IMG/VR virus record: IMGVR_UViG_3300030514_000035
Span: 1 to 51,026 of that record
Length of the DNA: 51,026 nucleotides
Reading direction: 5' to 3' (one strand)
Origin: a virus
Program-made: the position numbers and the translations under genes
Shown: piece after piece, positions 1 through 51,026 of the stretch
Numbering within the stretch: position 1 is the first letter of the stretch
How the letters are laid out: each line of letters begins with the position of its first letter
The notes under the pieces: model-generated
Databases searched by the model: none
Seen by the model: the letters and a program-made list of their open reading frames with translations, nothing else
What the model was told of the DNA's origin: nothing

Positions 1-9370: not shown

Positions 9371-11188
9371 ATTAGCTATGTAATGGTGATATTGGATTCA
9401 ATAGGGCTTTGCTGGTATAATAGGTGATTCATTGAGGCATGGACATTCTTGTTACCCAAAGCCTTATTACACATGGCGATCCTCTATCCTATACCCCCAA
9501 TTTGTGTGTCAAATAGACCCCCATAAGAGGGGAGATAGGATAGGATTTTGCTGTGAGGTTTCGATAAGCCTGTCGATAAGAGAAAATGGGAGATTCGTCA
9601 GGGTAAGTGCGGATCGAATGGCAAGGAATCGGAAATCTCGTGGTGTGTGAGTGAGGGTACATAGGTGCTTTTGGCTAGAAAAGTACTGGCATTTTGTGGG
9701 AATGTAGCCCCGTACCCTGTCCTAATAATATGCATTAGTCCGACACCCACACGAGCAAGCACGACACCAGCGCAAAACAGGGACGTACCCACCCATTACA
9801 GAATAGTCTGACAATTGTATGACCATGCATATACTTACACATTTACATGTACGCATGCATACTCACGAGGTTGTATTTTTTAGACTGACCAAACGTCACC
9901 AGTGCTACAGCTACAAGGCTTGTCGGTATATCAAACAGTATGGCGTGTGTGCAGGTGCTTATACACAATTCCACATACTTATTCACTCAACATCACGTTG
10001 TATTATTAAGCTGCAAACCTAGTCAATCCCTACAGTACAAACACTTCACGCCACTATACACCATTATTCATCACCATACATTTATGCACTATCCTATTCA
10101 TTCTTACATTCTCCAATACACCCACGCATACACACGCACACGTAAATACCACAACAAACAACAAATGTCAACACTTATTTACATCACTTGTTCATCTTTC
10201 TTTCATCACTCATCCTTTATGCACTGTCTATGCATGCTCAACAAAGGTTATACAAGAATCTTTAGAATCACAATAAACGTTGATACATCAGCATTCATTC
10301 ATCATTAGTCATGTGTCTTCTCTTGGTCTCTTGTCTCTTGTCCTTTATGCATCATCAATGCTTACTCATTAACTATCATCAATCACTCATTAACGTTGAT
10401 ACATCAATGCTTAACACTATGTATGTATACTATACATTATGTACTATACACATGTATGTATATACACTATCATGTATGCTTAGCACTATCTATCTAGTAC
10501 TACTACCATATATTACCAGTGTCATACAGATTATGGATTTTATATTTTTAGATATAGTGCTATTATGCAGGATACTATTAAGGGTATACTAAACCCTTTA
10601 ATAGCAAGCCTTCATAGGGTATGTTAGCACCCATCTATTAAGCTACCTAGTACCCACTTGTACACCCTCTCAAGCCTACTCCCATAAGGCTTTTCAATAC
10701 CCTGCATAGTACCCTTGTATAACGCCCTATATAGGGAGGGTATATAAGCCCATATAGAAAAGCTTTATATAGAAAAGGTATATGAAAACATTTACAATCC
10801 CATTAAATCAATAAAGAAAGCGCTTTCTAATCCCTTAATTTTTATTTTCTCTTTTCTTTTTCTAGTTTACATAACGCCTTTTTTCACAATCTTTATTTTA
10901 ATCAATCATAAACCCTTATACCATGCGTATTGTAAGCACTTACAAAGTATGTGAATCTACAATTAGTATCCTAGAATATGGTAGTTTCTATGGTGTCTAA
11001 TTGTGAACACAAACTGAATAGTCTGATAATTGTAAACTACGCTTTCATCCTTGGCGCTCTAAGGCTCAGCCCACTTTTCAATTGTGAACACACTTTTTCA
11101 ACTTTATTTTTCGCCATTTTTCGACACTCATTTTTTTAACATTTTTTTTCGAATTCTGTATCCCTTGGGAGAGTAGGGGAGAAAGCAC

Positions 11189-11197
11189 TTATCCACA
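11189..11197 (+). promoter_or_regulatory. DnaA box
   Basis: Perfect TTATCCACA. Confidence 0.6.
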
Positions 11198-11353
11198 CCC
11201 TCCAAAACAGTAATTTTAAAATTTTTTTAAATTCGTGATTAACTTGACATTGTCAATACTTTTGTTCAACCTACAGCCCCAAGGCTTTTAGCCACATTTT
11301 TTACCTCCAAATTTTTTTTATTTTATTTTTATCGAGTCGTTGAATTTTAGTAG

Positions 11354-11362
11354 TTATCCACA
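11354..11362 (+). promoter_or_regulatory. DnaA box
   Basis: Perfect TTATCCACA. Confidence 0.6.
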
Positions 11363-11725
11363 GGGTTTTTACGCCTTTTTCTAGCTATTTTTTGATATTC
11401 TTATCGAATCGCTGAAATCCCTTGTGGCTCTAAGTGTGAAGGCTTTTCGAATGGAGAAATTTGATCGTGTTTCTCCTACTAAATTACGTGTATGCGTGTT
11501 ACGTGAAAATCTAGCCTGAAAACTAGCTTCAAAATTTGTTCTCGAAATTAGCGTTTTGAGGTTGTACATTTTTCAAATACATTATACATTTATCTCAGGC
11601 AAACGAGACACGGCAACAAACGAACATGAACAATATAACACATGATACACACGAGCGATTGAACATCGACTCTCTATCATATATGTGTGTGAGGGATTGC
11701 TGGAAAACAAACTTTAACAAAAGTA

Positions 11726-11754
11726 TTGACAAACTGCTGAACATCGTTTAATCT
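11726..11754 (+). promoter_or_regulatory. sigma-A early promoter P1
   Basis: TTGACA-17-TAATCT; -35 overlaps the CAAAAGTATT motif. Confidence 0.75.
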
Positions 11755-11759
11755 AAAAG

Positions 11760-11925
11760 AGTCCCACACAGCAAGACAGGGACTTGGAAGAAGTTTCCAA
11801 CGGTTTACACCTTTAGGATTTCTCGACCTCGACTGCTGAGGGAGTAACTAGCAGATGCCTGACTTGGCTGATTTAACAAGTCTCTACACCAAACTGAGAG
11901 GATTTTAGGAGGTTGAAAACTTCTC
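11760..11925 (+). ncRNA. candidate ~165-nt structured RNA from P1
   Basis: AGTCCC/GGGACT and TTGGAA/TTCCAA hairpins; CCTTTAGGATTTCTC pairs with GAGAGGATTTTAGGAGG, enclosing CTGCT/AGCAG and GACTTG/CAAGTC. Confidence 0.55.
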
Positions 11926-11936
11926 AAACAAAAGTA

Positions 11937-11966
11937 TTGACAAGCTGAAAAATGCTGGTTTATACT
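11937..11966 (+). promoter_or_regulatory. sigma-A early promoter P2
   Basis: TTGACA-18-TATACT; -35 overlaps the CAAAAGTATT motif. Confidence 0.75.
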
Positions 11967-12073
11967 AAGAGAGTACCAAGCAACACGGTACGCTGGCAGT
12001 AACTACCATACATATTTTTTTACAGTAGTTACTCAATAGGTAATAAAGTAGTAAAGTAGTTTTGTTCTTCGAA

Positions 12074-12421
12074 AATTCCATAGGGTTAACAAGTTGACAA
12101 GCCTCAACTATAAAAAGATGTTGTGAAACATCATGGCTCACTGGTTCTACGATGAGAGAAGGCTCTCTAGAATGCAGTGTTTAGGAGTGTAAGATGCCTC
12201 CAGCGAGTACAGGTTTGACTGATGTGAAACTGCCACGTAAAGTGCGACAGGTGACTAGGCAACTATGGAACATGAGTTCCATGGAGTGAATAGCGTCACT
12301 ATACCATGCAGAAACCTTGAAAGCCACTGACTGTGCAAGCTTTAAGCTTGTAGCACTGGCAAGAAATTAAGTACCATTTGGTGCTTAATTCGAGCATCTA
12401 ACTAGTATAGATATTGGAATT
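12074..12421 (+). ncRNA. ~350-nt multi-domain structured RNA / leader of unknown family
   Basis: Closed by AATTCCA/TGGAATT; long-range TGGCT/AGCCA and AGGTTT/AAACCT; about 10 local hairpins including GTGA and GCAA GNRA loops; preceded by boxA-like GTTCTTCGAAAA. Confidence 0.7.
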
Positions 12422-12460
12422 AATCACTAAATACTAAACAATGAATTGGAGAGATTTATA

Positions 12461-13336
12461 ATGAAAAATGTACAAGTAACTGTAGAAATGAAAAATGCAA
12501 CAATAGTAGGAATCGTTGAGCGTGTTGAACTTCCAAACGTTTACATCTTGGCTGGCTCTGATATCTACAAATTCCACGTTGACGAACTAAAATTCGATAA
12601 CGAAAACATGAAGCAAAAATTCGAGAAATTATACAAAACTAAAATCAAAATGAGTCAAGTTAAAATGGGTTTAAGTGAAGGTAATAAGAAGCTACAAGAT
12701 AATAAAGTAGTTGCATTCTATCAATGGAATATAACATCTGTTATATCATGTCCATTCCGCACTGAAATGTGTGAGAAAGCTTGTTACGCTCTAAAGGCTG
12801 AGCGTATGTATCCAACGGTTAACGCTCGTAGAATTTCAAACTTAGAGTTCTCAAAATCTGATCGATTTGTAAACACTATGATTGACCAAATCGAATTTGA
12901 ATTGGCTCGTAAAAAGAACAAAGGCAAAACAATTTTCTATCGTATACATGAGGCTGGCGACTTCTACAGCTATGAATACCTTGCAAAATGGCACGAAATT
13001 GCTAAACACTTCAAAGGTAATAGAAATATAGTTTTCATGGCTTACACAAAATCTTTACCATTCGTAAAAACACTTTACAAAAACGTGGGAAAAGAAAATG
13101 TTAACATCACATTCAAGTCATCAATTTGGGACGACACAAAAGAAAAATTCATTAAAATGACTGATGAACTAGGCATGAGCGTATTTACTGCAGTAGATAA
13201 AGGAACGATGGAAGAAAAAAATTATTTCGCTTGTCCATCTTCTGAGGCTTTCAAAGGCACAGAAAAAGAAAAAGACTGTGGTCAATGTAAAGTATGTTAC
13301 CTTGCAGAAACTAACGTAGCTATCGAGATTCATTAA
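12461..13336 (+). CDS. GP88-family Cys-rich (radical-SAM-like) phage protein
   Basis: CPFRTEMCEKACYA, RIHEAGDF, AYTK, C-terminal CP...CGQCKVC; RBS GGAGAG before ATG 12461. Confidence 0.75.
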   Translation: MKNVQVTVEMKNATIVGIVERVELPNVYILAGSDIYKFHVDELKFDNENMKQKFEKLYKTKIKMSQVKMGLSEGNKKLQDNKVVAFYQWNITSVISCPFRTEMCEKACYALKAERMYPTVNARRISNLEFSKSDRFVNTMIDQIEFELARKKNKGKTIFYRIHEAGDFYSYEYLAKWHEIAKHFKGNRNIVFMAYTKSLPFVKTLYKNVGKENVNITFKSSIWDDTKEKFIKMTDELGMSVFTAVDKGTMEEKNYFACPSSEAFKGTEKEKDCGQCKVCYLAETNVAIEIH

Positions 13337-13376
13337 TCTTGGTAGCTTAAACAAAAGTATTGACAATAAAAATAAA

Positions 13377-13441
13377 TTCTCGTCAGAGCGAGAAAAAATA
13401 GTGCATTAGGCTCTGAGCGTTCCCCATATGGGGAGGTTGCA
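13377..13441 (+). ncRNA. pistol self-cleaving ribozyme
   Basis: P1 TTCTCG/CGAGAA with loop TCAGAG pairing to CTCTGA (pseudoknot); AAATAG linker; P2 TGCA/TGCA; GCG; P3 TTCCCC/GGGGAG; GU cleavage dinucleotide at 13436-13437. Confidence 0.92.
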
Positions 13442-13475
13442 AGAAAAAAATAAATTATATTGGAGATGTTCACAC

Positions 13476-14855
13476 ATGAAAATTTTAAAATCAATCACTA
13501 ACGCATTAACTAAGGCAGAAGAAAAAAGAGGCGTAGCAAGCGTGGCTACAGTTCGTCAGGATGTTGTACGCAGAGCCATCGAGCGAGAAGAATTTGAATT
13601 AATTAAATGTGCTTATCATTTAACTGATGACTATGCATGGGACGCAGTAAATAATTTTGGTCATGATAAAAATGTAACAAAAGAATACATGATGAAAGAA
13701 TATTCAATTCTAACGCCTAGTTGCTGGGTTGACCCTAAACTGCACGAAATAAATGGAATTCAATGTTATGAAATATCTATCAGCTTTCACTCAAATCTAT
13801 CATATGACATGTATGTGCCAGTGGATGGAAAAAAATCTGAGCCAGTGAAAGAAGAGAAAGAGGAGGAAAAAGAAATGGAAGAGCAAAAAGAAAAATTATA
13901 CAAGCGTTACGATTTACAGGATGAGAGTGATTTTGAAATTGAAACATTAGACCAAATGAAATTATGGCTTGCTGATTTTTGGGAAAATAACCCTGATGAC
14001 GATATGAGCGAAGAAGAGCGAAACAACTTAACTGATGAAATTTGGGCATCAGATGCTGACGAATTGTTTGAAAGACTGGCAGGAATTGATTATTCATTCT
14101 ATGTACTAGATAAAGATGGGAATGTAATCGAGGATGAATACGAAGAGTTACCAATAAGCATCGAGCAAAATTTCATCATGGGTTATGGTGTGGAAGTACG
14201 TCAGATTGAAGAAAAAACTTTACGAGTAACAGTAAGAAGAGGCGAAGCAGAAGAGGCGCAGGTCTATACAATGGAGATGCCAAAAACATTTGAAGAAGTT
14301 AACGAAATCTTTGAAGCGCAACGCACTGTCATTCGTGCAGAAGTGAATGCGATTATCGAAGAAAATGGAGGACTATCAAAAATAATTAATTCTGAAGAAG
14401 AGGAGGAAAAGGACGAGGAAGGAGAATTTGAATCATTAAATTTCATTCTTGACCATGAAAAATTATGCTTCACTGGCTACGAGTTCGAAGGAAAAGAAAT
14501 TTTCATAGAAGAAACTGGCAGTACACAATCATTGTTCCGCATGGATATATGCAAAGAAAAAAATGTAGTTACTGTCTATTCAGCTTATAGTGAGGACTAC
14601 GATGTAATGGAAGAGGTTACGCATCTATTCGATATAGAAAAACTTCGTGCAGACATTGAAAGTTGGATTGCAGAGCATGAAGATGTGCCAAATCATTGCG
14701 AGGAATACATGGAAATGAACTTCGAAGAACAGTCTGTATACATCTGTAATGAGTGTAACGAAATGCACGAAGATAAAACAATAACTTGTGAATACTGCCC
14801 AAGTGAATCGATTAGAGAAGTAGCTAAAAGCGATATGGATATGCAAGTAGTTTAA
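13476..14855 (+). CDS. large acidic multi-domain early protein with C-terminal Zn ribbon
   Basis: The real start is 13476 (RBS GGAGAT); the ORF-track start at 13428 lies inside the ribozyme. Very E/D-rich; CNEC..CEYC. Confidence 0.75.
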   Translation: MKILKSITNALTKAEEKRGVASVATVRQDVVRRAIEREEFELIKCAYHLTDDYAWDAVNNFGHDKNVTKEYMMKEYSILTPSCWVDPKLHEINGIQCYEISISFHSNLSYDMYVPVDGKKSEPVKEEKEEEKEMEEQKEKLYKRYDLQDESDFEIETLDQMKLWLADFWENNPDDDMSEEERNNLTDEIWASDADELFERLAGIDYSFYVLDKDGNVIEDEYEELPISIEQNFIMGYGVEVRQIEEKTLRVTVRRGEAEEAQVYTMEMPKTFEEVNEIFEAQRTVIRAEVNAIIEENGGLSKIINSEEEEEKDEEGEFESLNFILDHEKLCFTGYEFEGKEIFIEETGSTQSLFRMDICKEKNVVTVYSAYSEDYDVMEEVTHLFDIEKLRADIESWIAEHEDVPNHCEEYMEMNFEEQSVYICNECNEMHEDKTITCEYCPSESIREVAKSDMDMQVV

Positions 14856-14918
14856 GAGCCAAGAAAATTTCTTGGCTCTATTTAATTATCAAATAAATTA
14901 TGAAGGTGGAAAAAATAA

Positions 14919-15332
14919 ATGATAACAAGTTATAAAGGTAGAACAGTCAAAGAAGGTCAAAAGGTATCTGCATTTTGGAATTTACATCACCATGTATTTA
15001 GCTTACAAAGCAATGTAACTGAAGAGGGGAAAAGAAAAACCTTAGTAATATCACATTGCAATGGAGTAATACTTAAGGATGTTAAATTTGTAGTTCGTAA
15101 GGCTGGGCGTGAAAGAGTATTGAAAGAGCGACAAAAAAACATTCATGCATTCGTGAAAGGTGAATTTGTAGGCGAGGCAGATTTCTTACAAGAATTAAGT
15201 ATTGGCGCTGGCATGCGTGAAGCTTATTACAATCCATTTAAACAAGATTGTTTCACAGATAAAGAGACAGGCGAAAAATTAACTGGTGCTGAAATAGTCA
15301 TCTTAAAAGATAGAAAAGTATTTTACAAATAA
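14919..15332 (+). CDS. conserved phage hypothetical protein
   Basis: WNLH..FSL, KAGRERVLKERQKNIHAFV and YNPFK motifs, which I recognise from a widespread phage family of unknown function. Confidence 0.75.
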   Translation: MITSYKGRTVKEGQKVSAFWNLHHHVFSLQSNVTEEGKRKTLVISHCNGVILKDVKFVVRKAGRERVLKERQKNIHAFVKGEFVGEADFLQELSIGAGMREAYYNPFKQDCFTDKETGEKLTGAEIVILKDRKVFYK

Positions 15333-15361
15333 AAAATAAACTATATAGGAGAGTGTTTTAA

Positions 15362-15598
15362 ATGTCAGGAACTACAACAGTATTGAAAGAAGAAAGAAAT
15401 TCAAAAGGATTTGTAAAGCTTAGTAAGAACGAAGGTTGCATGATGATAGGCAGAGGTAATTGCCTTACAGTATGGGGAAACATTGGAGGCGTGGGAATGT
15501 TTACACTGTCTTATAAATTAACTGAAGAGGAAAGAGCAGAAAATAAATTCAAAGAGTATTCAATAGTGTTAGCAAATAGAGAAGGAGGCGTTAAATAA
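15362..15598 (+). CDS. hypothetical protein
   Basis: RBS AGGAGAG. Confidence 0.65.
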   Translation: MSGTTTVLKEERNSKGFVKLSKNEGCMMIGRGNCLTVWGNIGGVGMFTLSYKLTEEERAENKFKEYSIVLANREGGVK

Positions 15599-15888
15599 TG
15601 GCTAAGAAAGCAGATGCAAAAACAAAAAAGCAATATGAAGCAGTGGTAAAAAAGATTCAAGATAAAGGGTTATTAATGAATGGAGAAATACTTGAGAAAG
15701 GTTACTTCTCTATGGCTGTATACAAGACGCAGGAAGAAATAAATTCCCTCTATTGCTGTATTACATATATGGACGATGAAAAACCTTTTAGCGTTGAATT
15801 CTACAGCGCTGGTGAATGTGAAGAGTGTGGAGCATTTAAAACACCAGCAACAGCATTAAATAAAATCACAAAGAAATTAGGAGCGTGA
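15598..15888 (+). CDS. hypothetical protein
   Basis: RBS AGGAGG, coupled. Confidence 0.7.
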   Translation: MAKKADAKTKKQYEAVVKKIQDKGLLMNGEILEKGYFSMAVYKTQEEINSLYCCITYMDDEKPFSVEFYSAGECEECGAFKTPATALNKITKKLGA

Positions 15889-16118
15889 ACAAAATGATTT
15901 TTAACAACGTAGAAATGACAGTAGAAATGAAAGATTTAAAGTATATGACAGTGGCAGAAATAAATATTGTTGAATGGATAACAGCGCTTGAATTAATAGA
16001 GATTCAAGGTTCAATAGTATTAGCTATACACGAACTAGAAATAAAGCGTAAAGCAATAATACAGAAAAGAAAAAATATAATAGACATGGCAATGCATGAA
16101 TTAATGGAGGTGTTATGA
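15885..16118 (+). CDS. hypothetical protein
   Basis: Coupled ORF. Confidence 0.6.
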   Translation: MNKMIFNNVEMTVEMKDLKYMTVAEINIVEWITALELIEIQGSIVLAIHELEIKRKAIIQKRKNIIDMAMHELMEVL

Positions 16119-16333
16119 TGAACTTAAACTTTATACCTAAAAAATATCAAGCTGTATTAGATGAAGTTTACAAAGATTCTGATGGATGGTGGGCTTATAC
16201 AAAGACAGGTTACTTCTTTGAGGCTATGGAATGCCACACAGCGCATGAATACACGCAAGTAGAGTTAATGAAAGTGATTAGAACTATAAGACCTTGTACA
16301 TGTGAATCATGTGAAGAGGCGAGAAAAAAATAA
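16115..16333 (+). CDS. small Cys/His protein
   Basis: RBS GGAGG; CHTAHE...CTCESC. Confidence 0.7.
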   Translation: MMNLNFIPKKYQAVLDEVYKDSDGWWAYTKTGYFFEAMECHTAHEYTQVELMKVIRTIRPCTCESCEEARKK

Positions 16334-16350
16334 TAAGGGAGTTGTTAAAA

Positions 16351-16752
16351 ATGTTTAAACAAAAAATAATCAATACTAATTCAATGGTTAAATTTATTTC
16401 AAATGCATTAGGTGAAAAATTAGATATAAATAATCGTGAGGAATTCAAAGAGTTTAAAAAGAAAATAAAGCAAGCTTACAAGAGAGAGTTTCCAAGCAGA
16501 ATAAAAAGATATCCTAAGCACTTTGTAAATCAATTTCACTTTTCAGATGAGCATGGAGAAAATTCTACAACAGTAATAATATTCGAAAATAAAAAAGGTG
16601 TAATGGAAGGCATACACGCTAACTTGAATGTAGAAGGTGACAGAAATTATTATGACTACTCACCAACTGGACTATGGTTTTCTGATCCAGCCAAGATATA
16701 TGAATTCAAAGAAAGAATCGTATACGTACAGCATTCAACATTAGATTGTTAA
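16351..16752 (+). CDS. hypothetical protein
   Basis: RBS GGGAG before ATG 16351. Confidence 0.65.
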   Translation: MFKQKIINTNSMVKFISNALGEKLDINNREEFKEFKKKIKQAYKREFPSRIKRYPKHFVNQFHFSDEHGENSTTVIIFENKKGVMEGIHANLNVEGDRNYYDYSPTGLWFSDPAKIYEFKERIVYVQHSTLDC

Positions 16753-16787
16753 GCACGGAAAATAAATTATATAGGAGATGTTTACAA

Positions 16788-16997
16788 ATGACTGAAAGAA
16801 TTAACGAAGGAACTATATTTCCAATAACGGATAATGGACAAGAAAAAATGTATGTGACAGATGCACCTTACAAAGTGATTGCTGATTGTTTTATAGAGGC
16901 TGAATATCTATATGACTATATAACACTCATAAAAGAAAAAGGTTATCGTATCAATAGATATAGACCTTCTATAAGTCTTAGCTTTGATGATAAATGA
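16788..16997 (+). CDS. hypothetical protein
   Basis: RBS AGGAGAT before ATG 16788. Confidence 0.65.
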   Translation: MTERINEGTIFPITDNGQEKMYVTDAPYKVIADCFIEAEYLYDYITLIKEKGYRINRYRPSISLSFDDK

Positions 16998-16999
16998 AA

Positions 17000-17068
17000 T
17001 GCCGAAACGCTGGAAAAAACTTTCTAGCGTCATGGAGTGGTGATGCGCTCTATCTGACGAGGCAGTCA
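17000..17068 (+). ncRNA. type II hammerhead ribozyme
   Basis: TGCC-GAAA-[CGCTGGAA/TTCTAGCG]-TC|-[ATGGAGTG/CGCTCTAT]-CTGACGA-GGCA; GUC cleavage after C17031; loop-I TGAT can pair with 3' GTCA. Confidence 0.93.
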
Positions 17069-17100
17069 GTATTTAAACAAATGTATGGGAGATGGTATAA

Positions 17101-17523
17101 ATGGCAAAGGCAAAGAAAAAAATTAGATGGAGACCATGGGTAAAGGTTACGTTTGGTCTAATGGTAACAGCATTAACAGTGGTAGTTGTAACTCAGGTTT
17201 ATGAAGCGTTTGGAACTTTTGCATCTGATGGAAAGGATTATCAAGAGGCGCAAGAAAAAACTTACCCTAATGTGTTACATGCTGTTGTAACAACGTCTGT
17301 CAATGGCTCTACACACATTACATTCATTGAGGATTTAGGCAAGCCTGACATGGAAATAAAGGCTGAGAATAGCCATGTAGAAGGAAGAATATTAACAGTG
17401 GCATTTGATAGAGATGGTAACATTGATACAACATATCCAACTAGTGAAAACTCAGTAAAAAAACTTAAAGAAAAATATTCTACACAGTACAAGATAGTTA
17501 TGGATAAGTTCTACAATAATTAA
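17101..17523 (+). CDS. membrane-anchored hypothetical protein
   Basis: Basic N-terminus followed by one TM helix. Confidence 0.7.
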   Translation: MAKAKKKIRWRPWVKVTFGLMVTALTVVVVTQVYEAFGTFASDGKDYQEAQEKTYPNVLHAVVTTSVNGSTHITFIEDLGKPDMEIKAENSHVEGRILTVAFDRDGNIDTTYPTSENSVKKLKEKYSTQYKIVMDKFYNN

Positions 17524-17606
17524 TTATTGACTATTTACTTTATTGGTAGTATAGTAATAAATGTATTAAGTAAAGCAAAAATAAAATATATTGGAGATGA
17601 CTTAAA

Positions 17607-18224
17607 ATGAAAAAGTTTAAAAAGGTTTTAACAATAGCAATGGTATCTGTAGGTTTAATGGCAGGAGTTACACAGGCACAAGCGCAAGAAAAAAATTACA
17701 CGACTGATGTATTCATGGTTCAGTATCTAAATGAAGATGGCATGCTTGAAGCTAAGCCTGTTAATCCAAAACATGATGGTGGTTATCTATTAGATAATAA
17801 ATATGAATTAGGTGACATCGTAGAAGTTACATACAACAATGATGATATTATCGAAGAGCATAAATTAACTGGTAAAGAACTTGAAAAGGTTGAGAAAAAA
17901 TTTGAAGGCAACATTGATGCATTAATGGATGAAGGTGAAAAAATAACGCAAGAAGGCAGTGTAGCAACAGATAATTATATGATTCAAAATATTGATAAAG
18001 ATGGATGGGCTACAGCAAAAATAGTTTCTGATTACTTCACAGGTGAAGCAACATTCAAGGTAGAAAAAAATATGTCATTGGGCGATATCGTAAGCGTAAC
18101 ATACAATGATAATACAGGTGATGTTATTGAGTATCATGAAGTGTCTGATGATGTAAGATTTGCATTAATGGGTATAGATGCTTATATGAAAGTAATGAAA
18201 GAAATCATGAAGAATGGAGAGTAA
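17607..18224 (+). CDS. secreted protein with internal tandem duplication
   Basis: Signal peptide ending AQA; two repeats D.(F/Y)M(V/I)Q..DG..AK...LGDIV.VTYN; own promoter TTGACT-17-TATAGT. Confidence 0.75.
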   Translation: MKKFKKVLTIAMVSVGLMAGVTQAQAQEKNYTTDVFMVQYLNEDGMLEAKPVNPKHDGGYLLDNKYELGDIVEVTYNNDDIIEEHKLTGKELEKVEKKFEGNIDALMDEGEKITQEGSVATDNYMIQNIDKDGWATAKIVSDYFTGEATFKVEKNMSLGDIVSVTYNDNTGDVIEYHEVSDDVRFALMGIDAYMKVMKEIMKNGE

Positions 18225-18347
18225 ACAAAAGACTTAATTATGGCTGAGGATGGAACTTTTGTAGATAAAGACTTCAATAAATAATTAGTTAATTACACAG
18301 TATTTGAACGATATAAAACATAAAAATTGATAAAGGAATTGATAAAA

Positions 18348-18755
18348 ATGAAAAAAATAATAACTTTACTGCTTACAATCGGGATTTTGTTCACTGGAAC
18401 AACTGGAGCATTTGCAACTTCAAAAGCTGGCATTTCGGCTAATACAACTAAAATAAATCACTATATCAAAAAAGACTTAAGCATAAGTATTAAAGTAAAA
18501 AATGATAACAATTATGAGATGGGAGTAGAGTTACAACCACAGAAAAAAATCAATGGCAAATGGGTTGATTTAGATTGGTATGATTATGACTTCTATAAAC
18601 CTGAACAAAAGATAGCCACACAGCACAGTATCAAGGCTGAGTACAAAAATAAAAAAGGTGAATACAGATATAAAGTGACAGCAAATAAGTTCGATAAAGA
18701 GGGATTTGAAGTGCCTCAAGGCGTGTTCTACACAGGAATTTTCAAAATTAATTGA
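18348..18755 (+). CDS. secreted hypothetical protein
   Basis: Signal peptide MKKIITLLLTIGILFTGTTGAFA. Confidence 0.7.
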   Translation: MKKIITLLLTIGILFTGTTGAFATSKAGISANTTKINHYIKKDLSISIKVKNDNNYEMGVELQPQKKINGKWVDLDWYDYDFYKPEQKIATQHSIKAEYKNKKGEYRYKVTANKFDKEGFEVPQGVFYTGIFKIN

Positions 18756-18882
18756 CAAATCGTTAAAATAAATTATTGACTGTATGTATGGTGTAGTGTA
18801 ACATTGATAGTGTGATACAGTATATCGTAATATCACTGAGCAAGGGATTAAAAAAATTAACCTTTAAAGGAGTTTGGCGAAA

Positions 18883-20172
18883 ATGCAAAAATCAAGCATG
18901 CAATACACAATTAAAAACTTTATGAAGGATGTAGAAGATAATCTTATTAGCTTCACATACCCTATTCAACGTGAAGGTGGACAGTGGGATAAGACACAAA
19001 AATCTTTACTGATCCATTCAATCCTAGCTAATTATCCAGTACCTTCACTATATGCACTTAATGAAAAAATAGATGGCAAATTAGTTTTGCAAGTACTAGA
19101 TGGTAAACAACGATTAACAAACATTCGTGACTTTATTGATGGAGAATTCTACTTACATGAAGTAGATACTCCTCCAGTAGTTATTCGTGGAAAAAAAGAA
19201 ATTCTTGCAGGACTAACATTTGATGAACTTAGCAAAAATGCACAGGATGCAATCCTTGATTTCTCTCTAGACATCTGCAAGATTGAAGAGGCGACAGATG
19301 AAGAAATTGAAGATATGTTCTTCCGATTAAATAATGGTACTCCATTAAGTAAGCAACAAAAAGCAAAAGCTAAAATGGGTAGTGAGTGGGCAACTAAAAT
19401 TCAAGACCTTGTTAAACATGACCTTATTACAAAGAAAGCTTCATTCACACCATTGCAAATTCGTAAGGCTGACCACGAAACAGCATTGTTACAAACTATG
19501 ATGTTGATTGACCCAAATCATGAGTTAAAAAGTATTTCATCTAATGATGTATTTGCATACTCACAAACATTCAAGGAAGATGCAAAAAATAAAGAAGAGA
19601 TTGTAAAAAAACTTGTAGATGTAATGGATTACCTAGACAATTCATTCGAAACAAAAGAACCTATGTTGCTTAAGAAGGTTCACTTCCCAATGACTATACT
19701 AACTGCAATGATGGCGAAGGAAAGAAAGCTTGACAACATCAAGTTTGGAGATTGGAGAACAGAGTTTAAAAAATCTCTTAAAGCAACTCCTGAAGACCTT
19801 CTTTCAGATGATATTATTGCAACTGACTATAAGAATTTTGGTGGCGCTGGTTCAGTTAAGAAAGATAAAACTCTTGGTCGTGTAAACGCCATGAAAGAAC
19901 ACCTTGAGAAGTATGTAAATAAAAATGTTGCTAAGGTTGCTACTACAAGCCCTGCAAAGCCTGTAGGAGAGAAAAAACCTTCTGCTAATACCCAAGCATC
20001 TAAGACTGAGAAAAAACCTGTAGAGGCTAAAAAAGAAGCGCCTAAAACACAGGCAGAAGTTAAGGTTGAAGACAAAAGAAAAACAACTGAGAAAAAAACT
20101 CCAGCAAAGCCAACAGGTAAAGCGCAACAAGTAAAGAAAGAATCAAGTAAAGAAAAAACTACAACAGCTTGA
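18883..20172 (+). CDS. DUF262 (ParB/Srx-like) domain protein with basic disordered tail
   Basis: IQREGGQW, LIHSILANYPVP, VLDGKQRLT, FFRLNNGTPL; K/T/P-rich C-terminus. Confidence 0.85.
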   Translation: MQKSSMQYTIKNFMKDVEDNLISFTYPIQREGGQWDKTQKSLLIHSILANYPVPSLYALNEKIDGKLVLQVLDGKQRLTNIRDFIDGEFYLHEVDTPPVVIRGKKEILAGLTFDELSKNAQDAILDFSLDICKIEEATDEEIEDMFFRLNNGTPLSKQQKAKAKMGSEWATKIQDLVKHDLITKKASFTPLQIRKADHETALLQTMMLIDPNHELKSISSNDVFAYSQTFKEDAKNKEEIVKKLVDVMDYLDNSFETKEPMLLKKVHFPMTILTAMMAKERKLDNIKFGDWRTEFKKSLKATPEDLLSDDIIATDYKNFGGAGSVKKDKTLGRVNAMKEHLEKYVNKNVAKVATTSPAKPVGEKKPSANTQASKTEKKPVEAKKEAPKTQAEVKVEDKRKTTEKKTPAKPTGKAQQVKKESSKEKTTTA

Positions 20173-20302
20173 TAAAATAAATACTCACCTTGGACAAGTT
20201 CTAAGGTGAGTATAATATATAGAACAAGGCAAAAGTATTGACAATAAGAAATATTCATATATAATTGGTAATACATACTAACTGAGGGATGGAGTGGTTT
20301 TA

Positions 20303-20878
20303 ATGTTTAAGAAGAGCACGATAAAAACCCAAATTTGGATGAAAGTTGAAAGTATATGGAGATTGATTTACAAATTAGAGTTTTCAGAAAAACATTCTGA
20401 AAGAGTTAATGAGATAAGAGAAAGTGAAGTATTAGACACTCTATGGAACATTGGTGATAAAAAAACTGTTTACCAAAAATATAAAAAAGATGAACTCTTT
20501 GAACTATTAGAAGAGGCAGGAAAAATATTAAATGAATTAGAAGAGATGGAAAAAGAGGTTCAAGTGTATGTAGCTGGTGGCGTTGAGTTTGCAGACTACG
20601 ATGAAGTAGTTGGAGTATCATACATCAGAAAAAGTTTTTATTGGAGTACATTCTTAAGGACTGTACATGGAGCATTTAGAAAGCCAATAACATTTATGGT
20701 TAGAAAAACAAATGAGAAAGAAATGAAGATAAAAGAGAATTGGAATCTCGAAGTCATGAAAGAAACATCTGATTACTACAAATGTTTGATACCAGTTGAA
20801 GACCAAATAGAAATGTCTTACAAGGATGATGTTATAATCATGGTATCTGAAGAGAAATGGAGAAAAATAAAATCGTGA
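20303..20878 (+). CDS. hypothetical protein
   Basis: Downstream of a motif-associated promoter at 20238. Confidence 0.65.
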   Translation: MFKKSTIKTQIWMKVESIWRLIYKLEFSEKHSERVNEIRESEVLDTLWNIGDKKTVYQKYKKDELFELLEEAGKILNELEEMEKEVQVYVAGGVEFADYDEVVGVSYIRKSFYWSTFLRTVHGAFRKPITFMVRKTNEKEMKIKENWNLEVMKETSDYYKCLIPVEDQIEMSYKDDVIIMVSEEKWRKIKS

Positions 20879-21219
20879 TATTAGAAGCAACTAGTTTAGT
20901 AGATTTCGTATATGAACACCTGATAAAAAAATCTAAACACAAATTCGTGCATATAGATGAAGTATCAGAGTTCTTGAAGCAAAAACTTAAAGATGATTAC
21001 ACAAGTGAATTAGCAATAGAGGTTAAGAATGAATTAAGGGATCATGAGAAGCTTGATTTCTTCCGTGAAGATACTTACATCGAAGAAAATAAATATCATT
21101 ACTGTACAGGCAATTGGCTTGCAGTGAAGGGTTTGTACGATAATCCAGTACAGGCTAAAAATAAACTTGGGTGGTACGCATGGCAAGAAACAGAAGAGAT
21201 AGATTGGGACAATGTCTAA
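20857..21219 (+). CDS. hypothetical protein
   Basis: Overlapping ORF in operon. Confidence 0.65.
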   Translation: MEKNKIVILEATSLVDFVYEHLIKKSKHKFVHIDEVSEFLKQKLKDDYTSELAIEVKNELRDHEKLDFFREDTYIEENKYHYCTGNWLAVKGLYDNPVQAKNKLGWYAWQETEEIDWDNV

Positions 21220-21263
21220 TCTATCTCTTACATAAAATATATAAATGCTGGAGGCTGAAATAA

Positions 21264-21770
21264 ATGTCAAATGTACACTATGAAAAAATAACTGGTTCAA
21301 TCAATAATATGCGCAGAGGTTACAAGCATAGAAGAGATGAAGTGGTAAAAGAATTAATCGAAAGTGTAGCAGAAATAGAATTAAGCACACATGCAATGGC
21401 AGAAAGAAATGAGCAGGATTATTTATATCTAGGTATCATCAAGTTACACATAGAAAAAATTCAAGAACTACAGGCTATGATGGAAGTATTAGATGGTCTT
21501 AAGGATTCGCAAAAATTAATTGAAAAGAATTTTCCTGTAAAAAAACAGGCTATAGATTGTGGCGAAAATAAAATTTACTGGTATACATATAGACATCGTG
21601 GTTTTAGCTTAGGATGCCAGCCAAAAGGTTTTATAAGACATGATGAGAGTGTTTGCAAATTTGGTGCAACAGCATATAGAAGACCATTAACTCATGATGA
21701 GTTAGTAGAATATGAAATGCATTTATATAAAGTTGAAGATGGCACAGAAGCTACAGAGTGGGTGAAATAA
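21264..21770 (+). CDS. protein with DarA C-terminal-like domain
   Basis: YWYTYRHRGFSLGCQPKG...FGATAYRRPLTHDELVEYEM resembles the DarA_C (defence against restriction) pattern, from memory. Confidence 0.55.
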   Translation: MSNVHYEKITGSINNMRRGYKHRRDEVVKELIESVAEIELSTHAMAERNEQDYLYLGIIKLHIEKIQELQAMMEVLDGLKDSQKLIEKNFPVKKQAIDCGENKIYWYTYRHRGFSLGCQPKGFIRHDESVCKFGATAYRRPLTHDELVEYEMHLYKVEDGTEATEWVK

Positions 21771-21925
21771 TGTTCACATTAGATGAATTAAAAGATATGT
21801 CTAAAGAACTTAACTGGTCAGGAACAGCAGGATTCAATATAGACACTCAAAGAAAACTAGTTGATACCTTGATAGAGTATATCGAGGAAGAACAGCGAAA
21901 AGAAAAGGAAGAAAGCATGTTTTAA
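21770..21925 (+). CDS. 51-aa hypothetical protein (not in ORF track)
   Basis: TAATG-coupled ORF MFTLDELKDMSKEL...ESMF. Confidence 0.55.
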   Translation: MFTLDELKDMSKELNWSGTAGFNIDTQRKLVDTLIEYIEEEQRKEKEESMF

Positions 21926-21965
21926 GTAATAAAATCAACCTTTTATTAGGATAGGAGAGTATATT

Positions 21966-22247
21966 ATGAAGATTAGATTAAATCTTTTAGCGCAGGGTTA
22001 CTCAACAATTTCAGATAAGATAGTAGATAATTTTGGAGAACTTGTCTCTCGCTCAAGAATAGGCGAAGAATTGCACGTAGGCGACATTGTTCTTTTAAAA
22101 GATAATAAAGAAGCTATTGTTACTGGAGATGGCATTTATAGCAGAAAAATGATTGCTGATGGAATACATGTAGATAGAATTGTAAAGAAGTTTACCTCTT
22201 TGGAAGTTGGAGATATTTACTTAAAAGGTTTAGTAGAAATTATCTAA
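21966..22247 (+). CDS. hypothetical protein
   Basis: RBS AGGAGAG. Confidence 0.65.
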   Translation: MKIRLNLLAQGYSTISDKIVDNFGELVSRSRIGEELHVGDIVLLKDNKEAIVTGDGIYSRKMIADGIHVDRIVKKFTSLEVGDIYLKGLVEII

Positions 22248-22372
22248 AATATTTTTGTGTAAATAGGCATAAGGATGGAAACTTTATGTTGACATCCCTC
22301 TTTTTTCCCATGTATACTTAACACATGGTTTAGTAGGTTACTAGGTTACGAATAAATTAAAAGGGGAGAAAA

Positions 22373-23242
22373 ATGATGAGAGAGAAAAAGAAAGCTACAA
22401 AGAAAACATTGCTTAAAAGGTTTTTAATTGGTGGAGTAATCGTGGTTGTAGGATTAATTTCTTATGGTGGAGGATTAAATGGAGCAGAAACATCAATTGA
22501 TGGCGAGAAGGCTACATATGGAGATTTGTTAATTAAAGTTGACAATACAGAAACTAAACTAAAGAGTACTCAAGAGGATGTAAAAGAAGAAGAAGCTAAC
22601 CTTAAAGAGACTAAAGAAGATGCCAAAGAAGTAATGGCTTTGATGGATAAGCAAGATGAGATTGAAAAAGATATTCAATCCAAAGAAAAAGAATTAAAAG
22701 AAAAGTCTACTCAGGTTGATAAAGTTGATTCAACAATCGATGAAAAGAAAGCCAAGGTAGAAGAAGAAGTTGCTAAGTATGAAAAAGAATTAGAGCAAAA
22801 GAACGCAGATAAAAAGAAAAAGCTTGAAGAGGAGAATGCTTCTCTAGATAAAAAAATCGAAGAGAAAAAATCTAAGGTCGATGCAGAGGTCGCAGACCAT
22901 AAGCGAGAATTAGAGTCTAAGTTAGCTTCATTAGAATCTGATGTAAAAGAAAAAGAAGATAAGTTAGCAAGTCTTGACACTGGAATTAAAGAAGCAGAAG
23001 GCGCACCAATTACATTAGATGCTGGAGAATATATTATTGATAAAGATGTACCTACTGGTCGATATAAAGTTACTAACATTGGTAGAGGAACTAACTTCCA
23101 AGTATTTGATTCAAGTGGTTCAACAGTGGTTAATACTATCCTTGGTAATGGCGATATTGGGCGAGGAGATTATGTATTCTTTGCAACAGAAAATACTTTA
23201 ATCAAGACTGCAGGAGCAGTAAAACTAATCCCTGTAGAGTAA
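22373..23242 (+). CDS. membrane-anchored coiled-coil surface protein
   Basis: N-terminal TM, long coiled coil and C-terminal beta domain (LDAGEYIIDKDVPTGRYKV); own promoter TTGACA..TATACT. Confidence 0.75.
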   Translation: MMREKKKATKKTLLKRFLIGGVIVVVGLISYGGGLNGAETSIDGEKATYGDLLIKVDNTETKLKSTQEDVKEEEANLKETKEDAKEVMALMDKQDEIEKDIQSKEKELKEKSTQVDKVDSTIDEKKAKVEEEVAKYEKELEQKNADKKKKLEEENASLDKKIEEKKSKVDAEVADHKRELESKLASLESDVKEKEDKLASLDTGIKEAEGAPITLDAGEYIIDKDVPTGRYKVTNIGRGTNFQVFDSSGSTVVNTILGNGDIGRGDYVFFATENTLIKTAGAVKLIPVE

Positions 23243-23293
23243 TTCAAATCATATAAAAAAATAAAACTATATAATTCATCGGAGGAAATAATC

Positions 23294-23578
23294 ATGGCAC
23301 AAGTTACACTAAAGAACGAAACAGGCGTAGCAAAAGAATTTAAGGTAGGATTTTCATGGACAGTATTCTTTTGGGGAGGCTGGGTTGCAATGTTCCGTGG
23401 TCAATGGTCAGAGTTCGCTAAATGGGTATTCTTAAATCCTTGTACAGTAGGAATTTGGGGAATATGCCAATGCTGGACAGCGAATAAAAAAACTATAATA
23501 CACCACATGGAAAAAGGCTACAAACCAGCAAGTGACGTAGATACAAACATTCTAAAAAATAAAGGTATCATTGCATAA
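23294..23578 (+). CDS. DUF2628/HrgC-like small membrane protein
   Basis: KVGFSWTVFFWG...FRGQW, ...NK...KGY. Confidence 0.7.
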   Translation: MAQVTLKNETGVAKEFKVGFSWTVFFWGGWVAMFRGQWSEFAKWVFLNPCTVGIWGICQCWTANKKTIIHHMEKGYKPASDVDTNILKNKGIIA

Positions 23579-23690
23579 TTAAAACTAAGAGGCTGTTAAT
23601 TTAATCGTTGACAGCCTTTAAAAAAAGAATTATACTTTATTAGTGATATAGTAATAAACCAATACATAATACATATCGGAGGAATCAATA

Positions 23691-23945
23691 ATGATTAAAA
23701 TCGAGCGTTCATACCCAACAGCAGTACTAGTAGAAGCAGGAGATATTTTCTATGTAGAAGGAACTGAAACTTACCTTCAACTAATAGAACTAGGAGATAA
23801 ATTTGCATTACTTGACCTGTCAACATCATCTATAACTTCAGCATCAATCAATTGTGAAATTCATGCAGTTAACCATGTGAAAAAACATTATGGAGAATAT
23901 GAGTTAATTAAAAGTTCTCGTGTAACTTTCAAAATCCAAGACTGA
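23691..23945 (+). CDS. hypothetical protein
   Basis: RBS GGAGG. Confidence 0.65.
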   Translation: MIKIERSYPTAVLVEAGDIFYVEGTETYLQLIELGDKFALLDLSTSSITSASINCEIHAVNHVKKHYGEYELIKSSRVTFKIQD

Positions 23946-24095
23946 ACTAAAGTATTGACAATAAGTAATAAGTTGATAAAGACAGAAAATAAATAATATT
24001 CTGTGAATAAGTTGACAACTTTTGGTGAAAGATATATACTGTAACCATGAGTTACTAATTTACTAATAAATGAATTAAGTAGGAGGTCATTACAC

Positions 24096-25127
24096 ATGAG
24101 TAATGCAGGAGAAAGATTCAAGGAAATTTTGGCTAAATTAGAAGCAGAAGAGAAGCGTAAGAAAGATGTTGTTGCTCCAATAAATTCGATTCGTGTAAAC
24201 CCTGACTTTACATTTGAAGGCGCAGATTTTGGAAAGGCGAAATTCACTGACCATGCATTTGGTCAACTTTGTAACACTGTTTACAAATATCCATTACCAC
24301 CTGAATACTTTAAAAATCTTTTTGAAGACGATCCCGAATGGTTTGCAGTTCAAATGAATCGTCACCTTGAAAAAGGAAAGGGACTTGATAGAAAGTTCCG
24401 TACAATAGGGAATATCGGTGAGGGTAATCATGATTCACTGGTTCGAGGTGTTGTTTCAAAGAACTTCATACCATACGATAACTTAGATACATTAAGCGTG
24501 TTTGAAGATGTTGCTAGGTCAGGAAGAATTCCTGAATTCGATTTAAAGATTGGTGATATCAATGACAATAGAATGTTTTTACGATTTATGTTTCCTGCCA
24601 CAGAAAAGAATTTTGGTCGCTCTTACGATGGTCAAGACGACAGAAACTTTGTAGCACTTGATTTAATCAATAGTGAAGTAGGATTAACTTCTATCATGGC
24701 TAACCCTTCAATCTATCGATTAATTTGTACAAATGGAATGGTAGCTAAGGAAGCTGAGTATGGCTGGTACAAACAGCGTCACATCCACATAGACCCATTA
24801 CAAGTAAACATGGATTTAAAGAAATCAATTGTGCATGGTATAGAGATGGGAAAAGATATCTTAGGTAAGTTTGGACAGGCTCGTCAGATAACAGTTCAGA
24901 ATCCATATGAAGAAATAACTCGATATGGTAAGAAGGCTAGACTATCTGAGAAGATGCTGAAGGCTGTTAGAGAGAACTATGATATAGAAGCAGATAAAAG
25001 TCTTTTTGGCGTAGTAAACGCATTTACAAGGTGTGCGAGAGACCTTAAGAGCATACAAGCTAGAATAGATTTAGAGAAATTTGCATCAAAAGTATTAGAT
25101 GAAGGCTTAAAAGCTAAAGCATCTTAA
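24096..25127 (+). CDS. DUF932-family protein
   Basis: RGVVS..F.PYDN, LINSEVG, YRLICTNGMV, FGVVNAFT. Confidence 0.8.
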   Translation: MSNAGERFKEILAKLEAEEKRKKDVVAPINSIRVNPDFTFEGADFGKAKFTDHAFGQLCNTVYKYPLPPEYFKNLFEDDPEWFAVQMNRHLEKGKGLDRKFRTIGNIGEGNHDSLVRGVVSKNFIPYDNLDTLSVFEDVARSGRIPEFDLKIGDINDNRMFLRFMFPATEKNFGRSYDGQDDRNFVALDLINSEVGLTSIMANPSIYRLICTNGMVAKEAEYGWYKQRHIHIDPLQVNMDLKKSIVHGIEMGKDILGKFGQARQITVQNPYEEITRYGKKARLSEKMLKAVRENYDIEADKSLFGVVNAFTRCARDLKSIQARIDLEKFASKVLDEGLKAKAS

Positions 25128-25190
25128 TATATAATAGAGGAGTGGGTATATAATCCCACTCCTAATACAAAAATAAAAGGGTGTCATATT

Positions 25191-25433
25191 ATGGATACAG
25201 TAAAGCTTATCCTTAGAATGATACTAGGTACAGACTATAAGAAAGCACCATGGGATTGGAGAGTTCATAACCAAAGAATTTTCACACAGTATGTAAGAAT
25301 GATGACAGGGATTATAATCGTGTTATGCATTCCATTTCTGTTCTTAGCAACAAAAGAAACAGTTATTCCATTCTTCGTGTGTTGTCTTATTTATATCTTG
25401 TTTAATTGTATCTGTAGATTTCTGAGATGGTAA
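25191..25433 (+). CDS. small two-TM membrane protein
   Basis: Two hydrophobic stretches. Confidence 0.6.
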   Translation: MDTVKLILRMILGTDYKKAPWDWRVHNQRIFTQYVRMMTGIIIVLCIPFLFLATKETVIPFFVCCLIYILFNCICRFLRW

Positions 25434-25509
25434 AGGCGTATCTGCCTTTTCTTATGAGCATTTTACTGTATAGGTAATATAGTAGTATACATAAAAGGAG
25501 AAGATAAAA

Positions 25510-25863
25510 ATGAAGGAAATGAAAATTATTGTTTGGGACAAAGACAGCACAGAGGATACAACAGAAGCATTAGATAACATCAAGGCAGTTCAAGACCTAG
25601 TAAATGGTCTTGTTAACGAGTCTATAGAATTTGACCACGTAAAGACCACGGATGCCGTAGCGCTTGTTAAGTCACATCTAATGGGAGAATATCACATGGT
25701 TCTTGTAAGGCACGAGGAAGAGTATTTAGAGGACTCTGAGGTCTATGTATTAACTTGGGATTCAGAAGCCAGTGATGGTGGCTCTATGAAGAAATTAGAT
25801 GCCTTACAGTTATATAAAATGGCTAAGGGATTGTTCACAAAACAAGAAGATGAAGAATATTAA
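25510..25863 (+). CDS. acidic hypothetical protein
   Basis: RBS AAGGAG. Confidence 0.7.
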   Translation: MKEMKIIVWDKDSTEDTTEALDNIKAVQDLVNGLVNESIEFDHVKTTDAVALVKSHLMGEYHMVLVRHEEEYLEDSEVYVLTWDSEASDGGSMKKLDALQLYKMAKGLFTKQEDEEY

Positions 25864-25934
25864 TACTTTTGCTTGACTGTATAACTAAACTGGTGATATA
25901 GTAATACACAGATACATAAGAGGGAGATGAGGGA

Positions 25935-26975
25935 ATGTCAGCAGTTGAAGCTAAAATAAGAATCAAAGGTCTGAGAAGAGAAAGAGATAATGTTTCTACT
26001 CTTCGTGACTATCGTGTACAGGGAGTGTATAAATCTTTTATCGAGTCTCAGCGTTCTGAGAAAACATCTCGTGATTACGACATGAGAGTAAGAGAATTCT
26101 TTAGATTAGTTTTAGATAAAGATATTGAACATGTCACATACGAAGAAATCAGAAGCATTAAAAAGGCTGATGTTAAAAATGAATATGTAGCAATGCTTGT
26201 GGCTAAAGGGAATGTTGGTAATACAATTCAAACTAAATTAAATAGCGTTAGAAGCTTCTACAATGAATTGCAGTCTAATGATTTCAAAGTTAATCCAATG
26301 ATATTCAAAATGAAGATTGATATAGATGTGAATCATCATAATGCTCTTACAGCAGATGAATTACAACAGTTATTCGAATTTCTCAAAGGAGAAAAGTATC
26401 TAGGGGTTGAGAAATATCTCCTTGCAAAAACTCTCTTTACCACAGCGAATCGTAGAACTGCAACTTTGAATATGACTTGGAATGATAACTTTATCATTAG
26501 AAAAGATATTGATACAAATGTAGATATAAATATCATTCGTGTTCGAGATAAAGGTGGTAAGTGGATTGAGAAGCCTATATCAGACGAGTATTATGAAGAA
26601 TTACAGCAGTTAAATAAAGGTCAAAAACATGTCTTTGAACTCAGCGACAGGACTATGGAAAGAGCATTAGAGAGATTTTCTAAGGCTCTTGGTAAAAAGA
26701 TAACTATGCATTCGCTTAAAAGTACCTCAATAACACTTTCGTACAAAATGTGCAGGGATATCGAGTTGTGTCGTCAGTTAGGCGGGCATAGTTCCATCAG
26801 CACAACGCAAATTTATATTCGTGAAGAAGAAAGTCTTGTCAATCAATTAAGTTACCACATGTCTAGAACGATTGATGATTCTATTCTAGACGATATGAGC
26901 AAAGAGGATTTCATAGAGTTCTTAAATCAAAATGAAGATATTAAGAATATGATGCTATTACGACTAGGTCAATAA
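25935..26975 (+). CDS. tyrosine recombinase family protein (SPbeta YopP-like), HxxR changed to HSLK
   Basis: TANR, DKGGK, HSLK, GGHSSISTTQIY. Confidence 0.85.
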   Translation: MSAVEAKIRIKGLRRERDNVSTLRDYRVQGVYKSFIESQRSEKTSRDYDMRVREFFRLVLDKDIEHVTYEEIRSIKKADVKNEYVAMLVAKGNVGNTIQTKLNSVRSFYNELQSNDFKVNPMIFKMKIDIDVNHHNALTADELQQLFEFLKGEKYLGVEKYLLAKTLFTTANRRTATLNMTWNDNFIIRKDIDTNVDINIIRVRDKGGKWIEKPISDEYYEELQQLNKGQKHVFELSDRTMERALERFSKALGKKITMHSLKSTSITLSYKMCRDIELCRQLGGHSSISTTQIYIREEESLVNQLSYHMSRTIDDSILDDMSKEDFIEFLNQNEDIKNMMLLRLGQ

Positions 26976-27203
26976 AGCCTAGTCGTGACGACAACCTTAG
27001 AAAATTGTTAGATAAATTTAAAAAATATGTTGACTTTGGGATTATATCCCTTTATAATAATAAATATCAGGTAGAACAAAAGTATTAACAAAATATAGTA
27101 ATTTAAATCAAAAGTATTGACATAAATGTTGGTTAGGAGTTGGGGAACTCAATGTTAATTACAAGGAGGCAATACATATTGAAAATCAGGGGAGCGTACA
27201 AAG

Positions 27204-27629
27204 ATGAGAGATATTTTGAATTTACAGGCTTTAAAACGTAGCAAGGTTAAAAAGCATAACACTATTTATGAAAAAGCCCATCGGATCATGCAGAAGGGCT
27301 GGGAGACAGTAGAGTTAAGCGAAAAAGAGATTATGGAAGTTGCAAATAGATTTCCTCAATTAAATGTTCAAGTTTTAATTGGTGGGGATATACTAGTAAA
27401 GAGCAAAAAAGATACTTGGTTGATTAGAGATGAGATTAGATTCTTCACTCTTTATCACAAAGGATTGTTACTGGAAAAAGGTAGAACTAAAGAGAAATAT
27501 CATGTCCAAGACGTTTTTTACGATATAGAGTTTATATTTGCAAGTATCATCAGTCACGATGATTATTCATTGGGCATTCGTTCAAGAAATACCGATGATA
27601 TCCAGCAGTTAGTAAATGAGAGCAGATAG
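27204..27629 (+). CDS. hypothetical protein
   Basis: RBS GGGGAG; lies within the lysogeny module. Confidence 0.65.
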   Translation: MRDILNLQALKRSKVKKHNTIYEKAHRIMQKGWETVELSEKEIMEVANRFPQLNVQVLIGGDILVKSKKDTWLIRDEIRFFTLYHKGLLLEKGRTKEKYHVQDVFYDIEFIFASIISHDDYSLGIRSRNTDDIQQLVNESR

Positions 27630-27869
27630 TCCTGCTCTCAGCACCATAAATATACATAACGTAGTAAAATAGGATGAACATACATATAAGTCATCTAGGA
27701 AAATCTCCTTAAAATATATACAGCAAACATTAACTAAAAGTATTGAAATTGTTAAGCTAATGTATTACAATGAATATATATCGCAGATAGCGAATACATA
27801 GAGATAGAACTATATAGAGAAAATATAAATGATAATTGGTCGAAGCACATTTAAAGGAGAGTTTTATAA

Positions 27870-37599: not shown

Positions 37600-38238
37600 A
37601 TGACACATGAAAATTGGATATTGATCGGGCTAATTGCTCAGACATTAGGCTCAGTCCTATTACTTGGAGGGTACGCTCCTCAAATCATTAAGCTTCACAA
37701 AACAAAAATTCCTACAGGGATTTCACTTCTGTTTTGGACGATGATTGCAGTAGGGTGTACATCAATCTTGACTAACATGGTTATCCAAGGAACAGCAATT
37801 GAAGTAATGATTACACAAGGCTTAAATGCTTTAGGTGCTTGGTATACACTATTCCTAGTAATCTACTGTCGAGTTAAGCGTGAAGAAAAAATTACTCCAA
37901 ATATTTTCGTAGTAATTGTAGCGATAGTTATCATTGCTTTAATGATTCCTCAGATTGTTAGTGCGCCAACAAAAGATATTGGGTACATGTTCCAAGGAAT
38001 CGGTACTGTAGCATTGCTGACAGCTTATATTCCTCAAATCATTTACTTATTCCAAGTGAAGGATGCTACAGGAATTTCTCGCTGGCTGTTCATCGTATTA
38101 GGCTTAGGTCTTCTATGTGTGACAGGGAACATGATTATTACAGGAACGTCTGTAGAGATTATCATTACAGAGTTCGTAAATATCGCATTAATCCTAGTTC
38201 AATACTTTATGACCGTTCATTATCAACGAAAAAAATAA
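37600..38238 (+). CDS. PQ-loop (SWEET/MtN3-like) membrane transporter
   Basis: Two repeats YAPQIIKL..K..TGIS and YIPQIIYL..K..TGIS; about 7 TM. Confidence 0.85.
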   Translation: MTHENWILIGLIAQTLGSVLLLGGYAPQIIKLHKTKIPTGISLLFWTMIAVGCTSILTNMVIQGTAIEVMITQGLNALGAWYTLFLVIYCRVKREEKITPNIFVVIVAIVIIALMIPQIVSAPTKDIGYMFQGIGTVALLTAYIPQIIYLFQVKDATGISRWLFIVLGLGLLCVTGNMIITGTSVEIIITEFVNIALILVQYFMTVHYQRKK

Positions 38239-38436
38239 TTAAACAAAAGTATTGACAAGTAGTATGAATGAGAGTAAAATAGATAGAGTGAGACGAGGCT
38301 TTTGCCTCTCTCGGCTCACTATTGATACCGTAATTAAGTCAATAACTTATTAAGCAAAAGTATTGATAAGGTGTTGTTGACTTAACGAAGTTATCAATAA
38401 AAAATAATTCATATAACAGAAAGAGGTAATTAAATT

Positions 38437-39615
38437 ATGGCAGAATTACAACGTGGTAAAGGTTTTAACACATTAACAGGTAAGGCTAAAATCACAGAAA
38501 ATAGTTTTACAGGGGAAAAGACATCTGACACTACAGGTTATAAATACACACGTTTTCAATTTGGAGTTGAAACAGCAGAAGGAAATACAGTTTGGTGCGA
38601 AATGATGGGTGGATATGCTCCTTCAAATCCAATTATCTATGCAATGAGCAAAGAAGATAATTCACCATTCACAGTAAACTGGAATGATCGCTTAAACGAG
38701 AATATCGTTTCTACAATTGCAGATTTCAAGTTACACAAAGTTGGTCTTGAACGTGATGAGAATGGAAAATTAATTGTTAAGAGTTTCTTATCTCCAATCG
38801 ATGTAGAACAATATTTAAAACAACACCTTAAAGATGGAATGGAAGTTACTGTTCGTGGTCAATTCGAATTCAGTGAGTATAACAATGATACTCAACGTAA
38901 AATGAAAATCCAAAATATCTTCTTGCCTTATCAAGAAAAGGAAAAAGATGAAAAAGGTAATGAGACAGGAAACTTACTTCCAGTTAAATACGAAGCACGT
39001 TTCACTCAAACAATCCTATTAACAGAGGATTCATTCAAACGTATTGCTAAGGCTGATAAAGACAGTGGTGAAGTTATCATCCAAGCTAGAGTAGTAGATT
39101 ACGTGAGCAAGCGTAATGGTAAGCAAGTTAAAAAGAATTTAACATTCCCATTACCAATCGTGGTTAAAATCAACCAAGATAAGCCTGAAATCACTGACAA
39201 AATTCTTAGCGCATTCTTCGATGTTAAGAAAGGTAAAGTTCGTGAAATCACTATTGAAGGTGACATTATCGAAGGTTACGAGCAATCAGAAACATCTAGT
39301 AAGGATATCGAAATCTCTCCTGAGATTCAAGAGTTAATCGATATGGGCTTATATGATGAAGATGAGGCTAAAAAGAAATTAACTGTACGTGGAAGCAAAG
39401 TTAGCAAATTAGTATTCTCTCGTCCATTCTTAACTAAGAATGACCAAGGAAAGCTTGTTACTGATATTAACGATGACAAATACAAACCTGAAGATTTATT
39501 CGTAAACATTGAAGAAGAAGAAACTGGCGACAGCTTAACAGGCGCTGTAGATGAAACAACTAGTGGTGGCGCTGGTGCAGGCGACACTTCTTGGATGAAT
39601 GCCCTAGGTATTTAA
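38437..39615 (+). CDS. probable single-stranded DNA-binding protein (SPbeta YorF-like)
   Basis: OB-like VTVRGQFEFSEY and ITIEGDI; acidic tail; first gene of the replication operon. Confidence 0.55.
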   Translation: MAELQRGKGFNTLTGKAKITENSFTGEKTSDTTGYKYTRFQFGVETAEGNTVWCEMMGGYAPSNPIIYAMSKEDNSPFTVNWNDRLNENIVSTIADFKLHKVGLERDENGKLIVKSFLSPIDVEQYLKQHLKDGMEVTVRGQFEFSEYNNDTQRKMKIQNIFLPYQEKEKDEKGNETGNLLPVKYEARFTQTILLTEDSFKRIAKADKDSGEVIIQARVVDYVSKRNGKQVKKNLTFPLPIVVKINQDKPEITDKILSAFFDVKKGKVREITIEGDIIEGYEQSETSSKDIEISPEIQELIDMGLYDEDEAKKKLTVRGSKVSKLVFSRPFLTKNDQGKLVTDINDDKYKPEDLFVNIEEEETGDSLTGAVDETTSGGAGAGDTSWMNALGI

Positions 39616-39730
39616 TAATTACCTTAAGCAAAAGTATTAACGTTAAACAAAAGTATTGACAAGTAAAGCGATAAGGGAGCGCTCAATCTCCCTTCACCAA
39701 AACTAAAATAACGAAAGAGGTATATATAAT

Positions 39731-40687
39731 ATGGGATTATTTCGTAAACCTTCAGCTAAAAAATTAGGACTTAAAGTATTAGTAATGGGAGAAAAAGGTG
39801 TAGGTAAATCAGTATTCACACTATCATTCCCTAAAGTATACGCTATGGATGCAGAAACTGGTATGGCATTTTATGAAAGTCATCCAGTGTTTGGAAAGAA
39901 CTTAGAAGCCATCGCAAACACTCAAGATTTCAATGAATTACAAGAGGCTATCGAAGAGATGATGGACTTAGAAGAGGGTACTTTGGTTATCGATTCTGAA
40001 ACTAAGTTCTACCAAAACTTAACTGATGCAAGCTTAAAAGTAGAAGAAGCTAAGGCTCGTAACAATGGTAAGAATGTTGATGACTCTGCAGTATCAATGC
40101 GTGGATGGGGTCGTATTAAATCAGTAGCACAGCGCCTTCAGAATTTGAAAATCGACTTGTCTGCAAAAGGTGTTAACGTTATCTCTGTATCACAAATTGA
40201 TGATGTTAAACAAAAAGTTGGTGACAACTTCGTTAAGATTGGTGAGAAGCCTGTGATGCAGAAAGGCTCAGAATATGATTATGATATTGTACTAAAGTTA
40301 TATACTGAGATGGACGCTAACAAGAATGTTAGTTACAAAGGTCTTATCCTTAAGGATCGTACTGGTGTAACGAAAGTAGGACAAGTAGTTTCCGATCCTT
40401 CATACGACACATGGAGATTGTTCTTAGAGTCTCGTGATGGCGCAGACAAGATTCAATCTACTCTTTCTAAAGACTTGAACAAATCTCAGAAAGCTTTAAA
40501 AGAAGAAGACGCAGAACTTGAAAAGACTTTAACAGATAAATTCCGTGAACTTGTTGCTAAATCAGAAGAGCACAAAACGAAGCTAATCGGATTAGTACAA
40601 AAGGCTGGAATTGAAAATCCTCTTTCACCTAAAGCAAATGAATTGAAAAAGTTAGAAGAAATCATTAAATTAGTATCGGCTATCTAA
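39731..40687 (+). CDS. AAA/Sak4-like ATPase (ssDNA annealing; YorG-like)
   Basis: KVLVMGEKGVGKS, DAETG, LVIDS, WG, EYDYD, KDRT. Confidence 0.75.
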   Translation: MGLFRKPSAKKLGLKVLVMGEKGVGKSVFTLSFPKVYAMDAETGMAFYESHPVFGKNLEAIANTQDFNELQEAIEEMMDLEEGTLVIDSETKFYQNLTDASLKVEEAKARNNGKNVDDSAVSMRGWGRIKSVAQRLQNLKIDLSAKGVNVISVSQIDDVKQKVGDNFVKIGEKPVMQKGSEYDYDIVLKLYTEMDANKNVSYKGLILKDRTGVTKVGQVVSDPSYDTWRLFLESRDGADKIQSTLSKDLNKSQKALKEEDAELEKTLTDKFRELVAKSEEHKTKLIGLVQKAGIENPLSPKANELKKLEEIIKLVSAI

Positions 40688-40821
40688 TAGCTAATCCGAG
40701 GGGAAGTAATTTATTTTACTTCCCCTTAAACAAAAGTATTGACATGAAACCTTATATTTGTTATGATTAATGATGTAATAGATAAGTCATAACAACTACA
40801 TACATATAAGGAGTAAAGTCT

Positions 40822-41811
40822 ATGAAGCACAGAGGGATTGAGATATCAGAAAGCGCTAAGCTTCGCAAGGTAGATGGAACTTTTAACAAGGTGGTTAAAG
40901 AAGGTCTAGATAAGATGCTAGATAGAATGGAAAAGGAAGGTCACAAGGCTATAGGAGAGTATAAGGGTAACTTGACTAAAATCATGATAGATTTTGGATG
41001 CGATCATGAGCCAAGTCTACTTACTCCTAAGTCCTATAAAAAAGGATTTGGATGCAAGAGATGTAGTGGAAGAAGTACTGAACAGGCAGAGGAGAACTTG
41101 AAATCACTAGCAAAGGAAAATGGGCATGAGATTCTTGGCGCTTACGAAGGTTCTCACAAAAAGATTTTAATTGATTTCAAGTGTGGACACGATCCTCATC
41201 TGATACAGCCTTATAAATACAAGGATGGTAGAAGGTGTCCAAAATGCGCTGATGAAAATAACATAGGGAATATCAGGCAGAGACAAAAGGCGATAGAGGG
41301 TCTCACGAAATTAATTGTAGAAAATGGACATGAGTTACTAAGTGAATATGTCGATAGTAACACTAAGATTTTAATCGACTTTAAGTGTGGACATAGCCCC
41401 AATTGGACTCGACCTTACTCCTATAAGCAAGGTCACGGATGTCCATCCTGTGGAGAATCAAAAGGAGAAAGAGTTATTCGTGAATACTTGGAGGAGCAAG
41501 GTATTGTCTTTGTGACTCAGTATAAATTCCCATCTTTGGATAGAAGAGCAGTCCATAGATATGATTTTATGTTACCGATGGACAATCTAATTGTGGAGGT
41601 TCATGGTAAACAGCACTATGAATTTCACAAGCACTTTCATAGAAGCGAAGAGGCGTTTGATGAGAGAAGAAGAGTTGATAAGATGAAGCGTGAATTTGCG
41701 GAATCTCTAGGTTATAGATATTTTGAAATATCATACAGAGAAGGGAATCCTCAAACAACATTAAGTAGATTCAAAGAGAAATACCTTGGCATCACTAAAG
41801 GAGTGTCTTGA
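40822..41811 (+). CDS. free-standing putative homing endonuclease (Zn-ribbon repeats + C-terminal PD-(D/E)XK/Vsr-like domain)
   Basis: Three GHE.L..Y.....KILIDFKCGH...Y..G.GC..C repeats; SKGE, RYDF..NLIVEVHGKQHY, D..K. Confidence 0.75.
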   Translation: MKHRGIEISESAKLRKVDGTFNKVVKEGLDKMLDRMEKEGHKAIGEYKGNLTKIMIDFGCDHEPSLLTPKSYKKGFGCKRCSGRSTEQAEENLKSLAKENGHEILGAYEGSHKKILIDFKCGHDPHLIQPYKYKDGRRCPKCADENNIGNIRQRQKAIEGLTKLIVENGHELLSEYVDSNTKILIDFKCGHSPNWTRPYSYKQGHGCPSCGESKGERVIREYLEEQGIVFVTQYKFPSLDRRAVHRYDFMLPMDNLIVEVHGKQHYEFHKHFHRSEEAFDERRRVDKMKREFAESLGYRYFEISYREGNPQTTLSRFKEKYLGITKGVS

Positions 41812-42435
41812 ATGGCGAAAGAGAAGGTTATTAAATGTTATTTTTGTGGGAATGTAGTCGAAAAATTTAGCGAACTTGTTAGTAAAAAGATACCCATGTC
41901 TACTAAGGCTGGTGTTAGAAATTACAATCGCCAATTTCACTTGGATTGCTTACCGAAGTATATCGAAGGATTAGAGGATAGGGAGTTACTTAGCGAAGAG
42001 AATTCAGATTGGGATAACGTCTATAAGTATTTCAGAAGAGAAATCCTAGGTCTTCAAGAAACAACGCCATTAGACCAGCATACCATTAAAAGGTTGCTTG
42101 GTCTTCGTGTTGGAACATACTATCCACAATCTACAAATACAAGAATTCTTCCGAGAGGGTATTCCTTTCCTGTTATACTTCTTACGTTGAAAGTTGTTAA
42201 GGCTAAGGTGTTGCAGTATGTATCTACTACCAATTTTGCAAACAACAAACATAGAATTGATGGGATTATGAGATTTATCACATCGGAGATTAACGATGTT
42301 CAAAAGAGAGTGGATATGCAGAAGAAGGCAAATGAGAAGCTTCGTAACGATGAAGTTAAGCCATTGTTTGACTATACTCAAGGTCTCAAGCGTAAAGAAG
42401 GTAAGAAGAAGATTAGAAATGGGTTAGATGATTGA
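41812..42435 (+). CDS. replication-region protein with N-terminal Zn motif (YorH-like)
   Basis: CYFC...HLDC; immediately before the helicase. Confidence 0.55.
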   Translation: MAKEKVIKCYFCGNVVEKFSELVSKKIPMSTKAGVRNYNRQFHLDCLPKYIEGLEDRELLSEENSDWDNVYKYFRREILGLQETTPLDQHTIKRLLGLRVGTYYPQSTNTRILPRGYSFPVILLTLKVVKAKVLQYVSTTNFANNKHRIDGIMRFITSEINDVQKRVDMQKKANEKLRNDEVKPLFDYTQGLKRKEGKKKIRNGLDD

Positions 42436-42446
42436 GGAGGATTTAA

Positions 42447-43910
42447 GTGAGTGAAGCAACAGATTTACAGAAAATGAAAGAGGACTTTAGAAAAACTCTG
42501 ATAAATGCTAAAGCTATGTCAGAGTCATATGTTGTCCTTAGCATCTATAAAGCCTCAGAGTTAATGGGTGATACAAACTTAACAGTAGATGATTTTGATA
42601 TCCCTGAATGGAAGTTTTTCTTCTCGGTAGCTAAATCTCTTATTAACTCAGAGAAGAAGGTTCTTGATGACATTGTAGTAGGTCTACGTGTAGCAGAGAA
42701 TGAAAACCTACAGAAGATGTATGATGAATATGGTGGCTGGGATACTCTTCGCCAAGGTATGTCGTTTGTAAAAGAAGACAACTTTGATGGCTATGTAAGA
42801 GACCTCAAGAAAGCAAATGCTCTTATTAAGTTACATGACTTAGATTTCCCTATCATGCAGAACTTCGAAAACTACAAGCTACAAACTGTAGAATCTCTTC
42901 AACAGAAACTTGAGGAAACATTGGCATCTGTATTTGCAGATGTTGATATAGTAGAGAAAGTTGAAGATATGAGCAAGGGACTATGGGATGTAGTTACGGA
43001 TGCTCACGAAGGGAAAATGCGTGGATTCCCATATCAATCAGCATTACTTAACGAGTATGTTAATGGTCAGGCGTTAGGAAACCTAACGATGTTATCAGCG
43101 AATAGTGGAATGGGAAAAACCTTCCTCGCACTTGCTCAAATCCTTCCTAACATGATTGAATTTGGTGAGAGTCTTATGATACTTGCCAATGAGGAAGATA
43201 TCGTTAAATGGAAGCGTGAAATCATTACTTGGTCTGTTAATAATATGACAGATGGAAGTTTCGAGAAGAAAAGATTCAACCAAGGTAACTTTACTCAAGA
43301 TGAGTTAGATACTCTTAAAGCTGGCGTAGATTGGTTAGATGATATGATGGAAGAGGGTAAGATTCGATTCATCAACTTCAACTCATTTAGCATGAAAAAG
43401 GCTATTAAGATGATTAAGAAAGAGTCTACATTCAACGATGTGAAGTACTTTATTCTAGATACGCTTAAGTTGGACTCAGATGCGATCAATGAGAATGTAC
43501 AAGCATGGTTACAATTGCAAGTAAACATGGTACATCTATATGATTTAATCAAGCCTTCGAATCGTAATCTTCATGTATTCGTAACTTACCAGCTAGGTAA
43601 ATCTGCTATGTTAACAAGATACTTGAGCCAAAATAGCTTGGGTATGTCTAAGAACGTTGTAGATACTGTAAGTACTCTAATGCTCGTTAGAAGGGCTTTA
43701 GAAAGCGAAAAGGCTGGAGGGAAGAACGAAGTTACTGTCATGTCTGCTGATGGCAAAGAGATTAAGATGGAAAAGGGTAAAGAGTACTTTATTATGTTCC
43801 TAGGTAAGAACCGAATGGGTGCTACTCATAGACAGCTTGTATTCGAGGTAGATATGGGTAGAAACATTGTTAAAGATTATGGTACATGCCTAATTGAACA
43901 AGATATTTAA
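42447..43910 (+). CDS. DnaB-like replicative helicase
   Basis: Walker A SANSGMGKT, ANEE, ILDTLK, TYQL, GKNR.G. Confidence 0.88.
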   Translation: MSEATDLQKMKEDFRKTLINAKAMSESYVVLSIYKASELMGDTNLTVDDFDIPEWKFFFSVAKSLINSEKKVLDDIVVGLRVAENENLQKMYDEYGGWDTLRQGMSFVKEDNFDGYVRDLKKANALIKLHDLDFPIMQNFENYKLQTVESLQQKLEETLASVFADVDIVEKVEDMSKGLWDVVTDAHEGKMRGFPYQSALLNEYVNGQALGNLTMLSANSGMGKTFLALAQILPNMIEFGESLMILANEEDIVKWKREIITWSVNNMTDGSFEKKRFNQGNFTQDELDTLKAGVDWLDDMMEEGKIRFINFNSFSMKKAIKMIKKESTFNDVKYFILDTLKLDSDAINENVQAWLQLQVNMVHLYDLIKPSNRNLHVFVTYQLGKSAMLTRYLSQNSLGMSKNVVDTVSTLMLVRRALESEKAGGKNEVTVMSADGKEIKMEKGKEYFIMFLGKNRMGATHRQLVFEVDMGRNIVKDYGTCLIEQDI

Positions 43911-43940
43911 ACAAAAGTATTAACAAAGGAGTGTCTTATT

Positions 43941-44345
43941 GTGGGATATGGAATTAAAGATGTAGCAAATGTAATGCTTGTCAATAAGAAGACAGGTGAG
44001 AAGGTGGAAGTAAGTACAACAAGTGCTTCTCTTTCATATGAGCCTCAACCTGATTTTCTAAGAAAAGGCGAGTTTACTATGAGTGTTGATGCAGATGTAG
44101 ACTTCGAGAAACCAAAAGGTTGGCTAACAGAAGCAGGGCGTGAATACTTTGAAGAAAAGTTGAATCAAAAAGATGATGTCCAATTCAAAGAGACCATTGT
44201 CAAATACATGAATGAAGTCAGACCTGAACACCATCAAGAGTGGACTTGGGATAAAGTAAATAAGGCGCTTAATGGCGAATACATTTTCTTATATCCATTA
44301 TTCCTAAACGCAATTGCTTACTTCGATGCAAAAGGAGAATGGTAA
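43941..44345 (+). CDS. hypothetical protein
   Basis: RBS AAGGAG. Confidence 0.65.
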   Translation: MGYGIKDVANVMLVNKKTGEKVEVSTTSASLSYEPQPDFLRKGEFTMSVDADVDFEKPKGWLTEAGREYFEEKLNQKDDVQFKETIVKYMNEVRPEHHQEWTWDKVNKALNGEYIFLYPLFLNAIAYFDAKGEW

Positions 44346-44527
44346 TGGAAAAGTTAATTGAACTTTGGATAGAAATCAAAGTAATTGAAATGGTAATTGG
44401 CGCAGGATTTATAGGTCTTATATTACTATCCTTTATCGTTGGAGGTATTTATCACCTGTTTGCAGGAGGGATGATTGGTTGGAAAAGAAAGAAGAAAAGC
44501 AAGAACCATGTAAGCACGAGAACATGA
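44345..44527 (+). CDS. small membrane protein
   Basis: One TM helix followed by a basic tail. Confidence 0.5.
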   Translation: MEKLIELWIEIKVIEMVIGAGFIGLILLSFIVGGIYHLFAGGMIGWKRKKKSKNHVSTRT

Positions 44528-44610
44528 TTGAGTATGAGTTTGGCAGAAATTTATACTGTCCTGACTGCAATACAATGTTTAAAGAAACGATGTTCGGAAG
44601 ATTATTATAA
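44479..44610 (+). CDS. 43-aa Zn-ribbon protein (not in ORF track)
   Basis: TTG start after GGAGG; PCKHEN...YCPDC; stop abuts a CAAAAGTATT motif. Confidence 0.45.
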   Translation: MEKKEEKQEPCKHENMIEYEFGRNLYCPDCNTMFKETMFGRLL

Positions 44611-44666
44611 AGCAAAAGTATTGATGTAGTGCTGGTGGCGTTACGTTATCAGCACCATTATTGTAG

Positions 44667-45749
44667 GTGGAAAATATGAACGCACAACAATTTAAGGATT
44701 GGTTAAGTGAAGATATAGAGAGAATCGAAAAGCTTCTTGAAGAGATAGGGTGTCATCGCCCATGGAGAACAGGGGATGAAGTTCGTTGCGCACCTCCTGA
44801 GTCAAATAACCACACAGCTATATCAGTAAACGTAGATACTCTTTACTGTAGATATTATCGTGAAGGGGAGACATTTAGAGGAGACATCTTGAGTTTAACA
44901 AGCTTGCTTCGTAACGAAGATTTTCCAGCCACGTTTCGATTCGTAAAGGCTCTCTTCGGTTTATCAGGAAAGTTCGTCAAAGAGAATAAGGTAGACCCCT
45001 TAAGTATGTTTAAGCAGATTAGAAAGCAACATAAAGTCTTTACAGATGTGAACGAAGTAGAGATTGCTAAGTTTGGCATGGAGACTTTAGAGGACTTCAT
45101 CATGTTGCCACATATCAACTTATTCTATGAAGGGATCATGCCTCAAACAGCCGAGTTGTTCAAAGTATGTTATGACCCTATCTTAGACAGAATACTATTT
45201 CCTCACTTTAACTACGATGATATAGAAGCTGTAGTTGGTATAACTGGAAGAACAACTAGGTCTAAAGAGGTCATCGAGGAATTCAAGATACCTAAGTACT
45301 GGAACTATATTAAAGGATACAAAAAGATGTACAACCTTTATGGGTTCAGTCATTCTTTACCATTCATAATTAAAAATGGAATGCTTATATTGTTTGAAGC
45401 TGAGAAGTCAGTACTTAAACATCATACAATGCATCGTAACGAAGGTTTTAGCGCCTCTGTTGGAGGACATGAGTTAAGTGAAGTTCAGGTACAGATTATC
45501 CTACAGAATACTCCTCCTGAAACAGAGATTGTTATTGCGTTCGATAAAGATGTAATGACGATGAAAGATGATGATGGCAAAGACATTGGAGAACAGTACT
45601 TGATTGATACTTGTAATAAGTTATCTAAATTCAGAAAGGTAAGTTATATCTTTGACAAGTACAACATCATAGGCGAGAAGGATTCTCCAATTGATAAAGG
45701 ATATAAGATTTGGCAATATTTATTGAAATATAGAAAGGTGATTAATTAA
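44667..45749 (+). CDS. DNA primase (TOPRIM)
   Basis: RILFP..VGITGR, LYG, FEAEKS, IAFDKD, KDSPID. Confidence 0.85.
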   Translation: MENMNAQQFKDWLSEDIERIEKLLEEIGCHRPWRTGDEVRCAPPESNNHTAISVNVDTLYCRYYREGETFRGDILSLTSLLRNEDFPATFRFVKALFGLSGKFVKENKVDPLSMFKQIRKQHKVFTDVNEVEIAKFGMETLEDFIMLPHINLFYEGIMPQTAELFKVCYDPILDRILFPHFNYDDIEAVVGITGRTTRSKEVIEEFKIPKYWNYIKGYKKMYNLYGFSHSLPFIIKNGMLILFEAEKSVLKHHTMHRNEGFSASVGGHELSEVQVQIILQNTPPETEIVIAFDKDVMTMKDDDGKDIGEQYLIDTCNKLSKFRKVSYIFDKYNIIGEKDSPIDKGYKIWQYLLKYRKVIN

Positions 45750-45750
45750 A

Positions 45751-46113
45751 GTGGCAGTAAAAGATTATCTTTATCATTACAAGGCTATTATGAGTCGTGT
45801 AATCGATGGAGACACAATTGTATTCAAAGAAATCGATATGGGGTTAGATGTGTGGGTTAAGAATAAGCATGCACGTTTGCTAGGCATTAACGCACCTGAA
45901 CTACATGCGAAAGATTTGGAGACAAGATTCGAAGCGAATGAAGCAAAAGAGTATCTTGAAAACAGACTAACAGAAGACACGATCGTTATTATTAAGATTC
46001 GTGAGTATAATCCACTTGATAGCTTCGGAAGAATTCTAGCAGATGTGTACCTTGAAGATGAATTACTAAATGACACAATGCTTGCTAAGGGATTCGCTGT
46101 TGTATTCGAATAA
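45751..46113 (+). CDS. thermonuclease (SNase) family
   Basis: RVIDGDT, RLLGINAPE, DSFGRILA. Confidence 0.9.
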   Translation: MAVKDYLYHYKAIMSRVIDGDTIVFKEIDMGLDVWVKNKHARLLGINAPELHAKDLETRFEANEAKEYLENRLTEDTIVIIKIREYNPLDSFGRILADVYLEDELLNDTMLAKGFAVVFE

Positions 46114-46146
46114 TATAAAACAAAAGTATTGATAAGGAATGATAAA

Positions 46147-46776
46147 ATGAAGATTTACTTCAGATATGGAACGATGGATTCCAGCAAGACAGCAAGATTA
46201 CTTATGGATGCCAACGAGTATGTTCAGCGAGGAGAGAATCCATTACTCCTTAAGCCAGTGCAAGATACTCGCTCAAAAACAGGATTCATTGAGAGTCGAA
46301 TAGGGTTGAGTGCGCCATGCATCGATGTAGAAGCTACAGACAATCTAACTGCATTAGTAACAATGCTCGTCAAGAGTGGAGATGTTCCTGACTGTATCTT
46401 CATTGATGAGGCTCAATTCTTAACGATGGCACAAGTTATTCAACTTCGTATCGTAGCAGATGGATACAAGATTCCAGTAATGTGCTATGGTCTCAAAACT
46501 GATTTCAGAGGATTGTTATTCGAAGGAAGTAGAGCATTGTTTGAAAATGCTAATCGAGTCGAAGAAGTTAAGACCATCTGTAGAGAAAAGGGCTGTAAGA
46601 ACAAGGCTATGTATAATGGTCGCTTCAAAAATGGCTTGCCTGTATTTGATGGCGAGACAGTTGTAGTAGGCGACACCGCAGATAGAACAAGTGAACAGGA
46701 TGCTTACTATTACATTCCTAAGTGCTCAGTTCATTTCTATGAAGACTTTAGAAAATGCCAAAAGGGAGATGCTTAA
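46147..46776 (+). CDS. tdk: thymidine kinase
   Basis: YGTMDSSKT, FIDEAQFL, YGLKTDF..LFEGS, Zn-binding Cys. Confidence 0.92.
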   Translation: MKIYFRYGTMDSSKTARLLMDANEYVQRGENPLLLKPVQDTRSKTGFIESRIGLSAPCIDVEATDNLTALVTMLVKSGDVPDCIFIDEAQFLTMAQVIQLRIVADGYKIPVMCYGLKTDFRGLLFEGSRALFENANRVEEVKTICREKGCKNKAMYNGRFKNGLPVFDGETVVVGDTADRTSEQDAYYYIPKCSVHFYEDFRKCQKGDA

Positions 46777-46779
46777 ACA

Positions 46780-48078
46780 TTGGGTAGATTAAGTTATGAA
46801 CAACTAAATATGATTAAAGAAAAGCTAGAAGTAAAACAGTTATGGTCTTTCTCTAAGGCATCAACATACACTCAATGTACTTGGCTATTCTACTTGAAAT
46901 ATATTGAAAAGATTCGTGTAAAAGGTGATAACTGTTATACATGGTGGGGAACAGTATCGCATGATTTAATCCAAGGATTATATGATGGCGAACATACCTA
47001 CAGTGAGATGATTGATAAGTTTGAGAAGAAGGTGATTGAGTTCAAACTTCTAGGCGATCCTAAGCTTCAGTTCCCTAGTGAAAATGAATTCAAGAACTAT
47101 GTTGGTAATCTTAGACATTACTTCGCTAACGTTAGACAAATTCCATATAAAGTAATCAATGAGAGACCTGTATTAGCAGTGTTTGAAGGTGATGAGAGAT
47201 ATGTATTCCAAGGATATGTAGATAGTGAGTACCTAGACCCGACAACAGGTAAGTTTGTTATTGTCGATTATAAAACATCATCTATCAGTGGATTCACTGG
47301 CAAGAAGCTACTAGAGAAAGCTAGACAGCTTATGATTTACGCTACAGGAATCTCTACGTTTGGTAGAGAGGTTAATGGAGTTAAGCGTACATTCTCTCTA
47401 GAAGATATTGTTATTCGTTACGATATGATGAAATACCTTAATATAACATATTTGCAGAAGAATGGTACGCCAAAAACGACAAAAGCTGAACGTAGAGCAT
47501 GGGTAGGTAAGATTGCTTCTCCATTACGAAAAGACTTAGAAGATGTTCCAAAAGAGATGGAGAAGATTGAGAAAGAGATTAGAAAGCTTGAACGTAAGCA
47601 TAATGCTAAAGTAAGAACAGAAGAGGAAAGAGTAGTGCTTCGAAAAGAGATTGAAGAGTTAGAAGACCTTCATGGAAACATGGCTCAATATTTATTTGAC
47701 CCATTTGAAATCAACGACATGATTGAAGAGGCAATTGCTACAAACAGCCTTGCTAAGATGCCTCCATTCGTTCAGGAGAAGTATAGCTTAAGTGATTGCT
47801 ATATTGACATTGAACTAACAGAAGAGATTTTAGAAGAGTTTAAGGTAGAGTTAATCGATACTTTAAATACTATCACTCGTAAATCAGCAGAGAAGAATAA
47901 GCAAGAAGCATTTACTAGAGGACATATTGAAAATGGTGAATCATATTACTGTGTCAATTTATGTGATATGAAGGATCACTGCGAGTTCTATAAGGACTAC
48001 AAGGCTCACCAAGGCATGTTCCTAACAAACAACAATGCACCTTCTGAAGAAGAACTATTAGCTATGCTTGGCTTATAG
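46780..48078 (+). CDS. PD-(D/E)XK (RecB/Cas4/AddB-like) exonuclease with 4 Cys
   Basis: WSFS..QC, G...H, GYVD..IVDYKT, QL.IYA, YCVNLC...HC. Confidence 0.85.
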   Translation: MGRLSYEQLNMIKEKLEVKQLWSFSKASTYTQCTWLFYLKYIEKIRVKGDNCYTWWGTVSHDLIQGLYDGEHTYSEMIDKFEKKVIEFKLLGDPKLQFPSENEFKNYVGNLRHYFANVRQIPYKVINERPVLAVFEGDERYVFQGYVDSEYLDPTTGKFVIVDYKTSSISGFTGKKLLEKARQLMIYATGISTFGREVNGVKRTFSLEDIVIRYDMMKYLNITYLQKNGTPKTTKAERRAWVGKIASPLRKDLEDVPKEMEKIEKEIRKLERKHNAKVRTEEERVVLRKEIEELEDLHGNMAQYLFDPFEINDMIEEAIATNSLAKMPPFVQEKYSLSDCYIDIELTEEILEEFKVELIDTLNTITRKSAEKNKQEAFTRGHIENGESYYCVNLCDMKDHCEFYKDYKAHQGMFLTNNNAPSEEELLAMLGL

Positions 48079-48090
48079 GGAGGTGATATT

Positions 48091-48444
48091 GTGGAAGAGT
48101 TACAAAAGTTTATTGTAAGCCATGTGGACGATGGAGATAGCTTTGATGGTCAGTTCATCAAGCCCAATGGTAGCAGAAGTAAAACTGTTACCATTCGTCT
48201 TATTGGCGTTGATACACCTGAATCAGACCAAGCACGTTATAAGGAGTTATCTCAGTTAACTCGTAGAACATTACTAGGTAGAGTAATAGACGTTAAGGTC
48301 GTTTCTAAGGACGTTTATGGACGTTTCTTAGCTGAAGTATATGTTAAGCAAGGTAAAGAGTTAGTAAGCTATAACGACATGCTAGAAGCTAAAGGATTCG
48401 TATATATTCGTGGACAACATCATCGTCCTAAATGGGATTATTAA
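48091..48444 (+). CDS. thermonuclease (SNase) family
   Basis: DGDS, IRLIGVDTPE, DVYGRFLA. Confidence 0.9.
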   Translation: MEELQKFIVSHVDDGDSFDGQFIKPNGSRSKTVTIRLIGVDTPESDQARYKELSQLTRRTLLGRVIDVKVVSKDVYGRFLAEVYVKQGKELVSYNDMLEAKGFVYIRGQHHRPKWDY

Positions 48445-48520
48445 ACATCAAAGGAGTAGACTGTTCTACTCCTTTTGTGTTATAATTTAGTAAAATAACC
48501 GTATTTAGGAGAGGATTATC

Positions 48521-48604
48521 ATGGCTAAGTTACGTACTAAAATTCTATTCATTTCTTTTGTAAACGTATGTGGATTTATCATCGGTGCGATGGGAGGAAG
48601 TTAA
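48521..48604 (+). CDS. 27-aa hydrophobic peptide (not in ORF track)
   Basis: MAKLRTKILFISFVNVCGFIIGAMGGS; RBS AGGAGAGG; TG-extended TATAAT at 48481. Confidence 0.55.
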   Translation: MAKLRTKILFISFVNVCGFIIGAMGGS

Positions 48605-48707
48605 CAGAAAACTTAAACTTCTTCTTTTTTAAACAAAAGTATTGACGGTACGAAATAGCCATGATAATATTAGTACATAAGCAAGGGAACACGAGGAGGA
48701 AAACGAA

Positions 48708-48926
48708 ATGTACGCAGTTAAAACAGATGAGCAATTCTTCAATCGTTTCAAGGAGATTCAAGAGCAAGTTAAGCAAGTAGCAAGTTATTTCCAAAATTCT
48801 GATGAGGCTGGAATGACAGACCTTCAGTGGGATGAATATAATGATAAAGCAAATGAACTAGAAGATGCTGTTATCAGATTACTGCGTGATGCAGATGATC
48901 GCATTACATATAAAGAGGAGGAATGA
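48708..48926 (+). CDS. hypothetical protein
   Basis: RBS GAGGAGG; motif-linked promoter at 48642. Confidence 0.7.
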   Translation: MYAVKTDEQFFNRFKEIQEQVKQVASYFQNSDEAGMTDLQWDEYNDKANELEDAVIRLLRDADDRITYKEEE

Positions 48927-49159
48927 GTTTGATTCTAACTGGTAAATTCAAAGTAGTAAAAGTGTTAAAGAAGACATCTGCTGTATTCTTTAAGGGATTA
49001 AAAGTAGGAGATGAATTCGAACTAAAGTACAATCTTAATGGAGGCAAAGGCTACACTGCTGACATTGATATATATCAAGATGGCAAAGAGGTTCACTGGA
49101 ACGATGCAAGTCGTTTACGTAGAAACCTTGAAAATTTTCAATTAGAACAAAAGTATTGA
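48923..49159 (+). CDS. hypothetical protein
   Basis: ATGA overlap; RBS GGAGG. Confidence 0.7.
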   Translation: MSLILTGKFKVVKVLKKTSAVFFKGLKVGDEFELKYNLNGGKGYTADIDIYQDGKEVHWNDASRLRRNLENFQLEQKY

Positions 49160-49200
49160 CAATAAAACTAAAACCAAACAGAGAATAGGAGCAATTTACA

Positions 49201-51026
49201 ATGACTAAATTCAACTTAAACGCAATCACTTTTGGAGCAGAATACACTGACAAGGATAGCCAAATGGATGGATACCCACAATTTGAAAATGCAATTAAGG
49301 CTCGTTTCGAATCAATGGTTAAAGCAGGAGTGAAGTTATTCAGAACAGATGCAACTAATATCTATGAAACATATCTTGCTTACCTACCAGCTTACGCTCG
49401 ACAACATTATACTTGTAACGCTTGCGAACACTTCTTCAATCGATTTGGTAGCCTAGTAACAATTGATGATGAAGGAATTGTTAACTCTGTACTTTGGGAT
49501 GAGTATGCAGTACCAGCATTCTTTGTAAACTCAGTTAAGGCAATGCGAAGAGAAGTTCTAACTTCAAAAGTAACTGGCGTGTTCTTATCAGATGTTAAGA
49601 CTTTAGGTATTCCAAAGACAGGTGAATGGACTCATCCTCACGTTTGTCTACCTCGTGAATCAGTACATCGTTCACGCATCCAAAATGCAGGACAAGCAAT
49701 GGCTGATAAGCAACAAGAGTTTGGAATGGTTAATCGTGCTCTACGTGACTTCTCAATGGATACAGTAGATAAAGCATTGGCTCTTGTTAATTCAGAATCT
49801 CTATACCGTGGAGATGATAAAGTTAAACCAACTCTTGAGTGGTTTAAAGGGTTGATTGAGAAGGTAGAAGCTGTTAACAACTCTGTTCTACGTGCAAATG
49901 TAATTTGGTCTGCGATCGCTTCAGCACCAAATGGATTCGCTCACATTCGTGGAAACACTAGTGGCGCTCTATTGAAAGATATTGCAGAAGGTATGCCAAC
50001 TAGCTTAATCATTAGTCGATTTGGAGATAGAATGTCTACTCATATGCGTTCACAATCAGCGCCTTCTGAGAATGCAATCTATCAAGCAGAGAAACTAGTT
50101 GCTGATTTAGGAATTGAGAACTCATTAATGCGTAGATACGCTAAGCGTGAAGAAGTTTCTACGTTTTGGAATCCTAAAGCTGTGGCAAAAGTTGAACCTA
50201 AACAACCGAATGGTCGAGTATTTGGTCACTTGTTGGCACAAAGCAAAACTGCTGAAACAATGAATTTACCAACTTCAGTAATGACTTGGGATAAGTTCTC
50301 TCGAACAGTTCTTCCTACAGCAGATGGAATTGAAGTATTAGTCGATAATCCTAACAAGTTTATGGCTCTTGTTACAGCAGTAGATGAGACTGCAGAGAAC
50401 ATTCTTCAATGGGATAACCCAACGTCTTGGTACTATCACGGTGGTATTGACGCTGAAATGAAACGAAGAGTAGAGGAAGCTGGAGGTCGTTACGAAGATA
50501 ATGAAATTCGTGTATCTCTAATGTGGGAAGGCTTAACTGACCTTGACTTACACTGCGTAACTCCACGAGGAGAAGAACTTTACTATCATCATAAGAAAGG
50601 TCGTTGTGGCGGTTTCCTAGACTTAGATATGAATGGAATTGATAAGCATAGCCACACACCAGTAGAGAATGTACGTTGGACTAGCAATGCACCTGAAGGT
50701 CGATACAAGTTCTTTGTTCACAACTACAATGAAAAGGTTAATTATTTAGAAGGTACTCCATTCAAAGTAGAATTAGAGATTGATGGTCAAGTTTATCACT
50801 ACGAAGGTCAGCCATTAACAGAGCGAGGAAAGGTTACGGTGTTTGAATTCAACTATGTTAAAGGTCAACAACCTGTTATCAATGGAACTCAATCATCTCC
50901 TAGCGAGGCTTGGAATGTTCAAACAAATAGCTTTGTGAAAGTAAATGGTATTACAACATCTCCAAACTTATGGAATGCAGAGCCTGTAACTCATGCAGGA
51001 ACTCATATCTTCTTCTTACTAGATGG
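49201..51026 (+). CDS. large conserved phage protein with YfaP/DUF2135-like domain, runs off window end
   Basis: RBS AGGAG; MTKFNLN...RQHYTCNAC..F..FG.LV; later SLMWEGLTDLDLHC..P..LDLDMNG..PVEN; I saw no in-frame stop. Confidence 0.8.
   Translation, partial: MTKFNLNAITFGAEYTDKDSQMDGYPQFENAIKARFESMVKAGVKLFRTDATNIYETYLAYLPAYARQHYTCNACEHFFNRFGSLVTIDDEGIVNSVLWDEYAVPAFFVNSVKAMRREVLTSKVTGVFLSDVKTLGIPKTGEWTHPHVCLPRESVHRSRIQNAGQAMADKQQEFGMVNRALRDFSMDTVDKALALVNSESLYRGDDKVKPTLEWFKGLIEKVEAVNNSVLRANVIWSAIASAPNGFAHIRGNTSGALLKDIAEGMPTSLIISRFGDRMSTHMRSQSAPSENAIYQAEKLVADLGIENSLMRRYAKREEVSTFWNPKAVAKVEPKQPNGRVFGHLLAQSKTAETMNLPTSVMTWDKFSRTVLPTADGIEVLVDNPNKFMALVTAVDETAENILQWDNPTSWYYHGGIDAEMKRRVEEAGGRYEDNEIRVSLMWEGLTDLDLHCVTPRGEELYYHHKKGRCGGFLDLDMNGIDKHSHTPVENVRWTSNAPEGRYKFFVHNYNEKVNYLEGTPFKVELEIDGQVYHYEGQPLTERGKVTVFEFNYVKGQQPVINGTQSSPSEAWNVQTNSFVKVNGITTSPNLWNAEPVTHAGTHIFFLLD

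Follow-up and report, generated by a model that had tools for sequence, protein, structure and literature searches.

The early region of phage T7 has three promoters, a boxA and an RNase III site ahead of gene 0.3, and put of phage HK022 is said to be a cis-acting RNA close to where a long operon begins. For B. subtilis, the relevant passages of PMC13753749 report that NusB binds rrn boxA-like RNA and that Rho is dispensable, describe rrn antitermination as unproven and state a Bacillus antitermination complex of the rrn type as an open question. The NusB-NusE interface reads position 8 of boxA in a base-specific pocket, and the boxA of lambda, which also departs from U at this position, binds more weakly (sections of PMC3177189 on this interface); a mycobacterial rrn boxA element is named, with no sequence displayed, in the portion of PMC10218544 that concerns it. 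Substrates of B. subtilis RNase III include stem-loops with small bulges and sites in phage SP82 (PMC4838370), and the conAn2 regions are poorly conserved, with lengths of 260-600 bp and identities of 30-40% (PMC8191782). SPBRE, the MrpR site of SPbeta, is dispersed in promoter regions (PMC10516654, passages on SPBRE). The most abundant transcript of L5, D29 and StarStuff is a ~500-nt RNA from the interval between Pleft and gene 89, and the L5-type Pleft RNA is described as processed, partly undeletable, encoded in a toxic region and of unknown function, with an action on the host suggested (PMC5712189, sections on Pleft).

The leader described here lies in a window of 51,026 nt (the whole stretch of DNA that was analysed; coordinates refer to it, and features are on the + strand unless stated), and this window makes up the initial 51 kb of a virus record of 145,395 bp. 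The phage is of Bacillus type and SPbeta-like, 145 kb in size, and carries plasmid-type partition genes. Its leader is a modular, rRNA-leader-like start of the early transcript and not a new ornate RNA family; as a variant of boxA-based leaders it is new as such. The rrn-like layout of tandem promoters, 5′ hairpin and boxA, proposed in a sequence-only reading of the window, holds in that its position is kept in relatives and matches host rRNA leaders. The locus shares with the Bacillus rrn leaders the order of elements, 11 of 12 boxA bases and a long untranslated RNA downstream, but its boxA-like site lies ~90 nt from the last start instead of ~10-30 nt, its promoters sit in a repeated element, boxA position 8 is a C, and no rRNA follows; a local long hairpin at the end is followed instead by a protein gene. 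As in lambda nut (boxA, boxB and N), a phage early boxA has a non-U base at position 8, but no N-like protein or conserved boxB was identified. The tandem promoters, with a predicted cut site ahead of the first gene, recall the T7 early region and, as far as the described sites go, the early RNase III sites of SP82. The L5/D29 Pleft RNA is similar in that a repeated polar element overlaps the early promoter, several hundred untranslated, hairpin-rich nucleotides follow, and the GP88 and gp82 families lie downstream; it differs in that no sequence likeness was seen, L5 and D29 have no boxA match, and ~90% of L5 transcripts are described as stopping at the end of the RNA, where no terminator was seen in our phage.

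Promoters, a repeated element and the boxA-like site

All motifs named in the sequence-only reading were found at the positions it gave. The sites of the three sigma-A-like promoters that it had proposed are all present, but P3 alone passed a consensus scan (11/12), and the overall yield of that scan was at chance level (57 sites vs 58.7 in shuffles). P1 (11562-11590) is a weak promoter-like site that fails the scan, although a P1-like site is also found in the related lineage L091. The -35 boxes of P2 (11716-11754) and P3 (11927-11966) fall within a 17-bp element, AACAAAAGTATTGACAA, located at 11716-11732 and 11927-11943, which P1 lacks; the -10 boxes are TAATCT for P2, matching the consensus at 3/6 positions, and TATACT for P3.

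The 17-bp element matches the window 18 times, compared to 0.09 expected, with copies spanning 2746-49162. Genome-wide there are 41 copies (30 on the + and 11 on the - strand), nearly all oriented along the local direction of transcription, and coding is mainly on the + strand to ~80 kb and on the - strand beyond. A -10 box of at least 4/6 lies beside 18 of the 41 copies, and the element is likely a repressor operator. The other 23 copies have no good -10 box, and several of them coincide with stop codons, as L5 stoperators do. An MrpR-like protein encoded at 27870-29183 (PF22822, E 3.6e-18) is the candidate repressor, judging from its domain, and may act through the 17-bp element. Here the likeness to SPBRE/MrpR of SPbeta is one of distribution: in both cases an element is dispersed in promoter regions, and the phage genome has an MrpR core-binding domain. 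The distribution also recalls that of the L5 stoperators.

The operator-linked sites also bear on the claim that the leader heads one long early operon. Twelve further operator-linked promoter-like sites between 20228 and 70601 argue otherwise, so that a clear dependence on the leader is left for just the first 7.8 kb of genes. From P3 to 20228 there is no operator-linked promoter, and the first terminator-like hairpin 3′ of the leader is at 14855-14879; this site came from a separate terminator scan and was overlooked by our own terminator script, whose 12 candidates (8 outside ORFs) should be taken as rough.

Short hairpins with an (A/G)GCAA loop had been proposed to open each transcript. 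Such hairpins are present after P2 (11761-11783) and P3 (11973-11991), by sequence and folding, and in relatives, with the P3 hairpin near-identical in L085 and L007, but the GCAA loop is not conserved, being absent from L180, L001 and L091. For P1, the 6-nt gap seen at P2, P3 and in relatives predicts a start that falls 3′ of the hairpin's 5′ arm, although one contig does have a compensatory change in this hairpin (11594/11607). Between P1 and boxA, none of the three stretches folded was significantly more stable than expected (z -0.4 to -1.6).

The boxA-like site at 12064-12075 was correctly identified: it is in sense orientation, with the promoter on its 5′ side and the RNA on its 3′ side, and is identical at 11 of 12 bases to the host rRNA-leader 12-mer TTCTTTGAAAACTGAA, the mismatch being a C for U at 12070 (boxA position 8); the CTGAA that follows boxA is also missing. 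The host 12-mer had 14 matches in four of five Bacillales genomes. Of the ten loci submitted to Rfam, three have the beginning of the 16S gene immediately 3′ of the match; for the remaining matches, the contig stops no more than ~120 nt away. In the contexts displayed, promoters or tRNA genes occur upstream, and tandem promoters and a short hairpin precede boxA. Across the phage genome (145 kb, both strands) there are four boxA sites with one mismatch and none that matches fully.

Five of seven related lineages have a boxA-like site in the interval from promoter to first gene, with 12/12 bases in L085, 10/12 in L007 and 9/12 in L091, L003 and L001, where the matches at 9-10/12 were chosen by eye; the more distant L093 and L018 have sites of 11/12. 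L180 has a leader and the 3′ hairpin B described below with no clear boxA 3′ of its last promoter, and L010 has no leader. A fixed boxA pattern, which the window's own site would fail, was applied to 85 groups drawn from 111 loci of the first gene's family, GP88, with at least 1,500 nt upstream. It matched upstream in the sense orientation in seven groups (five outside ORFs) and upstream in antisense in none, compared to one and two downstream, and 78 of the 85 groups had no match. In the distant phage contig L018, positions 3500-3960 hold a promoter, a hairpin, a near-perfect boxA, a ~360-nt leader, a long 3′ hairpin and GP88. Among literature titles, boxA in a Bacillus phage early leader was not found, most subscription papers being outside this coverage.

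Among actinophages, boxA-like sites were found in the early leader region of Vanisoa and Anthony, picked as GP88 matches, and of Chadwick and Arthrobacter phage Amigo, picked by motif (L215 1035-1051, L216 985-1000, L234 959-974 and L235 near 2504). The next two genes of Amigo have no Pfam match. The motif, which we take to be the mycobacterial rrn boxA, gave 44 matches, including 18 Mycobacterium and 15 Arthrobacter records, and those listed are unannotated. When actinophages were chosen regardless of motif, two of six had a boxA-like site, a count that leaves out the RER2 stretch, which did not contain the early leader. The early leader regions of L5, D29, Bxb1 and Kampy gave no boxA match, so the parallel with these phages may be one of layout only.

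Local pairing in the leader and its 3′ hairpins

After boxA, the sequence-only reading had delimited an ORF-free block of 348 nt, closed by AATTCCA/TGGAATT and containing nested long-range helices and about 10 hairpins. The longest + strand ORF inside the block is 31 aa, in agreement with that description, but on the minus strand an ORF of 58 aa extends into its 5′ end. The block is more stable than its shuffles (z -3.87, with 0 of 100 shuffles as stable), as is its reverse strand (z -3.57), and among 120-nt windows over it only two, both at the 3′ end, had z below -2. Its predicted fold has 9 hairpin loops, close to the number claimed. These loops are best described as a string of local hairpins at 12092-12360 (12092-12109, 12117-12132, 12139-12179, 12184-12201, 12263-12284 and 12323-12360) with lineage-specific sequence, and most of their stems have pair probabilities of 0.85-0.99. 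The long-range helices fared differently: TGGCT/AGCCA (0.01-0.02) and AGGTTT/AAACCT (0.04-0.06) are improbable, and CATGG/CCATG reaches at most 0.36. The closing helix is present with a probability of 0.35-0.46, but no equivalent is shared among the 10 leaders folded.

Covariation was assessed in close relatives assembled from rhizosphere and soil runs, whose contigs are of low depth and do not represent independent lineages. Of 30 substitution records, 10 fall on unpaired bases, 6 within three compensatory pairs (12121/12128, 12155/12166 and 12186/12199), 5 keep a G-U pair, 7 break a predicted pair and 2 have an uncovered partner. Compensatory changes are more frequent than under random placement (P 0.001), while the deficit of pair-breaking substitutions is marginal (7 vs 11.2 in the null, P 0.05). 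All three compensatory pairs lie in local hairpins. Isolate run X13 gave no matching contig. Also in close relatives, a segment at 12285-12349 or 12285-12365 is swapped wholesale. Across lineages, the distance from boxA to the gene varies from 162 to 476 nt with z of -1.8 to -7.6, and blastn between lineages recovers mainly boxA, the 3′ end and one 59-nt segment common to L007 and L091; when a motif shared by these two lineages was used as a query, only the L007 lineage was found.

The block was correctly placed outside known families, as an Rfam scan of the leader gave no match; at eight related loci there was likewise no match in the leader and one tRNA elsewhere. A blastn search with the leader returned chance-level phage matches and two weak plasmid matches. 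A large ornate RNA (ROOL, GOLLD or OLE) was rejected given the lack of an Rfam match and of a conserved multi-domain fold, and a retron msr-msd was rejected as the adjoining gene is GP88 and no RT domain occurs in 44 window proteins scanned. Hammerhead-like CUGAUG stretches spotted by eye were dropped without Rfam support. One RNA run of 24 contained two matching contigs (11924-12008 and 12412-12562, depth <3), neither of which lies inside the block.

The 3′ end of the leader folds into a long imperfect hairpin, B, of ~25 bp (12376-12432), which is conserved in relatives, lies just before the first gene and has a single copy in the genome by model search. A long imperfect hairpin shortly 5′ of the first RBS is possible in all 10 loci folded, although suboptimal in L003; the L007 form, which coincides in part with a second promoter, was left out of the alignment. 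In a sequence-only alignment of eight sequences from six lineages, with the 25-pair structure of the window as reference, 81.6% of cells were paired compared to 68.1 ± 1.9% in shuffles and 31-55% when the structure was slid, which is above all 500 shuffles, and both sides had changed in 17 of the 25 pairs. RNAalifold predicts a stem equal to hairpin B; in the window alone, the single-sequence model gives it pair probabilities of 0.15-0.31. Hairpin B includes the TGGAATT of the claimed closing helix, with which it competes. A hairpin-B model run on 19 records gave strong matches to its own training sequences only (5 of 19), the others being weak (best E 0.0015).

A short hairpin, A (12365-12390), is mutually exclusive with hairpin B and forms in folding when the RNA ends near 12392; alternatives resembling it exist in L091 and L003. 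No U-tract terminator was found closing the block or after the hairpin. Hairpin B has the form of an RNase III site, a long stem with small bulges, and is predicted to be an RNase III-type cut site that would free the leader RNA.

Candidate functions of the leader

Nus-dependent read-through via boxA, together with an RNase III-type release of the leader RNA, is the likeliest mechanism, and we hold it at about even. Its observed components are the motifs, their positional conservation, the local pairing and the 3′ hairpin. The first early transcript of the phage would begin with an untranslated leader made from the likely promoters, and the MrpR-like protein would repress P2 and P3 through the probable repressor operator in which these two lie. 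The degraded copy of boxA would load host NusB-S10 so that RNA polymerase keeps going, and the polymerase so loaded would read through the terminator-like site at 14855. RNase III would then cut hairpin B and separate the leader RNA from the GP88 message, and the cut end could refold as hairpin A, a stem that would protect the 3′ end of the leader. The rRNA-like layout and the one-mismatch boxA make a borrowing of the host Nus machinery likely; neither NusB nor NusG of its own was found in the phage genome. Points against this mechanism are the C8 of boxA and the missing CTGAA, the absence of a clear boxA in L180 and of a leader in L010, the 78 GP88 groups with no match, the seven pair-breaking substitutions, the modest pair probability of hairpin B in the window alone, and the twelve internal promoter-like sites, which lessen the need for long read-through. 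A phage leader with a host boxA would also be a non-essential, mutable substrate for testing rrn-type antitermination in Bacillus.

A tenable but clearly less favoured explanation, partly compatible with Nus-dependent read-through, is that the freed leader RNA is itself an effector on the host, with boxA only ensuring its making and folding. The very abundant ~500-nt early RNA of L5, D29 and StarStuff occupies the matching position, GP88 and gp82 follow in both settings, and L007 has its second promoter-like site after the block, ahead of the first gene. An effector of this kind is harder to reconcile with a middle part whose sequence, length and fold are not common to lineages, with a block end that has no U-tract terminator, and with the missing boxA match in L5, D29, Bxb1 and Kampy. 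A broader version, to which we give rather little credence, is that the early operons headed by GP88 in Bacillus phages and in cluster A mycobacteriophages have in common an ancient leader design (operator-promoters, boxA, hairpin array and cut site) whose freed RNA acts on the host. If so, the Pleft RNA of L5 would be a boxA-less form of this design, which is testable in B. subtilis. The leader also offers a concrete test for this abundant early RNA in cluster A mycobacteriophages, and a boxA-like site lies at that place in some of them.

It is unlikely that the hairpins merely stabilise the message and that boxA is a decaying relic, with the operator-promoters alone setting expression. The C8 of boxA, the lineages without boxA (L180) or without any leader (L010), the wholesale segment swaps in close relatives and the many internal promoter-like sites would all fit a relic; yet boxA recurs in position in distant phages, and in run X3, a close relative, no change is listed at 12064-12111 compared to 15 substitutions in the following 90 nt.

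Less probable still is that the block works as a processive antiterminator, RNA-only or with GP88, in the manner of put, EAR or conAn2, for although all are cis RNAs close to where a long operon begins, the place and size fit and conAn2 is likewise poorly conserved, the boxA-like site is the most conserved motif, relatives share no core, there is no EAR (none beyond a chance E of 2.2) or other Rfam match, and conAn1 lies upstream of conAn2 while GP88 lies downstream of the block. The likeness to conAn2 that had been suggested also fails in that the conAn paper does not use the term boxA and makes conAn2 dependent on an upstream ConAn1. A conAn system was rejected, as there is no + strand ORF of at least 60 aa between 10592 and 12446, hence no conAn1 directly upstream, the closing repeat is only 7 bp compared to flanking inverted repeats of 20 bp, and phage genes follow instead of a conjugation operon.

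Genes and elements around the leader

The first and third genes 3′ of the leader belong to the L5 gp88 and gp82 families. The first, with its RBS (12448-13336), matches PF17338 (E 1.7e-32) and, by tblastn, L5 gp88 (E 5e-13), and probably starts at 12461. The GP88 protein (12461-13336) has the invariant cysteines C102, C109 and C113 and a second, C-terminal cysteine cluster, a pattern that is presumably radical-SAM-like. Its structure model is confident (pLDDT 91.5), with no solved relative by sequence, and an atlas search returned GP88 alone. The gp82-family gene is at 14919-15332 (PF25735, E 5.4e-34). Between GP88 and the next gene, just 3′ of a copy of the 17-bp element without a -10 box, lies a Pistol ribozyme (13378-13441; RF02679, 68.9 bits), which was absent from the eight related loci scanned. 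Early genes also include a GmrSD N-terminal domain protein and a DarA C-terminal domain protein (18874-20172 and 21264-21770).

Elsewhere, the window codes for an actin-like partition protein, a MerR-type protein, phage replication genes and the MrpR-like protein. At 5260-7585, the MerR-type gene is divergent from the actin-like partition gene and its small partner, an arrangement that likely reflects a plasmid-prophage lifestyle. The closest relative in the plasmid collection is a 137.6-kb Bacillus wiedmannii plasmid with identical gene order around the leader. A B. gaemokensis contig encodes a GP88 78% identical to that of the phage, and this element was the sole match of a GP88 profile search in 401 Bacillales genomes; viral-contig scans with the gp82-like and MrpR-like proteins gave no matches. 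Beyond the window, the full genome has six tRNA genes on the minus strand at 137671-139301.

Upstream of the leader, positions 9400-11000 are ~1.6 kb of low-complexity DNA in which all ORFs are implausible, possibly a genome end; relatives have similarly CA-rich DNA ahead of their leaders, as do actinophages at their right ends. Just upstream of P1, an origin-like region at 11048-11434 contains two DnaA boxes (11189 and 11354) together with a 16-nt repeat in three copies, which is also found upstream of the leader in six of the seven relatives checked.

Follow-up and report, generated by a model that had tools for sequence, protein, structure and literature searches.

The window analysed here is a 51,026-nt stretch of a 145,395-nt virus record (labelled G000), which homology assigns to an SPbeta-like phage of Bacillaceae: it carries an MrpR-family gene at 27870 together with ligase, helicase and integrase-like genes, and has relatives in Bacillus records. 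Within it, a pistol self-cleaving ribozyme occupies the gap between a GP88-family gene, whose stop codon lies 40 nt upstream of the first ribozyme stem (P1), and ORF459 (Table 1). A search for structural relatives of GP88 in the PDB returned none, and ORF459 has neither a Pfam family nor a usable Atlas match. ORF459 is itself a mosaic, in that its acidic modules vary even between 98%-identical relatives while its N-terminal domain is conserved, and the block around the pistol is mosaic as well; in one relative (G002) separate genes encode the N-domain and a later module. Of 56 proteins encoded within ribozyme blocks or next to them, 50 have no Pfam family, and annotated phages gave no DNA match to 12000-15500 and no match of pistol length. 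The GP88 gene upstream, a repeat resembling a repressor site 11 nt before P1 and a second, probable ribozyme at 17000 go beyond the original prediction for this locus, which was concerned with the pistol and the early gene behind it.

Table 1 Features of the pistol locus and its surroundings (positions in the window)
Feature	Position	Strand	Basis and remarks
Sigma-70-type promoter-like site	11937..11966	+	11/12 consensus match; overlaps a repeat copy
GP88-family gene (PF17338)	12461..13336	+	Pfam 113.6 bits; 291-aa product present in protein collection
Repeat copy	13347..13365	+	ends 11 nt ahead of P1
Pistol self-cleaving ribozyme, whole motif	13377..13441	+	Rfam RF02679
P1 stem with 6-nt loop	13377-13382/13389-13394; loop 13383-13388 (5' pseudoknot strand)	+	sequence, covariation
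A-rich linker, P1 to P2	13395..13401	+	sequence; three A invariant in 19-row alignment
P2	13402-13405/13438-13441	+	sequence, Rfam; 4/4 pairs
Catalytic core G13409, G13410 (positions 32, 33)	13409..13410	+	sequence, invariant columns
3' pseudoknot strand	13411-13416	+	sequence; 6/6 pairs with loop 13383-13388
Core G13417-C13418-G13419 (G40, C41, G42)	13417..13419	+	sequence, invariant columns
P3 hairpin, 6 bp, 4-nt loop	13420..13435 (13420-13425/13430-13435)	+	sequence, fold
Predicted scissile 2-nt G-U junction between P3 and P2	13436..13437	+	PMC4604425, Rfam alignment
Predicted 39-nt 5'-OH leader, A-rich	13437..13475	+	weak Shine-Dalgarno (SD) sequence 13462-13468; SD-like GGAG 13462-13465
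ORF459	13476..14855	+	conserved N-terminal domain of ~120 aa plus variable acidic modules
11-bp hairpin just past ORF459 stop	14855..14879	+	terminator-like, weak U tail
Type II hammerhead, probable	17000..17064	+	2 nt past stop; predicted cut after C17031, 69 nt before ATG 17101
MrpR-like repressor gene (PF22822)	27870..29183	+	Pfam 66.4 bits

The stretch 13377-13441 is an intact pistol ribozyme. An Rfam search of the window, the check that the original prediction had proposed, matched RF02679 to 13378-13441 on the plus strand with 68.9 bits, well over the gathering cut-off of 34.5 (E = 1.5e-10), and the match spans all 68 model positions (1-68). It is the sole gathering-level Rfam match in the window and the single pistol copy in the whole 145,395-nt record; no glmS-type ribozyme was matched by Rfam in the window. 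As had been claimed, all pistol elements are present: stems P1, P2 and P3 of 6, 4 and 6 bp, the pseudoknot, the core residues G13409, G13410, G13417, C13418 and G13419, and the linker adenines A13396-13398. As a gauge of chance, a relaxed descriptor that asks for just the motif, P1 and the pseudoknot matched three times in 40 versions of the genome generated by an order-2 Markov model. The minimum-energy fold nests the two pseudoknot strands as a helix in place of P1 (-21.3 kcal/mol, against -16.5 for nested P1-P2-P3 without the pseudoknot); such an outcome is to be expected where pseudoknots are beyond the scoring of the folding program. Two competing calls inside the motif were set aside: an in-frame ATG at 13428 within P3, which has no SD, all homologues starting at the methionine of 13476, and a minus-strand terminator call on P1 (13394-13377), one of 7 such calls where 5.3 are expected by chance.

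Comparative evidence for the fold comes from an alignment of the window pistol with 18 hand-picked others. Of the 209 cells in P1 and the pseudoknot, 97.6% were paired, and two-sided changes were found in 7 of the 11 pairs (4 of 6 in the pseudoknot), a level seen in 0 of 500 shuffles, in a type of count that kinship inflates; slid pairings, used as controls, were only 22-45% paired. The count covered P1 and the pseudoknot, as the 3' strands of P2 and P3 did not line up between the sequences. In the nearest pistols, which lie on Bacillus plasmids, a pseudoknot pair is swapped in step.

Position numbers (32, 33 and 40-42) follow env25, whose general layout was mapped onto 13377-13441. By that mapping the window motif is, as originally described, like env25 element for element, apart from a G at position 32. 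The pistol core has been given as a purine at 32 with G33, G40, C41 and G42, and A32G is listed among the tolerated changes (PMC6154101), which covers the residue found here. Cleavage of pistols is placed in the 2-nt G-U junction and leaves a 5'-OH and a cyclic phosphate (Harris et al. 2015, PMC4604425). For the window pistol the cut had been predicted at G13436/U13437, 39 nt ahead of the ATG at 13476, a position that agrees with both the sequence and the Rfam alignment. We consider it highly probable that this RNA is able to cut itself.

A transcript passing through the pistol would probably originate at the promoter-like site at 11937-11966, the best such site, by consensus match only, in 9000-20000. 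Our scan found no terminator-like site on the plus strand between it and the pistol and none after GP88; the terminator-like hairpin at 14855-14879 is placed between the pistol and the probable hammerhead at 17000. We regard the transcript as probably early, because the small-gene block of unknowns follows a long non-coding stretch and because GP88 relatives in Streptomyces phages lie near genome ends, at two places per record. The non-coding stretch, 9120-12460, is ~3.3 kb long and nearly devoid of credible genes, includes low-complexity stretches and three repeat copies (one inverted, 11251-11266) and is possibly a packaging or entry end. The part of it that leads from the promoter-like site to GP88 (11975-12460, a leader of ~490 nt) is more stably folded than each of 100 shuffled versions (z -2.85), with several long hairpins; it has no Rfam match and carries different letters in a contig of the related run X11. 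The final 101 nt of the record repeat its internal 419-519, with no copy of the first 418 nt there, so its termini may have been trimmed wrongly. Further along the same block, 18874-25127 encodes GmrSD_N, DarA_C and weak DUF932 domains, possible anti-defence genes.

The repeat copy ahead of P1 belongs to an oriented family with 33 matches in the window, against 1.8 expected by chance, and 54 copies in the genome at no more than 2 mismatches, whose direction follows transcription on both arms. Some copies carry a -10 box and some stand directly ahead of a ribosome-binding site. In SPbeta, MrpR binds the SPBRE sites (PMC10516654), and by analogy the repeat is likely the site read by the MrpR-like repressor. 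The two systems share an MrpR-family gene and many oriented intergenic repeats, one of them adjoining the pistol in our case; the likeness to the SPbeta sites described in that source is one of layout, and repressor binding is putative here. We rejected the TTGACA at 13360 as a promoter, as it has no -10 element at 16-18 nt and is part of the repeat; relatives have 1-3 nt deleted in the spacer, and the hexamer itself is changed in three runs.

With moderate confidence, we favour the reading that the pistol splits a polycistronic and probably early mRNA so that each piece has a lifetime of its own, short in the case of the ORF459 piece. RNA polymerase would run from the site at 11937 through GP88 after the MrpR-like repressor has left its sites, and the transcript would then fold and cut at 13436/13437 without the help of a protein. 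The GP88 piece would end in the folded motif and a 2',3'-cyclic phosphate. The ORF459 piece would start with a 5'-OH and an A-rich leader of 39 nt, open to RNase J1 unless a ribosome occupies the SD. One tested pistol cleaved at ~10 per minute under physiological conditions (PMC4604425). Such a segmentation is supported by the motif itself and where it sits, by the way close relatives keep it, and by ribozymes of other classes that fill this gap in other phages; against it stands that the element is not conserved with either flanking gene alone. Processing of the polycistronic early mRNA, as originally put forward, is also the best reading in our hands, given that no terminator was found between 11937 and the pistol and that other classes occupy the gap in two other phages.

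The second half of that original proposal, that the 5'-OH shields the downstream message from RNase J1 and so prolongs ORF459 expression, conflicts with what is known of the nuclease. Protection by a 5'-OH is known for RNase E in E. coli and is not known for J1. In B. subtilis the 5'-OH product of glmS is rapidly degraded by RNase J1 (PMC3328962, PMC11780869), an enzyme that requires a 5'-monophosphate or 5'-OH and is blocked by a triphosphate or a 5' hairpin (PMC3328962, PMC11780869, PMC5737220). Folding predicts no 5' hairpin in the ORF459 leader, and the SD duplex of ORF459 (-6.5 kcal/mol) is among the weakest checked (15 other starts, including one that is mis-placed, range from -6.4 to -12.6). 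Some room for the idea is left by the finding that B. subtilis 5'-OH ends are trimmed by 2 nt to monophosphates through an activity unidentified in the source (PMC11780869), such that J1 may take 5'-OH ends more slowly than 5'-monophosphates. The hbs mRNA offers another opening: RNase Y cuts it ~35-40 nt before the start codon, and J1 then either trims up to the initiating ribosome or destroys unbound mRNA, so that, where the SD is strong, a bound ribosome can yield a processed message that is stable (PMC5737220). The ORF459 orthologues of G002 and G008 do have stronger SDs (-10.7 and -10.2), and one may conjecture that a phage inhibits host nucleases. Weighing these points, we hold protection by the 5'-OH to be very unlikely, and given the weak SD of ORF459 the likely net effect of the cut is a short-lived, not a stabilised, ORF459 message.

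The cut might instead insulate translation by freeing the ribosome-binding site of ORF459 from upstream structure. Leaders of 27-43 nt do recur behind unrelated ribozymes, as such a function would allow, but the predicted accessibility of 13460-13478 is nearly equal in cut and uncut RNA (one folding model, without the pseudoknot), and we give this explanation as little credence as protection by the 5'-OH.

Where pistols sit in general bears on which of the two products is selected. Scanning viral contigs for the pistol pattern yielded 120 loci, of which 114 have P1 and pseudoknot; genes around them were called by ORF heuristics. Pistols lay within 15 nt behind the stop of an ORF of at least 80 aa in 15 of 66 viral cases, against 2.6% at random places and none on the other strand, and among 48 compact pistols (those with long or unresolved P3 left out) the predicted cut fell 25-45 nt before a start codon in 17, against a random null of 4.8%. 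When each ribozyme was instead placed at random inside its own gap, which dropped 9 of the 48 for want of a downstream start, both excesses shrank: 20 of 39 were near a stop (13.6 expected, p = 0.002; by group 12 of 23 against 8.3, p about 0.01) and 17 of 39 had a leader of 25-45 nt (10.0 expected, p = 0.002), the latter not significant with one pistol per related group (7 of 23 against 4.7, p = 0.14). Much of the positional pattern is thus due to short gaps, with a modest excess left. Within short gaps the near-stop excess is gone (13 of 17 against 12.1), while the excess of 25-45-nt leaders is kept (14 against 8.3). The notion that pistols are tied to stop codons only was weakened by short ORFs, by true cut sites and by the in-gap null. 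In one further contig (L020), five pistols within 3 kb each have a predicted cut 31-39 nt before a start codon.

These positions matter to a rival explanation in which the upstream product is what selection sees: the GP88 mRNA would gain a defined, folded, cyclic-phosphate 3' end, the ribozyme substituting for a terminator while polymerase continues. The crowding of pistols behind stop codons speaks for it, as does the lack of a terminator after GP88 here, when a hairpin is common at that place in ribozyme-free relatives (G003, G004, G005 and G006, by eye). Its weak points are the loss of the near-stop excess in short gaps, the 40 nt that separate P1 from the GP88 stop, the frequency of TAA in pistol flanks, which can end chance ORFs, and a protective effect of the cyclic phosphate that is itself inferred. 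We judge it improbable as the main selected function, and it is compatible with the splitting of the message that we prefer.

Close relatives of the locus show how the motif is kept. Over 12428-13893, a 104-kb contig of run X11 differs at 91 of 1466 letters and at none in 13374-13510; at that rate, the chance of no change in the 65-nt motif is 0.016. The unchanged stretch takes in the leader and the first codons and so does not single out the ribozyme. Three further runs leave the motif intact except for 13383 T>A, which is carried by two contigs with a depth below 5, and an A stands at the matching position in 2 of the 19 aligned pistols. The spacer just ahead of P1 varies in all four runs compared. 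One of 24 runs is an RNA run, available as contigs only; it covers 6 of 30 bins, none of them over the pistol.

A different kind of explanation treats the pistol as a passenger, either mobile or close to neutral, or as an anchor at which gene cassettes recombine, with a cut that matters little. It draws on the lack of the element next to the nearest relatives of each flanking gene, on the mosaic block and on the nearest pistols, which are 82-87% identical, number up to 5 per Bacillus plasmid and in some cases lie near the mobQ relaxase gene; close ones are found on B. subtilis and B. velezensis plasmids. In three such plasmids of 58-72 kb (W02, W03, W05), 2-5 pistols over the Rfam cut-off stand among small genes, with mobQ 3 kb away in one case, in what would be a tractable system in B. 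subtilis and relatives. Against a passenger speak the one gap filled by three unrelated folds, the intact cores, the coding-strand orientation of all 16 descriptor matches among the best 80 of 459 GP88 loci, and the unchanged motif in X11 amid 6% divergence; the single pistol in the record provides no repeat for recombination, which counts against an anchor. We find a passenger unlikely, and rank the splitting of the message first, followed by selection for the GP88 3' end, then the passenger and, level with each other, 5'-OH protection and translation insulation.

An argument for the cut itself comes from the same junction in other phages. GP88 lies directly ahead of an ORF459 N-domain gene in three lineages, and in all three a ribozyme or ribozyme-like RNA fills the gap. 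In G002 it is a type I hammerhead, 30 nt past the GP88 stop, with its predicted cut 39 nt before the ATG; this call rests on the descriptor, as Rfam gives only 21.8 bits (E = 1.1). In G008 (L191) it is a twister-P1-like RNA (43 bits, E = 3.3e-6, below the cut-off of 67.2), which starts 31 nt past the stop and ends 39 nt before the ATG. By the usual twister cleavage site, the G008 cut would presumably fall ~86 nt before the ATG. That one gap holds three unrelated ribozyme folds points to the cut as the thing under selection, and cutting, not ribozyme class, is likely what matters at this junction. The three lineages are not three independent events, since G002 and G008 fall into one group of the GP88 tree, along with the ribozyme-free G005 and G006 (L190 was left out of this tree, and L055 forms a long branch); the tree of the ORF459 N-domain lacks resolution, with 0 of 6 branches starred.

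A ribozyme does not go with either flanking gene alone. We found none at the junction of the closest GP88 relatives (G004, 78%; G003, 72%) or of the closest ORF459 N-domain relative (G001, 80%), and none after GP88 where other genes intervene (G003, G004, G005, L188, W06) or where the N-domain gene is absent from the fetched stretch (G006). The ribozyme-free 3' sides of GP88 (G003-G006, L188, W06) have the repeat instead, often together with a hairpin, which was seen by eye in G003, G004, G005 and G006. In the best 80 of 459 GP88 loci, scanned by descriptor and 10 of them also by Rfam, a pistol or hammerhead lies within 80 nt of the GP88 stop in 1 of 65 clusters, or 2 counting the L191 twister; that GP88 is generally followed by a ribozyme is thus rejected, with only 2 of 80 loci showing one. 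In an unrelated phage (L055), a pistol sits right behind GP88 with its cut 28 nt before the next ATG.

The pistol is accompanied by a second candidate, so that two ribozymes, one of them probable, mark coding-strand gene boundaries of one block. The stretch 17000-17064 is probably a type II hammerhead: it has stems of 8, 4 and 10 bp with an open stem II and the conserved core, is the best descriptor match in the genome and folds with a z of -4.2. RF02276 scores it at 32.4 bits (E = 0.004), under the cut-off of 37, and a genome search with that model did not return it. Counterparts occur in G004, G005, G006 and W06, in three of which the cut lies 66-68 nt before the next ATG, and that of G004 is likewise under the Rfam gathering cut-off. 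Searches of the genome for twister P1, P3 and P5, hatchet, twister-sister and HDV-like RNAs gave no match; these searches also missed hammerheads that the descriptor found, and had a positive control for twister-P1 only.

Ribozymes recur in this block beyond the junction. At least one lies in the GP88/ORF459 block of 7 of 9 records, with none in the stretches of G001 and G003 that were scanned. On the minus strand of G002 (L165:8690-13234), seven type I hammerheads stand at gene junctions within ~4.5 kb, with cuts 39, 39, 35, 36, 40, 35 and 27 nt before start codons; none reaches Rfam gathering level in the part scanned, and the hammerhead descriptor gave 2 matches in 1.1 Mb of shuffles. In G008 (L191:3234-5498), a twister-P1-like RNA, a hammerhead, a pistol and another hammerhead, the last identified by eye and both of type I, make four ribozymes of three classes within 2.3 kb of small genes. 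Elsewhere, a GP88 relative has four hammerheads of type II on its downstream side (L196:3443-5432), another twister-like RNA lies at L207:5526-5577, and relatives of the ORF459 N-domain have hammerheads just behind their stop codons (L156:4260-4327, L163:6319-6382).

Taken further, and here we are doubtful, phages and plasmids of Bacillus type may use interchangeable pistol, hammerhead and twister RNAs as protein-free stand-ins for RNase Y, setting up a race between J1 and the ribosome by a cut ~30-40 nt before the start codon. Beside a repressor site, such a cut could be a second lock against leaky read-through in the lysogen and lead to a timed early pulse. The three folds in one gap amount to a natural swap experiment and show which constructs to compare; the Bacillaceae host group, as judged by homology, and the similar plasmid pistols make the question testable in B. 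subtilis with existing RNase mutants.

As a member of its class, the motif is ordinary. It shares with pistols as described (RF02679, PMC4604425) the three stems, the pseudoknot, the G-U junction and the conserved core, and with the family at large a setting in Firmicutes and phage; there is no notable structural difference apart from the G at position 32, and what is new is the locus and its context. The role of bacterial self-cleaving ribozymes other than glmS has been called largely elusive, and processing of phage polycistrons is described as awaiting proof (2019 review, PMC6765202). Our literature search, which took in few subscription papers and no supplements, found nothing on self-cleaving ribozymes in the leading regions of conjugative plasmids or in phage early genes.

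Among characterised systems, glmS with RNase J1 in B. subtilis has in common with the window pistol a self-cleavage ahead of a start codon that yields a 5'-OH mRNA in a Firmicute. As described, glmS needs GlcN6P and resides in a 5' UTR, whereas the window pistol is intercistronic and has no known ligand. The hbs mRNA (PMC5737220) resembles the predicted ORF459 message in being cut ~35-40 nt before the start and in setting J1 against the initiating ribosome, a functional analogy only: there a protein nuclease leaves a 5'-monophosphate ahead of an exceptionally strong SD, whereas at the pistol locus an RNA catalyst would leave a 5'-OH ahead of a weak one. Similar in layout are the clustered prophage hammerheads of Perreault et al. 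(2011, PMC3088659), which flank single genes or short blocks and were proposed to divide the polycistron into mRNAs of gene length; cleavage was shown in vitro for three of the arrays, one of which also cleaved in E. coli. The general idea of ribozymes as punctuation dates from 2011, and both systems place ribozymes at gene boundaries, in the window those of a putative polycistron. These arrays are described for hammerheads alone, whereas the window pairs a pistol with a probable type II hammerhead, and across phages three classes share one orthologous gap. As judged from sequence, what this locus adds is a swap of three classes at one named junction, with the same predicted 39-nt leader for two of them, beside a likely repressor site.
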